In this document: positions 1 to 44,221 of the stretch, piece after piece | How the letters are laid out: the number at the start of each line of letters is the position of its first letter | How positions within the stretch are numbered: position 1 is the first letter of the stretch | From: Lachnospirales bacterium | GTDB taxonomy: Bacteria; Bacillota; Clostridia; Lachnospirales; CAMZNU01 | Reading direction: 5' to 3' | Assembly: GCA_047974615.1 (NCBI GenBank) | Contig: JBKECM010000109.1 | Span: 1-44,221, forward strand | Length of the DNA: 44,221 bases | Translations under genes and position numbers: made by a program | Notes under the pieces: model-generated | The model's database searches: none | The model's input: the letters and a program-made list of their open reading frames with translations, nothing else | What the model was told of the DNA's origin: nothing

Positions 1-52
1 TCTTTCGATTTGTATATTTACTTGTTTCTTCTCTAAATAATGATAATTGCAT
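1..52 (-). CDS. 5' end of a gene running off the left edge, N-terminus MQLSLFREETSKYTNRK; carries a beta-clamp-binding motif (possibly RarA/MgsA-like)
   Basis: Minus-strand ATG at 52 preceded by AAAGGACGTGAG; frame open to the window edge; QLSLF matches the clamp-binding consensus QL[S/D]LF. Not in the ORF track. Confidence 0.55.
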   Translation of the reverse strand, partial: MQLSLFREETSKYTNRK

Positions 53-357
53 TGGCTCACGTCCTTTTATTTTTATTATATAATTATTTTAGAGATTTTT
101 CATCTATTTTGCAACGTTGCCTTATATCTTATAGCAGCTTTTGTTACACCATATTTTTTAGCATATTTAATTAATGATAGACGATATTTTATAGTTTGTG
201 ATATAATAGTCATAGCGAAAACAGTCCTTTCAGTTTTAAAATGTGGTGTGGTAACTTTATTTTATCACTTTTGATTTGTTTTCGCTTTTATTTTTTTAAA
301 AATGTAACACTTCTATTGTAATCCTACAGTGTATTTTTACTAAATTTACTACAACTA

Positions 358-386
358 TTGATTTTTATGTAAAAAAGTAGTATAAT
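358..386 (+). promoter_or_regulatory. sigma-A-like promoter for the yloC-gmk operon
   Basis: TTGATT-17 nt-TATAAT. Confidence 0.55.
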
Positions 387-447
387 AATTTAATATACAT
401 TAATAATGTTAGGTATTTGCTTTTAGTATTTTAAAGGATAAGATAGT

Positions 448-1335
448 ATGATGAAAAGTATGACTGGTTTTGGTAGCCATGAAATGTTTATAGATAATAG
501 AAGATTTTCTGTAGAAATTAAGTCTGTAAATCATAAATATTGTGAAATTACAATAAAGTTGCCTAGATTTTTAAATGAGTTTGAACATAAGTTCAGACAA
601 ATATTAAAAGATAATATTTCTCGTGGAAAAGTTGACGTATATATAAATTTTGAAACTTTTTCTGAAAACGATTATAAAATTACTTTTAATGAACAACTAG
701 GGGATATATATTATAAGCAATTAACAGCTATTAAAGATAGATATAGTTTACAAAAAGAAATTTCCATAGATGACATTTTAAAATTGCCTGATATTTTAAA
801 GAGTGAAAAAAGTCTTGATGATGAAAGCCTTTTAAATGTTTTATATGAAAATTTTGAAAAAACTTTAAATTTAGCTTTAGATAATTTTATTTCAATGAGA
901 AGTAATGAAGGTAAAAAGCTAGAAAATGATATAATTGAAAAATTAGGTGGTTTTAAAGAAATACTCGAAAAAATTGAAGATATATATCCAAGTATCATTA
1001 ATGAATATAAGGAAAATATTACTAAAAAAGTTGAAGAACTTTTAAACTCAACAGACATAGACGAAACACGAATTTTAACAGAAGTTATGTTATATTCTGA
1101 TAAAGCTTGCATCGATGAAGAAATAACTAGGTTATATTCTCATCTTTCACAGTTTTCAGATATTATAATAGATAATGCTGCCATTGGTAGAAAATTAGAC
1201 TTTTTGATACAAGAAATTAATAGAGAAATTAACACTATAGCTTCAAAATCAAACGATATAACAATTACAAAATATGTTGTTGAACTTAAAACATTGCTTG
1301 AAAAGATACGTGAACAAGTTCAAAATATCGAATAA
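448..1335 (+). CDS. yloC: YicC/YloC family endoribonuclease
   Basis: SMTGFG, EIKSVNH, RGKVD, GRKLDFLIQEINREINT, EKIREQVQNIE; upstream of gmk. Confidence 0.93.
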   Translation: MMKSMTGFGSHEMFIDNRRFSVEIKSVNHKYCEITIKLPRFLNEFEHKFRQILKDNISRGKVDVYINFETFSENDYKITFNEQLGDIYYKQLTAIKDRYSLQKEISIDDILKLPDILKSEKSLDDESLLNVLYENFEKTLNLALDNFISMRSNEGKKLENDIIEKLGGFKEILEKIEDIYPSIINEYKENITKKVEELLNSTDIDETRILTEVMLYSDKACIDEEITRLYSHLSQFSDIIIDNAAIGRKLDFLIQEINREINTIASKSNDITITKYVVELKTLLEKIREQVQNIE

Positions 1336-1344
1336 GGAGTTTTT

Positions 1345-1953
1345 ATGAGCAAAGGTATGTTAATAATAATTTCTGGTCCTTCTGGTTCGGGAAAAGGTAC
1401 TGTTGTAAAACTTTTAGATAAAACAAAGTATTCATTATCTATATCTATGACCACTCGTTCACCACGTGAAGGTGAAGTTGATGGTAAAGATTATTTCTTC
1501 GTATCTAAAGATACATTTATTGAATTAAGAAAAGATCATGCATTTTTAGAACACGTAGAGTTTTGTGGAAATATGTATGGAACGCCAAAGTCCTATGTTT
1601 TTGACCAAGTCGAAAAAGGCAAATGCGTTATCCTTGAAATTGATGTTTTTGGGGCATTGCAAATAAAAGAGCTTTATCCTAGTTGTGTTTTAGTTTTTAT
1701 TTTACCCCCAAATATGGCTGAATTAAGACGTAGACTTGAAGGTCGTGGCACTGAAGATGGCCCTACTATTGAAAGACGCTTAAGACGTGCTTATGATGAG
1801 GTTTCAGTTGTTGATAAATACGATTATGTTATTGTAAATGATATTGTTGATAACTGTAAAACAGCAATAGATGCAATTTCTTTGGCAGAGTTTAAAAAAC
1901 CATTTAGAAACGAAAACTTGACTAATTTTTTTAAAGGAGAAAACGAATGTTAA
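1345..1953 (+). CDS. gmk: guanylate kinase
   Basis: GPSGSGKGT P-loop, TTRSPREGEVDGKDYFF, YGT, LEIDV. Confidence 0.97.
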   Translation: MSKGMLIIISGPSGSGKGTVVKLLDKTKYSLSISMTTRSPREGEVDGKDYFFVSKDTFIELRKDHAFLEHVEFCGNMYGTPKSYVFDQVEKGKCVILEIDVFGALQIKELYPSCVLVFILPPNMAELRRRLEGRGTEDGPTIERRLRRAYDEVSVVDKYDYVIVNDIVDNCKTAIDAISLAEFKKPFRNENLTNFFKGENEC

Positions 1954-2204
1954 AACCATCTTATTCAGAATTAATGAAAACAATAAATGAGGAAAGAGAA
2001 ATTGAAGATATGATTTCTTCAAGATTTATTATTGTTATTGCAGTTGCAAAGCGTGCAAGAGAAATTGTAGCTGGTAGTACACCCCTTGTAAAGTCATCTG
2101 TAGAAAAACAGGTATCAATAGCTGTTGATGAATTAAATACAAAAAAAATTGGTATACGTACAAATAATATAAGTAGAGATTTAACTTTTATTATTGAAGA
2201 ATAA
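1947..2204 (+). CDS. rpoZ: RNA polymerase omega subunit
   Basis: MLKPSYSEL, SRFIIVIAVAKRAREI; follows gmk. Confidence 0.9.
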   Translation: MLKPSYSELMKTINEEREIEDMISSRFIIVIAVAKRAREIVAGSTPLVKSSVEKQVSIAVDELNTKKIGIRTNNISRDLTFIIEE

Positions 2205-2287
2205 ATTGACTAGGTTTTAATAAGTTTTTATATAAATAAAAAATTTTATTGTTCTGTTAAATTATTTGAAAATTATTTCTATAACCT

Positions 2288-2327
2288 TAGGGCTGTAAAA
2301 GATTATTATAATCAAATTACAGCTCTA
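2288..2327. repeat. REP-like palindrome (CTGTAA...TTACAG family), possible terminator
   Basis: TAGGGCTGTAA...TTACAGCTCTA outer stem with inner GATTA/TAATC hairpin; relatives at 14465 and 21639. Confidence 0.55.
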
Positions 2328-2351
2328 TTTTATTAAATAGGAGAAAGTTAG

Positions 2352-4829
2352 TTGGATATTTTTGTTGAAGTTGTTATTGATAATAATAATAAAAATGTAG
2401 ATAAGCTTTTCACATATACTGTACCTTTTGAATATCAAGACTCCATTGAAATAGGAAAACGATGTATTGTGCCTTTTGGCAGGGGTAATATAGAAATTTT
2501 TGCATTAATCGTAAAGATTAAAAGTGAAATAGATTTTGATGAAAAAAAGTGTAAAAAAATAATAAGAGTAATAGATAAAGATGCAATTATTTCTCGCGAA
2601 CTTATAAATTTAGCTTATTTAATGAGCAAAAAATATTATTGTTCATTTAACGAATGTTTAAAACTTTCTATTCCTAAAAAAGCTTCCCTTACTGCTGAAA
2701 ATGTACTAATCGTAAATACTGAAAATTTAAAAGATAAAAAAATTAAAGAAATTGAAGAAAACATAATTAATTATATTTTAGAAAATAATAATAAAGTAGT
2801 TTTTGATGAAGTGTTAGAAAATTTTGAAAACTCAAAAAACGTAATAATGGGCTTAAAGAATAAAAAAATTATATCATTTAAAAACATTACTGAAGTTAAA
2901 GACTTGCAACAAAAATTTTTATTTATATATATAAATTATGAAAATGAAAACTCTGATGAATTAATTAAAGAAATTTTAAAAAAGAAAAATAAGCAAAGTG
3001 AAGTAATAGATTTTTTACTGGAAAATGATGATGTGGTACTTAAAGACTTACTTAATATGTTGAAAATAACAAAAAGTCCTGTTAAATCATTGCTTGAGAA
3101 AAATATAATAAAACTTGAAGCTGTTAATATTCTTAGAAATCCTGAAGTGATAGGTGAGTACAAAGGAAATAATGTATCGTCTTATACTGACGAACAGCAA
3201 AATGCCATTGATTACATAAAAAATGAAATATATAGTGGCGTTTTTACTAAACCTATTTTACTACATGGTGTAACAGGTTCAGGAAAGACAGAAGTTTATC
3301 TTAATTTGGTTCATGAAGTAATAAATATGGGTAATGAAGCTATTATTCTTGTACCTGAAATATCTTTAACAGGGCAACTTGTTAATATATTTAAAAGTCG
3401 CTTTGGTGATTTAGTTTCTTTAACTCATTCAAGATTAAGTTTTGGTGAAAGATATGATCAATGGGTTAGAGCAAAAAATGGAGAAATTAAAGTAATAATA
3501 GGTCCAAGAAGTGCTTTATTTACACCTTTTGAACACTTAGGAATTATTATAATAGATGAAGAACATGATAGCTCTTTTAAATCAGATGTTACACCTAAAT
3601 ACTCTGCTAGAGAAGTAGCTATTATGCGTTGTGAAATATCTAATGCACAAGTAGTTTTAGGTTCAGCAACTCCTAAAGTTGAAACTTACTATAATGCAAA
3701 AAATAACGAATATCATTTAATAGAACTAAAAAATAGAGTAAATAAAAAAATGCCTATTGTAGAAATCGTGGATTTACGAGATGAATTACTTAATGGTAAT
3801 AAATCTATTTTTTCCTCATTATTGATAGAAAAAATTGTTGATGCTATAAGTAAAGATGAACAAATAATTTTATTTTTAAATAAAAGAGGTTATGCAAGTT
3901 TTATAAATTGTCGTAGTTGTGGTGAAGTAATTAAATGCCCAAACTGTGATGTAACAATGACATATCACTCACATAACGAAGTTTTACGATGTCATTATTG
4001 TAATAGAGTAAAACAAAAACCAAAAAATTGTCCTATTTGTGGTTCGAAATTTATCAAACATTTCGGTGTTGGAACACAGCAAGTAGCAGATGAAATACAA
4101 AAGCTTTTTCCAAATGAAAAAATAGTAAGAATGGACCAAGATACAACTAAAGGGAAAAACTCCCATGATGTTTTAATAGATGCTTTTAGATCTAAAAAGG
4201 CAAGATTTTTAGTAGGCACTCAAATGATTTCCAAAGGACTAGACTTTAATGATGTTACTGTAGTTGGCGTTATTGCCGGTGATATGTCATTAAATATTAA
4301 CGAATATTTAGGTGGGGAACTTACTTTTTCTTTACTTACACAAGTTGCAGGCAGAGCAGGTAGAAGTGAAAAACAAGGAAATGTTATAATCCAAACATAT
4401 AAACCTGATAATTATGCAATTATTGCTGCTAAAGATAACGATTATTTAGGATTTTATGAAAATGAAATTGCTTACAGAAAATTAAGCAATAATCCACCTT
4501 TTTGCAATAACTTTTACATTTATGCAACATCAGAAAATGAAAAAAATTTAATAAAAACTCTTTATAAACTAGTGGATATTATGGTACAATATAAGAGAAT
4601 GATTTTTGAAAAAAATAGTAAAAATGATTTGCTTTTAGAAATAATTGGACCTGCTCCACAAATATTATCAAAAGTAAGAAGAAAATATAGATGGAGAATT
4701 TTAGTAAAAGGTAACTATATAAACGAACTTATGTATCTTGTTACAACATCTGTTGATTTTTTAAAAGAAACTGAAGAATGTGCAGATATAAATATATCTT
4801 TAAACTTAAATCCAGAAAATATACAATAG
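2352..4829 (+). CDS. priA: primosomal protein N' (replication restart helicase)
   Basis: GVTGSGKTEVY, DEEH, four CxxC zinc motifs, QVAGRAGR; TTG start after AGGAG. Confidence 0.97.
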   Translation: MDIFVEVVIDNNNKNVDKLFTYTVPFEYQDSIEIGKRCIVPFGRGNIEIFALIVKIKSEIDFDEKKCKKIIRVIDKDAIISRELINLAYLMSKKYYCSFNECLKLSIPKKASLTAENVLIVNTENLKDKKIKEIEENIINYILENNNKVVFDEVLENFENSKNVIMGLKNKKIISFKNITEVKDLQQKFLFIYINYENENSDELIKEILKKKNKQSEVIDFLLENDDVVLKDLLNMLKITKSPVKSLLEKNIIKLEAVNILRNPEVIGEYKGNNVSSYTDEQQNAIDYIKNEIYSGVFTKPILLHGVTGSGKTEVYLNLVHEVINMGNEAIILVPEISLTGQLVNIFKSRFGDLVSLTHSRLSFGERYDQWVRAKNGEIKVIIGPRSALFTPFEHLGIIIIDEEHDSSFKSDVTPKYSAREVAIMRCEISNAQVVLGSATPKVETYYNAKNNEYHLIELKNRVNKKMPIVEIVDLRDELLNGNKSIFSSLLIEKIVDAISKDEQIILFLNKRGYASFINCRSCGEVIKCPNCDVTMTYHSHNEVLRCHYCNRVKQKPKNCPICGSKFIKHFGVGTQQVADEIQKLFPNEKIVRMDQDTTKGKNSHDVLIDAFRSKKARFLVGTQMISKGLDFNDVTVVGVIAGDMSLNINEYLGGELTFSLLTQVAGRAGRSEKQGNVIIQTYKPDNYAIIAAKDNDYLGFYENEIAYRKLSNNPPFCNNFYIYATSENEKNLIKTLYKLVDIMVQYKRMIFEKNSKNDLLLEIIGPAPQILSKVRRKYRWRILVKGNYINELMYLVTTSVDFLKETEECADINISLNLNPENIQ

Positions 4830-4840
4830 GAGAATATAAT

Positions 4841-5305
4841 ATGGCTATAAGAGAAATGCGAATTAATGGTGATCCGATACTTAGAAAAACTTCAAAAACA
4901 ATTACAGAATTTAATGAAAAATTACATACACTTATAGATGATATGCGAGAAACTATGCATAAATATGAAGGTGTTGGTATAGCAGCAGTACAAGTTGGCG
5001 AATTGAAACGAGTTTTTCTTATTGAAATAGGTGAAGAATATATTGAATTTGTTAACCCTGAAATAATAAAAAGTGAAGGCGCATCTATTGCTTCGGAAGG
5101 TTGTTTAAGTGTACCGGGAGAATCCGGATATGTTGAACGTCCAGAATATGTTACAATAAAAGCCTTCGATAGATTTGGTAATGAATTTGTAAAAGAAGGT
5201 GAAGGATTTATGGCTGTAGCTATGTGCCATGAAAATGACCATTTAGACGGAATTATTTATATTGATAAAGTTATACCAGAAGATGAACTTGAGGAGATTG
5301 AATAA
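4841..5305 (+). CDS. def: peptide deformylase
   Basis: GVGIAAVQVG, EGCLSVP, HENDHLDG; start moved to ATG 4841 (MAIRE) behind AGGAGA. Confidence 0.96.
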   Translation: MAIREMRINGDPILRKTSKTITEFNEKLHTLIDDMRETMHKYEGVGIAAVQVGELKRVFLIEIGEEYIEFVNPEIIKSEGASIASEGCLSVPGESGYVERPEYVTIKAFDRFGNEFVKEGEGFMAVAMCHENDHLDGIIYIDKVIPEDELEEIE

Positions 5306-6238
5306 ATGAAAATTATTTTTATGGGCACTCCAGATTTTGCAGTACCTGTACTTAAGCAACTTGTAAAAAATCATGAAGTGCTTTGTGTAGTAACGAAAGA
5401 AGATAAAGAACGTGGACGTGGTAGAAAAGTTCAGTTTTCTGAAGTTAAAACAGTTGCATTAGAATATGACTTACCAATATTCCAACCAAAAAAAATTAAA
5501 AATAAGGATTGTGTTGAGTTTTTAAAAATTTTTGATGCTGATGTTTTTGTTGTTGTTGCATATGGTCAAATTTTATCTAAGGAAATACTTGATATTCCTA
5601 AAATAGCTTGTTTAAATATTCATGGAAGTATTTTACCAAAATATAGAGGACCTGCACCTATACATTGGTCTATTATTAATGGTGATAAGACAACAGGCGC
5701 AACGATTATGTATATGAATGAAGGTATGGATACAGGTGATATAATAAAAATTGCTGATTTTATAGTAGATGACAATGCCACTTTAGGCGAAGTATATGAA
5801 AAAATGAGTAATATTGGTGCTGATGCTTTAATTGAAGTTTTAAATGATTTTGAAAAAGGCATATTTAACAAAATACCTCAAAACCATTCATTAGCTACAT
5901 ATGCACCTATGATTGAAAAAAATCATGGACTTTTAGATTTTAAAAAAGAAGCAAATGAAATCAAAAACTTAGTTCGTGGATTAAATCCTGCACCTTCTGC
6001 TTTTTTTGTTTACAATGATACAATAATAAAAGTTCATACAGTAGAAATCGTTGAAGGTGATATAAATAAAGAATATGGAGAAATACTACATTTTAATAAA
6101 AATAATGGTTTAGTCATTAATACAAAAAATGGTGGTATTTCTATAAAAACAATACAAAAGCAAGGTAGTAAAGCAATGGATATAAAATCATTTTTAAATG
6201 GTAACAATGATTTTTTTGCTATAGGTGATATTTTATAA
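5306..6238 (+). CDS. fmt: methionyl-tRNA formyltransferase
   Basis: FMGTPDFA, VVAYGQIL, NIHGSILPKYRG, MDTGD. Confidence 0.97.
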   Translation: MKIIFMGTPDFAVPVLKQLVKNHEVLCVVTKEDKERGRGRKVQFSEVKTVALEYDLPIFQPKKIKNKDCVEFLKIFDADVFVVVAYGQILSKEILDIPKIACLNIHGSILPKYRGPAPIHWSIINGDKTTGATIMYMNEGMDTGDIIKIADFIVDDNATLGEVYEKMSNIGADALIEVLNDFEKGIFNKIPQNHSLATYAPMIEKNHGLLDFKKEANEIKNLVRGLNPAPSAFFVYNDTIIKVHTVEIVEGDINKEYGEILHFNKNNGLVINTKNGGISIKTIQKQGSKAMDIKSFLNGNNDFFAIGDIL

Positions 6239-6253
6239 TATGGAGGAAAAACT

Positions 6254-6943
6254 ATGTTTTATTTTGATTGGACATTTTTAATTTTAATACCAGCAATGCT
6301 TGTTTCTATGTATGCACAAGCTAAACTTACAAGTACATATAGCACATACTCACAAGTGAGAAATAGACACGGATATACTGGAGCAGATGTAGCACAAATG
6401 CTATTGTCAAAAAATGGTATCAATGATGTTAGAGTTGAGTATATTAAAGGAAACTTAACTGACCATTACGATCCAACTGCCAAAGTTATTCGTCTTTCTG
6501 ACGCAGTATATAGCCAAACTTCAGTTGCGGCTCTTGGTGTTGCAGCACATGAAACAGGACACGCTATTCAAGATAATGTTGGATATGCACCTTTAAGATT
6601 TAGACACGCTTTATTTCCAATCACAAACTTATCTTCAAAAATGGCACTTCCTATTTTTATGTTAGGTTTATTTTTTGGGACAACAAGTGGTATTCTTATG
6701 CAAATTGGTATTTACCTTTTTGCCTTTACAGTACTTTTTCAACTTGTTACTTTACCTGTAGAGTTTAATGCAAGTAGTAGAGCTCTTGATATTTTAGAAG
6801 ATGCTAAAATACTCGAGCCAGATGAAATAAAACCAGCACAAAAAGTTTTAGCTGCTGCTGCATTAACATATGTGGCTGCCGCATTTACAGCTATTTTAAA
6901 CTTAGTTAGACTTTTAGTTATAGCTAGAAACAGAAATGATTAG
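6254..6943 (+). CDS. membrane zinc metallopeptidase (YugP / Zn_peptidase_2 family)
   Basis: LTDHYDP, AAHETGHAIQ (HExxH), TLPVEFNAS, AAALTYVAA. Confidence 0.9.
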   Translation: MFYFDWTFLILIPAMLVSMYAQAKLTSTYSTYSQVRNRHGYTGADVAQMLLSKNGINDVRVEYIKGNLTDHYDPTAKVIRLSDAVYSQTSVAALGVAAHETGHAIQDNVGYAPLRFRHALFPITNLSSKMALPIFMLGLFFGTTSGILMQIGIYLFAFTVLFQLVTLPVEFNASSRALDILEDAKILEPDEIKPAQKVLAAAALTYVAAAFTAILNLVRLLVIARNRND

Positions 6944-6999
6944 GAAAACTGATTTATGTAACTGTTACAAATTAACGTAAAATATTTAGGAGTATACAA

Positions 7000-9153
7000 A
7001 TGGATAAAAATAATGTAATTATTGATGTTTTGGTTAAAGAATTTAGTATTAAAAGAGAGTTTATTGAAAATGTAATAAATCTTTTAGGTGAGGGAAACAC
7101 TATACCTTTCATTGCACGATATAGAAAAGAGTTAACCGGCTCAATGGACGACCAAGTGCTAAGAGAGTTGCATGATAGATTTGTATATTTAACAAATTTA
7201 GAAGAAAAGCGTGAAAATACAATTAAACTAATTAACGAACTTGAACTTCTAACTCCTGAAATTGAGTTAGCTCTTATAAAGGCTAAAACACCAACGGAAA
7301 TTGATGATATTTATAGACCTTTTAGACCCAAAAGAAGAACAAAGGCAACTATAGCAAAGGAAAAAGGTCTTGAACCTTTAGCAAATATCATTTTTTTACA
7401 AGAAACAAAAGAAAACATTTTAGAAATAGCAAAAGAATATATTGATATTGAAAAAGAAGTAAACAATGAGGAAGAAGCTGTAAGCTATGCTTTAGATATT
7501 ATTGCAGAAACAATATCCGATGATGCAGATATACGAAAAAATATACGTGAATATACTTTTAAAAATGCTTTAATCGAAACTTCAAAAAATGTAGAAGAAG
7601 ATACAGTTTTTGATATGTATTCTGAATTTATTGAAAAAACAGATAAAATAGCAGGACATAGAGTTTTAGCCATAAATCGTGGTGAAAAAGAAAAAGTATT
7701 ATCAGTTAAATTAAACATTGAACTTGAGGACGTTTTAAGACTTATAAAAAGTTCTGTTTTAAAAAATAATCAAAGCACAAATGAATATATAGAAACCGCT
7801 ATTTTAGATAGTTATAAACGTTTAATTTCACCTTCCATTGAACGTGAAATTAGAAATGATTTAACAGAAGTTGCAGAGGAATCGGGTATAAAACTTTTTG
7901 GTAAAAATTTAAAACAATTACTTATGCAACCTCCTGTAACAAAAGTAACAGTATTAGCTCTTGATCCTGGTTTTAGAACAGGATGTAAAGTTGCAGTTAT
8001 TGATGATTTTGGCAAAGTTTTAGAAACTGGAGTTGTTTATCCTACTGTACCTCATAAAAAAATAGCTGAAACTATTGATACGCTTTCAAAAATCATTGAT
8101 AAGCATAAAGTAAATCTTTGTGCTATAGGTAACGGCACTGCAAGTCGTGAAACAGAGGCAGTAGTTGTACAAATGATTAAAGAAAAGACACCAAAACTTC
8201 AATATTGTATAGTTAACGAGGCTGGTGCGTCTGTTTATTCGGCTTCAAAACTTGGGGCAGAGGAGTTTCCTGAATATGATGTTGCCTTACGTTCGGCAGT
8301 TTCTATAGGTAGACGATTACAAGACCCTATGGCAGAACTTGTTAAAATAGATCCTAAATCGATAGGAGTAGGGCAGTATCAACACGATATGAATCAAAAA
8401 AAATTATCTGAAACCTTAGGTGGTGTTGTTGAAGATTGCGTAAATTCAGTTGGAGTTGATATTAACACTGCTTCCCCTTCGTTATTAGCCTATGTTTCAG
8501 GTTTATCAAAAGTTGTTGCAAAAAATATCGAAACGTACCGTTTAGAAAATGGAACGTTCAAAAGCAGAAAAGAGATTTTAAAAGTTGCAAAACTAGGGCC
8601 AAAAGCTTTTGAGCAATGTGCAGGATTTTTACGTATACGTGATGGTGCAAATCCACTTGATAATACTTCTGTCCACCCTGAAAGCTACGATATAGCTACA
8701 GCTATATTAAAAGAACTTGGATATGCTACGAGTGATTTATTTGAAAACAAAATAAAAATTAATTTGGACAAAAATAAAATAATTAAGTTAAGTGAATCAT
8801 TAAATGTGGGTGTACCAACAATTAATGATATAATAAACGAGCTAAATAAACCCGGTCGTGACCCACGTGAAGATATGCCAAAATCTATTTTAAAAAGTGA
8901 TGTTTTAGATATAAAAGATTTAACAGTAGGTATGGAATTAACTGGTACTGTTAGAAATGTTATTGATTTTGGTTGTTTTGTTGATATTGGAGTTCATCAC
9001 GATGGCTTAGTACATATATCAGAACTTTCAAATAGTTTTGTAAAGCACCCTTCAGATGTTGTAGCAGTAGGAGATATTGTAAAAGTTAGAGTTAAAGATG
9101 TTGATATAAAAAAAGAAAGAGTTGCTTTATCTATGAAAGGTATAAATTTATAG
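7000..9153 (+). CDS. tex: Tex family RNA-binding protein with C-terminal S1 domain
   Basis: TIPFIARYRKE, DPGFRTGCK, GVGQYQHD, FGCFVDIGV. Confidence 0.95.
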   Translation: MDKNNVIIDVLVKEFSIKREFIENVINLLGEGNTIPFIARYRKELTGSMDDQVLRELHDRFVYLTNLEEKRENTIKLINELELLTPEIELALIKAKTPTEIDDIYRPFRPKRRTKATIAKEKGLEPLANIIFLQETKENILEIAKEYIDIEKEVNNEEEAVSYALDIIAETISDDADIRKNIREYTFKNALIETSKNVEEDTVFDMYSEFIEKTDKIAGHRVLAINRGEKEKVLSVKLNIELEDVLRLIKSSVLKNNQSTNEYIETAILDSYKRLISPSIEREIRNDLTEVAEESGIKLFGKNLKQLLMQPPVTKVTVLALDPGFRTGCKVAVIDDFGKVLETGVVYPTVPHKKIAETIDTLSKIIDKHKVNLCAIGNGTASRETEAVVVQMIKEKTPKLQYCIVNEAGASVYSASKLGAEEFPEYDVALRSAVSIGRRLQDPMAELVKIDPKSIGVGQYQHDMNQKKLSETLGGVVEDCVNSVGVDINTASPSLLAYVSGLSKVVAKNIETYRLENGTFKSRKEILKVAKLGPKAFEQCAGFLRIRDGANPLDNTSVHPESYDIATAILKELGYATSDLFENKIKINLDKNKIIKLSESLNVGVPTINDIINELNKPGRDPREDMPKSILKSDVLDIKDLTVGMELTGTVRNVIDFGCFVDIGVHHDGLVHISELSNSFVKHPSDVVAVGDIVKVRVKDVDIKKERVALSMKGINL

Positions 9154-9212
9154 CTTTATATAAATAATAAAGATAAATCCTTTATTTTAAAAGTTAATTT
9201 TTCAGCACTTAT

Positions 9213-9252
9213 AAAACAAGGTATATAATTTTATTTTTATATACCTTGTTTT
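9213..9252 (+). terminator. intrinsic terminator after tex
   Basis: AAAACAAGGTATATAA / TTATATACCTTGTTTT 16-bp inverted repeat followed by T residues. Confidence 0.75.
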
Positions 9253-9318
9253 TATTGAAAAAATATGTTAAAATATAAACAATCTTATGGATTAAATAAA
9301 ATTATTGGAGGAACAGAT

Positions 9319-10467
9319 ATGGCTAGAATGATTTTAAACGAAACATCATATTTTGGTAAAGGTGTTATTTCCGAGGTAATAACAGAAGTTAAAAGACGTG
9401 GATTTAAAAAAGGCTTTGTTGTTACTGACAAAGATTTAATAAAATTTGGTGTAACAAAAAAAGTTACAGATCTTTTAGATTCTGCAAATTTGGTATATGA
9501 AATTTTTGACGAAGTAAAAGCTAACCCTGCAGTTTCAACAGTTAAAAATGGCGTTGAAAAATATAAATTAAGTGGTGCAGATTACTTAATAGCTATAGGT
9601 GGGGGTTCTCCTATTGACACTTCAAAAGCAATCGGTATTATAATTAACAATCCAGAGTATAGCGATGTAGTAAGTCTTGAAGGACTTGCACCTACAAAAA
9701 ATAAATCTGTTCCTATTATAGCTATTTCTACAACTGCTGGTACTGCTGCAGAAGTTACAATAAACTATGTTATTACTGATGAAGAGAAGAAACGCAAATT
9801 TGTATGTGCAGACCCACATGATATTCCTGTAGTTGCTATAGTTGATAGCGATATGACCTCAAGCATGCCTAAAGGACTAACTGCTGCAACTGGTATGGAC
9901 GCATTAACACATGCTATAGAAGGTTACATTACACCGGGTGCATGGGAAATGAGTGATATGCTTCATATAAAAGCTGTAGAGATTATTGGTCGTTCTTTAA
10001 GAAAAGCTGTTGAAAATGATCCAAAAGGTCGTGAAGATATGGCACTTGGTCAATATATTGCAGGTATGGGATTTTCAAATGTTGGTCTTGGAATTGTGCA
10101 TTCTATGGCACATGCACTTGGTGCTTTTTATGACACACCACATGGTGTAGCAAACGCTATGTTACTACCAACTGTAATGGGATATAATGCAGAAGCAACA
10201 GGCGAGAAATATAAGGACATTGCCAAAGCTTTAGGTGGCGACGTTACAAATCTTTCCCAAGAAGATTACAGAAAACTAGCAGTTAATTTAGTACAAAAGT
10301 TATCTGATGATGTTGGAATTCCAAAAAGTTTAAAAGAAATTGGAGTTAAAATTGAAGATTTAGATGACTTATCAAAAACTGCTTTTGATGATGTGTGCAC
10401 TGGTGGAAATCCAAAAGCTACTAGTGTAGTTGATATTAAAGCTTTATATGAAAGTTTATTGAAATAA
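9319..10467 (+). CDS. fucO: iron-containing alcohol dehydrogenase, lactaldehyde reductase type
   Basis: RMILNETSYFG, GGGSPID, DALTHAIEG, HSMAH, PHGVANA; start reassigned to ATG 9319 behind GGAGG. Confidence 0.85.
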   Translation: MARMILNETSYFGKGVISEVITEVKRRGFKKGFVVTDKDLIKFGVTKKVTDLLDSANLVYEIFDEVKANPAVSTVKNGVEKYKLSGADYLIAIGGGSPIDTSKAIGIIINNPEYSDVVSLEGLAPTKNKSVPIIAISTTAGTAAEVTINYVITDEEKKRKFVCADPHDIPVVAIVDSDMTSSMPKGLTAATGMDALTHAIEGYITPGAWEMSDMLHIKAVEIIGRSLRKAVENDPKGREDMALGQYIAGMGFSNVGLGIVHSMAHALGAFYDTPHGVANAMLLPTVMGYNAEATGEKYKDIAKALGGDVTNLSQEDYRKLAVNLVQKLSDDVGIPKSLKEIGVKIEDLDDLSKTAFDDVCTGGNPKATSVVDIKALYESLLK

Positions 10468-10572
10468 TAAGATAATAATAAAAGTATATTTAAAGTAATT
10501 AATTAAAAGTATTTTAGATGAGATTGTTAAAATTTGATATCTTTGATAAAAAATAAAATTTTATGGAATATT

Positions 10573-10614
10573 AAAAAAGCTTTATACGAATTATTTTTCG
10601 TATAAAGCTTTTTT
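10573..10614. terminator. bidirectional intrinsic terminator between convergent fucO and ABC ATPase
   Basis: AAAAAAGCTTTATACGAA / TTCGTATAAAGCTTTTTT. Confidence 0.85.
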
Positions 10615-10630
10615 GTCTTTATTTTAATAA

Positions 10631-11353
10631 TTACAAAACTTGTGAAATGAATTGCTTAGTTCTTTCTTGTTTTGGATTTTGTAACACTTCTTCAGGTGAG
10701 CCTTCTTCAACTATATACCCATCTGCCATAAAAACTACTTTATTTGAAACTTCACGAGCGAAGCCGAGTTCGTGCGTTACAATAATCATACTTATATTTA
10801 AAGCCTTTAAAGATTTTATAACTTCAAGAACTTCCTTTATTACTTCTGGATCTAAAGCAGACGTGGGTTCATCAAATAATATAAATTCAGGTTGCATACA
10901 TAAAGAGCGTGCTATTGCAACCCTTTGTTGCTGACCTCCTGAAAGTTGTTTTGGGTAAGAATTTTCTTTGCCTAATAAACCAACTTTATCTAAATATTCA
11001 AGTGCCAATTCTTTTGCATCAGTTTCACTCTTTCCTAAAACTTTTATAGGGCCTAAAGTTAAATTTTCAAGTATAGATAGGTGAGGGAATAGGTTAAAAG
11101 ATTGAAAGACAAAACCCATTTTTGCACCAAATTCATCTGAAATTAATCTATCATGTGAAATTTCTTCTCCGTCATAAAAAATTTTTCCTGAGTTTTTCTC
11201 TTCAAGACCTTTAATACATCTTAATAAAGTAGATTTTCCAGAACCTGAGGGACCAATGATACACATTATATCACCGATTTCAACATCTAAACTTACATCT
11301 TTTAAAACTTCAAGTTTACCATAATTTTTTTTAATGTTTTCAAGTTTAATCAT
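10631..11353 (-). CDS. polar amino-acid ABC transporter ATPase (GlnQ/ArtR type)
   Basis: GPSGSGKST, LSGGQQQRVAIAR, FDEPTSALDPE; probable start MIKLEN at 11353. Confidence 0.93.
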   Translation of the reverse strand: MIKLENIKKNYGKLEVLKDVSLDVEIGDIMCIIGPSGSGKSTLLRCIKGLEEKNSGKIFYDGEEISHDRLISDEFGAKMGFVFQSFNLFPHLSILENLTLGPIKVLGKSETDAKELALEYLDKVGLLGKENSYPKQLSGGQQQRVAIARSLCMQPEFILFDEPTSALDPEVIKEVLEVIKSLKALNISMIIVTHELGFAREVSNKVVFMADGYIVEEGSPEEVLQNPKQERTKQFISQVL

Positions 11354-12014
11354 TGTTTGCGTATCTCCTTTCCAACTTATGCGAAAAATACGTAACAACA
11401 CCTGTCATTATTAAATAAATAATTGCTGCAAAAACAAGTGGCCAAATAAATTCAGCTGTTTTTGAACTAATAACTTTTGATCGTCCTAAAAGTTCAAGTC
11501 CTCCTATTGCAAAAATCAAAGAGGAATCTTTGATAAGCATAATAAATTCAGATACGAATGGAGGAATTAAACGTCTAAAAGCTTGTGGTAATATAATAAA
11601 CTGCATAGTCTGTTTATAGTTAAGGCCTAAAGTTTTTGCTGCTTCCCATTGTCCTTTATCTATGCTTTCTATACCAGAACGAATAAGTTCAGCAGAGTAT
11701 GCACCGGAGTTTATACCTATGGCAATAATACCAACTATAACAGGGTCCATTGAAATTCGTCCACCAGTTATTGCTGTATAAATAGTAGGAAAACCTAAAA
11801 ATAAAAACATAATTTGTAAAAGCATAGGCGTTCCACGTACAAATTGAATATACACAAAGGCAAATCCATTTAAAATTTTGTTCTTACTTATACGCATTGC
11901 TGCAAAAATTGTACCTAATAGTACGCCTATAATAAGTGCACCTATTGCAACCAATATAGAAAAACCGGCACCTTGCAATAAATATATAAGATTTTCTGTA
12001 TTAAATACACTCAT
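11346..12014 (-). CDS. polar amino-acid ABC transporter permease (HisM/GlnP type)
   Basis: RGTPMLLQ, AELIRSGIESIDKGQWEAA, ILPQA. Confidence 0.93.
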   Translation of the reverse strand: MSVFNTENLIYLLQGAGFSILVAIGALIIGVLLGTIFAAMRISKNKILNGFAFVYIQFVRGTPMLLQIMFLFLGFPTIYTAITGGRISMDPVIVGIIAIGINSGAYSAELIRSGIESIDKGQWEAAKTLGLNYKQTMQFIILPQAFRRLIPPFVSEFIMLIKDSSLIFAIGGLELLGRSKVISSKTAEFIWPLVFAAIIYLIMTGVVTYFSHKLERRYANND

Positions 12015-12015
12015 A

Positions 12016-12768
12016 TTATAAACCGTACTTTTCTAATAAAGCTTGATATTCATCTGTTTCCATAAAAGTTGCTAAATGTTTGTTAAGTTCAGCAGCTAAA
12101 GCTTCATTTTCTTTTTCAAAAACCATTGACATTTCTTCAGATTGTATTTTCTCTTCTAACATAATATAGTTTCCTGTAGCAACAGCGTTTTGTGCTACAC
12201 CTAGATCACAAATATATGCATCTAATTGACCTGCGTTAAGCATAGGTAATGCAACATCAGTGTCAACTAACGTTAGGTCTGTACTTAATGTTTCCGCTAC
12301 GCTTTCACCTGTTGTGCCAAGACCAGCACCTAAAATACCGTCTTTTAGTTCATCAACTGAAGTAATAGCTGAGGCTTTAGGAAGTAGAGCAACTTGAGCA
12401 CTACTATAATATGCATCGCCAAATAAGATTAACTCTTTTCTTTCTTCAGTAACTGAAATACCACTCATACCTAAGTCATACTGTCCTGACTGTACAGCAG
12501 GTATAATTAAGTCAAAGTCAAGTGCTGTATATACAACTTCAAGGCCAGCAAGTTCAGCTACTTCATTAAGTAAGTCAATGTCAAAACCAACCATTTCTGT
12601 TCCGTCCATATACTCAAAAGGAGCATAAGTTGGGTTTGTTGCTGCATAAATTTTACCATCTTCAATAAGACCAAGTTCATTTGTTGTAGTAGTTGATGTG
12701 TTGCCACATGCTGTTAGTGTTCCTAAAGTTAATACAGTTAACAAAGATATTGATAATAATTTTTTCAT
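12016..12768 (-). CDS. amino-acid ABC transporter substrate-binding lipoprotein (SBP_bac_3), probably arginine/basic amino acid
   Basis: Lipobox LTAC, YAPFEY, GFDIDL, TEERKE; start MKKLL at 12768 behind GGAGG. Arginine specificity is inferred only from linkage to argGH and the Arg leader. Confidence 0.88.
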   Translation of the reverse strand: MKKLLSISLLTVLTLGTLTACGNTSTTTTNELGLIEDGKIYAATNPTYAPFEYMDGTEMVGFDIDLLNEVAELAGLEVVYTALDFDLIIPAVQSGQYDLGMSGISVTEERKELILFGDAYYSSAQVALLPKASAITSVDELKDGILGAGLGTTGESVAETLSTDLTLVDTDVALPMLNAGQLDAYICDLGVAQNAVATGNYIMLEEKIQSEEMSMVFEKENEALAAELNKHLATFMETDEYQALLEKYGL

Positions 12769-12772
12769 AATT

Positions 12773-12826
12773 AAATCCTCCAAATTTTAAAAAATAATTT
12801 TGTTTTAATCTTAAAATTGAGAATTT
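12773..12826 (-). promoter_or_regulatory. SD-sequestering hairpin of the binding-protein gene
   Basis: mRNA AAAUUCUCAAUUUUAA (12826-12811) pairs with UUAAAAUU[UG]GAGGAUUU (12790-12773): 8+8 bp with a 2-nt bulge. Confidence 0.6.
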
Positions 12827-12876
12827 TGCCGTAATATTAAGGGGAAAAGTTTCATTAAATTCAATTTTGTTATCAT
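12811..12876 (-). CDS. putative 21-aa leader peptide MITKLNLMKLFPLILRQNSQF upstream of the ABC operon
   Basis: AAGGAGG (12889-12883) 6 nt before the ATG; only Arg is CGG at codon 16; 3' end overlaps an anti-SD arm. Confidence 0.7.
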   Translation of the reverse strand: MITKLNLMKLFPLILRQNSQF

Positions 12877-12905
12877 AATTTTCCTCCTTATTTTTGATTT
12901 TATAT

Positions 12906-12934
12906 AGTATATCATTATTTAAAATAAATTTCAA
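12906..12934 (-). promoter_or_regulatory. sigma-A promoter for leader plus ABC operon
   Basis: TTGAAA-17 nt-TATACT with extended TG. Confidence 0.65.
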
Positions 12935-13031
12935 CAATAAATTTGATTTTTTTTGTAAAAGTTTTTTGCTAATAATGTTTGTTATAAAACTTTTTATATA
13001 ATTTCCATAAAACTATTTGTATATTTTTATA

Positions 13032-13060
13032 TTTACAACTTTTAAAATACGTGTTACAAT
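13032..13060 (+). promoter_or_regulatory. sigma-A promoter for leader plus argGH
   Basis: TTTACA-17 nt-TACAAT with extended TG. Confidence 0.65.
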
Positions 13061-13094
13061 TAAAATAAGTTTTATTTAGGAGGTATAATATTAT

Positions 13095-13160
13095 ATGTAT
13101 GTAAGAAATAAATATAATGTAAAGTTCCAAAAATATATTGGTATATTTAAACTGCGGTAA
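13095..13160 (+). CDS. putative 21-aa leader peptide MYVRNKYNVKFQKYIGIFKLR upstream of argG
   Basis: AGGAGGT at 13078-13084; last sense codon is CGG (13155-13157) followed by TAA. Confidence 0.7.
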   Translation: MYVRNKYNVKFQKYIGIFKLR

Positions 13161-13217
13161 TGAAATTTTTATGAAAATTATATTAAACAAATTTAAAATA
13201 TTATGGAGGTTTCATTA
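13158..13217 (+). promoter_or_regulatory. SD-sequestering hairpin of argG
   Basis: UAAUGAAAUUUUUAUGA (13158-13174) pairs with UUAUGGAGGUUUCAUUA (13201-13217): 17 bp including 5 G-U pairs, covering the SD and the A of AUG. Confidence 0.7.
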
Positions 13218-14434
13218 TGAAAAAATATAAAAAAATCGTTTTAGCTTATTCTGGTGGTCTTGATACATCTGTTATTATTCCTTGGTTAAAAGAAAATTAT
13301 GATGGTTGTGAAGTTATCGCCGTTGCTGGTAATGTGGGACAAGCTGATGAACTTGATGGTTTAGAAGAAAAAGCACTTAAAACTGGTGCATCAAAATTAT
13401 ATATTGAAAATTTAACTGAAGAATTTGTAAATGAATATATTATTCCTACTGTAAAAGCTAATGCAAAATATGAAAATAAATATTTACTTGGTACTGCTTT
13501 TGCTAGACCTTTGATTGGTAGAAGAATAGCTGAAATAGCTTTAAAAGAAGGTGCTGATGCAATAGCTCATGGCTGTACTGGTAAAGGAAACGATCAAGTT
13601 CGTTTTGAACTTGCTATTAAATCTGTTGCTCCTGAAATGGAAATTATTGTACCATGGAGAATTTGGGACATTAAAGGTCGTGATGAAGAAATAGCTTACG
13701 CAAAAGAAAAAGGTATTCCTTTAAAATTCTCTGCAGAAAATAGCTATTCTCGTGATAGAAATATATGGCATATTTCTCATGAAGGTTTAGATCTTGAATT
13801 TCCTGAAAATGAACCAAACTATGAAACATTACTTCAACTTGGTGTTTCGCCTGAAAAAGCGCCTGATGTTGCTACTTATATATCTTTAGATTTTGAAAAA
13901 GGAGTTCCTGTTGCTGTTAATGGTGAGAAAAAAACTGCTACAGAAATTTTAACATACTTAAATGAAATAGGTGGTAAAAATGGTATTGGTATCATTGATA
14001 TAGTTGAAAACCGTTTGGTAGGTATGAAATCTCGTGGCGTTTATGAAACACCGGGTGGAACTATTCTATATCACGCACATAGTGTTTTAGAAGAACTTTG
14101 TTTAGATAGACAAACTATGCACTTTAAGCATGGTGTTGCTATTAAATTTTCTGAAATTGTTTATGATGGGCAATGGTATACACCTTTAAGAGAAGCATTA
14201 TCTGCTTTTATTGATAAAACTCAAGAAAAAGTAACAGGACAAGTTAAACTTAAATTGTATAAAGGCAATATTATAAATGCTGGTGTTATTAGTCCTTATT
14301 CTTTATATTCAGAAGAAATTGCTACGTTCAATGAAGATGAAGTTTACAATCAAAGTGACTCTACAGGTTTTATAAACTTATTTGGTTTACCTATTAAAGT
14401 TGCAGCGTTACTTGAGCAAAAAAAATTAAAATAA
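13217..14434 (+). CDS. argG: argininosuccinate synthase
   Basis: [40 protein letters not shown]. Confidence 0.98.
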
Positions 14435-14464
14435 TTACTATAAAATAGGTGTTTTTTCACCAAG

Positions 14465-14500
14465 AGAACTGTAAACTATCCTTAGGGATTTTACAGTTCT
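14465..14500. repeat. REP-like palindrome (CTGTAA...TTACAG family) between argG and argH
   Basis: AGAACTGTAAA / TTTACAGTTCT 11-bp perfect stem with inner ATCC/GGAT. Confidence 0.6.
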
Positions 14501-14549
14501 TTCCATATTAAAATATTTTAATAAAAGTATGAATTTAAGGAGTAGATAA

Positions 14550-15920
14550 ATGAAACTTTGGGACGGAAGATTTTCTAAAAACGCAAGTCAAGAACTAAAT
14601 GATTTTAACTCTTCAATTTTTTTTGATAAGAGAATGTATAAAGAAGATATATTAGGCTCTATTTCACATAGTAAAATTCTTGTTATTACAAATATTATTA
14701 CTATTGAGGAATCGGAAACAATAGTTAAAGAACTTGAAAAAATTTTGAGTGATATAGAAGAAGGTAGTTTAGATATTGATTTAACAGCTGAAGATATTCA
14801 CTCTTTTGTGGAAATGGAACTTACAAAAAGAATAGGTGATATAGGAAAAAAACTTCATACTGGTAGAAGTAGAAATGATCAAGTAGCCGTTGACATAAGA
14901 TTATATTTAAAAAACGATGTAGTTGAAGTAATTCAAATGCTTAAAAATTTAATCAATGTAATTTGTGACAAAGCAAATAATCATAAAGAAACAATTATGC
15001 CTGGCTATACACATCTTCAACGTGCTCAACCTATTACTTTTGCACATCACATACTTGCATATGGTTCAATGTTTTTACGTGACATTAAACGTCTTGAAAA
15101 TGCATTGGATAATATGAATTATTCTCCTCTTGGTGCTGGTGCACTTGCAGGTACTACATATAATATTGATAGAGAATTTACTGCAAAACAACTTGGGTTT
15201 TTTGGCCCTACAATTAATAGTTTAGATAGTGTATCAGATAGAGATTTTTCTATGGAAATTTTGTCAGCCTTGTCAATTACTATGGTACATTTGTCAAGAT
15301 TTTCTGAAGAAATAATTATGTGGTGTTCTTGGGAATTTAAGTTTATTGAACTTGATGATGCTTTTTCTACGGGTTCTTCTATTATGCCTCAGAAAAAAAA
15401 TCCAGATATAGCTGAACTTGTTCGTGGTAAAACGGGACGTGTTTTTGGCGACCTTATGTCAATTTTAACCGTTATGAAAGGTTTGCCACTTGCTTATAAT
15501 AAAGATATGCAAGAAGATAAGGAAGGCGTTTTTGATGCTTTAGACACAGTGAAAATGTGTCTTTTAGCTTTTACTCCTATGATTGACACAATGAAAATCA
15601 ATGAAGAAAATATGAGAAGTGCTGCTGCTAAAGGTTTTATAAATGCAACAGACTGTGCTGATTATCTTGTAAAAAAAGGCTTAGCTTTTAGAGATGCTTA
15701 CAAAATTGTAGGTAAGTTAGTTTCTTATTGCATTGAAAATAATAAAATTTTAGAAAATTTAACAATGGAAGAATATAAAAATAATTCTGAAATTTTTGAC
15801 AATGATATATATGAAAATATTTCTTTATATAAATGTGTAAACGAAAGAAAATCATTTGGTGGTCCTTCAAAAGAGTCTATTGAATCACAAATTAAATTTT
15901 TATTAAATTCTTTAGCTTAG
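14550..15920 (+). CDS. argH: argininosuccinate lyase
   Basis: [43 protein letters not shown]. Confidence 0.98.
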
Positions 15921-15933
15921 TTAGGAGTTTTCT

Positions 15934-16917
15934 ATGAATAAAAAAGCTACAATTAATGATGTAGCAAAGTTGGCAGGGGTTTCTATTACTACAGTTTCTC
16001 GAACGATTAACGATAACTATCCTGTAAAAAAAGAAACAAAAGAAAAAATATTTAAGGCAATAGAAATACTTAATTTTACACCAAATGAACTTGCTGTTAG
16101 TATGATTACTAAAAAAACAAAGACTATTGGCGTTGTTATTCCAAGTATTTCTAATGCTTTTTTCAGTACACTTGTAAAAGGTATAAATGAAGTAGTTGAG
16201 AAAAATAATTACACTCTTTTAGTGTGCACAAGTAACAATAACGAGAAAGAAATTGTAGTTAAACTTGTAAGTAGACAGGTTGATGGAATTATTATTGCTG
16301 ATGGTAATCTTGACAGTAAAAAAGACTTTTATAATATGATACAAAAAACTATACCTTTAATTTTTATAAATAGTTATGATGAAAATTTCAATTATGTAAG
16401 TTGTGATCAAAAGAAAGGTGCGTACGATGCACTAAATTTTTTAAAAGAGAAAGGTCATCAAAATGTACTTTTTATTAGAGGTAACGAAAATAGTGAATCT
16501 TATAATTTAAAAGAAAAAATTTTTTGTGAAGTTTTTGAAAAAAATGAAATTTTGGTCGTAGATAGTGGAAATAAGGACAATGCAATTTTAAATACTAAAA
16601 ACGATATAGTTAATTTTTATGAAAAAAATAGAAATATTACTGGTATATTTGCTTGTAATGATCTTATGGCTGTAGGTGTAATTAAAGGTTTAAATCACTT
16701 GAAAATCAATATTCCTAATGAAGTTGAAGTTATAGGTTTTGACAATACTTTTTTATGCGAACTTGTTGCACCTACTTTAAGTACTGTTAGTCAACATATA
16801 ACAACTTTAGGAAAAATATCTTGCGAAAAAATATTGCAACTTATTGAAAAAAATGATAAAATAAATGTATTAATTAATTGTGATTTGGTTTTACGTGAAA
16901 GTTGTAGATTAAAATAA
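15934..16917 (+). CDS. LacI family transcriptional regulator (probable galactose repressor)
   Basis: TINDVAKLAGVSITTVSR HTH, NDLMAVG, GFDN, PTLSTV, RES. Confidence 0.93.
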   Translation: MNKKATINDVAKLAGVSITTVSRTINDNYPVKKETKEKIFKAIEILNFTPNELAVSMITKKTKTIGVVIPSISNAFFSTLVKGINEVVEKNNYTLLVCTSNNNEKEIVVKLVSRQVDGIIIADGNLDSKKDFYNMIQKTIPLIFINSYDENFNYVSCDQKKGAYDALNFLKEKGHQNVLFIRGNENSESYNLKEKIFCEVFEKNEILVVDSGNKDNAILNTKNDIVNFYEKNRNITGIFACNDLMAVGVIKGLNHLKINIPNEVEVIGFDNTFLCELVAPTLSTVSQHITTLGKISCEKILQLIEKNDKINVLINCDLVLRESCRLK

Positions 16918-16951
16918 TATATGCACTATGTGCTATTTATTTTTAACTTTT

Positions 16952-16967
16952 TAGAAAACGTTTTCTA
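16952..16967. promoter_or_regulatory. LacI-type operator just upstream of the galK SD
   Basis: Perfect 16-bp palindrome TAGAAAACGTTTTCTA with central CG, directly downstream of the LacI gene. Confidence 0.75.
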
Positions 16968-16979
16968 TAAGGAGGAATT

Positions 16980-18131
16980 ATGAGTTTAAGAGAAGATTTT
17001 TATGAAAAATTTGGTGGTACTACTAATGCAAGAAGTTTTTATTCACCAGCTAGAATTAATATTATAGGTGAACATACTGATTATAATGGTGGTTATGTTT
17101 TTCCTTGTACTTTAGACTTTGGTACATATGGGGTTGCTCGAAAAAGAGAAGATAATGTTGTAAGACTTAAATCTTTATTATATGATGGGGAAGTAACTTT
17201 TGATATTGATAATTTTTCATACAAGAAGGAAGATGGCTGGGCAAACTATGTTAAAGGTGTAATAGACGAGTTTATTAAAGCGGGACATACTTTAGGTGGT
17301 TTTGAAATTTTAATTAATAGTAATATGCCTTTATCTTCTGGCTTGTCATCATCGGCAAGTATTGAAGTTTTAATTTCTAAAGTGTTAGAAACGCTTTTTG
17401 AATTAAACGTCTCTGGGGTAGATATGGCGATATTATCTCAAAAAGCTGAAAATAATTTTATGAATTTGAAATGTGGAATTATGGATCAATTCATAATAGC
17501 AAATGGTAAAAAAGATAAGGCAATGTTGCTAAAATGTGATACTTTAGAATATACTTTATATGACTTAAATTTAAAAAATTATAAAATTGTTATATGTAAT
17601 ACGAATAAACCTAGAAATCTTATTGAGTCAAAATATAATGAACGACTTGAAGAATGTTTTAGTGGTTTAGAAATATTCAAAAAGTTTTTAAATATTAACT
17701 GTTTAGCTGAATTATCTATTGAAAATTTTGAAAAATATAAAAAAGAAATTAAAGATGAAAAAGTTTTAAAGAGAGTTAAGCACGTGGTATTTGAAACAAA
17801 AAGAACTTTAGATGCAACAAAGGCTATGGAAGATGGTAACTTAAAACTTCTTGGTGAGCTTGTTACAAGTTCTCATAATTCATTAAGAGATTTATATGAA
17901 GTTACTGGTTTTGAACTTGATACTATGGTTAATATTGCTTTGAAACAAGATGGTGTTTTAGGTGCAAGAATGACTGGTGCTGGTTTTGGTGGTTGTGCAA
18001 TTAGTCTTGTTGAAGAAACACTTGTTGACGATTTTATAAAAAAAGTTGGTACAGACTATGAAAAAAGTACTAAACTTGTTCCAAGTTTTTATATTGCAAA
18101 TATAGGTAGTGGTGTTACTGAACTTTTATAA
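16980..18131 (+). CDS. galK: galactokinase
   Basis: RINIIGEHTDYNGG, GLSSSAS, CGIMDQ, RMTGAGFGGC. Confidence 0.96.
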   Translation: MSLREDFYEKFGGTTNARSFYSPARINIIGEHTDYNGGYVFPCTLDFGTYGVARKREDNVVRLKSLLYDGEVTFDIDNFSYKKEDGWANYVKGVIDEFIKAGHTLGGFEILINSNMPLSSGLSSSASIEVLISKVLETLFELNVSGVDMAILSQKAENNFMNLKCGIMDQFIIANGKKDKAMLLKCDTLEYTLYDLNLKNYKIVICNTNKPRNLIESKYNERLEECFSGLEIFKKFLNINCLAELSIENFEKYKKEIKDEKVLKRVKHVVFETKRTLDATKAMEDGNLKLLGELVTSSHNSLRDLYEVTGFELDTMVNIALKQDGVLGARMTGAGFGGCAISLVEETLVDDFIKKVGTDYEKSTKLVPSFYIANIGSGVTELL

Positions 18132-18143
18132 GGAGGGTTTTTT

Positions 18144-19133
18144 ATGTCAATTTTAGTTGTTGGTGGTGCTGGTTATATCGGTAGTCATATGGTTTTAGAA
18201 TTACTTAAAAGTGGGGAAGACGTTATTGTAGTCGATAACCTTATAACTGGGCATAAAGAGTCAGTTGATAAGAGAGCAAAGCTTTTTATTGGTGATATAA
18301 AAGACAAATCTTTTTTAAGAGATGTTTTTTCAAAGAATAATATTAACGCTGTTATTGATTTTGCTGCCTATTCTTTAGTAGGCGAGTCCGTTAACTCACC
18401 ACTTAAATATTTTGAAAATAATGTGTATGGAACTATATGTTTACTTGAAGTTATGGTTGAATTTGACGTAAAGTCCATCGTTTTTTCTTCAACAGCAGCT
18501 ACTTTCGGAGAACCAGAGGTTAGTCCTATAGTTGAAGATGTTATTAAAAATCCAACAAATCCATATGGGGAATCAAAGCTTTGTGTTGAAAAAATCTTAA
18601 AATGGGTAGATAATGCACATGGCTTAAAATATGCAGTACTTAGATATTTCAATGTTGCTGGTGCAGATATAGACGGGAAAATAGGTGAGGCACATACAGT
18701 TGAAACTCATATTATTCCACTTGTTTTAAAAACTGCACAAGGTTTACGTGACAAAATTATGATTTTTGGAGATGACTATAATACACCTGATGGTACTTGT
18801 ATTAGAGATTATATACATGTTACTGACCTTTGTAATGCACATCAACTTGCTCTTAATCATATACAAAAAAACGAAATAAGTTGCACTTATAATTTAGGTA
18901 ATGGAAATGGTTTTTCTGTAAAAGAAATAATTCAAACTTGTCGAAAAGTTACTGGTATTGATTTTAAAGAAGAGGTTGGGGAAAGACGCGCAGGTGATCC
19001 ATCAACTCTTGTAGCTTCATCTGAAAAAATAACAAAAGAACTTGGGTGGAAACCTAAATATAATACATTAGAACAAATCATTGAAAGTGCATGGTTATGG
19101 CATAAAGCAAATCCAATGGGGTATACTAAATAA
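18144..19133 (+). CDS. galE: UDP-glucose 4-epimerase
   Basis: GGAGYIGSH, FSSTAA, YGESK, LRYFN, DGTCIRDYIHV. Confidence 0.97.
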   Translation: MSILVVGGAGYIGSHMVLELLKSGEDVIVVDNLITGHKESVDKRAKLFIGDIKDKSFLRDVFSKNNINAVIDFAAYSLVGESVNSPLKYFENNVYGTICLLEVMVEFDVKSIVFSSTAATFGEPEVSPIVEDVIKNPTNPYGESKLCVEKILKWVDNAHGLKYAVLRYFNVAGADIDGKIGEAHTVETHIIPLVLKTAQGLRDKIMIFGDDYNTPDGTCIRDYIHVTDLCNAHQLALNHIQKNEISCTYNLGNGNGFSVKEIIQTCRKVTGIDFKEEVGERRAGDPSTLVASSEKITKELGWKPKYNTLEQIIESAWLWHKANPMGYTK

Positions 19134-19230
19134 TGTTATATATCTTAACACTTAAATTACAAAAAATTATTTGTCAGATTTATATTTAAGTAATGCAACA
19201 ATAGGTTTTATTAAATAAAACTACTAATAG

Positions 19231-19389
19231 TATGGTCAAAAAAACTGAACAAATGCGAAGAATTTGTGTTTTACTTTAGGAAAACTATTTAGTGAAAAAT
19301 TCAACTTTAAGTGTACAGATAGTGTGGATATTGAATTTATATAGAGTTTTTCCAAAATGAAATCACATTGTTCAGATTTCTTAACTATA
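19231..19389. mobile_element. long imperfect hairpin / MITE-like element
   Basis: TATGGTCAAAAAAACTGAACAA vs TTGTTCAGATTTCTTAACTATA, plus nested paired arms. Confidence 0.55.
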
Positions 19390-19576
19390 TATAGTGACAA
19401 AAAAGGTGTTATTATTTATTGATATATATTTAAACAATATCAAAAATAGGATACTTTTTGAATAAATACATTTGATTTTTTATGTATATTTATGTGCTAT
19501 TTTTAATTAATTTTGCTATTGAAATAGGGATTTTCAAAAATTAACATTAAATTGTTAAATTATATTCAAAATTTCA

Positions 19577-19605
19577 TTGACTTTTAATAGGCGTTTTGAT
19601 AAAAT
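19577..19605 (+). promoter_or_regulatory. sigma-A promoter of the LysM/FMN-binding gene
   Basis: TTGACT-17 nt-TAAAAT with extended TG. Confidence 0.6.
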
Positions 19606-19661
19606 GATAATGTCATGTATACTAGTTAGTATATAAAATAAAATTAAGGTAGGGAAAAAAT

Positions 19662-21458
19662 ATGAAAAGATATTTAGCTTTAACATTAGCATCTGCACTT
19701 TTAGCTACAAATGTAGTTTATGCTGCAAATGACACAACTTCAAGTGCATCTGAAAGTACAGAAGCAACTACAACTACAACTACAACAACTACTACTTCAG
19801 TTAAAACAACTGTAGCACCTGTTTTAGTTACAGCTTCTTCTACAGAAAATCCTGAAGGATATGAGTTATATGTCGTAGTAACAAATGATAACTTATCTAC
19901 AATAGCTCAAAAATATGATACTACTTGGCAAGCAATAGCTGAGTTAAATGGTATAACTCATAGAGCAAACTTAATCTTCCCTGGTGAAGTATTTAAAATT
20001 CCTGGTACAGAAGGTACAAATTTAGCTGAAACAGCTGAACCAGTAACTCCAGAAGTTCCTGTAATTGAAGAGCCAGTTGAACCAGTAACTCCTGAAGTTC
20101 CTGTAATTGAAGAGCCAGTTGAGCCAGTAACTCCAGAAGTTCCTGTAATTGAAGAACCAGTTGAACCAGTAACTCCAGAAGTTGATCCTATTGTTCCAGT
20201 TGAACCTGTAAATCCAATAGCTGAAACTAAAAACCTTAAAAATGGTACTTATGTAGGTATCAATGGTGATTATTCTACAGATGAAGCTTTAGATAACTGG
20301 GATTATTTCGTAACTATCGAAGTTGCTGATGGTGTTATTACTGATGTAAATTGGGATGCAAAAAGCGAATTATCATCTACAAATACTAAAAAAGAGCAAT
20401 CTGAAGCAGGCTTATATGGTATGGAAGCAGCTAGTGCTTTAGGTAAAACTTGGCATGAACAAGCTGAATTCGTTGAGGAAGCTTTATTAACTCATCAATC
20501 AGTTGACGTGTTTGAAGTAGATCCAGAAACTAGCAAATTATTATCTATTGATGGTGTTGACACTACATCTTCTGTTTCAATTAAAGTAGCTGACTTTGTA
20601 AAATATGCTGATCAAGCTATCCAAAAAGCTCATGGTGAATTACCTGCTACTGAAACTGTAGATACCATATCATCGGCTTCTTTATCTACTGATGCTGCTG
20701 TAATTACACAAGCTTTATCTCCAGAAGGTAACTGGTTAGTTGCTGCTATTGGTGATACTGTTGCTACTGAGCATATCGTTGTTGAAGGCGAATTCCGTAA
20801 GGAAAATGCTACAGAGGGCGACTTATACCGTAAATTTACACCAAGTAATCACGTTAATAATGAGGCAGGAAGAGATAAGACTAAAGAAGAATTTTATGTA
20901 TTTACAGCTGAAGAGGGTATGACAGTTAAATCTGAAAACCTTAATATGCAAAATGGTACTTTTGTTGGTGATATTACTGTAGATGCTCCTGGTTTTACAC
21001 TTTCAAATATGACTGTAATTGGTAATGTTACATTTACTAGCCAAGAATACAGAGATAGCGCAAACTTCAAAAACTCAAATGTTACTGGTGATGTTACACC
21101 TTTCTATGCAACTGAGCATTTAAATGATGGTACTTATACTGGTAAAGTAGAAGGCGAAAACTACAATGATGTTGTTGATGTTGTTGTTAGATATGGTAAA
21201 ATCGTTAATGTAGATTATAATCCATTAAAAGTTGTTGATGGTGCTGAAACTGGTGAAGGTAAAAAAGAATTAGCAGAAAAAGGTGAGTATGTACTTGCTG
21301 AAACTGCTACTGCTTCTTGGGCTGAACAAGCTGCAACTTTAGAAGCTTATTTACTTGCTAACTACAATGATTTAGACGTTGATGCAATTTCTGGTGCTAC
21401 AATTACTATTGATGGTTTCTTAGAAGCTGCTAAACTTGCTGTTGAACAAGCTAAATAA
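19662..21458 (+). CDS. secreted LysM protein with Pro/Glu linker and FMN-binding (flavinylation) domains
   Basis: Signal peptide (VYA), Thr-rich tract, LysM (YVVVTNDNLSTIAQKY...NLIFPGEVFKIP), two KNGTY/NDGTY-type FMN_bind domains, DAISGAT motif. Confidence 0.8.
   Translation: MKRYLALTLASALLATNVVYAANDTTSSASESTEATTTTTTTTTTSVKTTVAPVLVTASSTENPEGYELYVVVTNDNLSTIAQKYDTTWQAIAELNGITHRANLIFPGEVFKIPGTEGTNLAETAEPVTPEVPVIEEPVEPVTPEVPVIEEPVEPVTPEVPVIEEPVEPVTPEVDPIVPVEPVNPIAETKNLKNGTYVGINGDYSTDEALDNWDYFVTIEVADGVITDVNWDAKSELSSTNTKKEQSEAGLYGMEAASALGKTWHEQAEFVEEALLTHQSVDVFEVDPETSKLLSIDGVDTTSSVSIKVADFVKYADQAIQKAHGELPATETVDTISSASLSTDAAVITQALSPEGNWLVAAIGDTVATEHIVVEGEFRKENATEGDLYRKFTPSNHVNNEAGRDKTKEEFYVFTAEEGMTVKSENLNMQNGTFVGDITVDAPGFTLSNMTVIGNVTFTSQEYRDSANFKNSNVTGDVTPFYATEHLNDGTYTGKVEGENYNDVVDVVVRYGKIVNVDYNPLKVVDGAETGEGKKELAEKGEYVLAETATASWAEQAATLEAYLLANYNDLDVDAISGATITIDGFLEAAKLAVEQAK
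20037..20183 (+). repeat. 3.5 copies of a 42-bp in-frame tandem repeat (EPVTPEVPVIEEPV)
   Basis: Units start at 20037, 20079, 20121 and 20163 with synonymous variation. Confidence 0.92.
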
Positions 21459-21470
21459 TAAATAATATAA

Positions 21471-21619
21471 TTGAAAAATGCAACATTTTTACGTACTTAA
21501 AATACGTTGGAGTTGAACTTTTTGACTTAGAAGTTTTCCTACTGGAAAACTTCTAAGTCAATTTATTTGCTCGGATTTATTTTCTATAGGTTATGACAAA
21601 GAAAATGTTGAATTTTTAA
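21471..21619. repeat. nested inverted repeat with a perfect 18-bp central hairpin
   Basis: TTGACTTAGAAGTTTTCC-TACT-GGAAAACTTCTAAGTCAA (21522-21561) inside outer arms TTGAAAAATGCAACATTTT / AAAATGTTGAATTTTTAA. Confidence 0.7.
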
Positions 21620-21638
21620 TATTGTTAAATAAACATTT

Positions 21639-21691
21639 AAAGGGACTGTAAAGTTAGACGATTTTTTTCGTCATTACTCTATAGTCCCTTT
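21639..21691. terminator. bidirectional terminator-like palindrome of the CTGTAA family
   Basis: AAAGGGACTGTAAAGT / ACTCTATAGTCCCTTT with inner GACGA/TCGTC; lies between convergent genes. Confidence 0.65.
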
Positions 21692-21733
21692 TTATATTTT
21701 TCTATTGGATATTTCTTTATAAAGTCCGTAGTG

Positions 21734-22480
21734 TTAACCAAAAAATTTATCTTTACCAAATTTATAAACTTTTTTTGCTATGTTTTTTTCTTTTAAATTT
21801 AATTTTCTGCCATAGTCTTTTTCTAAAGATTTATAAAGATTATTGTAATCGATTTCTTTTTCAACTACGGTATTATGTAAAATATTTTTCATTTGAAATT
21901 TGTTTACTTGCATAGGTATAGATTGAACACATTTAAATATTTCTGCTGTATAGTATGCATCATTAAATGCATCGTGAAAATCTTCATTATATGGTATTTT
22001 TAAATCGACTACAGCATTTTTTAAGCTTATTTGTGCACCGTTTAAATTTCTCAATTTTTTTGAAACATATTTTTGAATATTTATATAATTTTTAGGGAAG
22101 GGTAAGTCTAATAAACCATACAAGTTTAGGTTTTTAAATAGGGATACAATATCATTATCTCCCCAAACAATAAAAATATCTTCTGTGTCACAGTACTTAC
22201 TAAAATTTTCAGCAATGTGCGAAAATGTATCACATTCTAAAAAAGTTTCCTCAGTAAAGCCTGTAATTTTGCTTACGTGTGGGTGAATTTTAGGATATAC
22301 TGTTGGTTTAATTAATTCGTTAAATCTACTATCCGTTTTTACTTCTTTGAATGTCTTATCAAGCTTAATTGCACCTATTTGTATTATTTCACATGGGCAT
22401 AACTTGTTACTTATTCCTTTTTTATTTTTTTTAAAATCATATGATTGATTAAATTCAAAATCCACTATTATATAATTCAT
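21734..22480 (-). CDS. DEDDh 3'-5' exonuclease (KapD/ERI-1-like)
   Basis: DFEFN, EIIQIGA, WGDND, HDAFNDA. Confidence 0.88.
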   Translation of the reverse strand: MNYIIVDFEFNQSYDFKKNKKGISNKLCPCEIIQIGAIKLDKTFKEVKTDSRFNELIKPTVYPKIHPHVSKITGFTEETFLECDTFSHIAENFSKYCDTEDIFIVWGDNDIVSLFKNLNLYGLLDLPFPKNYINIQKYVSKKLRNLNGAQISLKNAVVDLKIPYNEDFHDAFNDAYYTAEIFKCVQSIPMQVNKFQMKNILHNTVVEKEIDYNNLYKSLEKDYGRKLNLKEKNIAKKVYKFGKDKFFG

Positions 22481-22638
22481 AATTCTCCATTTAATTATAA
22501 AACTAATATCTTTATATTATAATTTTCTTAAAAAAATTTTATAAAGATTTATATTGTTGTTTGTAGTATAACACAAAAAAACTTTAAAGTATATTATATA
22601 TTTAATTTTACTTAAAAAATAGAAAAAAATTTACAATA

Positions 22639-23142
22639 TTAAGAAAATTTATTGTAGTGAATTACTTTTTCGTTAAAACGATTTATAAAGTGGGGTTTTT
22701 CATCGGAATAACCTATTGCAATTACACAATATGGTGTTAAATTTTTTGGAATATTTAAAGTATCACAAACTAACTTCATTCTTTCTTCTATTGGTTTTAC
22801 GCCGATCCAAACACTTCCTAAGCCCAAGTCTACTGCTTTTAATAAAATGTTTTGAGTTGAAGCACCTAAATCGTGGTCTTGTAACTCAGGATACTTTAAG
22901 TTGGATTTATTTGATAATACTACAATACCTAAAGGGGCATTTTTGATAGGTTTTGAGTAAGGGCTTAAGGTTGATAATTGTTCTAATAAAGTTTCTTCTG
23001 TAACAATTATATATTCCCATGGTTGTTGATTTCCAGCAGAAGGCGCTTGCATTCCTGCCTTTAATAATTCAATAATTTTTTCATTTTCTACTTTGACTTT
23101 TGTAAATGATCGTATACTTCTTCTATTATTTATTATATCCAT
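22639..23142 (-). CDS. nitroreductase family protein
   Basis: RRSIRSF, APSAGNQQPW, LGLGSVWIG. Confidence 0.93.
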   Translation of the reverse strand: MDIINNRRSIRSFTKVKVENEKIIELLKAGMQAPSAGNQQPWEYIIVTEETLLEQLSTLSPYSKPIKNAPLGIVVLSNKSNLKYPELQDHDLGASTQNILLKAVDLGLGSVWIGVKPIEERMKLVCDTLNIPKNLTPYCVIAIGYSDEKPHFINRFNEKVIHYNKFS

Positions 23143-23163
23143 AATTCACCTCGTATAAAATAG

Positions 23164-23676
23164 TTAGTTTCTTTGTTTTTCAATATATTTTAAATACTGT
23201 TTAAATACTATTTTTTCAGTACCTCTTTTTAACTTTACTGTAAATTCATCACGTTCGCAAATTGGCTTAACTAAAATTGTATGCATATCTAATCTGTTAC
23301 CTACCCATACATCTGTAAACATTTGGTCGCCTATCATAACTACTTCTTTTGATGTAAGATTTAATTGACTCATACCATTTAATATACCATTTTTTTTAGG
23401 TTTTCCTGCTTTTGAAACGAAGGGTAACTTTAATCCTTCATTAAAAATTTCAACTCGTTTACCTTTGTTGTTTGAAACTAGGCAGATTTTAAAGCCTTCT
23501 TCCATTCTTGTTTTTATAAAGTTTTTAATTTCTTCCGTTGGGTGGTCAATATCGAAAGGTGCTAAAGTATTATCTAAATCAAAAATCAAACCTGTAATCC
23601 CAAGCTTTTTAAGGTTGTTATAGTCTATAGTATATACACTTTCAACATATTCTGTTGGATAAAATCTTTTTAACAT
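23164..23676 (-). CDS. yqeG: YqeG family HAD-IIIA phosphatase
   Basis: DLDNTL, VSNN, AGKP, IGDQMFTDV. Confidence 0.9.
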   Translation of the reverse strand: MLKRFYPTEYVESVYTIDYNNLKKLGITGLIFDLDNTLAPFDIDHPTEEIKNFIKTRMEEGFKICLVSNNKGKRVEIFNEGLKLPFVSKAGKPKKNGILNGMSQLNLTSKEVVMIGDQMFTDVWVGNRLDMHTILVKPICERDEFTVKLKRGTEKIVFKQYLKYIEKQRN

Positions 23677-23885
23677 ATATTCTCCTAAATATAAATTTTA
23701 TATTTATATTTTAACAAAAAAAAATAAATATTTCAAATAAAATTATAGAAAATATAAATTAACTTAAAAATAATTTAAAAGAAAGTATTTTTTCAAAAAT
23801 TAGGATATAAAATAGTTACTGTTATAACTGATAGTGTATTATTGGAAAGATGTAGTGATTATAAAATACAATATTATATCTATAT

Positions 23886-24162
23886 GAGGGTGCTGAAAAA
23901 GTCAAAAAAGAAAAAAATATTACTAATGATAATGGCACAAAAATAGTGAGATAGCATAAAATCAGCGAGGAATGAGCGTAAATTTTATTCAATACGAACG
24001 CAAATTTTTGTGGAATATAATTTTTTTCTAACTTTTGACAGCACCTTCGAAGGAACGAGTGCTAATTTTATGCGACATGCAAAATGATTTGCAAAGCAAA
24101 TCATTAAGTCGAGCGTAATTTTTGTGCAGTAATATTTTTTTCTATCCTTTAGCAGCACCTTC
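23886..24162. mobile_element. MITE family A copy (277 bp) with 9-bp TSD TATCTATAT
   Basis: Ends GAGGGTGCTGAAAAAG / CCTTTAGCAGCACCTTC; TATCTATAT at 23877-23885 and 24163-24171; near-identical to the reverse complement of 36478-36671 apart from an 83-bp insert. Confidence 0.88.
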
Positions 24163-24230
24163 TATCTATATTAAATATTTGAAAAGTATAAAAATATAAA
24201 TTAACATTATTTGTAAAGAATTTTATATAT

Positions 24231-24392
24231 GGTAACATCTAAAAACACCATTATTTTTAATTTTCTATAAATTTTCAAAATTTCTACGTCAGCTTCTCCT
24301 AGCATAAGCACGCTGTTATGCGTTGTCGAAGATTTCTTGAACTATTTAAAATTTAAAAGAAAATTAAATCAAGCGAGTTTTTAGAGGTCACC
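24231..24392. mobile_element. MITE family B copy flanked by ATAT
   Basis: Ends GGTAACATCTAAAAAC / GTTTTTAGAGGTCACC (14/16 match); paired internal arms and central GCATAA/TTATGC hairpin. Confidence 0.72.
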
Positions 24393-24427
24393 ATATTTTA
24401 AAATTGGTAGTTTTTTATCTTTTAATC

Positions 24428-24456
24428 TTGATTTTTTTATTTTATGGTGGTATTAT
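24428..24456 (+). promoter_or_regulatory. sigma-A-like promoter for pyrH-frr
   Basis: TTGATT-17 nt-TATTAT with extended TG. Confidence 0.5.
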
Positions 24457-24508
24457 AAAAGATGGTATATATGTAGTTTATGTTAAAAAAATTGAAGGGT
24501 GATAAATT

Positions 24509-25216
24509 TTGTTTAAGCGTGTATTAATTAAATTAAGTGGCGAAGCTTTAGCTGGAAATAAAAATTTTGGTTTTTGTGAAGAAACGGTAAACAGTATAGT
24601 TGATGATATTATTGAAGCATCAAAAAATACAGAAATTAACTTAGTTGTTGGTGGTGGAAACTTTTGGAGAGGACGCTCGAAGTCTTCTGGTTTTGATAGA
24701 AGTTCTGCTGACCAAATTGGTATGCTTGGTACTGCAATGAATGGCATATATTTAGCTGAAATTTTACGTCAAAAGGGTAAGACTGTTAAAGTTTATTCGC
24801 CTTTAGCGCTCGCTAATATTACAAAACAGTTTACTAAGGCAAGTGCAGAAAAAAACTTGAAAAATGGTGGCATAAATATTTTTGTTTGTGGAGTTGGACA
24901 TCCTTTCTTTTCAACAGATACTATTGCAGCTTTACGTGCTGCTGAGTTAGAATGTGACTGCATATTATTTGCTAAAAACATTGATGGTATATACGATTGT
25001 GACCCAAATAAAAATAAGAATGCAGTTAAATATAAGGAAATAACTTATAGACAAATTATTAAAGATGATTTACAAGCTATAGACATTAGTGCTATTAATA
25101 TATGTGAAACAGAATCAATAAAATCTTTAGTTTTTGCTTTGAATGCTGAAAAGAGTATAGTTCTTGCTTGCGAAAACAATGATAAAATATATGAAATTGG
25201 AACTTTAATTAATTAA
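24509..25216 (+). CDS. pyrH: UMP kinase
   Basis: KLSGEAL, VVGGGNFWRG, DQIGMLGT, PFFSTDT; TTG start. Confidence 0.95.
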   Translation: MFKRVLIKLSGEALAGNKNFGFCEETVNSIVDDIIEASKNTEINLVVGGGNFWRGRSKSSGFDRSSADQIGMLGTAMNGIYLAEILRQKGKTVKVYSPLALANITKQFTKASAEKNLKNGGINIFVCGVGHPFFSTDTIAALRAAELECDCILFAKNIDGIYDCDPNKNKNAVKYKEITYRQIIKDDLQAIDISAINICETESIKSLVFALNAEKSIVLACENNDKIYEIGTLIN

Positions 25217-25238
25217 TTTATTATAAAGGAGAAAAAAT

Positions 25239-25787
25239 ATGTCTTTAGAAAACCTTGAAGATAAGATGCAAAAGAGCCATGAGGCTTTATTAAGAGATTT
25301 TTCAAATATCCGTGCAGGACGTGCTAACCCACATTTGTTAGACAAAATTATGGTTGATTATTACGGTGTTCCAACACCTCTTAATCAAGTAGGAAACGTT
25401 GCTGTACCAGAAGCTCGTGTTTTACAAATTCAACCTTGGGAATCAAATCTTCTTAAGGAAATTGAGAAGGCAATTAATATGTCTGATTTAGGTCTTGTAC
25501 CTAACTCTGATGGTAAATCAATTCGTTTAGTTTTTCCTGAATTAACTGAAGAAAGACGTACACAACTTACAAAGGATATTAAGAAAAAAGGTGAGGACCA
25601 AAAGGTTATTATCCGTAATATTCGTCGTGATGGTATGGATTTATTTAAAAAACAACAAAAAGCTAATGAAATTACTGAAGATGAGCAAAGCTCGCTTGAA
25701 GACAAATTACAAAAACTTACTGATAAATTTGTTGCAGAAATAGACAAAAGTGTTGAGAACAAAAACAAAGAAATTATGACTGTTTAA
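25239..25787 (+). CDS. frr: ribosome recycling factor
   Basis: IRAGRANP, YYGVPTPL, PELTEERR, IRNIRRD. Confidence 0.97.
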   Translation: MSLENLEDKMQKSHEALLRDFSNIRAGRANPHLLDKIMVDYYGVPTPLNQVGNVAVPEARVLQIQPWESNLLKEIEKAINMSDLGLVPNSDGKSIRLVFPELTEERRTQLTKDIKKKGEDQKVIIRNIRRDGMDLFKKQQKANEITEDEQSSLEDKLQKLTDKFVAEIDKSVENKNKEIMTV

Positions 25788-25846
25788 TGGCATTATTCAA
25801 TTTTTTAAAATAAATATAGGCAGTATATAGAAAATATGTAAACAGC

Positions 25847-25875
25847 TTTACTTATTACAAAAAAATTGTTATAAT
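25847..25875 (+). promoter_or_regulatory. sigma-A promoter of PFOR
   Basis: TTTACT-17 nt-TATAAT with extended TG. Confidence 0.6.
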
Positions 25876-25932
25876 ATAAAGGTATTTAGTTCCATTATTT
25901 ATGGTATTAAAATTTTAGGAGGTAGATTAAAA

Positions 25933-28900
25933 ATGGCTTTAATCAAAAAAACATTTGATGGGAATACTGCTGCTGCTTATGCATCTTATGCATTTACAGA
26001 AGTTGCTGGTATCTATCCTATCACACCAAGTTCTCCAATGGCTGAAATCACTGATGAATGGGCTGCTAATGGCTTAAAAAACATCTTTGGTCAATCTGTT
26101 AAAGTTGTAGAACTTCAATCTGAAGCAGGTGCTGCTGGTACTGTTCATGGTTCTTTGGCTGCAGGTGCTTTAACAACTACTTATACTGCATCTCAAGGTT
26201 TATTACTTATGATTCCTAACCTTTATAAGATGGCTGGTGAATTATTACCTGGTGTTTTACACGTTTCGGCACGTACGGTTGCGGCTCATGCTTTATCTAT
26301 CTTTGGCGACCATGGTGACGTTATGGCTGCTAGACAAACAGGTGTAGCAATGCTATGTTCAAACTCTGTTCAAGAAGTTGTTGATTTAGGCGCTGTTGCT
26401 CATTTAGCTACAATTAAAGGTCGTGTTCCTTTTATACATTTTTTTGATGGTTTTAGAACTTCTCATGAAATTCAAAAAGTTGAATGTCTTGAATATTCTG
26501 ATTTAGCTGAACTTTATGATTTTGAAGCTGCTAATAATTTCCGTCGTAATGCTTTAAATCCTGAGCACCCTGTAACTCGTGGTACTGCTCAAAATCCTGA
26601 TATTTTCTTCCAAGCTCGTGAAAGCTCTAACAAATTTTATGATGAGCTTCCAGCTATCGTTGAAGACTATATGCATAAAATTAACTCTAAAACTGGTCGT
26701 AACTATGAGTTATTTAACTACTATGGTGCACAAGATGCTGATAGAGTTATTATAGCTATGGGTTCTGGCTGTGAAGCTATTGAAGAAGTAGTTGATTATT
26801 TAGTTGCTAAAGGCGAAAAAGTTGGTTTATTAAAAGTACGTTTATATCGTCCTTTCTCATTAACTCACTTCTTAGGTGCTATTCCTAAAACTGCTAAAAA
26901 ACTTGCCGTTTTAGATAGAACTAAAGAGCCTGGTGCTTTAGGCGAGCCTTTATATCAAGATGTATGTACTGCATATACAGATATTAAAGAAAAACCTGAA
27001 ATTTTTGCTGGTCGTTACGGTTTATCTTCAAAAGACTTTACACCTGCTCAAGTTGTAGCTGTTTATGAAAATCTTAAACTTACTACTCCAAAAAATCACT
27101 TTACTGTTGGTATCGTTGATGATGTTACAAATCTTTCATTACCTGTTGGTGAAGAATTTAACCCTGTTGAAGATGGTACAGTTTCTTGTAAATTCTGGGG
27201 TCTTGGTGCTGATGGTACTGTTGGTGCTAACAAAAACTCTATTAAAATCATCGGTGATAATACAAACTATTATTCACAAGCATACTTCTCTTATGACTCT
27301 AAAAAATCTGGTGGTGTAACTCAATCGCATTTACGTTTTGGTAAAAATCCAATTCGTTCTACTTATTTAGTTAAGACTGCAGATTTTGTTGCTTGTCATA
27401 ACCCAAGTTATGTAGATAAATATGATATGATTTCTGATTTACGTGTTGGTGGAACTTTCTTACTTAACTGTAATTGGGACGAAAGTGAACTTGAATCTCA
27501 CTTACCTGCAGATATGTTACGTCAAATCGTAAACAAAAAAATCAACTTCTATACTATTGATGCAACTAAAATTGCACGTGAAATAGGTTTAGGTAATAGA
27601 ACAAACACAGTTTTACAAAGTGCTTTCTTCTATTTAACTAACATTATTCCTTATTCTGAAGTTGTTGACCATATGAAAAAAGCTATTACAAAAACTTATA
27701 TTAAAAAAGGTCAAAATATCGTTGATATGAACTGTAAAGCAGTTGATCAAGGTGCTGATGCTTTACACAAAGTTGAAGTTAAAGCTGAATGGGTTAACGC
27801 TCAAGATAAAGATAAAGTAGAATTATATGCGAAAAATCCACTTGAAAACATTAGCTATGTTTCTTCAATACTTGATCCAGTAAATGCTCAAAAAGGTGAC
27901 TTCTTACCTGTTTCAACATTTGTTGGTTATGAAGATGGTACAGTTCCAAATGGTACTGCTGCATATGAAAAACGCAACATTGCTGTAATGGTTCCAAAAT
28001 GGGATAAGAGCAAGTGTATTCAATGTAACCAATGTTCTTATGTTTGTCCTCATGCTACAATTAGACCTTTCTTAGCTTCTGATGATGAAATGAAAAATGC
28101 ACCAGCTGGTTATGAAACAATTAAAGGTTCTAAAGGTTATGAAGATAAAAACTACCGTATCCAAGTAGACGTACTTGACTGTGCTGGCTGTGGAGCTTGT
28201 GCTGTTCAATGTCCTGCTAAAGAAAAAGCTTTAGTTATGGAACCTACTGAATCTCAATATGGCGAAATGGAAAACTGGTATTTTGCTACTAAGTTAAGCA
28301 CTAAAGAAAACCCTGTAAACAGTGAAACTGTTAAAGGTTCTCAATTTGAATTACCTTACCTTGAGTTCTCTGGAGCTTGTGCTGGTTGTGGTGAAACTCC
28401 TTATGCTAAACTTGTAACTCAATTATTTGGTGATAGAATGTATATCGCCAATGCAACTGGTTGTTCTTCTATTTGGGCTGGTTCTGCACCTGCTACACCA
28501 TATACAAAAAATGAAAATGGTCATGGTCCTGCTTGGGCAAACTCATTATTTGAAGATAATGCTGAGTTCGGCTTAGGTATGTACACTGCTGTTAAGCATA
28601 TTCGTGATGGTTTAGTAGATAGAGCACAAAAATTAGTTGACTCTAATTGCTGTAAAGATGCTGCTGCAGCTTGGATTCAATCTAAAGATGATAGTAAATT
28701 AACTAAAGAAGTTTCTAAAAACTTTGTTGATGCATTAAAATCTTGCACAAACGCTGATAATAAAGAAACTGTTAAATATTTACTTGATAATTCTGACCAG
28801 TTAACTAAAAAATCTCAATGGATTATTGGTGGTGACGGTTGGGCATACGATATCGGTTTTGGTGGTTTAGACCACGTTATCGCTAGTGGCGAAAACGTAA

Positions 28901-29478
28901 ACATTCTTGTATTTGATACTGAAGTTTATTCAAATACTGGTGGTCAAGCTTCTAAAGCATCTCCTACTGCTTCTGTTGCAAAATTTGCTGCTAGTGGTAA
29001 GCGTATACGTAAAAAAGACTTAGGTATGATTGCTATGTCCTATGGTTATGTATATGTTGCTCAAGTTGGTATGGGTGCAAATCAAAACCAATTAATTAAA
29101 GCTTTAGTTGAAGCTGAAAGCTATGATGGACCTTCTTTAATTATAGCTTATGCTCCTTGTATTAACCACGGTATCAAAGGTGGATTAATTTCTTCTACTA
29201 ATTCAGCTCAAGTTCAAACTAAAAAAGCTGTTGATTGTGGTTATTGGCATTTATATAGATTTAATCCTTTACTTGCTGAACAAGGACAAAATCCATTTAC
29301 ACTTGACTCAAAAGAACCTACAGCTTCTTTCCGTGAATTCTTAAAAACTGAAAGCCGTTATACATCACTTGAAGTAACTTTCCCTGATGTTGCAGAAGGT
29401 TTATTTGAAGCTGCTGAAGCTGATGCTAAAGTTCGTTATGCAAGCTACAAGCGTTTAGCTGCTGCTAAATACGAATAA
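25933..29478 (+). CDS. nifJ: pyruvate:ferredoxin (flavodoxin) oxidoreductase
   Basis: YPITPS, QSEAGAAG, two CxxCxxCxxxCP clusters, GACAGCGE, GGDGWAYDIG. Confidence 0.98.
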   Translation: MALIKKTFDGNTAAAYASYAFTEVAGIYPITPSSPMAEITDEWAANGLKNIFGQSVKVVELQSEAGAAGTVHGSLAAGALTTTYTASQGLLLMIPNLYKMAGELLPGVLHVSARTVAAHALSIFGDHGDVMAARQTGVAMLCSNSVQEVVDLGAVAHLATIKGRVPFIHFFDGFRTSHEIQKVECLEYSDLAELYDFEAANNFRRNALNPEHPVTRGTAQNPDIFFQARESSNKFYDELPAIVEDYMHKINSKTGRNYELFNYYGAQDADRVIIAMGSGCEAIEEVVDYLVAKGEKVGLLKVRLYRPFSLTHFLGAIPKTAKKLAVLDRTKEPGALGEPLYQDVCTAYTDIKEKPEIFAGRYGLSSKDFTPAQVVAVYENLKLTTPKNHFTVGIVDDVTNLSLPVGEEFNPVEDGTVSCKFWGLGADGTVGANKNSIKIIGDNTNYYSQAYFSYDSKKSGGVTQSHLRFGKNPIRSTYLVKTADFVACHNPSYVDKYDMISDLRVGGTFLLNCNWDESELESHLPADMLRQIVNKKINFYTIDATKIAREIGLGNRTNTVLQSAFFYLTNIIPYSEVVDHMKKAITKTYIKKGQNIVDMNCKAVDQGADALHKVEVKAEWVNAQDKDKVELYAKNPLENISYVSSILDPVNAQKGDFLPVSTFVGYEDGTVPNGTAAYEKRNIAVMVPKWDKSKCIQCNQCSYVCPHATIRPFLASDDEMKNAPAGYETIKGSKGYEDKNYRIQVDVLDCAGCGACAVQCPAKEKALVMEPTESQYGEMENWYFATKLSTKENPVNSETVKGSQFELPYLEFSGACAGCGETPYAKLVTQLFGDRMYIANATGCSSIWAGSAPATPYTKNENGHGPAWANSLFEDNAEFGLGMYTAVKHIRDGLVDRAQKLVDSNCCKDAAAAWIQSKDDSKLTKEVSKNFVDALKSCTNADNKETVKYLLDNSDQLTKKSQWIIGGDGWAYDIGFGGLDHVIASGENVNILVFDTEVYSNTGGQASKASPTASVAKFAASGKRIRKKDLGMIAMSYGYVYVAQVGMGANQNQLIKALVEAESYDGPSLIIAYAPCINHGIKGGLISSTNSAQVQTKKAVDCGYWHLYRFNPLLAEQGQNPFTLDSKEPTASFREFLKTESRYTSLEVTFPDVAEGLFEAAEADAKVRYASYKRLAAAKYE

Positions 29479-29508
29479 TAAAATATGTTGTAGTAATACA
29501 ATTTTCTT

Positions 29509-29545
29509 AAAAAACCCTGATATTAAATAGTATTGGGGTTTTTTT
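29509..29545 (+). terminator. intrinsic terminator after nifJ
   Basis: AAAAAACCCTGATA...TATTGGGGTTTTTTT. Confidence 0.8.
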
Positions 29546-29618
29546 AAGTTGGTAATATGTTGTAAAATGTAATTGGTAACGCCTAAAAAACTCCGTTTAT
29601 TTGTCGGAATGTATTGTT

Positions 29619-30008
29619 GAAGGTGCTGATAAAGTCAAAAAGAAAAAATTTATTGTAGTTGGAATGTAAACAAAAATAGTGAGAACGTATTTGCATATTT
29701 TTATTCAGTAAAAATATATGACGAGGGCTAATTTTTGTGTAGTAAAGAGGAGAATTTTCAATTAAAAAATGAAAATTTTTAAGCATCTTCAAAGAAGTGC
29801 GACCTTATGAACAAGCAAAACAACGATTTTGCGTTAAGTGAGTAAGGAAAAAGTCAAATGACCTTTCCTCAGTTACGGCTTTCGCTGTAACTTTCGGCAG
29901 ATTAGCCACCTAAGACTACGCTTAGTGGCGAGGCTAATCTGTACGATTGAAATTATCTTATTGAAAAACTCTCAAATTAATTTTTTTCTAACCTTTTTCA
30001 GCACCTTC
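29619..30008. mobile_element. long (390 bp) divergent MITE family A copy with a hairpin-rich interior; no TSD
   Basis: Ends GAAGGTGCTGATAAAG / CTTTTTCAGCACCTTC; shares AAAAATAGTGAGA and CGAG.GCTAATTTT blocks with the other copies. Confidence 0.8.
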
Positions 30009-30187
30009 CCAAATTAATCAATGATACCAATTTTAAATTCAAAAGTAGAAATTTTATTTAAGTTATGGTAAAGTCTAATTTAGATTACACTGACAAAAGG
30101 TAAGCACTAATATCTGTAATTAGTCAACTTAGAAGTGTTTCTGTGACAAAAGAACAAAAGAATGTTTGTAATTTCAATTATTTTGTA

Positions 30188-30216
30188 TTGATTTTTTAAC
30201 AAATTTGTAATATAAT
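30188..30216 (+). promoter_or_regulatory. sigma-A-like promoter for the GGDEF pair
   Basis: TTGATT-17 nt-TATAAT. Confidence 0.55.
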
Positions 30217-30244
30217 TGGTATATTAAGGTTTAGTGGGGTTTCT

Positions 30245-31327
30245 ATGATAACAAGAATTTATGACTATATTATTAAGTCATATATAGATAAATATGAAGA
30301 ATCTAAGATGATAAATATTTATTTAATTATTTTATTTATTGCAATAGAATTTTTATGGAATGTTTTTTATACAATTTTACTTGTTCAATTAAATATTTAT
30401 GATTTAGCAATGATTACTATATTTAATGTAATCGCGTTTATGTTAGGACTATACTTTGCTTTGTTTAAGCGGAAAATTGAAATTGTACATTATATTATTG
30501 TTATTGCAATTTGTACATATGTGTTTTTATGTACCTATCTTACTGGGTATGAGAAAAGTGCATATGCTATTTTGTTGCCATTATTTTTTTCATTACATAT
30601 TTTGTCTATTGTTGAAAAAAGACATTTTTGGTATTTAGTTGGTATTATTTCAATTACTCATTTTTTAGTTATTTTTTTAAGATATTTTGGTAACCCTATA
30701 CATGGGAATGAATATCAGTTTATAGAATGGATAAATATTGCTTTAGGTCTTTCTTCTATTGGTTTTATTATTTATGCAAAGGCATTAAGTGTTGAATTTT
30801 CAACGGTATATAAAAAAGCTAAAACAGAATATTTAGAAAAGAAAGTTAATACAGATTTTTTAACAGGTCTTTGGAACAGAAAATTCATGGAAAATTTGTT
30901 TTTAAAAGAACGTGTACATAAAGAATCATATTTGATTTTTTGTGACATTGATCATTTTAAAAAAGTAAATGATAATTATGGACATCTAGGTGGAGATTTT
31001 GTTTTAAAGGAAATATCTCAGCTTTTATCTAGTTATTTTAGAGAAGATGATTATGTAGCAAGATGGGGTGGGGAAGAATTTTTGATTTATGTTAAAAGCA
31101 TTAAATCCTTTGATATAATAAGTAAACTTGAGTCATTGCGTATTTTGATAGAAAATAAAAGTTTTATTTATGAAAATTTTGAAATTAAGGTTACTATGAC
31201 ATTTGGTGTTAAGTCATTTAGTGAAGAAGATGAAATGAAGAAAAGTATTGCTCTTGCCGATGAAGCGTTGTATTATGGCAAGGACAATGGTAGAAATAGA
31301 GTAATATATTATGAAGACATATATTAG
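30245..31327 (+). CDS. membrane-anchored diguanylate cyclase
   Basis: About 6 hydrophobic segments, then DFLTGLWNR, DIDHFKKVNDNYGH, REDD...RWGGEEF, ADEALY. Confidence 0.93.
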   Translation: MITRIYDYIIKSYIDKYEESKMINIYLIILFIAIEFLWNVFYTILLVQLNIYDLAMITIFNVIAFMLGLYFALFKRKIEIVHYIIVIAICTYVFLCTYLTGYEKSAYAILLPLFFSLHILSIVEKRHFWYLVGIISITHFLVIFLRYFGNPIHGNEYQFIEWINIALGLSSIGFIIYAKALSVEFSTVYKKAKTEYLEKKVNTDFLTGLWNRKFMENLFLKERVHKESYLIFCDIDHFKKVNDNYGHLGGDFVLKEISQLLSSYFREDDYVARWGGEEFLIYVKSIKSFDIISKLESLRILIENKSFIYENFEIKVTMTFGVKSFSEEDEMKKSIALADEALYYGKDNGRNRVIYYEDIY

Positions 31328-31338
31328 GAGAATAATTA

Positions 31339-32460
31339 ATGAATACTCTTTTTAAAAATTTTTTTAATAAAATTGAATATTTTTCTGATAAATATGATGA
31401 TGGTGCTAAAAAAATATTTTCTATTACTATGATTTATCTTGGTATTGCTCTTATAAATTTTTATTATTTTTTTGTGTATAGCTTAAACAACTGCGTTGAA
31501 ATGGCTACTTTCGCTTTTTCGGCAACTTTGTTAATATCTTATTCAATTTATCTTACTTTGTTTAAAGAAAAATATTTGCAAGGTCAGTACATAGTTACCA
31601 TTGTAGTTGCTTTTTATGTTTTAATTACCACAACTTTCTTAGGTGTGAATAAAGATGCTTATTTGGTGTTTTATCCATTGATTTTTGGCTTTTATTCTAT
31701 ATCACCAGTGGACAAGAAACATATCAATGCGTCAGCTTTGATTTGTGGAGCCTTTTTTATATTAACTATTTTTGTAACTTTAAATACAGAGGCACCTTAT
31801 GAACATATGTTTAGGCATGTAGAGTATGTTAATATACTGATGGCTATTGGGTGTACTTATTTTATTATTTTTACTGATGATATATCAAATAAGGTTTTAC
31901 AAACTGTACGTAATGAAGAATTTAATGAGCTTGAAAAAGCAGCTAATACAGATTTTTTAACTGGGCTTTACAATAAACGTTTTATAGAAGAAAAAATTGC
32001 TAGCAATGAAGTCTTTGAAAACTCTTTTATTTGTATGTGTGATATTGATTTTTTTAAAAAGGTTAATGATACATATGGACATGCTACAGGAGATTATGTT
32101 TTAAAAGAACTCGCAGATTTAATGAAAACATATTTTAGAGAATATGATTTAATCATTAGGTGGGGTGGAGAAGAGTTTATGATTATTGTTAAAGAAATAA
32201 AAGATGTTTATGTTTTACAAAAATTAGACAGTCTAAGAGAATATATAAAGTCAAAAGATTTTATATATGGTAAATATAAATTTAATGTTAGTATGACTTT
32301 TGGTGTAAAATTTTTAGATAATAATATTCATTTTGAAGAAAATGCAAAGCTTGCTGATTCGGCTTTGTATTATGGTAAAGAACATGGTCGAGATAGCGTA
32401 ATTTTTTATACAAAAAATGAAGAATATATTGATGCTAGAGATTATTCTAAAAAATTATAA
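31339..32460 (+). CDS. membrane-anchored diguanylate cyclase (paralog of the previous gene)
   Basis: DFLTGLYNK, DIDFFKKVNDTYGH, REYD...RWGGEEF, ADSALY. Confidence 0.93.
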   Translation: MNTLFKNFFNKIEYFSDKYDDGAKKIFSITMIYLGIALINFYYFFVYSLNNCVEMATFAFSATLLISYSIYLTLFKEKYLQGQYIVTIVVAFYVLITTTFLGVNKDAYLVFYPLIFGFYSISPVDKKHINASALICGAFFILTIFVTLNTEAPYEHMFRHVEYVNILMAIGCTYFIIFTDDISNKVLQTVRNEEFNELEKAANTDFLTGLYNKRFIEEKIASNEVFENSFICMCDIDFFKKVNDTYGHATGDYVLKELADLMKTYFREYDLIIRWGGEEFMIIVKEIKDVYVLQKLDSLREYIKSKDFIYGKYKFNVSMTFGVKFLDNNIHFEENAKLADSALYYGKEHGRDSVIFYTKNEEYIDARDYSKKL

Positions 32461-32553
32461 ATTCACAAATTTAGTAAATTTTTTGTTTATTTTATACATA
32501 ATTATTGAGGAATAAAAATAATGCGTTGCGTTTAATATTGCTTTGGAGGGATT

Positions 32554-33672
32554 ATGAACATATCAAAAAAAGAAGCAATAAGTTGGCTTAACTTTTTTTC
32601 AAACTTAGATGATGACGAAGAATTACTACGTGATCATGAAGAAATTTTACTTGCTACTTTTGAACAAATTGAAAAAGCTTGTGAATATAGATATCAAAAT
32701 TTAAAAGATGAAATTTCTGGACTTAAAAACTTGGCAAATCGTTCCTTTTATGTTGGGAATGATAAAAAATTTCCTAAAGGTTGTAAGTCTTGTCTAGTTG
32801 GTACAGGTTTATGTGCAATTAGAAAAACAAATCGATGTAATATTGTATGTAAATTTTGCTATAATTATGGTGAGCTTGATAGTCAACCTCCTATTGGTAG
32901 TGGTATGTGGGAGATAGGTGGCTCAAAATATTATGAAAAGGATTTGGAGCTGTTACTTGAGGTTCAAAAGAAACCTACAGGTGTCTGTTATGTATACCTT
33001 GAACCTTTTATGGAAATCGAAAAATATTATAATGTGATAAAAAAATTTAGCGAACATAATATTCATCAACATATGTATACGAACGGTACTTTAGTTACTG
33101 AAGAAAACCTAATTGAATTAAGTAAGGCAGGACTTGATGAACTGCGATTTAACCTAGGTGCCACAAATTGTTCAGATAAAGTTATTGAAAATATTGCCTT
33201 AGCTAAAAAACATATTAAATATGTTGGTATTGAAACACCTATGACACCAGACTTTTTTAAATCTTTTATGGAAAAAAAGGATAAAATCTTGAGTACCAAT
33301 TTAGACTTTATAAATTGCGCTGAATTACATCTTAACCCAAATAATATATATAATTATGAAGATGAAAGTATGTATATGTCAAGGCAAGGGTATATTTCAC
33401 CTATATGGAGCAGAGAACTTACCTTGAAGTTTATGAAGATTGCAGATGATGAAGGTTGGGATATTGTTGTGCATAAATGTTCAAATAACACAAAGTTTGC
33501 TAGAGGTTTAAATCAAGGAACGAAAGAAGGTAAACCTTTTGGATTTAATAATTATTTTAATGAATTTGAAAAAGTACCATATGAGTTTTTCTTAAATACT
33601 TTAAATGATGTTAATTTTAATTTTTTAGAAGAAGAACAATTACCGGATAGGTTTTATAATGGTGGATTTTAA
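32554..33672 (+). CDS. radical SAM protein of unknown function
   Basis: CNIVCKFC (CxxxCxxC), upstream GCKSC, EP, YTNG, GLDELRF. Confidence 0.9.
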   Translation: MNISKKEAISWLNFFSNLDDDEELLRDHEEILLATFEQIEKACEYRYQNLKDEISGLKNLANRSFYVGNDKKFPKGCKSCLVGTGLCAIRKTNRCNIVCKFCYNYGELDSQPPIGSGMWEIGGSKYYEKDLELLLEVQKKPTGVCYVYLEPFMEIEKYYNVIKKFSEHNIHQHMYTNGTLVTEENLIELSKAGLDELRFNLGATNCSDKVIENIALAKKHIKYVGIETPMTPDFFKSFMEKKDKILSTNLDFINCAELHLNPNNIYNYEDESMYMSRQGYISPIWSRELTLKFMKIADDEGWDIVVHKCSNNTKFARGLNQGTKEGKPFGFNNYFNEFEKVPYEFFLNTLNDVNFNFLEEEQLPDRFYNGGF

Positions 33673-33771
33673 TTAACAATAAATGGCGAATAAGTAGCAC
33701 TTACATACATAGAGTTATTATAATAATTTTTTACTAAATATATATTAAAATGTAAAAATGGGAGGGATACT

Positions 33772-34521
33772 ATGAGTGATGATTTTCCAGAAAAACTTGA
33801 TAATTTAATAAATAAACTTTCCGGTAAAATTCAAGTATATGTTAAGGATTTTAGAGAAAATAAGGTTATATACGAAAAAGACTCAGACCTTGTTATTGAC
33901 TGTTCAAATTTTTTAGCTTTACCAGTCTTATATGGTATTTTAGGAGGAATTGTAGACAAAAAGGTTAAACTTAAAGATTCATTTGATTTTAATCCTAAAA
34001 ATGCAAGGAATTTGTCATATATTGTAGAACTTGGAAAAACAACATACACAATAGAAGAACTTCTTGAAGCTATGTGCATTACTAATGATAAAAATGCTCA
34101 AGATTTATTACTTGAAAATGTAGGTGAAGGAGTTATTAATAAGTTTTTAGATGGATTTGGTATGGCAGAAATCGGTTCAAAATACGATGAAAATATACAA
34201 AATCTATGTAAATTATTTGAGTATGCATATAAGAGAAGAATGTTAACTCCTAGACTTTGTGATATGGGTATCAAGTATATGGAGAGAAATGTAGATAGAA
34301 GTGCAATAACTAGACAAATTATTGATAATATAGTTGTTTCACATATAGATGGTTGTAATAGGAAATCTGCTGGTTCTATTGGTATTTTTAAACTTGATAG
34401 TGTTGAATACCTTGTGGCAATTAATGTTTCAAATGTTGATGATACTATTACTGCTAGACGTATTATTGGTGCAATATCAAGATATATTTACGAAGATTTT
34501 AAATCAGATGAAATGGTTTAA
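33772..34521 (+). CDS. class A beta-lactamase-fold serine-hydrolase homolog with degenerate catalytic motifs
   Basis: Family-like segments (LPVL..., YTIEELLEAMC...DKNAQDLLLENVG, V.H..G), but SxxK, SDN and KTG are all absent. Confidence 0.65.
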   Translation: MSDDFPEKLDNLINKLSGKIQVYVKDFRENKVIYEKDSDLVIDCSNFLALPVLYGILGGIVDKKVKLKDSFDFNPKNARNLSYIVELGKTTYTIEELLEAMCITNDKNAQDLLLENVGEGVINKFLDGFGMAEIGSKYDENIQNLCKLFEYAYKRRMLTPRLCDMGIKYMERNVDRSAITRQIIDNIVVSHIDGCNRKSAGSIGIFKLDSVEYLVAINVSNVDDTITARRIIGAISRYIYEDFKSDEMV

Positions 34522-34558
34522 AAATTACTTTATACTTCTTTTAATAAATTTAATATTG

Positions 34559-34603
34559 TAATAAAAAAACTTGATTTGTTTTTTAAATCAAGTTTTTTTA
34601 TTA
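34559..34603. terminator. bidirectional intrinsic terminator
   Basis: TAATAAAAAAACTTGATTT / AAATCAAGTTTTTTTATTA between convergent genes. Confidence 0.85.
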
Positions 34604-34729
34604 GTGAAGCATATTTACATTAATGAAAAATTGAAAAAATAGTATTAATGTTTTCATATCCTCAATAAATTTGTTATATGCTTTTATAAATAGAAGTTTT
34701 ATAAGAATTTACAAGTTTAGTTAGGTGGT

Positions 34730-35098
34730 TTATGATTTCCAAAGACCATGCAAGTTGCAATATTCATAGGCAGTAACAGGATATTCATTTTTAGGTAATA
34801 AAAATTCGGCGACTGGTTCAGCTGTAAAATCAAGGTCAATTTTATGGAAGCCTTTGTTTGTTTCTAAAACTATCCATGCAATATGGTGTTCTTCAGTCAT
34901 TGGGTGAGGTACCGAGCCTACTTTCACTAAAATACTATCATTCATTTTTTCTATTACAGGGATATGTTTATCATATGCACCTTCAGTTGTGTTTGGAGTT
35001 AATTTACTCATTTTTTCACCACAACATGAAACAGGTACACCTTTGTTATTAAAAAAGTAAATAATATTTTTACAATGTGAACAATAATAAAATTCCAT
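34730..35098 (-). CDS. dfx: desulfoferrodoxin (2Fe superoxide reductase)
   Basis: CxxC...CCG desulforedoxin domain; KH, HPM..EH, CNLHGLW. Confidence 0.93.
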   Translation of the reverse strand: MEFYYCSHCKNIIYFFNNKGVPVSCCGEKMSKLTPNTTEGAYDKHIPVIEKMNDSILVKVGSVPHPMTEEHHIAWIVLETNKGFHKIDLDFTAEPVAEFLLPKNEYPVTAYEYCNLHGLWKS

Positions 35099-35114
35099 AT
35101 GTCCTCCTTTAATA

Positions 35115-35657
35115 CTAATAATTTTCTTTTCTTATTTCAAAATAGCTTTGAGGGTGTGTACATACAGGACAAACTTTTGGTGCTTCTAGTCCTACTACAA
35201 TGTGTCCACAATTTCTACATTCCCACATAGTAACACCGCTTTTATTAAATACTGTCATTTCATCTACATTATTTAATAACTTACGATAACGTTCTTCGTG
35301 ATGCTTTTCTATAGCACCAACCCCACGAAATTGAGCAGCTAAAGCTGTAAATCCTTCTTCTTCTGCTTCTTTTGCCATACGTTCATACATATCAGTCCAT
35401 TCAGCATTTTCTCCTTCAGCAGCATGAAGTAAGTTTTCCTTTGTATCTCCTACACCACCTAAAGCTTTAAACCAAAGTTTTGCATGTTCTTTTTCATTTT
35501 CAGCTGTTTCTAAAAAAAGAGCTGCTATTTGCTCGTAGCCAGCTTTTTTAGCTACTGAAGCAAAGTAAGTATACTTATTTCTAGCTTGTGATTCACCAGC
35601 AAAAGCCTCCCATAAGTTTTTTTCTGTTTTTGTGCCAGCATATTTGTTTTCTGCCAT
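35115..35657 (-). CDS. rbr: rubrerythrin
   Basis: [30 protein letters not shown]...CPVC. Confidence 0.95.
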
Positions 35658-35785
35658 ATTTTACTCTCCCTTATAAATATATTTAATTACTAAAAATAAT
35701 ATAACATAAAATAAAAAATTATGCAATATTACAACTGTCATATTTTAGGATTACAATAATATAATTATATAATTGAGGTGAAAAA

Positions 35786-36238
35786 ATGAAAATAAATAGT
35801 GCATTTGTAATTTGTAACGCTTGTGTTTTTTTGCTTGTTTTCTTAGAAATATTTTTTAATAAAGCATTTAACAGTATATGGATAGTGGATATAATATTAA
35901 ATTATTATATTTTTTATTATGTTTTAATATATCCATTATTTTTTAACAAATGGTATAAGCTTTTTATATTATTTTTTCCTTTTTATTTGTTGTATTCTTT
36001 TAGTATTAAAATATATAAAGATTTTTTGCTATATGGTATTTTTTTTGGTATAGTTTATAATTTTATAAATATTTTGTTTTTTCAAATAAAAATTATTATA
36101 CTTTTAAATTTTATTTTAAAGTTTTATAATAAAGATATGAAAATAATGTATGTAAAAAAATATTTTATACGATATACTTTGATTACGTGCGTACTTTGTA
36201 TTTTAATTGATGTAATATATTTTTTTGTTAAACAGTAA
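35786..36238 (+). CDS. hypothetical multi-pass membrane protein
   Basis: GAGGTG SD before the ATG; about 5 hydrophobic segments; no recognised family. Confidence 0.6.
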   Translation: MKINSAFVICNACVFLLVFLEIFFNKAFNSIWIVDIILNYYIFYYVLIYPLFFNKWYKLFILFFPFYLLYSFSIKIYKDFLLYGIFFGIVYNFINILFFQIKIIILLNFILKFYNKDMKIMYVKKYFIRYTLITCVLCILIDVIYFFVKQ

Positions 36239-36394
36239 AGTTGTATTTAAGTGCTGAAATAACAAAGATAAACAATGCCTGTGAGTGATATGCAAATAGC
36301 GATTATTTTATGATAAAAAGCAAAAAAAATTTTTAAAAAATAATAGAATAATAAGAAACTACAAGTTAAAACTACAAGTTCTAATTAAAATGTA

Positions 36395-36423
36395 TTGACA
36401 TTAAAATGAAAGAATGATACACT
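36395..36423 (+). promoter_or_regulatory. sigma-A promoter for the SLH operon, preceded by a direct repeat
   Basis: TTGACA-17 nt-TACACT with extended TG; AAACTACAAGTT at 36356 and 36369. Confidence 0.7.
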
Positions 36424-36477
36424 GTATAGTATATGTGATAGTAATAATATTTTAACTTAAAAAACTTTGTAAATAAT

Positions 36478-36671
36478 GAGGGTGCTGATAAAGGATAGAA
36501 AAAAATATTACTGCACAAAAATTACGCTCGACTTGATGATTTGCTTTGCAAATCATCTTGCATGTCGCATAAAATTAGCACTCGTTCCTCACTGATTTTA
36601 TGCTATCTCACTATTTTTGTGCCATTGTCATTAGTAATATTTTTTTCTTATTTGACTTTTTCAGCACCCTA
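36478..36671. mobile_element. MITE family A copy (194 bp) with 9-bp TSD GTAAATAAT
   Basis: Ends GAGGGTGCTGATAAAG / CTTTTTCAGCACCCTA; GTAAATAAT at 36469-36477 and 36672-36680; opposite orientation to the 23886 copy. Confidence 0.9.
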
Positions 36672-36782
36672 GTAAATAATTAAATATTAAAAGACAATTA
36701 GTTGTAATTTTCATTTGTTTATATATACACATGTATATTAAAAAATAAAAGGATTTAAATTTTAGGGAACTTAGGAGGAAAA

Positions 36783-37844
36783 ATGAAAAGAAAAATTGGT
36801 TTATTTCTTGTAATGAGTATGATGTTAAGCTCAGCTGTTACAGTTAGTGCGGCTACTTTTAATGACACATCAGGACACTGGGCCGAAGCTGCCATTGATC
36901 AATGGTCAGATTATGGTGTTGTAAGTGGATATACTGATGGCACATTTAAACCTGCTGATAATATTACTAGAGCAGAAATAGCAGCATTAATTGACAAAAT
37001 GATGAAATATGAGTCAATAAGTGACAATTCTTTTGCAGACTTAAATGGTGATGAATGGTATGCAGAATGTTTGTTGAAAAATGTAGCTGCTGGCAATATT
37101 AGTGGTTATACTGACGGCACAATAGGAGCTACTAATAATGTTACACGTCAAGAAGTTGCATTAATTTTATGTAATGCCTTTAATATTGAAGGTGTTCCTG
37201 GTAATACTACTTTTGCTGACGATAGTGATATTCCTGATTGGTCAAAACCAAGCATCAATGCTTTACAAAGTGCTGGCTATATCAATGGTAGAGATGGTAA
37301 TTTATTTGTACCTTCTGAAATAATTACAAGAGCAGAAGTTGTATCTATGCTTGATAGTATAGTAAGTGAACTATATTACCAATCAGGTACATACTACAAT
37401 GTGACTGCTGGTAATGCTTTAGTAAATGCTGAAGATGTAGTTTTAAAAGACGCTAGAATACTTGGAAACCTTTACATTGCTGCTGGTGTTAAAAATGGAG
37501 TTACATTAGATAACTTTCTAGTTTCTGGTGAAACAATTAACGAAGGTGGAAATTCTGTAAACGTTTCAAATTCAAATGAAACACAAAATATAGAAACTGA
37601 ATCGTTAAACCCTATTTTTAAGCAAACAGATGATTATAGTATAACTTTAAGTTATATATTACCAGAAGCACCAATAACTGTAGTTGTAATTAAACCAGTT
37701 ACTGGTAAAGAGCCTATAACTGGATATACTGTTAGTGTTAATGGAGTTTCAACTTCAGCAGTTTTTAGAAGCGAACAAAATGACTATATTGCTACACTTG
37801 ATGGTACTTTTACAGTAAATCAACTAGCAATTACAGTAAACTAA
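36783..37844 (+). CDS. secreted S-layer homology (3x SLH) protein
   Basis: Signal peptide; FNDTSGHWA, GYTDGTFKP..ITRAE, VTRQE, ITRAE. Confidence 0.92.
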   Translation: MKRKIGLFLVMSMMLSSAVTVSAATFNDTSGHWAEAAIDQWSDYGVVSGYTDGTFKPADNITRAEIAALIDKMMKYESISDNSFADLNGDEWYAECLLKNVAAGNISGYTDGTIGATNNVTRQEVALILCNAFNIEGVPGNTTFADDSDIPDWSKPSINALQSAGYINGRDGNLFVPSEIITRAEVVSMLDSIVSELYYQSGTYYNVTAGNALVNAEDVVLKDARILGNLYIAAGVKNGVTLDNFLVSGETINEGGNSVNVSNSNETQNIETESLNPIFKQTDDYSITLSYILPEAPITVVVIKPVTGKEPITGYTVSVNGVSTSAVFRSEQNDYIATLDGTFTVNQLAITVN

Positions 37845-37858
37845 GGTGAGAGGTAACT

Positions 37859-38491
37859 ATGAAGAAGAAAAAAAATAATAATAATATAAAAATTATTGCA
37901 GGTGCAATACCTTTTGCTGCTGCTATTTCATTAGCTTCAGCAACAGATGTACAAGCTGCTGAAACAACTACAAGTACACCGTTAATTCAAGTTCAAAATG
38001 AAAATGGCGAAAACATTGAATATTTAGAAGAATTTATGGATAATGATGCATATCGTGCTTCAGCTAGAAATGCATTAAAGGATTCATTAGTAGCTGGTAG
38101 ACCTGTTTTAGTTGCTGAAGATGGCGAATGGATTAAAGTTAATGATATTTCTGAAGGAATGTCTATTTTATCTGCACGTATTACAGAAGTTTCAGGTGTA
38201 TCTGTAGATCCTAATGTAAATACAAATATTACTTCAAATACAACTCACAATAAAGTTGAACCACTTGAAGACGTAAATACATATTCTGTTAATTCATCAG
38301 GTGCTGTTATAGACGAAAAAGGTGTTGTTATGATAAAAAGTGATGGCACTGTTGTAGGTGGTAAATCTACAAATAGTAAAGGTAGCAGTAAAAGTGTGTC
38401 TGCTAACAAAGACGATGATGATTATGATGACTTAAGATATGATGATGACGATAATGATGACGTTGACGATGATGATTTATATAAAGGCTAA
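37859..38491 (+). CDS. hypothetical secreted protein with an Asp-rich C-terminal tail
   Basis: Basic N-region, hydrophobic stretch and VQA cleavage site; tail DDDDYDDLRYDDDDNDDVDDDD; GAGAGG SD. Confidence 0.75.
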   Translation: MKKKKNNNNIKIIAGAIPFAAAISLASATDVQAAETTTSTPLIQVQNENGENIEYLEEFMDNDAYRASARNALKDSLVAGRPVLVAEDGEWIKVNDISEGMSILSARITEVSGVSVDPNVNTNITSNTTHNKVEPLEDVNTYSVNSSGAVIDEKGVVMIKSDGTVVGGKSTNSKGSSKSVSANKDDDDYDDLRYDDDDNDDVDDDDLYKG

Positions 38492-38537
38492 AAAATAAAT
38501 CCAGAAATATATAGTTTATGGGTTGAAATATTGGTTA

Positions 38538-38577
38538 ATAAAAGCCATAAGAACCAATAAGTTCTTATGGCTTTTAT
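38538..38577 (+). terminator. intrinsic terminator after the SLH operon
   Basis: ATAAAAGCCATAAGAAC / GTTCTTATGGCTTTTAT 17-bp perfect stem. Confidence 0.85.
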
Positions 38578-38594
38578 AATAGGGAGTGTAAAGT

Positions 38595-39866
38595 TTGTTT
38601 CTAATAAGTTGTATTATTCCGATATATAATAGTCAAAGTTTTTTGAAAGAAACAATAGAAAGTGTAATTTGTCAAAGTATAGGATTTGAGAAAATACAAC
38701 TAATATTAATAAATGATGGTAGCTTTGATGAAAGTGAAGCTATTTGTATGTATTATAAAAATAAATATAGCAATGTGGAGTATCATTTTCAATTAAATTT
38801 GGGAGTGTCTGTTGCAAGAAATCAAGGTATATCTTTTGCAAAAAGTGACTTTATATCTTTTTTAGATTCAGATGATTTATTATGCAAAAATTATTATGAA
38901 GCTGGATTGAATTTTTTTTATAAAAACAATGTTGATTTAGTTGCTTATCCAATAAAGGAAATGAGAAAAAATGTTTTTTTAGAAAGCCCATTTCCACCAA
39001 GATTTAATACTATAAGAGTTATAAATGTAGAAAATGAATACAAACAAAATCAATTTAGTGCTTGTAGTGTATTAATTAGAACAAAAGCACTTAAAAATTT
39101 GAAATTTAATAAAAATATGCATTATTCAGAAGATGCTGAATTTATCCATAAAATAATTTTAAGAACACTTTCCTATGGTGTTACAAATGAATCTTTTTAT
39201 ATTTACAGAAAGAATAATAGTTCGGTAACAAAAAATAAATTGTATAATTTGAATTGGTACCAAAAGGATTTTCAAAATAGAATTATTCAATACTCAATAG
39301 AAAAATATGGCTATGTTACAAAATACACTCAAAATTTATGTTTGTATGAATTAACTAGCTTTTTTATAAAAGATACAAAAATACATATAGATACAATAAA
39401 TATAATTAATGGGTTAAAATTTACATTGAAATTTATAGATGACGATGTGATTGAAAACTCAGATTTGAAAATTTCGCATAAACTTTTTATATTTAGCTTA
39501 AAAGGTTATGATATTTTAGTAAAAACAGAAAATAATCTTAATTTTATGGTAGGCAAAGTTAATATACTACTACCACTTTCTGTTAACTTGTTTGCTATAA
39601 AAGAATTAAGCAATAATGTTTATATTTCAGGTTATTTTTCACATATATATGATGAAATTAGCTTTTTAGCAAAAATTAAGGGGAAAATTGTTAACTTACA
39701 AAAAGTTGAAACAGATAGGTTTGATACCTTTTTTTTAGGGGTATGTATAAATAAATCTTTTGTTTTTGAAAATGTATTTGAAAATTGTGAATTTAACGAA
39801 ATAAGTTTTTTTGCAATTTATGACAATATAATGTTTCCAATTTCAATAAATTTAGTTAATAATTAA
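38595..39866 (+). CDS. family 2 glycosyltransferase
   Basis: ISCIIPIYN, INDGS.D, GVSVARN, FLDSDD, SED; TTG start behind AGGGAG. Confidence 0.9.
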   Translation: MFLISCIIPIYNSQSFLKETIESVICQSIGFEKIQLILINDGSFDESEAICMYYKNKYSNVEYHFQLNLGVSVARNQGISFAKSDFISFLDSDDLLCKNYYEAGLNFFYKNNVDLVAYPIKEMRKNVFLESPFPPRFNTIRVINVENEYKQNQFSACSVLIRTKALKNLKFNKNMHYSEDAEFIHKIILRTLSYGVTNESFYIYRKNNSSVTKNKLYNLNWYQKDFQNRIIQYSIEKYGYVTKYTQNLCLYELTSFFIKDTKIHIDTINIINGLKFTLKFIDDDVIENSDLKISHKLFIFSLKGYDILVKTENNLNFMVGKVNILLPLSVNLFAIKELSNNVYISGYFSHIYDEISFLAKIKGKIVNLQKVETDRFDTFFLGVCINKSFVFENVFENCEFNEISFFAIYDNIMFPISINLVNN

Positions 39867-39878
39867 TGGGGGATTAGA

Positions 39879-42800
39879 ATGTACGAATTTACAATTATTA
39901 TTAAGGGAAATAAACAATCTATAGATGTTATTAATACTTTAAATAGCATTTGTAACTCATTTAAATCAAATGTAAACAAAAGATATTTTGTATATTTTGA
40001 GGTACAAAAATATCAGCTTTCAGATGAAGTTATTGAAAAAATACAAGTCATTCAAAATAATAATTTTCAGTTTTATTTTGGAAAGCATACTTTAAACATT
40101 TTAGAGAAAATATCAAATGATAACAATAATATAATTTTCTTTATGGAAGTTGGAGATACTTTTGAAGAAAAATACTTAGATTACCTATGCTATTTTTTTG
40201 ATGAAAATAAGGATAAGTGCCAAGTTGTACTTCCAGATTTTTTTAATTTCAAAGAAAATAATGATATTTTTTACTTTGAAAATATTTCAGATTTTTCTTT
40301 TTGCAACAGTGGTTTAGCGTTGCTATCAAGTGCAATTAATAATTTTGAAAATAAATATTGTGATGATGTTGTTATTGATATAGTACTTAATAGTTTTAAT
40401 AGCTATTATTGTGTTGGATTAATAAATAGTAATAAATATATAAAAATAACAGAAAATGAATTTAAGAAAATCAGCTTGTTTAAAATAGATAATACTATAG
40501 AATTTAAATTAAATCGTGAAATACTTGAAGATGTAGAAGTTCAAGAGCTTGAAAGTACTATTGAAGATAATATTTATGAAAACGTAGATGATAGCTTTTG
40601 TCATACAGTAAGCATAAGTTGTATTGTTTCAGCTTATGATGAAAATTTTGTAAATACACTTAATAGTATTGAATTACAATCTTTAGAGTTGGAAGAAAAT
40701 ATACAAGTTATAATCATTGGTAATGGTAAAAATAGTATTAAAAAATTAATTAAAAAATATTCTAAAAAATATTTATATTTTGAAGATGAAATGATTTTTG
40801 TTGCAAGAAATATTGCTATTAACAATGCTATGGGAAATTATTTAATGTTCTTTAACAGTGGTGATATTTTAGACAAAGACTATTTCAAAGAATCCATTGA
40901 ACTTTTAAACGAAAATGAAAATATTAATATTGCAATTAATGAATTTGGATATAAAAATAAAATTATAAATATTACAGAAAATTGTACAAATATTTTTAAT
41001 AGCTTATCTAATATAGTTTTTAGAAAAACTGTTTTAGATAATTTAAGATTTAATGAAAACAACTTATTTTTTTCGGAAAGTGAATTTTTACACAATGTAA
41101 TGATTGAAAATAATAAAATAATATTTTTTGAAAATTTTACAGCTTATAAAATTAATAATTATAATGGAAATTATAATTATTTTGAATTTGAGTCTTTTTG
41201 TGAAAGTATAATAACAAGTTCTTTAAATAAATTTGGTGTAGTTACAAAATATACTCAAAATATTATTATAAATATTTTGAAAAAAGAATTTACTAAAAAA
41301 AGTATGATATTAAAGGAATGTAATTTACATCTTATTTTACAAAATATTTATGATGACATAATTCAAAATTTAAGTAATGATTTGATTTTTTTAAAAATAT
41401 TTTTATTTAAAACTAAATATAATAATTTAGTTTGGAAAAATTCAAAAAGTTTATTTTATTTAATTTTTGAAGAAAAAAATTTATTGACATTTAAACCAAA
41501 ATTTAAAATTATAAATATTGAAAATAAAGGAAACACTATTGATTTTAAGGGTTATATAGATTTACCATATTACGATAATGTTAATTTTAATGTAAATTAT
41601 TGTGATATATGTTATGAAATAAATTTGACTGAAAAGTCAATAGAATATTTTTTGAATTCAAAAATACATTCTAAAATGGAATTTAGTTTTACAATTCCTT
41701 ATAAAGAAAATAGTTCTATTGATTTCTATTTAGATTTGAACAGTAATGTAAATTTAAATGTTGATATATGTGAATTCTTTGATATGCCATTTATAATTAC
41801 CCAAGATTATATTATTAAAAAAGGAAATAATAAAAATCAGTTACTTATCGAAGGTATTAATGAATTTAACTTAAATCAATATTCAAATGAATATATTGCA
41901 ACTTTAGATGATAAAGTACATAGTTCTGAAATAGCATTAATACAGAGATATTTAAGGTTATATCCTATTTTTTCTAAATATAAAATTTGGCTATTTATCA
42001 AAACAGAGGACTTCGAATATGATAATGTAGAAACATATTTTGATTATTGTTCAGAATATACTAAAGATAAAATTGATAAATATTTAGTTAAATACGAGGC
42101 GACTGATGAGGATATAGAGCGTGGCAGTGAATTACATCAATTAATGTATTTATTTGCTAAAAAAATAATTGTTTCGCAGATGAGTGAAAATTCTCTTAAC
42201 CCTTTTGGTAAGAATAAAAAGAAAGTTTTAGAACCATTTATTAGAAATAAAATAATTTGTTTACCTAACGAATTTAATATAAATGAAAGCACTATTGAAG
42301 ATGAGTATAAATCTAATTTAGGGCTTATTTCCGTATCATCAAAAAAAGAAGTAATTAAAAATTTACCTACTAAAATTATAGGTAGACCAAGATTTGACTT
42401 ATTAGAAAATGATAATCAAAAAATTATTTTGATTATGCCAAGTTATAAAAACAAAGATAAAAAATTTTATGATATTAATTTTAAAAATTCAAAATATTGT
42501 ATATATTTAAATGAATTATTATCTAACGAAAAATTGGAACAAGCTGCTACTTTATATGGATACGCTTTAGTGTTTTATCCACATCACAATACTTTAAATA
42601 ATTTAAGTGATTATAAAACTAATAGTTCAATGCTTTTACTACCGAAGGATACGCCTATAGATGCTGTTGTAGCACAATCAAGTTTACTTGTTACAGATTA
42701 TAATGATATATCTTTTGATTTTGCATATTTGAAAAAACCAGTTTTATATTATCATTTTGATGAAAAAAAGGTACAAACTTCTTTTGACTATAAGAAAAAT

Positions 42801-42977
42801 GGCTTTGGAGAAGTTTTAGCAGATTGTGATAAACTTGTTGAAACAATAATTCAATATATGAAAGATAATTGTACAATGAAATCAAAATATTTAAAAAAGA
42901 CTGACAGTTATTTTAAATTTTTTGACGGCGAAAATTGCGATCGTTTGTATAATTTAATGTTAGAAAATGACAGATAG
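39879..42977 (+). CDS. multidomain protein with two degenerate GT2-like domains and a TagF-like CDP-glycerol glycerophosphotransferase C-terminus
   Basis: ISCIVSAY...VARN...FFNSGD; GRPRFDLL, LIMPSY, LVTDY..FDFAYLKKPV. Confidence 0.8.
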   Translation: MYEFTIIIKGNKQSIDVINTLNSICNSFKSNVNKRYFVYFEVQKYQLSDEVIEKIQVIQNNNFQFYFGKHTLNILEKISNDNNNIIFFMEVGDTFEEKYLDYLCYFFDENKDKCQVVLPDFFNFKENNDIFYFENISDFSFCNSGLALLSSAINNFENKYCDDVVIDIVLNSFNSYYCVGLINSNKYIKITENEFKKISLFKIDNTIEFKLNREILEDVEVQELESTIEDNIYENVDDSFCHTVSISCIVSAYDENFVNTLNSIELQSLELEENIQVIIIGNGKNSIKKLIKKYSKKYLYFEDEMIFVARNIAINNAMGNYLMFFNSGDILDKDYFKESIELLNENENINIAINEFGYKNKIINITENCTNIFNSLSNIVFRKTVLDNLRFNENNLFFSESEFLHNVMIENNKIIFFENFTAYKINNYNGNYNYFEFESFCESIITSSLNKFGVVTKYTQNIIINILKKEFTKKSMILKECNLHLILQNIYDDIIQNLSNDLIFLKIFLFKTKYNNLVWKNSKSLFYLIFEEKNLLTFKPKFKIINIENKGNTIDFKGYIDLPYYDNVNFNVNYCDICYEINLTEKSIEYFLNSKIHSKMEFSFTIPYKENSSIDFYLDLNSNVNLNVDICEFFDMPFIITQDYIIKKGNNKNQLLIEGINEFNLNQYSNEYIATLDDKVHSSEIALIQRYLRLYPIFSKYKIWLFIKTEDFEYDNVETYFDYCSEYTKDKIDKYLVKYEATDEDIERGSELHQLMYLFAKKIIVSQMSENSLNPFGKNKKKVLEPFIRNKIICLPNEFNINESTIEDEYKSNLGLISVSSKKEVIKNLPTKIIGRPRFDLLENDNQKIILIMPSYKNKDKKFYDINFKNSKYCIYLNELLSNEKLEQAATLYGYALVFYPHHNTLNNLSDYKTNSSMLLLPKDTPIDAVVAQSSLLVTDYNDISFDFAYLKKPVLYYHFDEKKVQTSFDYKKNGFGEVLADCDKLVETIIQYMKDNCTMKSKYLKKTDSYFKFFDGENCDRLYNLMLENDR

Positions 42978-42993
42978 AAACTAGGGGGATTAT

Positions 42994-44221
42994 ATGCATA
43001 AATTTTATATAGTTTTTGAAATAAATAACAATTATGAAAAATTTAGACAAACAATAGACAGTTTATATTCTTCATTTAAATTTGATGGGAACTATCAAAT
43101 TATTATTGTTTCAAATTTATTTAAATATCAATTAAATGAAAAAACAATAAAGACGCTAGATTTACTAGATGATGAAGTGGAAATATTTTTAGGTGTGACT
43201 GAAAAAGAAAAAATTGATGTTATATCTAAGATTGAAGGGTTAGATAAAAATATTTTAACCTTTATTTGTGAAGGTGATATCTTAAGTGAAAAATATTTTG
43301 ATGAATTAAATAATTTCTTTAATGAAAACTTGAATATAAATATTGCTACTATAGATTACTGTAAATCAGAAATAGTAAATATTGATAAAAATTCAGAATT
43401 ACCTTTTAATCTTAATGGTTTAAGCTTACTGGTTGATTTTAACAAAATCTCTAAAGTAGATAATTTATATAAGTTTATATATTCGTTAATTTTACATAAC
43501 AAAGCCTATGGAAAATTGTTTATAGATGATTGTACTTTTGAAAGTAATGATAGTATTATATCACATTCATTACTTTTTGAATTAATATCTTGTGTAAAAA
43601 AATTTTCAAAAAAATTACCTACTTATGTTTTAGAACTTTCTAAAAAGTTTATTGAATATCAATTACATTTAAAGCCGAGTATAGAGAATGAAGAAGTATT
43701 AAAAAACATTATTATTGTTTTACAAAAAGATTTTTTACAAGAAGATTTTTTTAGTAAAGTTATATCATTGGGCTTATTAAATTTTGCGTTTAAAGAAAAA
43801 CATAGTTTTTTTGAAGTAAAAGTTACTGAAGTTTGCTTAGGTGATGATAGTATCACTGTGGTTAAGGGACAAATTTATGCAATTTCTTCAATGTATGAGT
43901 TTGAACCTAAAGTTTTACAAAATAAAATGATAGTTAGTCCTATTAATTTAGTTCAAAATAATGTAGAAAACATATTAGATAGTATAATAACTTCTTATAC
44001 TTTTGAAGTTGAAGTAAAACTAATTGATAGTAGTGTAGAAATTGAATTTTTTGCTAGTGATATTGATGTATGTACTGAAATTGAAAATAAACGCTTTGAA
44101 AACGGTTTTGAAGTCATAAAAAGTGAAAATAATAATAGTTTGAAAATTATTAAAAGAGAAAATGAAAAAAAGTTTCTTGTAAGTTGTATTATTCCTATTT
44201 ATAATGTTGAGAAGTATTTAA
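42994..44221 (+). CDS. 5' part of another multidomain GT2 protein, truncated by the window edge
   Basis: ATG 42994 behind GGGGGA; frame read open to the end; finishes FLVSCIIPIYNVEKYL (start of a GT2 domain). Not in the ORF track. Confidence 0.85.
   Translation, partial: MHKFYIVFEINNNYEKFRQTIDSLYSSFKFDGNYQIIIVSNLFKYQLNEKTIKTLDLLDDEVEIFLGVTEKEKIDVISKIEGLDKNILTFICEGDILSEKYFDELNNFFNENLNINIATIDYCKSEIVNIDKNSELPFNLNGLSLLVDFNKISKVDNLYKFIYSLILHNKAYGKLFIDDCTFESNDSIISHSLLFELISCVKKFSKKLPTYVLELSKKFIEYQLHLKPSIENEEVLKNIIIVLQKDFLQEDFFSKVISLGLLNFAFKEKHSFFEVKVTEVCLGDDSITVVKGQIYAISSMYEFEPKVLQNKMIVSPINLVQNNVENILDSIITSYTFEVEVKLIDSSVEIEFFASDIDVCTEIENKRFENGFEVIKSENNNSLKIIKRENEKKFLVSCIIPIYNVEKYL

Follow-up and report, generated by a model that had tools for sequence, protein, structure and literature searches.

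Twin leader open reading frames with a single CGG codon as candidate arginine-sensing translational attenuators of argGH and a divergent amino-acid importer operon

The window analyzed in this work, a stretch of 44,221 nucleotides from a Lachnospirales bacterium (contig JBKECM010000109.1 of assembly GCA_047974615.1), carries argG and argH on the plus strand and a polar amino-acid ABC transporter operon on the minus strand, arranged divergently and with two leader units in between. argG (13217-14434, +) matches NF001770 with 591.5 bits (cut-off, 334), and argH (14550-15920, +) matches TIGR00838 with 641.7 bits (cut-off, 279.5). The ABC operon (10631-12768, −) starts with the gene for a substrate-binding protein (12768-12016), followed by a permease gene (12014-11346) and an ATPase gene (11401-10631). 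Its profile matches are to the Lys/Arg/Orn, Gln, cystine, and Art families, none of them reaching an equivalog cut-off, and the closest solved structures are the GlnPQ binding domain and ArtJ.

Both leader units are built alike, with a promoter-like site, an AGGAGG, and a 21-codon open reading frame (ORF) containing one Leu-Arg(CGG) apiece, followed by a predicted hairpin whose 5′ arm begins 0 to 2 unpaired nucleotides past the CGG and base-pairs with the GGAGG ahead of the next gene. On the argG side (+), a promoter-like TTTACA-17-TACAAT with TG before the −10 element (13032-13060; 10 of 12 consensus matches) lies, as a consensus match only, about 18 nt upstream of the leader Shine-Dalgarno (SD1), a perfect AGGAGG at 13078-13083 that precedes the ATG by 11 nt. 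The leader ORF (13095-13160; ATG at 13095, 21 codons plus TAA; MYVRNKYNVKFQKYIGIFKLR) closes with CTG (Leu) and the candidate sensor codon CGG (13155-13157) as its final sense codon. The hairpin 5′ arm (13157-13174) starts at the last G of this CGG and is predicted to form an 18-bp helix with the 3′ arm (13201-13218; duplex energy, −15.4 kcal/mol), so that the argG GGAGG (SD2, 13205-13209) and ATG, whose first bases (from 13217) end the arm, lie inside the helix, with U13166-U13170 pairing with the GGAGG. On the transporter side (−), a TTGAAA-17-TATACT site with TG (12934-12906; 10 of 12, again by consensus match only) is followed by a perfect AGGAGG (12888-12883) 6 nt before the ATG of the leader ORF (12876-12811; ATG at 12876, 21 codons plus TAA; MITKLNLMKLFPLILRQNSQF). 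Here, the CGG is codon 16 (12831-12829), preceded by TTA (Leu, codon 15), and the hairpin 5′ arm (12826-12809) lies inside the leader ORF after 2 unpaired nucleotides; it is predicted to pair with a 3′ arm (12792-12773; −10.6 kcal/mol) that contains the SD2 of the substrate-binding protein gene (GGAGG, 12781-12777; ATG, 12768), its UCUC contacting four of the five GGAGG bases. The frame of this leader can also be extended to an ATG at 12915 (34 aa), a start that has no SD sequence. The original prediction had described two such promoter/AGGAGG/21-codon/Leu-CGG/hairpin units, and we recovered every element where it had been placed. The upstream sites, which it designated σA promoters, both match 10 of 12 consensus positions and have the TG, but matches of this quality are no commoner in this AT-rich intergenic stretch than in shuffled sequence (6 compared to 7.1 expected).

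The codon at the center of this arrangement is exceptional in its genome. In the 935 ORFs of at least 300 aa, CGG occurs 32 times among 452,910 codons (0.071 per 1,000), which makes it the rarest sense codon, the second-rarest, CGC, occurring 271 times in the same set. It had been noted that CGG is very rare and that the long genes hold a lone in-frame case at position 30470, which is borne out: ORFs of at least 200 aa in the window have one in-frame CGG per 11,245 codons, at 30470, and the genomewide count extends the observation. Between 12700 and 13300, the leader CGGs are the sole CGG/CCG triplets. CGG is likewise absent from 6,047 codons of a 13-locus sample from the only other genome of the genus, G001, whose ArgG is 84% identical. 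The tRNA-Arg genes found in both genomes have the anticodons acg, tcg, and tct; a search for tRNA-Arg(CCG), suggested along with the original prediction, found none in either genome, in tRNA sets that are incomplete (30 and 34 genes), so that such a gene might be unassembled. CGG appears to be read solely by wobble, through a single tRNA-Arg(UCG).

SD-led ORFs of 5 to 60 codons that contain CGG number 28 across the genome, and only 3 of these lie outside long ORFs. The genome has 99 SD-led short ORFs in intergenic regions; 3 contain a CGG, and 2 of these 3 are the argG and transporter leaders. The third, at C109:20993, was rejected as a candidate, having no downstream gene and overlapping a terminator on the opposite strand. 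These counts bear on one alternative, namely, that AT-rich intergenic DNA yields short ORFs and weak A-U/G-U hairpins by chance and that the CGGs are coincidental. An intergenic ORF has a probability of about 0.027 of containing CGG in frame, which is not negligible over 99 candidates, the third such ORF, on C109, seems accidental, and the lack of enrichment of promoter-like matches points the same way.

The two hairpins of this genome differ in how far they stand out. The argG SD has a probability of being unpaired of 0.004, which ranks it in the top 1.7% for sequestration among 471 genes led by GGAGG, and its hairpin folds with a z-score of −2.17 (equaled by 4 of 200 shuffles). The transporter hairpin taken alone is not unusual (z-score, −0.78; 39 of 200 shuffles are as good), which again fits a chance origin, and its SD, with an unpaired probability of 0.20, ranks at 19.5% of the same 471 genes. 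The anti-SD hairpins that had been proposed are therefore predicted at both genes, the one at argG being conspicuous, but the transporter hairpin is unremarkable and reaches only the four GGAGG bases mentioned above. When the G001 orthologs are included, partition-function and minimum free energy (MFE) folds predict sequestration of the downstream SD in all four leaders, with mean unpaired probabilities of SD2 in free RNA of 0.00, 0.20, 0.06, and 0.21 and SD2 duplex energies of −15.4, −10.6, −12.6, and −13.3 kcal/mol. In the MFE folds, the 5′ arm of the SD2 helix begins 0 to 6 nt past the CGG in four of four leaders, and both transporter leaders retain the helix even though both of its arms differ in sequence.

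The comparison with G001 argues against coincidence. There, the design is present before both argG and the transporter ortholog, each on a different contig, and all four leaders (two loci in two genomes) have an SD, a short ORF, Leu-CGG, and an anti-SD arm 0 to 6 nt past the CGG; since orthologous pairs share ancestry, this four of four counts as no more than some two independent observations for either operon type. Each of the four ORFs has an AGGAGG and a start codon and is 19 to 27 codons long, and the peptides have diverged while the design persists. The argG leader of G001 has a TTG start and reads ...VKLR(CGG)CR(AGG)KSL (homologous counterpart, MNNFFNKYSAIPFYFDLKVKLRCRKSL); it shares AGGAGGTAT with the leader of this genome, and the distance from SD1 to the start is 11 nt in both. 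The transporter leader of G001, upstream of a binding-protein gene that is 76% identical, has an ATG start and reads ...SGLR(CGG)CFIF (counterpart, MELYKTISLLPSGLRCFIF), with an SD1-to-start spacing of 6 nt in both members of the pair. The length from start to CGG differs by exactly one codon in both orthologous pairs (a 3-nt indel in the argG leaders), and the indels within both leader ORFs are multiples of 3. Across the argG leader regions, 92 of 201 alignment columns are identical (about 46%), the conserved blocks being SD1, AAACTRCGGT, GAAAT, and SD2. Chance does not readily account for the retention of SD1, spacing, frame, Leu-CGG, and anti-SD position at both G001 loci when the leader regions have diverged this far, ArgG itself is only 84% identical, and indels in both ORFs have kept to whole codons; we consider a coincidental origin improbable.

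Arginine biosynthesis is a textbook case of control by a repressor, ArgR; the other known controls are T-boxes, used by some Firmicutes, and a fungal nascent peptide that responds to free arginine. We looked for these bacterial controls at the locus and in its relatives. The ArgR profile (TIGR01529) is matched in 29 of the 41 genomes searched overall and in none of the four genomes of this family (G000 to G003), which answers the question about argR that accompanied the original prediction. Relatives that possess ArgR have ATGCATA-type boxes before argG. In this genome, ARG boxes, scored with a consensus pattern, number 226 compared to 210.9 expected, and the intergenic region has only matches with 3 mismatches. 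No T-box was matched at E values up to 10 between 12000 and 14000; the 13 T-box matches of the genome are all off this contig, and none was found in the related loci L002 or L031. The earlier statement that neither ARG boxes nor a T-box are convincingly present here therefore stands, with ARG boxes at chance level and no T-box at the locus. A permissive Rfam search of the window region and of L002, L031, L004, and L003 returned nothing that reached the gathering score. Between 12600 and 13400, we found no terminator-like sites, and both hairpins lead into a gene start and not into a U run.

Taken together, and with support that is computational throughout, these observations lead us to favor, with a probability of roughly 60%, the reading that the two leaders are hungry-codon translational attenuators that sense Arg-tRNA. 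Each transcript would start from its own promoter and carry a strongly initiated 21-codon leader ORF. In free RNA, the stretch 3′ of the CGG would pair with the downstream GGAGG, of argG or of the binding-protein gene, and initiation there would be low. With plentiful arginine, the ribosome would move through the CGG and terminate, and the hairpin would re-form; with charged tRNA-Arg scarce, it would wait with the CGG in its A site, its footprint extending about 10 nt beyond the CGG and keeping the anti-SD arm single stranded. The downstream SD would thereby be freed and argGH and the importer translated, so that low charged arginine tRNA probably switches on both arginine synthesis and amino-acid import. 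Such a system would take over the role of the repressor ArgR, for which the family genomes gave no match. Leader translation, arginine-dependent pausing at the CGG, and the resulting rise in downstream translation are steps that we infer, and a single hungry codon may cause only a weak pause. At the level of sequence, the arginine-sensing interpretation offered in the original prediction is supported, and those of its suggested checks that were carried out all spoke for it.

A ribosome-footprint model allowed us to follow the proposed opening codon by codon. In three of the four leaders, SD2 keeps its free-RNA value until the A site reaches the Leu/CGG codons and then opens to 0.28, 0.54, and 0.37, and in the fourth it reaches 0.22 at the CGG and 0.56 one codon on. 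The G001 transporter leader is irregular, its opening starting three codons before the CGG and dipping at the CGG itself. A +13 footprint would have the anti-SD U/C run of the argG leaders at its edge or slightly outside it, and the distance from the pause site to the next SD is 29 to 85 nt. The modeled opening is partial (0.28 to 0.54) because other U-rich stretches can re-pair with the GGAGG. It also lasts from the CGG through the stop codon, and any ribosome at the leader end covers the 5′ arm, which is what would be expected if the leaders provided constitutive translational coupling or standby, with each passing ribosome unmasking the SD and the CGG acting as a pause without arginine specificity. 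Coupling of this kind leaves unexplained why an Arg pause codon is found in four of four leaders before argGH and a polar amino-acid importer, why these leaders make up two-thirds of the intergenic SD-led ORFs with CGG in the genome, and why the design co-occurs with the absence of ArgR, and we regard it as quite unlikely.

Partial opening and an unremarkable transporter hairpin are also compatible with a scheme in which Arg-tRNA is sensed at the CGG but the stalled ribosome acts by blocking Rho loading or an RNase site, changing read-through or stability, as for orf34 of speF. There, orf34 combines interference with Rho, unfolding of the ribosome-binding site, and pausing at Arg codons that alters sensitivity to RNase G (PMC6386406). 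In the present leaders, the anti-SD arm directly follows the CGG in four of four cases, the argG SD ranks in the top 1.7% for sequestration, and intrinsic terminators are absent, all of which speak against such a scheme. The leader RNA is very AT-rich, and very AT-rich RNA is a poor substrate for Rho loading. We judge the Rho or RNase scheme unlikely.

Another stalling signal has to be weighed for the argG leaders, whose K-L-R ending resembles a macrolide arrest motif. Under the +X+ rule, macrolide-bound ribosomes arrest at Arg/Lys-X-Arg/Lys, and the argG leaders end in FKLR (G000) and VKLR (G001), which would suit a drug-sensing leader that responds to an antibiotic-induced stall. An Arg-Leu-Arg motif is mentioned for resistance leaders in one source (PMC8632094). 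The transporter leaders, which have LILR and SGLR, lack a basic residue at position −2, a rare codon would be unnecessary for drug-dependent arrest, and the downstream genes serve arginine metabolism and amino-acid import and not resistance. Drug sensing is accordingly a very improbable explanation, and sensing of Arg-tRNA at the CGG remains the reading that we prefer.

Judging by the loci and genomes searched, the leader design is seen in one genus only, in two species. The original prediction had proposed looking for conservation in relatives; the uORF/CGG/anti-SD arrangement was indeed found at both orthologous loci in G001, but it is absent from G002, a member of the same family that has argG and no comparable leader. 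G022 has argG, no ArgR match, and no leader in 245 nt of upstream sequence. A scan of genome contigs for closer relatives gave 36 loci, the best of them 75% identical and none from the genus; 24 of these were examined (11 at ≤54% identity and L053, which has no upstream sequence, were left out), and no comparable leader was found in the 24. Four loci (L042, L059, L058, and L074) have ATGCATA-type boxes in place of the leader. Among the 11 loci from a scan of metagenome contigs, the nearest, L081 (81% over 151 aa), comes from a higher-GC organism and is without a leader. Arg-Arg runs in a stop-to-stop scan of 54 upstream regions were mostly noise except in L004, a leader of the RRR type of G007 is absent from the other two genomes of the family of G007, and the OTC-like gene of G001 has neither a leader nor a CGG upstream. 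The pattern YTRCGGYRW, searched in G001 to G003, was discarded as uninformative, with fewer matches than its reversed control. Only tentatively, at somewhat below even odds, we suggest that an ArgR-less genus of uncultured low-GC Clostridia has swapped transcriptional arginine control for a ribosome sensor based on one wobble-read codon, installed separately at argGH and at the importer, with charged tRNA as the sole trans-acting factor; the two loci would then make up a small translational regulon, and one hungry codon would suffice for physiological amino-acid sensing.

If the attenuator reading is true, arginine would join the amino acids that are sensed through ribosome speed, by way of a switch on argGH and an importer. 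It would also mean that a lone rare codon can do the sensing without a run, and it would provide an example of control rewired in a lineage that lost ArgR. The module, at about 140 nt and with no protein factor, would be easily transplanted and is thus a possible arginine-responsive part. It also suggests a search rule, which is to look upstream of X-pathway genes for a short SD-led ORF in which the least-used codon of the genome for amino acid X is immediately followed by an anti-SD arm.

Several known systems share elements with this design. In the trpL, hisL, and leuL leaders, runs of end-product codons are combined with a terminator and an antiterminator, and ribosome speed reports tRNA charging. 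The present leaders likewise place an ORF with the codon of the end product before biosynthetic genes, but there is one CGG per leader (the G001 argG leader adds an AGG two codons later) and no terminator; we found no arginine example of such a classical transcription attenuator in the literature searched. In cat-86, cmlA, and ermC, a drug-stalled ribosome at a defined leader codon opens an SD-locking hairpin and turns on translation. The architecture is similar here, with a short SD-led leader ORF, the downstream SD in a hairpin, its 5′ arm in or beside the leader, and no terminator, whereas we propose that a hungry Arg codon takes the place of a drug-bound ribosome with a specific nascent peptide as the trigger; in addition, the present peptides show no conservation, and the genes controlled serve to make and take up arginine, not to confer resistance. 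Repression by ArgR/AhrC and Arg T-boxes, through which Firmicutes usually control arg genes, regulate the same functions, arginine biosynthesis and transport; here, ArgR was not found in the family, ARG-box matches are at chance level, and the locus has no T-box. The actinobacterial LEU element of leuA also has a predicted leader ORF, with its regulatory codons in a stem that masks the SD of a biosynthetic gene by pairing; in that element, the SD is paired with the run of Leu codons within a pseudoknot, while here the arm follows the codon, and its authors judged control by leader translation unlikely and favored a protein (Seliverstov et al. 2005; PMC1262725).

Two systems come closer in what they sense. 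In rbfL of Staphylococcus aureus, ribosomes pause in an arginine-dependent way at rare Arg codons read by a scarce tRNA, and this pausing controls initiation at the gene that follows; toeprints map to +13 of the Arg codons in the A site (Kohl et al. 2026; PMC13009471). Like the present leaders, rbfL belongs to a low-GC Firmicute and is a short leader ORF through which arginine control, in our case proposed, is exerted on translation. However, rbfL overlaps the ribosome-binding site of rbf, which the paused ribosome occludes, so that low arginine represses, whereas here low arginine would unmask and activate; its codons are AGA/AGG, read by tRNA(UCU), and its target is a biofilm regulator, compared to CGG and argGH/importer in our case (PMC13009471). 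In orf34 of Salmonella speF, pausing at Arg codons under low arginine alters mRNA folding and output, and translation of the upstream ORF unfolds a structure that hides the downstream ribosome-binding site, as we propose here (Ben-Zvi et al. 2019; PMC6386406). It differs in that orf34 has two Arg codons in a row and a conserved peptide domain, is regulated additionally through Rho and RNase G, and controls the ornithine decarboxylase of a proteobacterium in place of argGH and an importer (PMC6386406). The original prediction knew of no description of such an arrangement for argG. In the openly accessible literature that we searched, we likewise came across no account of argG, or of bacterial arginine biosynthesis, being controlled by a leader with arginine codons, nor of this logic, but leader-based sensing through rare Arg codons has been described, in rbfL (PMC13009471) and orf34 (PMC6386406). 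The mechanism proposed here is thus of a known kind, shared with the cat/erm leaders, rbfL, and orf34; what are new are its target, its reliance on a single wobble-read codon, and its twin use at two divergent operons.

Two leader units on opposite strands lie between argG and the divergently transcribed polar amino-acid ABC operon, with the same order of elements: a promoter-like site (an extended −10 with 10 of 12 matches in each), a perfect AGGAGG, a 21-codon ORF containing Leu-CGG, and a helix whose 3′ arm, in the predicted fold, includes the GGAGG of the downstream gene. On the plus strand, argG (13217-14434) is followed by argH (14550-15920); the minus-strand operon encodes a binding protein, a permease, and an ATPase, the first most plausibly starting at ATG 12768, with GGAGG 8 nt upstream, and less likely at TTG 12783. 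CGG is the last sense codon of the argG leader, and a predicted 18-bp helix starts at its final G and covers the argG Shine-Dalgarno sequence (SD) and start codon. CGG is codon 16 of the transporter leader, and the 5′ arm of the helix predicted there lies within the ORF, after two unpaired bases. These are the only CGG/CCG triplets in 12700-13300, and no CGG was found in any of the regulated genes. The original prediction of mirror-image units, with hairpins 0 to 2 nt after the CGG and leaders otherwise unrelated in sequence, is thus borne out in all its elements: the leaders are not repeats of one another, and the units resemble each other solely in the ribosome-binding regions of the regulated genes (12760-12800 and 13185-13225), mirror images with 71% complementarity over 41 nt. 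Both argG and the binding protein begin Met-Lys-Lys. The flanking genes, for lactaldehyde reductase FucO (9265-10467; 667.5 bits), a LacI-family regulator directly 3′ of argH (15934-16917), and galactokinase (16980-18131), bear no relation to arginine.

In this draft genome (2.37 Mb in 205 contigs, 29.0% G+C, estimated completeness 97.4%), CGG is, as had been supposed, very rare: it is the rarest sense codon, with 32 occurrences among 452,910 codons (935 ORFs of at least 300 amino acids), or 0.26% of arginine codons. The single in-frame case noticed at 30470 is likewise correct, being the only one in 11,245 codons of window ORFs of at least 200 amino acids. Judged from the intergenic CGG frequency, an in-frame CGG would fall in a 21-codon ORF by chance with a probability of ∼0.027, and only 3 of 99 intergenic SD-led ORFs of 5 to 60 codons contain one, two of them being the leaders described here. 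The third (C109:20993-21067, on another contig) also ends in Leu-Arg(CGG)-stop; we rejected it as a further leader, as no gene follows it on the same strand and its sequence overlaps a hairpin and T-run that read as an opposite-strand terminator, and it is probably accidental. The argG hairpin outfolds 196 of 200 shuffled sequences (z = −2.17), and the probability that its SD is unpaired, 0.004, is in the lowest 1.7% among 471 GGAGG-led genes; the transporter hairpin is unexceptional (z = −0.78; 19.5th percentile). That chance assembled these elements is, with the conservation described below, decidedly unlikely. As to decoding, tRNA-Arg anticodons ACG, UCG, and UCU, and no CCG, were seen among the 30 tRNAs that ARAGORN found in this genome and among 32 typed of 34 matches in its only congener in GTDB, both sets being incomplete; the two untyped matches, of 84 and 88 nt, have the length of long-arm tRNAs. 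If tRNA-Arg(CCG) is truly absent, CGG would be decoded solely by a single-copy tRNA through U-G wobble. The genome also encodes tRNA-Sec.

GTDB coverage is limited to that one other species in the genus and two other genera in the family, and the design recurs at both orthologous loci of the congener, which answers favorably, in one further species, the question of conservation raised by the original prediction. Upstream of the congener's argG (ArgG 84% identical) are AGGAGG, an identical 11-nt spacer, and a TTG-started ORF, MNNFFNKYSAIPFYFDLKVKLRCRKSL, with CTA-CGG and then AGG two codons on; its binding-protein ortholog (76% identical), on a different contig, is preceded by AGGAGG, an identical 6-nt spacer, and the ORF MELYKTISLLPSGLRCFIF, again with CTA-CGG. 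Leu-CGG is therefore present in all four leaders, and a 13-locus sample of the congener's genes has no CGG in 6,047 codons. The argG leader regions are identical in 92 of 201 aligned columns, with blocks kept at the leader SD, a few codons (NKY), AAACTRCGGT, GAAAT, and the argG ribosome-binding site. Within both orthologous pairs, the start-to-CGG length differs by exactly one codon, as predicted for a translated frame. In all four minimum-free-energy folds, the helix that includes the downstream SD has a 5′ arm starting 0 to 6 nt after CGG, and the bases pairing with GGAGG lie 3 to 10 nt past it; in the transporter leaders, the helix is kept with both arms differing in sequence. Because the units are unlinked in the congener, each would work independently, and the divergent twin layout is particular to the present genome. 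Both argG leaders end in Lys-Leu-Arg (13146-13157 in the window), a +X+ motif of the kind at which macrolide-bound ribosomes arrest, but the transporter leaders lack this ending, and arrest of that type is highly improbable.

We computed GGAGG accessibility for every A-site position of a ribosome modeled as covering nucleotides −15 to +12 relative to the first base of the A site, an extent in agreement with the +13 toeprints at A-site arginine codons described in PMC13009471. Between free RNA and a ribosome at CGG, modeled accessibility rises from 0.00 to 0.28 (argG) and 0.20 to 0.54 (transporter) in this genome, and from 0.06 to 0.37 (argG) in the congener, and in these three leaders no change is seen with the A site anywhere ahead of the Leu or CGG codon. 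The congener's transporter leader is irregular, with 0.21 in free RNA, 0.22 at CGG, and 0.56 one codon later, the rise starting three codons ahead of CGG. The modeled SD opens only in part, since the thermodynamic calculation lets other U-rich segments pair with it again. For argG, in both species, the leader's run of U and C that pairs with GGAGG is at or just beyond the footprint edge. The modeled geometry fits a mechanism in which a ribosome paused at CGG would directly unmask the downstream SD, as in cat/cmlA-type attenuation. Leader stops lie 29 to 85 nt from the downstream SD, which makes occlusion or re-initiation unlikely. Translational coupling blind to arginine, to which the identity of the CGG codon would be immaterial, is quite unlikely beside its presence in all four leaders.

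Terminator-like sites are absent from the locus, which favors translational over transcriptional attenuation; that the same CGG sensor acts instead through Rho or RNases is unlikely. Conventional arginine controls were not apparent, as the original prediction had held: matches to an ARG-box consensus are at chance level in the window, with only 3-mismatch matches in the intergenic region, where no T-box or other Rfam family was found (13 T-box matches lie elsewhere in the genome). A search of 41 genomes located ArgR (TIGR01529) in 29 of them and in none of the four from this family. One of the latter (G002, from another genus) carries argG and lacks both ArgR and a CGG leader. At the argG loci of four ArgR-bearing relatives (L042, L058, L059, and L074), tandem ATGCATA...TATGCAT palindromes, typical of ARG operators, stand at about −40 to −170; this conventional control is missing from the window's lineage.

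Arginine sensing by attenuation, the probable reading, is supported by the computational tests available, though the modeled SD opening is partial and irregular in one leader, in two species, and the leaders would form a compact, directly testable arginine sensor that apparently takes the place of ArgR. Across the whole genome, no ornithine carbamoyltransferase scored above the family cutoff (best 126 bits versus 280.85) and ArgJ was not found, so arginine may come only from imported citrulline via ArgG and ArgH; the genome may hold just these citrulline-to-arginine steps, raising the possibility that the adjacent importer takes in citrulline or arginine. The congener has an ornithine carbamoyltransferase-like gene without a leader. 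The binding protein is of a generic polar amino-acid type (its Lys/Arg/Orn subfamily match is below cutoff), with a GlnPQ domain and ArtJ as nearest solved structures; from its sequence, arginine uptake is plausible. Public-record relatives of ArgG are labeled as uncultured Clostridia MAGs (Oscillospiraceae, Christensenella, and 'Faecicola').

A second leader type precedes argG in a genome from another family of the order (G007), where an SD-led 33-codon ORF, MLNLNVAVTSQVNVLGLRRRMQ..., at −223 to −1 from the argG ATG, has three consecutive arginine codons (CGC CGC CGT), then a strong GC-rich hairpin and a long U run; the whole resembles, in sequence, a classical arginine-responsive transcription attenuator. 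This genome has an ArgR-like gene scoring just under the family cutoff, and neither of the other two genomes from its family showed such a leader.

In the literature searched, outside which many subscription papers lie, no leader with arginine codons turned up ahead of argG or any other gene of arginine biosynthesis. The principle of leader sensing has precedents, and the distribution of the present form is narrow, with two species. A leader with codons pairing to the SD of a biosynthetic gene was predicted for actinobacterial leuA (PMC1262725), arginine-codon pausing with unfolding of the ribosome-binding site is established for Salmonella orf34/speF (PMC6386406), and sensing by rare arginine codons is experimentally established for Staphylococcus aureus rbfL (PMC13009471). 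In rbfL, however, pausing occludes and represses the next ribosome-binding site, whereas unmasking is proposed here. The argG and transporter leaders would be of the same functional kind as the translational attenuators of cat and erm, but with the type of trigger of the classical amino-acid attenuators.

Follow-up and report, generated by a model that had tools for sequence, protein, structure and literature searches.

Divergent transporter and argG-argH operons with two leader ORFs

The DNA analysed in this study (the window) is a stretch of 44,221 nucleotides from a Lachnospirales genome (G000). It contains an ABC transporter operon and argG-argH as divergent neighbours, each preceded by a short leader ORF. 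The features are as follows, in the order of position.

10631..11401, minus strand: ABC transporter ATPase (PF00005, 125.6 bits, above cut-off)
11346..12014, minus strand: ABC transporter permease, 222 aa (PF00528, 83.3 bits, above cut-off)
12016..12768, minus strand: substrate-binding lipoprotein, family 3, 250 aa (PF00497, 114.6 bits, above cut-off)
12773..12790, minus strand: RBS arm UUAAAAUUUGGAGGAUUU, with the SD GGAGG of the binding-protein gene at 12781..12777 (sequence, MFE fold, RNAduplex)
12811..12826, minus strand: anti-RBS arm AAAUUCUCAAUUUUAA, the last leader codons and the stop codon (RNAduplex, MFE fold)
12811..12876, minus strand: transporter leader ORF, 21 codons plus UAA, MITKLNLMKLFPLILRQNSQF (read from sequence)
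12829..12831, minus strand: CGG, the sole Arg codon of the transporter leader and proposed stall site (read from sequence)
12838..12849, minus strand: codons 10-13 (CUUUUCCCCUUA), pyrimidine-rich, able to pair with the leader's own SD into a 5' hairpin (MFE fold)
12883..12889, minus strand: leader SD AAGGAGG, 6 nt (AAAATT) 5' of the ATG at 12876
12906..12934, minus strand: promoter-like TTGAAA-17 nt-(TG)TATACT of the transporter operon (consensus scan)
13032..13060, plus strand: promoter-like TTTACA-17 nt-TG-TACAAT of argG-argH (consensus match only)
13078..13083, plus strand: AGGAGG, SD of the argG leader, 11 nt upstream of the start
13095..13160, plus strand: argG leader ORF, 21 codons, MYVRNKYNVKFQKYIGIFKLR, ending CUG-CGG-UAA (sequence)
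13155..13157, plus strand: CGG of the argG leader, directly 5' of UAA (sequence)
13157..13174, plus strand: anti-RBS arm of the argG leader, GUAAUGAAAUUUUUAUGA, overlapping the last G of CGG (duplex prediction)
13201..13218, plus strand: argG RBS arm, including the SD GGAGG and the start codon (fold, duplex prediction)
13217..14434, plus strand: argG, argininosuccinate synthase (NF001770, 591.5 bits, above cut-off)
14550..15920, plus strand: argH, argininosuccinate lyase (TIGR00838, 641.7 bits, above cut-off)

The three adjacent transporter genes carry SBP_bac_3, BPD_transp_1 and ABC_tran, which makes the system a polar amino-acid ABC importer. The start of the ATPase is uncertain; the longest ORF begins at 11401, and the family matches begin at about residue 17. 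The binding protein scored below every NCBIfam equivalog cut-off (TIGR01096, 118.6 vs. 256; ArtJ_Ecoli, 71.8 vs. 510; GlnH, 98.5 vs. 303). All NCBIfam polar amino-acid permease models scored under cut-off with the permease, as did the GlnQ/TcyN-like matches of the ATPase. The closest PDB relatives of the binding protein were the GlnPQ substrate-binding domains, ArtJ, and AncQR, which bind Gln or Arg/Lys/His. Neither argF, argJ nor argC was found in G000, which has argG-argH, so citrulline is as good a candidate substrate as arginine; argF is present in G001, the only congeneric genome found. A literature search, with subscription journals outside its coverage, found no characterised citrulline-binding ABC protein. 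The initial annotation had proposed that the transporter carries arginine or a precursor. The genomic context agrees with this proposal, through the divergent argG-argH and the argF, argJ and argC not found, and the protein families do not extend it, as no arginine-binding equivalog cut-off was reached. These results make arginine, citrulline or ornithine a reasonable candidate substrate, judged indirectly from context.

Other regulators were looked for at the locus. ArgR models had no match in G000 or G001. The T-box model (RF00230) gave no site in the window at the gathering threshold and none in 12600..13400 at E <= 10, and it found 13 sites elsewhere in G000. No Rfam family was present in the window at gathering thresholds; the matches in 12600..13400 at E <= 10 were unrelated, sub-threshold and at chance level, and five related loci at E <= 0.1 gave two chance-level matches. 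A scan of the intergenic region for repeats and palindromes returned AT-rich low-complexity matches and no convincing operator. The promoter-like site of the transporter operon has 10 of 12 consensus matches and a TG extension; the region is no richer in such sites than shuffles, and both promoter-like sites are consensus matches only.

The sequence between 12500 and 13400 contained no terminator-like site on either strand, and its only strong helix ends in the SD/start region and not in a U-run. This bears on the possibility that a stalled or released ribosome governs a terminator or Rho access, and not translation initiation. In another family of the order (G007, locus L035), argG is preceded by a classical leader with three Arg codons and then by a hairpin and U-run (by eye), so ribosome-mediated transcription attenuation of argG exists in the order. 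However, besides the terminator and U-run that were not found at the present locus, Rho termination upon stalling would act in the wrong direction for an operon of uptake or biosynthesis. We therefore regard transcription attenuation as very unlikely here.

Rarity and conservation of the leader CGG codon

The initial annotation had placed a minus-strand leader ORF at 12876..12811, with AAGGAGG at a spacing of 6 nt and CGG at 12831..12829, and this was confirmed on reading the sequence. Both leaders of G000 recur in G001 with the CGG retained, and the four leaders (transporter and argG leaders of both genomes) were compared. The G001 leaders are as follows.

Locus L001, 2343..2402: transporter leader ortholog, MELYKTISLLPSGLRCFIF, then a stop codon (sequence)
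Locus L033: argG leader ortholog with a TTG start, LNNFFNKYSAIPFYFDLKVKLRCRKSL, then a stop codon (sequence)

Each of the four leaders has its SD, its start codon and an open frame, in surroundings very rich in stop codons. The start follows the SD by 6 nt in both transporter leaders; in both argG leaders the spacing is long, at 11 nt. Each transporter leader has a single Arg codon. Each argG leader has two, which are not adjacent (AGA and CGG in G000; CGG and AGG in G001). From the leader stop to the binding-protein start there are 42 nt in G000 and 98 nt in G001.

Across the 1,634 ORFs of 150 aa or more in G000, CGG is the rarest sense codon, with 55 of 608,548 codons and 0.33% of Arg codons; AGA outnumbers it about 165-fold in the coding sequence. 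CGG is the rarest in G001 as well (11 of 106,201 codons in a 400-kb sample). Among the intergenic, SD-preceded small ORFs upstream of a gene in G000, CGG occurred in 5 of 82, and two of these were the leaders of the arg locus. The other three were artefacts, belonging to a dispersed repeat (the MTFPQ(L/I)R ORFs are its copies), a terminator hairpin (overlapped by candidate C49), and the inside of a selenoprotein gene (candidate C118, within a gene with an in-frame TGA). Taking these artefacts as 3 CGG per 1,566 background codons, about 4% of 21-codon ORFs would contain CGG by chance. In the G001 sample, which was picked to include the leaders, the 2 of 16 candidate small ORFs with CGG were both the leaders. 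The intergenic scan replaced an earlier genome scan for SD, small ORF, and CGG, which was too permissive (35 of 546, mostly intragenic).

CGG is read as Arg: 6 of the 9 CGG positions of G000 ORFs that could be aligned to G001 face Arg. A tRNA-Arg(UCG) gene is present in G000. The assembly is fragmented and its tRNA set of 30 tRNAs is incomplete, so a tRNA-Arg(CCG) is also possible.

The leaders have diverged strongly between the two genomes. The leader ORFs are identical in 38 of 67 alignment columns for the transporter (57%) and in 41 of 86 for argG (48%), with indels, and protein identity is 76% for the binding protein and 84% for ArgG. A Leu codon nevertheless stands directly before the CGG in all four leaders. 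Since MAFFT misaligned the transporter leader regions, they were compared by anchored pairwise alignment. The blocks conserved in the transporter pair are CUUUU(C/G)CC, UACGG, and the tail with the stop codon, which are the three elements of the model proposed below. An orthologous leader without an Arg codon at this position would have spoken against the initial annotation; the one ortholog, in G001, keeps Leu-CGG.

The search for further relatives gave a narrow distribution. The binding protein was found at E <= 1e-38 in G000 and G001 alone among 401 genomes of the order, and a GTDB-wide scan returned one locus, that of G001. A scan of JGI metagenomes gave six loci at 27-32% identity, none a usable relative. 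The 28 loci of distant binding-protein homologs had no Arg-codon leader, except for a weak 10-codon TTG ORF in L015. In 98 argG upstream regions of the order (30 and 68), CGG leaders were found in G000 and G001 only. The match upstream of argG in L037, inside the argF C-terminus, and those in L038, L043 and L050, in the C-terminus of an upstream gene, were discarded once their sequence was read. Small ORFs were also seen upstream of argG in G146 and G009. Upstream of argF in G001, there is no leader, just a terminator and an SD. As the leaders are confined to two genomes of one genus, the four of them amount to about two independent observations.

The peptides themselves were considered as arrest peptides of the TnaC, SpeFL, or fungal arginine attenuator peptide type, which would bind free arginine, citrulline or ornithine in the ribosome tunnel. 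The leaders are short and hydrophobic, Leu-Arg is present in all four, and Pro lies 3-12 residues upstream of Leu-Arg in three of them. However, orthologous leader peptides are barely alignable, and no conserved motif was found beyond Leu-Arg, which is followed by 0 to 5 residues. Arrest by the peptide would not require the rarest of the synonymous codons, but all four leaders use CGG, and the Pro/Phe/Leu codons are accounted for in the RNA, where they are complementary to the leader SD. Nascent-chain arrest is thus highly improbable in our judgement.

RNA pairing and accessibility of the SD

The stretch of RNA that opens 0-2 nt after the CGG and runs to the end of the leader stop is able to base-pair with the RBS of the binding-protein gene. 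For the leader tail the partner is UUAAAAUU..GAGGAUUU, where the SD GGAGG is located (12781..12777; ATG at 12768). This pairing, which the initial annotation had pointed out, is present in the minimum-free-energy fold, and it is also the best duplex of the whole upstream transcript with the RBS (RNAduplex, -10.5 kcal/mol), with the anti-RBS arm beginning 2 nt past the CGG. For every one of the four leaders, the sequence that pairs best with the RBS, out of the entire upstream transcript, starts between -1 and +2 nt relative to the end of the CGG. The argG arm duplex is -16.2 kcal/mol. The earlier view that the switch is the same as at argG is in line with these data, as the argG leader has a CGG, its tail pairs with the argG RBS, and both leaders recur in G001.

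The strength of the pairing was compared with several controls. For the transporter, 8 of 1000 mononucleotide shuffles of the tail paired with the RBS equally well or better (0.008), and for argG, where a shorter tail was used, 1 of 1000 was as good (0.001); the fractions for the G001 leaders were 0.029 and 0.000. Ranked by tail-RBS pairing among 57 small ORFs of G000, the two leaders were 4th and 7th. In the genome-wide control of upstream-RBS duplexes, the argG arm ranked 16 of 752 and the transporter 199 of 752, which is ordinary for this AT-rich genome, so the transporter pairing energy alone is unexceptional. What stands out for the transporter pairing is its place beside the CGG and its conservation, not its energy.

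The 5' hairpin of the transporter leader is -11.3 kcal/mol, and 5 of 1000 shuffles were as good. The analogous 5' element is significant in three of the four leaders, the exception being the G000 argG leader (0.186). The z-scores of whole-region folds were all weak (-0.78, -1.75 and -1.92), that of the transporter region being only -0.78. An alternative, with which the weak z-scores agree, is that the small ORF is untranslated, with AAGGAGG serving as an mRNA-stabilising SD-like element or as part of a plain structured 5' UTR and the CGG being a coincidence kept by the short distance between the genomes. SD-like 5' stabilisers are known in Firmicutes, the leader SD is sequestered in the predicted 5' hairpin, the leaders occur in one genus only, and about 4% of such 21-codon ORFs would contain CGG by chance. 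Against this, a start codon and an open frame are found in all four leaders within stop-rich sequence, and the frame and the CGG are preserved while the flanking leader sequence is down to 48-57% identity with indels. The CGG also lies at the edge of the anti-RBS arm in four of four leaders. These results suggest that an untranslated leader is unlikely.

We examined the accessibility of the SD with and without a ribosome on the leader. In free folds of the four leaders, the SD was mostly paired, with probabilities of being unpaired of 0.20, 0.00, 0.21, and 0.06. When a ribosome footprint was imposed at the CGG, these values were 0.54, 0.32, 0.16, and 0.41, respectively, so the SD opens in three of the four. 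The G001 transporter SD is not freed by the imposed ribosome in this model (0.16 vs. 0.21 free). With a ribosome imposed at the leader stop, the values were 0.44, 0.31, 0.45, and 0.40, close to those of the stalled ribosome. As a terminating ribosome covers the anti-RBS arm too, the switch would depend solely on dwell time.

The similarity between the two positions fits an explanation in which the leader is translated and the CGG is merely a constitutive slow codon or spacer, acting in folding timing or translational coupling, with any arginine regulation coming from elsewhere. A wobble-read CGG would be slow at any arginine level, the terminating ribosome opens the SD about as well, and three of the four leaders have an AUG no more than 5 nt from their stop, which could aid re-initiation. 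On the other hand, both operons with the device serve arginine supply, no other clean CGG leader was found among the 82 candidates of the genome, and neither ArgR nor a T-box was found to provide arginine control. We consider a purely constitutive role of the codon improbable.

Proposed arginine sensing and comparison with known systems

On balance, we favor the interpretation that the transporter leader is the arginine sensor of the ABC transporter operon, acting by translational attenuation as in erm, with a hungry CGG codon as the trigger, and we hold it with moderate confidence. When CGG-reading Arg-tRNA is ample, the ribosome would reach the stop codon and leave, and the hairpin would close over the SD, resulting in poor translation of the transporter. 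CGG is probably read, through wobble, by the lone tRNA-Arg(UCG). Upon starvation, rare-codon isoacceptors are not always the first to lose their charge. When arginine is scarce, the ribosome would wait with CGG in the A site. A ribosome extends about 12 nt to the 5' side and 15 nt to the 3' side of the P site, and the footprint of the waiting ribosome would mask the first ~10 nt of the anti-RBS arm. With the arm masked, the downstream SD would be free and the transporter would be made. The stalled ribosome near the 5' end may also shield the mRNA from decay. More speculatively, pairing of codons 10-13 with the leader SD may restrict leader translation to the first, co-transcriptional ribosome. 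We infer the arginine dependence of this predicted switch from the sequence.

As argG-argH have the same device in front of them, induction would affect uptake and the final two steps of biosynthesis at the same time. Within the genus, neither ArgR nor genes of the early arginine pathway were found, save argF in G001. A wider proposal, which we put forward tentatively and consider rather doubtful, is that this genus may run its whole arginine economy (arginine/citrulline uptake and ArgG-ArgH salvage) by a two-hairpin, single-hungry-codon sensor; the transporter would then import citrulline (or arginine), with a binding protein from a clade that the search of the 399 other genomes of the order did not find. 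If the sensor is real, an ArgR-less gut-type Firmicute senses arginine via the ribosome with one copy of its rarest codon, and an otherwise unassignable transporter gains a testable function, arginine/citrulline uptake feeding ArgG-ArgH. It would also provide a search rule, to look for an amino acid's rarest codon at the border of an anti-SD arm, which may reveal further unannotated leaders of this sort in other AT-rich genomes. If the sensor is not real, the locus amounts to a divergent promoter region of the usual kind in which small ORFs occur by chance.

In trpL, hisL, and leuL, the supply of charged tRNA sets the position of the ribosome on the leader ORF and thereby chooses the RNA structure. 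The proposed switch would likewise select the RNA structure by ribosome position, but it would use a single regulatory codon instead of a run, and its output would be SD accessibility; neither an intrinsic terminator (12500..13400) nor a run of Arg codons was found. As in T-box riboswitches (RF00230), the charging state of a specific tRNA would control amino-acid supply genes, although sensing here would go through the translating ribosome and not through direct tRNA binding. In the literature searched, with subscription journals outside the coverage, no paper was found on a leader peptide for arginine upstream of either argG or an arginine ABC transporter in Clostridia.

The closest mechanistic parallel is translational attenuation of the erm/cat type, in which stalling on a leader such as that of ermC is reported to melt an inhibitory stem-loop and activate translation (PMC5118997, PMC5499644). 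The features of such a system are found here, namely a short ORF with its own RBS, a segment that pairs with the downstream RBS, and a putative stall site at which a footprint of the size given above would cover the arm. In both cases, the stall site lies directly 5' of the SD-sequestering arm (predicted here), and a stalled ribosome may stabilise the mRNA too. The trigger, however, is an antibiotic with a specific nascent peptide in erm/cat and would be low Arg-tRNA here; the genes serve arginine supply here and resistance there, and the leader peptide here is not conserved.

Arg-codon leaders are already known from Salmonella and S. aureus. The Salmonella speF leader orf34 is reported to sense arginine by the rare codons AGG-CGG, and frequent Arg codons worked equally well (PMC6386406). 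As in orf34, Arg codons lie in an upstream ORF; pausing there refolds the mRNA, as it would here, into a form that is stable and translatable at low arginine. Unlike here, orf34 has two consecutive Arg codons in a conserved peptide domain, involves Rho and RNase G, and targets an ornithine decarboxylase.

In S. aureus rbfL, a rare Arg codon, AGG, in a short leader is reported to sense arginine limitation (PMC13009471, Nat Commun 2026). Both systems have a short unannotated leader with a rare Arg codon and a scarce tRNA that controls, or in our case is predicted to control, downstream translation initiation. They differ in codon and target, with AGG/tRNA-Arg(UCU) and a biofilm regulator there and CGG and arginine uptake/synthesis here. 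In rbfL, the paused ribosome occupies an overlapping RBS and represses, whereas here such occlusion does not fit, as the RBS is 42-98 nt downstream, and unmasking with activation is predicted. If this holds, the leader described here acts by unmasking an SD and activating translation, and so complements the recently reported rbfL leader, which represses.

Leader ORFs at the divergent transporter and argG-argH operons

The transporter leader of G000, the source genome of the window, was re-read on the minus strand, and all coordinates and sequences in the initial annotation were correct.

Features of the divergent locus
12934..12906, minus: TTGAAA-17-TG-TATACT, resembles a promoter
12889..12883, minus: leader Shine-Dalgarno (SD) AAGGAGG, six bases before the ATG; read from sequence
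12876 (ATG) to 12813..12811 (UAA), minus: transporter leader ORF, 21 codons, MITKLNLMKLFPLILRQNSQF; read from sequence
12831..12829, minus: CGG, single Arg codon of this leader; read from sequence
12768..12016, minus: family-3 solute-binding lipoprotein gene, downstream of the leader
12014..11346, minus: permease gene, downstream of the binding-protein gene
to 10631, minus: ABC ATPase gene, third gene of the transporter operon
13095..13160, plus: argG leader ORF, 21 codons, MYVRNKYNVKFQKYIGIFKLR, ahead of argG-argH; last sense codon CGG
13217..14434, plus (divergent side): argG, above curated cut-off
14550..15920, plus (divergent side): argH, above curated cut-off

Given the promoter-like site, transcription would begin about 10 nt before the transporter leader. 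The divergent ribosome-binding site (RBS) regions, 12760..12800 and 13185..13225, form an inverted repeat that is 71% complementary over 41 nt. The two leader-RBS modules are therefore alike and may have originated by inverted duplication.

The lineage of G000 is thinly sampled. A GTDB-wide scan with the binding protein gave one relative, with 76% identity, in a Lachnospirales MAG at the same place in G001 (locus L001), the only congeneric genome found; it has both leaders. No relative above 32% identity was found in a metagenome scan, and among the 401 genomes searched within the order, only G000 and G001 matched. Upstream of the G001 binding-protein gene, AAGGAGG and six bases are followed by MELYKTISLLPSGLRCFIF and a stop codon, and the sole Arg codon is CGG (L001 2385..2387). 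The G001 argG-argH leader, LNNFFNKYSAIPFYFDLKVKLRCRKSL and a stop codon, contains CUA-CGG and starts with TTG, 11 nt past GGAGG. The leader ORFs of the two genomes are identical in 38/67 and 41/86 alignment columns. Despite this divergence, a Leu codon followed by CGG was retained in every leader (four leaders, two genomes of one genus, hence not independent observations). An orthologous leader lacking the Arg codon would have contradicted the initial annotation; the one ortholog retains CGG, and the claim survives.

The G001 operon (L084 17545..20000 and the start of L085, contig C37) comprises leader, binding protein, permease, ATPase and a second binding-protein paralog with 50% identity; G000 has one binding-protein gene only. 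In the window, the argG leader stop overlaps an AUG (UAAUG) opening a 4-codon mini-ORF, whose UGA overlaps another AUG in a frame that crosses the argG SD and start codon (13158..13220). Three of the four leaders have an AUG no more than 5 nt from their stop codon, which could reflect termination-reinitiation or chance in AT-rich sequence.

Rarity of CGG

CGG is the rarest sense codon in the G000 genome (2.37 Mb, 29% G+C, 205 contigs), with 55 occurrences in 608,548 codons and 0.33% of Arg codons in ORFs of at least 150 aa. We scanned G000 for leader-like ORFs, defined as intergenic, SD-preceded, 8-45 codons long and followed within 250 nt by a gene on the same strand. CGG was present in 5 of 82, two of which were the arg-locus leaders. 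The other three were rejected as artefacts: one is a copy of a dispersed repeat, one overlaps a terminator-like hairpin and one sits within a gene with in-frame TGA. After removal of the two arg-locus leaders, the background was 3 CGG in 1,566 codons, which gives a chance of about 4% per 21-codon ORF and about 0.15% that a single locus would have two such ORFs. Within G001, CGG was likewise the rarest codon (11/106,201) of a 400-kb sample picked so as to contain both leaders, and it occurred there in 2 of 16 leader-like ORFs, both of them the arg-locus leaders. An untranslated structured 5' UTR that carries CGG by chance is an unlikely explanation.

Where CGG positions of G000 ORFs aligned to the G001 sample, the counterpart was Arg in six of nine cases, with one Leu, one Asn and one gap; CGG appears to be decoded as Arg in G000. 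The tRNA-Arg anticodons in the assembly are ACG, UCG and UCU, and since it holds only 30 tRNAs in total, a CCG tRNA may still exist.

At 29618..30010, short dispersed repeat modules (about 65 and about 125 nt, 75-98% identity) form a patchwork of somewhat higher G+C content, which holds a small ORF, MTFPQLRLSL, with in-frame CGG. The same repeats occur on more than 60 other G000 contigs, often at contig ends, and are probably why the assembly is fragmented; nothing in Rfam matched them at the gathering threshold. Genes with in-frame TGA on contigs C118 (~10440) and C170 (~16684..16815) resemble those of the glycine-reductase selenoproteins B and A. Together with a tRNA-Sec gene, they are consistent with selenocysteine use in G000.

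RNA pairing and the proposed mechanism

All four leader regions are predicted to fold so that the leader tail and the downstream SD pair in one helix. When the whole upstream transcript was run against the RBS (-22..+3) with RNAduplex, the best partner began to pair at -1 to +2 nt, counted from the final base of CGG, in 4/4 leaders. The fractions of tail shuffles (1000 mononucleotide) pairing as well as the real tails were 0.008, 0.001, 0.029 and 0.000, and the tail-RBS pairing of the two G000 leaders ranked 4th and 7th of 57 small ORFs in the genome. Whole-region fold z-scores were weak (-0.78, -1.75, -1.92). Against a control of 752 genes whose upstream sequence is non-coding, the upstream-RBS duplex ranked 16th for argG and only 199th for the transporter; therefore, the case for the transporter leader is built on pairing position and conservation, not strength.

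In a second, 5' hairpin, the leader's own SD pairs with pyrimidine-rich leader codons 8-13 (CUUUUCCCCUUA in the window); it was significant in three of four leaders by shuffle test (0.005, 0.186, 0.028, 0.004). An arrest peptide encoded by the leader is highly improbable, and the Phe, Pro and Leu residues common to the leader peptides can be attributed to their codons pairing with the leader's own SD.

We then modelled a ribosome stalled so that CGG occupied its A site, masked its footprint and calculated how likely the downstream GGAGG was, on average, to be unpaired. In this model, the probability changed from 0.20 (free) to 0.54 (stalled) for the G000 transporter, from 0.00 to 0.32 for G000 argG and from 0.06 to 0.41 for G001 argG. 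The modelled stall raised the value in three of four leaders, the exception being the G001 transporter (0.21 to 0.16). A modelled ribosome at the leader stop codon opened the helix about as much as one stalled at CGG, and regulation would therefore hinge on dwell time. A constitutive pause or coupling device is a doubtful reading. Transcription attenuation has very little probability; no terminator-like sites were found in the leader region.

The best-supported reading, which we favour by a modest degree, is erm-type translational attenuation driven by a hungry codon. When Arg-tRNA is low, a ribosome would be held at the CGG, its footprint would cover the 5'-most bases of the anti-RBS arm (the leader tail pairing with the RBS), and the transporter SD would be left open. 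Unmasking on low Arg-tRNA is the direction in which control of an uptake operon, and of argG-argH, would be expected to act. From the observed leader anatomy, codon rarity, conservation and positional coupling, we infer leader translation, stalling and this direction of effect.

Transporter substrate, arginine sensors and known systems

The general family-3 fold signature is present in the binding protein, which scored below the cut-off of every equivalog model. Among solved structures, its closest relatives are GlnPQ domains, Geobacillus ArtJ and a reconstructed Gln/Arg binder; aligned to ArtJ, the N-terminal 'TD' motif has Asn in place of Asp, and 'TTGQ' has Glu in place of Gln. The operon context, divergent to argG-argH with the same kind of leader and with argF, argJ and argC not found, points to arginine supply. 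In G000, at 97.4% estimated completeness, argG-argH were present and no argF (above cut-off), argJ, argC or argR was found; the best tblastn match with G001 ArgF was 27% identical. Arginine would therefore be made only from imported citrulline, which makes citrulline a candidate substrate at least as good as arginine. G001 has argF, with no argJ or argC found, so ornithine is also possible there. Gene content suggests a genus that is auxotrophic for arginine and salvages citrulline or ornithine. The initial annotation had inferred the substrate from the CGG codon. Its interpretation is partly supported: Leu-CGG leaders with predicted tail-RBS pairing are conserved at both operons, and support for the substrate comes from context.

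ArgR models (TIGR01529, PF02863) found none in G000, G001 and two other genomes of the family, and were positive in control genomes and in G007, a genome of another family of the order. The T-box model gave 13 sites in G000, none within the window and none followed by an arginyl-tRNA synthetase gene (downstream ORFs judged by inspection). G007 also has, in the stretch from about 220 to about 30 nt before argG (L035), a classical-looking leader, MLNLNVAVTSQVNVLGLRRRMQALVSCVFSEGE, with an AAGGAG SD before it, three consecutive Arg codons (CGC CGC CGU) and, read by eye, a long hairpin and U-run after it; it looks like an arginine transcription attenuator. In another genome of the order (G009, L119), argG is directly preceded, from about 260 to about 40 nt upstream, by two tandem copies of a motif of roughly 100 nt (ATATGAAAGTCTAATTTGCAAACTTACTCGTAAGGATTTGGA...). 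They had no Rfam match at E <= 0.1 and could represent a tandem cis-regulatory RNA of unknown type.

Literature searches, with subscription journals outside their scope, gave no account of a leader of this kind from Clostridia. Arginine-codon leaders as such have already been published. Pausing at rare AGG-CGG codons of Salmonella orf34, ahead of speF, alters mRNA folding and stability (PMC6386406), and a ribosome paused at a rare AGG codon of S. aureus rbfL occludes the rbf RBS and represses rbf under arginine limitation (PMC13009471). Compared with these accounts, the targets here are arginine import and the final two steps of its synthesis, and the proposed sign and mechanism differ, with SD unmasking across 42-98 nt. 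The leaders here also carry a single copy of the rarest codon, at the edge of the anti-RBS arm, and a second predicted hairpin over the leader's own SD.

Follow-up and report, generated by a model that had tools for sequence, protein, structure and literature searches.

How is argG adjusted to the supply of arginine in a lineage without a detected ArgR? Arginine biosynthesis is a textbook case of control by the ArgR repressor, and to our knowledge leader-peptide control of arginine genes has hardly been documented. The question is raised by a locus of a Lachnospirales bacterium, which lies in a stretch of 44,221 nucleotides (contig JBKECM010000109.1), here called the window. The ArgR domains PF01316 and PF02863 have no match in the genome of this bacterium (G000, 97.4% complete), its sister species (G001) or a member of the next genus (G002), all of them draft genomes in which the controls responded; PF01316 is matched in G007, a genome of the same order. 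No palindrome resembling the ARG-box consensus TGTATAATTATACA was seen by eye in positions 12784-13216. Most relatives of the same order carry ARG-box-like palindromes before argG, again judged by eye. When positions 12600-13400 were searched against Rfam 15 (E <= 10), four matches were obtained, all far below gathering scores and irrelevant (miRNA, snoRNA, IS009). As set out below, we think it reasonably probable that the RNA upstream of argG responds to arginine supply as a hungry-codon translational attenuator, in which a short leader ORF controls access to the Shine-Dalgarno (SD) sequence of argG.

Argininosuccinate synthase is encoded by argG (13217..14434, + strand; 405 aa; NF001770, 591.5 bits, cut-off 334), and the next gene, argH (14550..15920, +; 456 aa; TIGR00838, 641.7 bits), encodes argininosuccinate lyase; the two are presumably co-transcribed. 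Upstream of argG, the ORF listing contains a leader ORF of 21 codons, MYVRNKYNVKFQKYIGIFKLR* (13095..13160, +), the ATG of which is located 11 nt downstream of the SD AGGAGG (13078..13083, +). The first-pass annotation had described this ORF as ending in CGG-TAA, and it is present in the sequence as claimed, with the 3′ end CUG-CGG-UAA. The CGG (13155..13157, +), directly followed by the stop codon TAA (13158-13160), is the candidate sensing or 'hungry' Arg codon. It is the only CGG of the leader, the sole other Arg codon being the common AGA at codon 4, and when the ORF is read codon by codon a run of regulatory codons is absent. A sigma-70-type promoter, TTTACA-17-TACAAT with TG, is predicted at 13032..13060 (+; 10/12 matches) and implies a transcript start near 13067, and a second promoter match (13060-13089) overlaps the leader SD. 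As the region has no excess of promoter-like sites (6 against 6.7 +/- 2.8 expected, a chance level), the leader promoter is to be read as no more than a consensus match.

The end of this leader pairs with the start of argG. As had been noted earlier, positions 13158-13174 pair with 13201-13217, eight Watson-Crick pairs lie beside the start codon (13158-65 with 13210-17), and all four G residues of the argG SD GGAGG (13205-09) pair with U; the sequence bears out each of these pairings, and A13207 also pairs with U. RNAfold adds the pair G13157.U13218, giving 18 pairs, and a small inner hairpin. The 5′ arm (13157..13174, +) runs from the last base of the CGG through the stop codon, and the 3′ arm (13201..13218, +) contains the argG SD together with the first two bases, AU, of the start codon; both initiation signals are masked, which is the arrangement of a leader-ORF translational attenuator. 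The stem exceeds chance and is strand-specific. The 76-nt segment 13150-13225 folds with -14.4 kcal/mol, compared with -6.0 +/- 2.2 for shuffled sequences (z -3.9; 0/200 shuffles as good), and the longer segment 13065-13240, proposed for folding at the outset, gives z -2.0 with 9/200 shuffles as good. The mean unpaired probability of the argG SD is 0.004, and it ranks 4/457 for sequestration among genes with a GGAGG SD. Although the stem is AU/GU-rich, its energy does not quite fit the earlier description of it as marginally stable. The reverse complement fails to fold (-2.9 kcal/mol, z 0.22, 110/200 shuffles as good), hence only RNA of the + strand adopts the structure, which supports the earlier view that the element acts as RNA and not as a DNA palindrome.

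The position of this structure also bears on whether the leader ribosome could govern premature termination, by transcription attenuation or Rho-dependent polarity, and not argG initiation. Attenuation is the classical route for amino-acid operons with leader peptides, Rho-dependent sites are unreadable from sequence, and in a relative of the same order (L004) a strong terminator-like hairpin lies between an Arg-Arg-Arg leader and argG. However, a terminator scan of 12700-13400 yields no intrinsic terminator, the sole strong structure at argG ends in the SD and AUG without a U-run, and the GC hairpin of the argG leader in the sister species is followed by AUAUUUAGG and not by a U-tract. We therefore regard control at the level of termination as highly improbable.

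A second leader ORF of 21 codons, MITKLNLMKLFPLILRQNSQF* (12811..12876, -), is divergent from the first. It has the SD AAGGAGG (12883-12889, -), its codon 16 is CGG (12829-12831, -), and a promoter, TTGAAA-17-TATACT with TG, is predicted at 12906..12934 (-) with 10/12 matches, promoter matches in the region being at chance level; the transcript would start near 12899 (-). Downstream lie genes for the substrate-binding protein (12016..12768, -), the permease (11346-12014) and the ATPase (10631-11401) of a polar-amino-acid ABC transporter. The best family for the binding protein is the Lys/Arg/Orn-binding TIGR01096 (E 3.4e-34), and as its score of 118.5 bits is under the cut-off of 256, the substrate assignment is not established. 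The minimum-energy fold contains a second anti-SD hairpin (12773..12826, -), whose 5′ arm (12826-12809) begins 3 nt past the CGG and whose 3′ arm (12792-12773) covers four of the five bases of the SD GGAGG (12781-12777). Energetically, this hairpin does not stand out from shuffled sequence (-10.4 kcal/mol, z -0.7 to -0.8, 44/200 shuffles as good), and the SD is moderately sequestered (rank 55/457).

The codon that both leaders contain is the rarest sense codon of the genome, with 32 occurrences among the 452,910 codons of 935 long ORFs (0.26% of Arg codons); it is again the rarest in the sister species (1/37,125 codons in a 200-kb sample). The CTG that precedes it in the argG leader is the third rarest codon of the genome. 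Genes for tRNA-Arg with the anticodons ACG, UCG and UCU were detected in both genomes, and tRNA-Arg(CCG) was found in neither; as both tRNA sets are incomplete, it may nevertheless be present. Within these incomplete sets the sole reader of CGG is tRNA-Arg(UCG), via U.G wobble. The codon is cognate to the product of the pathway, as in an attenuator, and would be sensitive to arginine starvation. In a genome-wide scan for SD-led ORFs of 8-45 codons that precede a gene, 56 were found; CGG occurs in four, two of them being the leaders of argG and of the transporter. The third, inside a selenoprotein-like coding region, and the fourth, a TTG ORF within a hairpin and with an unrelated gene downstream, were rejected as artefacts.

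Both leaders recur in the sister species. Its argG leader, LNNFFNKYSAIPFYFDLKVKLRCRKSL, starts with TTG, and its transporter leader, MELYKTISLLPSGLRCFIF, precedes a transporter that is 76% identical. Both SDs are strong, properly spaced and conserved, and AGGAGGTAT together with the 11-nt SD spacing of the argG leader is identical in the two species. All four leaders (two loci, two species) contain exactly one CGG, always after a Leu codon; at argG the CGG is kept and the preceding Leu codon changes synonymously from CTG to CTA. The peptides vary from 19 to 27 residues and differ in sequence after the Arg, which is not encoded by the last sense codon in three of them, and no peptide-level homology beyond Leu-Arg was found among the four sequences. 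Over the span of SD and start codon, the argG stems of the two species have 13 pairs in common, all of which are kept: nine are identical, one has a one-sided change, three have two-sided changes and none is broken. An RNAalifold consensus of the two argG leaders was meaningless, MAFFT having put the 5′ arms out of place, and the pairs were therefore compared with the SD as anchor.

The comparative support comes from two species, the sister species alone being informative among the relatives. The family comprises four genomes, three of them with ArgG. A scan of genome contigs gave 36 argG loci with a best ArgG identity of 75%, and a metagenome scan gave 11, the best of which (81%, a partial match) has an ARG-box-like sequence and no CGG leader upstream. 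In G002, which belongs to the next genus, the divergent layout of transporter and argG is the same, and neither a CGG nor a recognisable SD-led leader was found on either strand. The pattern CTRCGGTRT was discarded as not specific, its 8 to 27 matches per genome in G000-G003 being fewer than those of the reversed-pattern control. In a search for Arg-rich upstream ORFs at 71 argG loci, the '...QRRR' tails in Acidimicrobiia proved to be in-frame readings of the argG SD (CGGAGG), partly as the end of an ArgR-like gene, and are not comparable. CGG-bearing small ORFs upstream of argG were seen, among the matches listed, at L016, L035, L041, L042, L053, L063 and L071-L074.

Could the stem be a plain inhibitory or stabilising 5′ hairpin, which damps argG or is opened by temperature, a protein or a small RNA, and the small ORFs untranslated chance frames? 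Short ORFs abound in AT-rich intergenic DNA, the transporter hairpin does not exceed chance, and the frequency of CGG in non-coding sequence (1047 in 383,016 positions, both strands) means that about one is expected in the 433-nt spacer anyway. From the same frequency, however, the chance of a CGG in a 21-codon frame is about 3%, and it is observed in four of four leaders, each time at the foot of the helix. Nor would untranslated frames account for two strong, well-spaced SDs that are conserved in the sister species, or for the synonymous change in the Leu codon before the argG CGG. Taken together, these observations make a plain hairpin quite unlikely.

The geometry of the four leaders would allow a ribosome paused at the CGG to open the stems. 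Counted from the end of the CGG, the helix begins at -1 to +3 nt in all four and the partners of the SD lie at +3 to +14 nt, which computationally places the footprint of a stalled ribosome over the 5′ arm. A ribosome parked with CGG in its A site was modelled by folding the RNA on its 3′ side by itself, with the leading edge at +17 or +14. The computed unpaired probability of the argG SD rises from 0.00 to 0.72 (edge +17) or 0.45 (+14), and the hairpin energy changes from -14.4 to -2.7 kcal/mol; the proposal of the first-pass annotation that a ribosome holding CGG would open the stem is supported computationally by these values. Across the four leaders, such 3′-only folds give changes of 0.00 to 0.72, 0.20 to 0.44, 0.04 to 0.39 and 0.21 to 0.55, and at edge +14 the argG SD of the sister species opens just to 0.18. 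In folds of the whole leader in which the footprint alone is masked, the released SD pairs again, in part, with leader RNA further upstream (unpaired 0.26-0.53), so that the predicted opening needs the upstream RNA to be occupied.

Opening of the stem by a ribosome need not involve arginine. In constitutive translational coupling, the leader ribosome would open the stem at the stop codon, or be handed on, and the CGG would be incidental or provide a fixed dwell time. The stop codon lies within the 5′ arm, hence termination itself would open the stem, and the mask extends by another 3 nt once the CGG has moved to the P site. A codon this rare would also be slow even when arginine is ample, and stem opening could consequently be largely constitutive. 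There is precedent in Escherichia coli, where uORFs including argL change downstream expression, with no amino-acid sensing shown in the parts of the report considered here (10.1101/511675). Coupling leaves unexplained, however, why both genuine CGG leaders precede either an arginine-synthesis operon or an amino-acid transporter, why the CGG is kept in all four leaders as neighbouring codons drift, and why it is not the final codon in three of them. On this evidence we consider coupling without arginine sensing unlikely.

The Arg-stop ending of the argG leader suggests a further alternative, namely an arrest peptide. SpeFL and TnaC arrest at this type of junction, and by analogy the nascent peptide together with citrulline, ornithine or arginine could stall the ribosome and open the stem, which would amount to induction by substrate and not to sensing of starvation. 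ArgJ was not found in the genome and both carbamoyltransferase matches look like aspartate carbamoyltransferase; the upstream arginine pathway seems to be absent, so that imported citrulline would be a plausible inducer. Arguing against an arrest peptide, what is conserved appears to be the codon and not a peptide motif, although a short motif might escape notice in four sequences: the four leaders have just Leu-Arg in common, length and post-Arg sequence vary, and Arg is not the last residue in three of them. We judge this alternative to be very unlikely.

Returning to the hungry-codon attenuator, we infer that the leader is translated, that limiting arginine makes ribosomes stall at the CGG and that more argG is translated as a result. 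The argGH mRNA would begin with a translated 21-codon leader whose last sense codon is CGG. In the naked RNA, the last base of the CGG and the stretch with the stop codon would pair with the argG SD and start codon, and argG would be poorly translated. Each ribosome arriving at the end of the leader would melt the outer stem, and the time for which the stem stays open would be set by the wait for Arg-tRNA at the CGG. When arginine is plentiful, the ribosome would pass, terminate and depart, and the stem would re-form; when arginine is scarce, the ribosome would be held at the CGG, the SD would be exposed and other ribosomes could initiate at argG. The divergent amino-acid ABC transporter would be under the second leader of like design, and since the design is shared, synthesis from citrulline and uptake would rise jointly.

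A broader reading, which we offer tentatively and consider possible but doubtful, is that CGG has been nearly purged from proteins (0.03-0.07 per 1000 codons) and survives as a dedicated regulatory signal. On this reading, an 'arginine ribulon' of argGH and uptake genes replaced repressor control in an ArgR-less genus, with a single wobble-read codon as the arginine sensor. If the attenuator proposed above is right, a lineage without detected ArgR can regulate its arginine supply with one rare codon in some 140 nt of RNA, the 'ribulon' idea reaches beyond Actinobacteria to Clostridia, extreme codon rarity is a regulatory resource in itself, and the element is a compact, portable arginine-responsive translational switch.

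Several known systems resemble parts of this design. In its two-segment layout, the argG leader is like the cat/cmlA type of drug-inducible translational attenuation. In cat/cmlA and ermC, the SD of the resistance gene is masked by a hairpin whose 5′ arm overlaps with the leader ORF, and the hairpin is opened when a ribosome stalls. There, however, the stall is caused by an antibiotic and the nascent peptide, whereas at argG it is proposed to result from a shortage of charged tRNA for a rare codon. The attenuators of trp, his, leu, thr and phe operons also use a leader ORF with codons for the product to couple ribosome speed to alternative folds; they rely on several regulatory codons in a row and on an antiterminator that competes with a terminator, whereas the argG leader has one codon, no terminator and SD access as its output.

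Three related cases of arginine leader peptides were found in the literature, E. coli argL, whose function is unclear, Salmonella orf34-speF and Staphylococcus aureus rbfL, and none of them, in the parts of the sources on which we draw, activates arginine synthesis by unmasking an SD. In Salmonella, translation of the uORF helps to unfold an RBS-sequestering structure, and pausing at Arg codons in low arginine alters the mRNA fold, both as proposed for argG (Ben-Zvi et al. 2019, PMC6386406). However, according to the same parts of that paper, orf34 has 34 codons with two consecutive Arg codons, the output is Rho termination and RNase G-dependent stability, and the target is ornithine decarboxylase (PMC6386406). 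The actinobacterial LEU element likewise has a candidate leader ORF with regulatory codons in a stem with the SD of a biosynthetic gene, but there the run of Leu codons itself pairs with the SD in a pseudoknot (Seliverstov et al. 2005, PMC1262725). As far as the sections of that study used here go, its authors doubted a leader-peptide mechanism and reported no conserved upstream RNA element for arginine operons of Actinobacteria (PMC1262725).

The argG attenuator would have experimental precedent, by analogy and as far as the parts of the two reports considered here extend, in rbfL and in polycysteine sORFs. In S. aureus, rbfL senses arginine limitation via the rare Arg codon AGG (0.15% usage, scarce tRNA), toeprints are found at Arg codons and rbf is controlled at translation initiation (Kohl et al., Nat Commun 2026, PMC13009471). 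Like the argG leader, rbfL-rbf combines a small leader peptide, a rare Arg codon and control of downstream initiation, but its polarity is opposite: the paused ribosome blocks the RBS that lies downstream, and what is repressed is a biofilm regulator and not arginine supply genes (PMC13009471), whereas at argG a ribosome paused about 50 nt upstream would unmask the SD and activate. The experimentally tested 'Cys ribulon' of mycobacteria similarly relies on short upstream ORFs with codons for the pathway's own amino acid, and forms a ribosome-directed regulon of several loci with one design (Canestrari et al., 10.1101/834739). It uses runs of Cys codons in leaderless mRNAs of high-GC Actinobacteria (10.1101/834739), whereas the argG system, a prediction, would use a single rarest Arg codon in SD-led leaders of Clostridia with 29% GC.

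The window has a GC content of 29% and belongs to a draft Clostridia-like genome (G000, 97.4% complete), whose closest named ArgG relatives are Oscillospiraceae/Clostridia MAGs with identities of at most 75%. The argG gene (13217-14434, + strand), with argH downstream (14550-15920, +), is preceded by a 21-codon ORF, MYVRNKYNVKFQKYIGIFKLR, at 13095-13160 (+), which ends in CUG-CGG-UAA as the first-pass annotation had described; an AGGAGG Shine-Dalgarno (SD) sequence lies at 13078-83 (+), 11 nt before the ORF. Promoter-like hexamers (TTTACA-17-TACAAT with TG) are found at 13032-13060 (+), in an AT-rich region where such matches are at chance level (6 found vs 6.7 expected). Positions 13158-13174 pair with 13201-13217 exactly as proposed earlier, eight Watson-Crick pairs adjoining the argG start codon and the four G residues of the SD GGAGG (13205-09) each pairing with U, and RNAfold adds a G13157.U13218 pair. 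The 76-nt hairpin has a predicted energy of -14.4 kcal/mol (z -3.9, 0/200 shuffles as good), the 176-nt leader has a z of -2.0 (9/200 shuffles as good), and the reverse complement of the hairpin reaches -2.9 only (z 0.22). Because of the G.U pairs and the poor folding of the opposite strand, the element is a + strand RNA structure and not a DNA palindrome, as had been argued. When the region from -70 to +15 was folded for all 457 genes with a GGAGG SD, the argG SD ranked 4/457 in sequestration, with a mean unpaired probability of 0.004 (median 0.52). Rank 1/457, the strongest SD sequestration in G000, belongs to a minus-strand gene of contig C144 (start index 4431), where a perfect anti-SD, AACCUCCUA, pairs with UAGGAGGUU in a hairpin of -21.5 kcal/mol. 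No Rfam family was found at the argG leader and no terminator-like site around it, the latter weakening transcription attenuation as an explanation; Rho-dependent effects may still play a part.

A 433-nt spacer is common to argG and a divergent polar-amino-acid ABC transporter, in which the binding protein gene (12016-12768, -) is followed by those for the permease and the ATPase; the best family of the binding protein is Lys/Arg/Orn-binding, with a score under the cut-off. A promoter-like site (TTGAAA-17-TATACT with TG, 12934-12906, -) and an AAGGAGG SD (12889-83, -) precede a second leader ORF of 21 codons, MITKLNLMKLFPLILRQNSQF, at 12876-12811 (-), with CGG as codon 16 (12831-29). The 5' arm of a hairpin (12826-12809, -) begins 3 nt after this CGG; of the five bases in the transporter SD, four are covered by the 3' arm (12792-12773, -). 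The energy of this hairpin is no better than that of shuffled sequences (z -0.7, 44/200 as good), and the transporter SD ranks 55/457 in sequestration.

CGG is the rarest sense codon of G000 (32/452,910 codons in 935 ORFs of at least 300 aa, or 0.07 per 1000 and 0.26% of arginine codons), and CTG, which precedes it in the argG leader, is the third rarest. Among the tRNA-Arg genes, aragorn found the anticodons ACG, UCG and UCU and no CCG in the incomplete tRNA set of the draft, so that CGG would be read by U.G wobble only. CGG is again the rarest codon in a 200-kb sample of the sister species G001 (1/37,125 codons), where aragorn, applied to the 30 loci that 34 tRNA matches yielded, two long matches aside, again found ACG, UCG and UCU. 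In the non-coding DNA of G000 there are 1047 CGG occurrences on both strands among 383,016 positions, a frequency from which the chance of at least one CGG in a 21-codon frame is calculated as ~3%. A scan of G000 for short ORFs (8-45 codons) with an SD, located outside long ORFs and with a gene on the same strand beginning within the next 200 nt, returned 56 ORFs; four contain CGG, including the argG and transporter leaders. The other two were rejected, one lying inside a coding region that reads as a selenoprotein (GrdB-like) and one being a TTG frame within a hairpin that precedes the gene of an unrelated protein of 1084 aa. A coding region on contig C118 (~8680-10600, +), which lies upstream of a gene for a BCCT-like transporter, has an in-frame TGA in a TxxCxxC-like context and was judged by eye to encode a GrdB-like selenoprotein; G000 also has a tRNA-Sec (anticodon UCA).

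The family sample comprises four genomes, with G001 as the single sister species. Its ArgG is 84% identical to that of G000 and is preceded by an SD-led ORF with a TTG start, reading LNNFFNKYSAIPFYFDLKVKLRCRKSL; its transporter ortholog, 76% identical, has the leader MELYKTISLLPSGLRCFIF upstream. The two argG leaders have AGGAGGTAT and the 11-nt spacer in common and keep the island AAACT(G/A)CGGT, in which the Leu codon change is synonymous. Overall leader identity is low (94/195 and 91/200 aligned columns). All four leaders contain exactly one CGG, directly after a Leu codon, and in each minimum-energy fold the downstream SD pairs with bases +3 to +14 after CGG, in a helix beginning between -1 and +3 nt relative to the CGG end. 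The idea that the ORFs arose by chance and that the hairpin is simply inhibitory is weakened by the conserved SDs, the four CGGs and their fixed position, and a ligand-sensing arrest peptide is likewise weakened by leader peptides that have nothing in common beyond Leu-Arg. Anchored on the SD, the argG stems of the two species share 13 pairs (nine identical, one changed on one side from G.U to G-C, three changed on both sides and none broken). The next genus (G002) keeps the divergent layout, with no CGG and no recognisable leader in the transporter/argG spacer (L097, G002:C60), and the CGG-leader element is thus genus-level, as far as can be seen.

The ArgR domains PF01316 and PF02863 had no match in G000, G001 or G002, while PF01316 was matched in the same-order relative G007 and control genomes responded. 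Among same-order and other Clostridia relatives (L005-L064), most regions upstream of argG have at least one TGTATAATTATACA / TGCATAATTATGCA-like palindrome at or near the -10 box, which, by eye, we take to be ARG-box-like, as expected for ArgR operators. In the G007 locus (L004), ~223 to 20 nt upstream of argG, an SD-led ORF, MLNLNVAVTSQVNVLGLRRRMQALVSCVFSEGE, has three consecutive Arg codons (CGC CGC CGU), and between it and argG come a long GC/AU hairpin and a U-run (-89.2 kcal/mol, z -5.9; L004:2712-2990, minus strand); this arrangement resembles the classical leader-peptide attenuators of transcription, here for arginine, although G007 encodes ArgR as well. In Acidimicrobiia-like loci (L065, L066, L070, L072, L075), a small conserved ORF, MTSM[KR]RL[GD]GASEQRRR, lies ~50 nt upstream of argG, starting where an ArgR-like gene has its stop codon and ending in overlap with the argG start; its last residues, RRR, are an in-frame reading of the argG SD (CGGAGG), and in L056-L062 the same tail is fused to the ArgR-like protein. 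ArgJ was not detected in the G000 draft, and its two carbamoyltransferase (OTCace_N) matches, one above (355.7) and one below (241) the equivalog cut-off of 263, both resemble aspartate carbamoyltransferase, with no clear ornithine carbamoyltransferase (OTC) found. Hence, argGH may be the sole arginine-pathway genes of G000 and, as far as the draft shows, would make arginine from imported citrulline. The sister species G001 has a clear OTC (L081), and in G002 the remaining arg genes lie downstream (ArgJ and OTC on the same contig), ArgR not being found.

The proposal that a ribosome with CGG in its A site would open the stem is supported by folds of the RNA 3' of such a ribosome, with its leading edge at +17 or +14. 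The unpaired probability of the argG SD rises from 0.00 in free RNA to 0.72 (+17) or 0.45 (+14) in G000 and from 0.04 to 0.39 or 0.18 in G001, and that of the transporter SD from 0.20 to 0.44 or 0.42 in G000 and from 0.21 to 0.55 or 0.57 in G001; the G000 argG hairpin changes from -14.4 to -2.7 kcal/mol. When the whole leader is folded with the footprint alone masked, the SD regains some pairing with leader RNA further upstream (unpaired 0.26-0.53), which we assume would be covered by following ribosomes in the cell. The simplest reading is an attenuator of translation built from two segments. The longer a ribosome waits at CGG, the longer the argG SD would remain open, and this wait would lengthen when charged tRNA-Arg(UCG) runs short and shrink with ample arginine. 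The stalled ribosome, being ~50 nt from the SD, would not block initiation. Constitutive coupling, in which any terminating ribosome opens the stem, fits the leader/stem geometry, but leaves unexplained the conservation of CGG and why the sole genuine CGG leaders precede arginine-supply genes. The analysis shows the sequence features and the predicted folds, from which we infer that the leaders are translated, that ribosomes stall at CGG and that the system responds to arginine; a hungry-codon attenuator for arginine, a prediction from two species compared, is fairly probable. The observation of the first-pass annotation is confirmed, and all computational tests support its interpretation, to which four further findings lend weight: the second leader, conservation in the sister species, the codon statistics and the lack of an ArgR match.

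The mechanism proposed for the argG leader matches the translational attenuation of cat, cmlA and erm. In the full-text literature searched, we found no description of an arginine leader that unmasks an SD upstream of argG or of an arginine transporter gene. In the Salmonella orf34-speF leader, arginine is sensed through consecutive Arg codons (PMC6386406), and in E. coli argL is described as overlapping argF and affecting its expression (10.1101/511675). A survey of Actinobacteria covers the LEU element and records no RNA element upstream of arginine operons (PMC1262725). S. aureus rbfL senses arginine through a rare AGG, with the paused ribosome occluding the RBS; a rare Arg codon is thus common to rbfL and the argG leader, whereas the polarity is opposite (PMC13009471). 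The mechanism also matches that of the mycobacterial polycysteine sORFs ('ribulon'), where ribosomes stalled on Cys codons block structures sequestering the RBS of the next gene (10.1101/834739). What would be new here is the proposed SD-unmasking arginine leader, of a mechanism type already known from these polycysteine sORFs.
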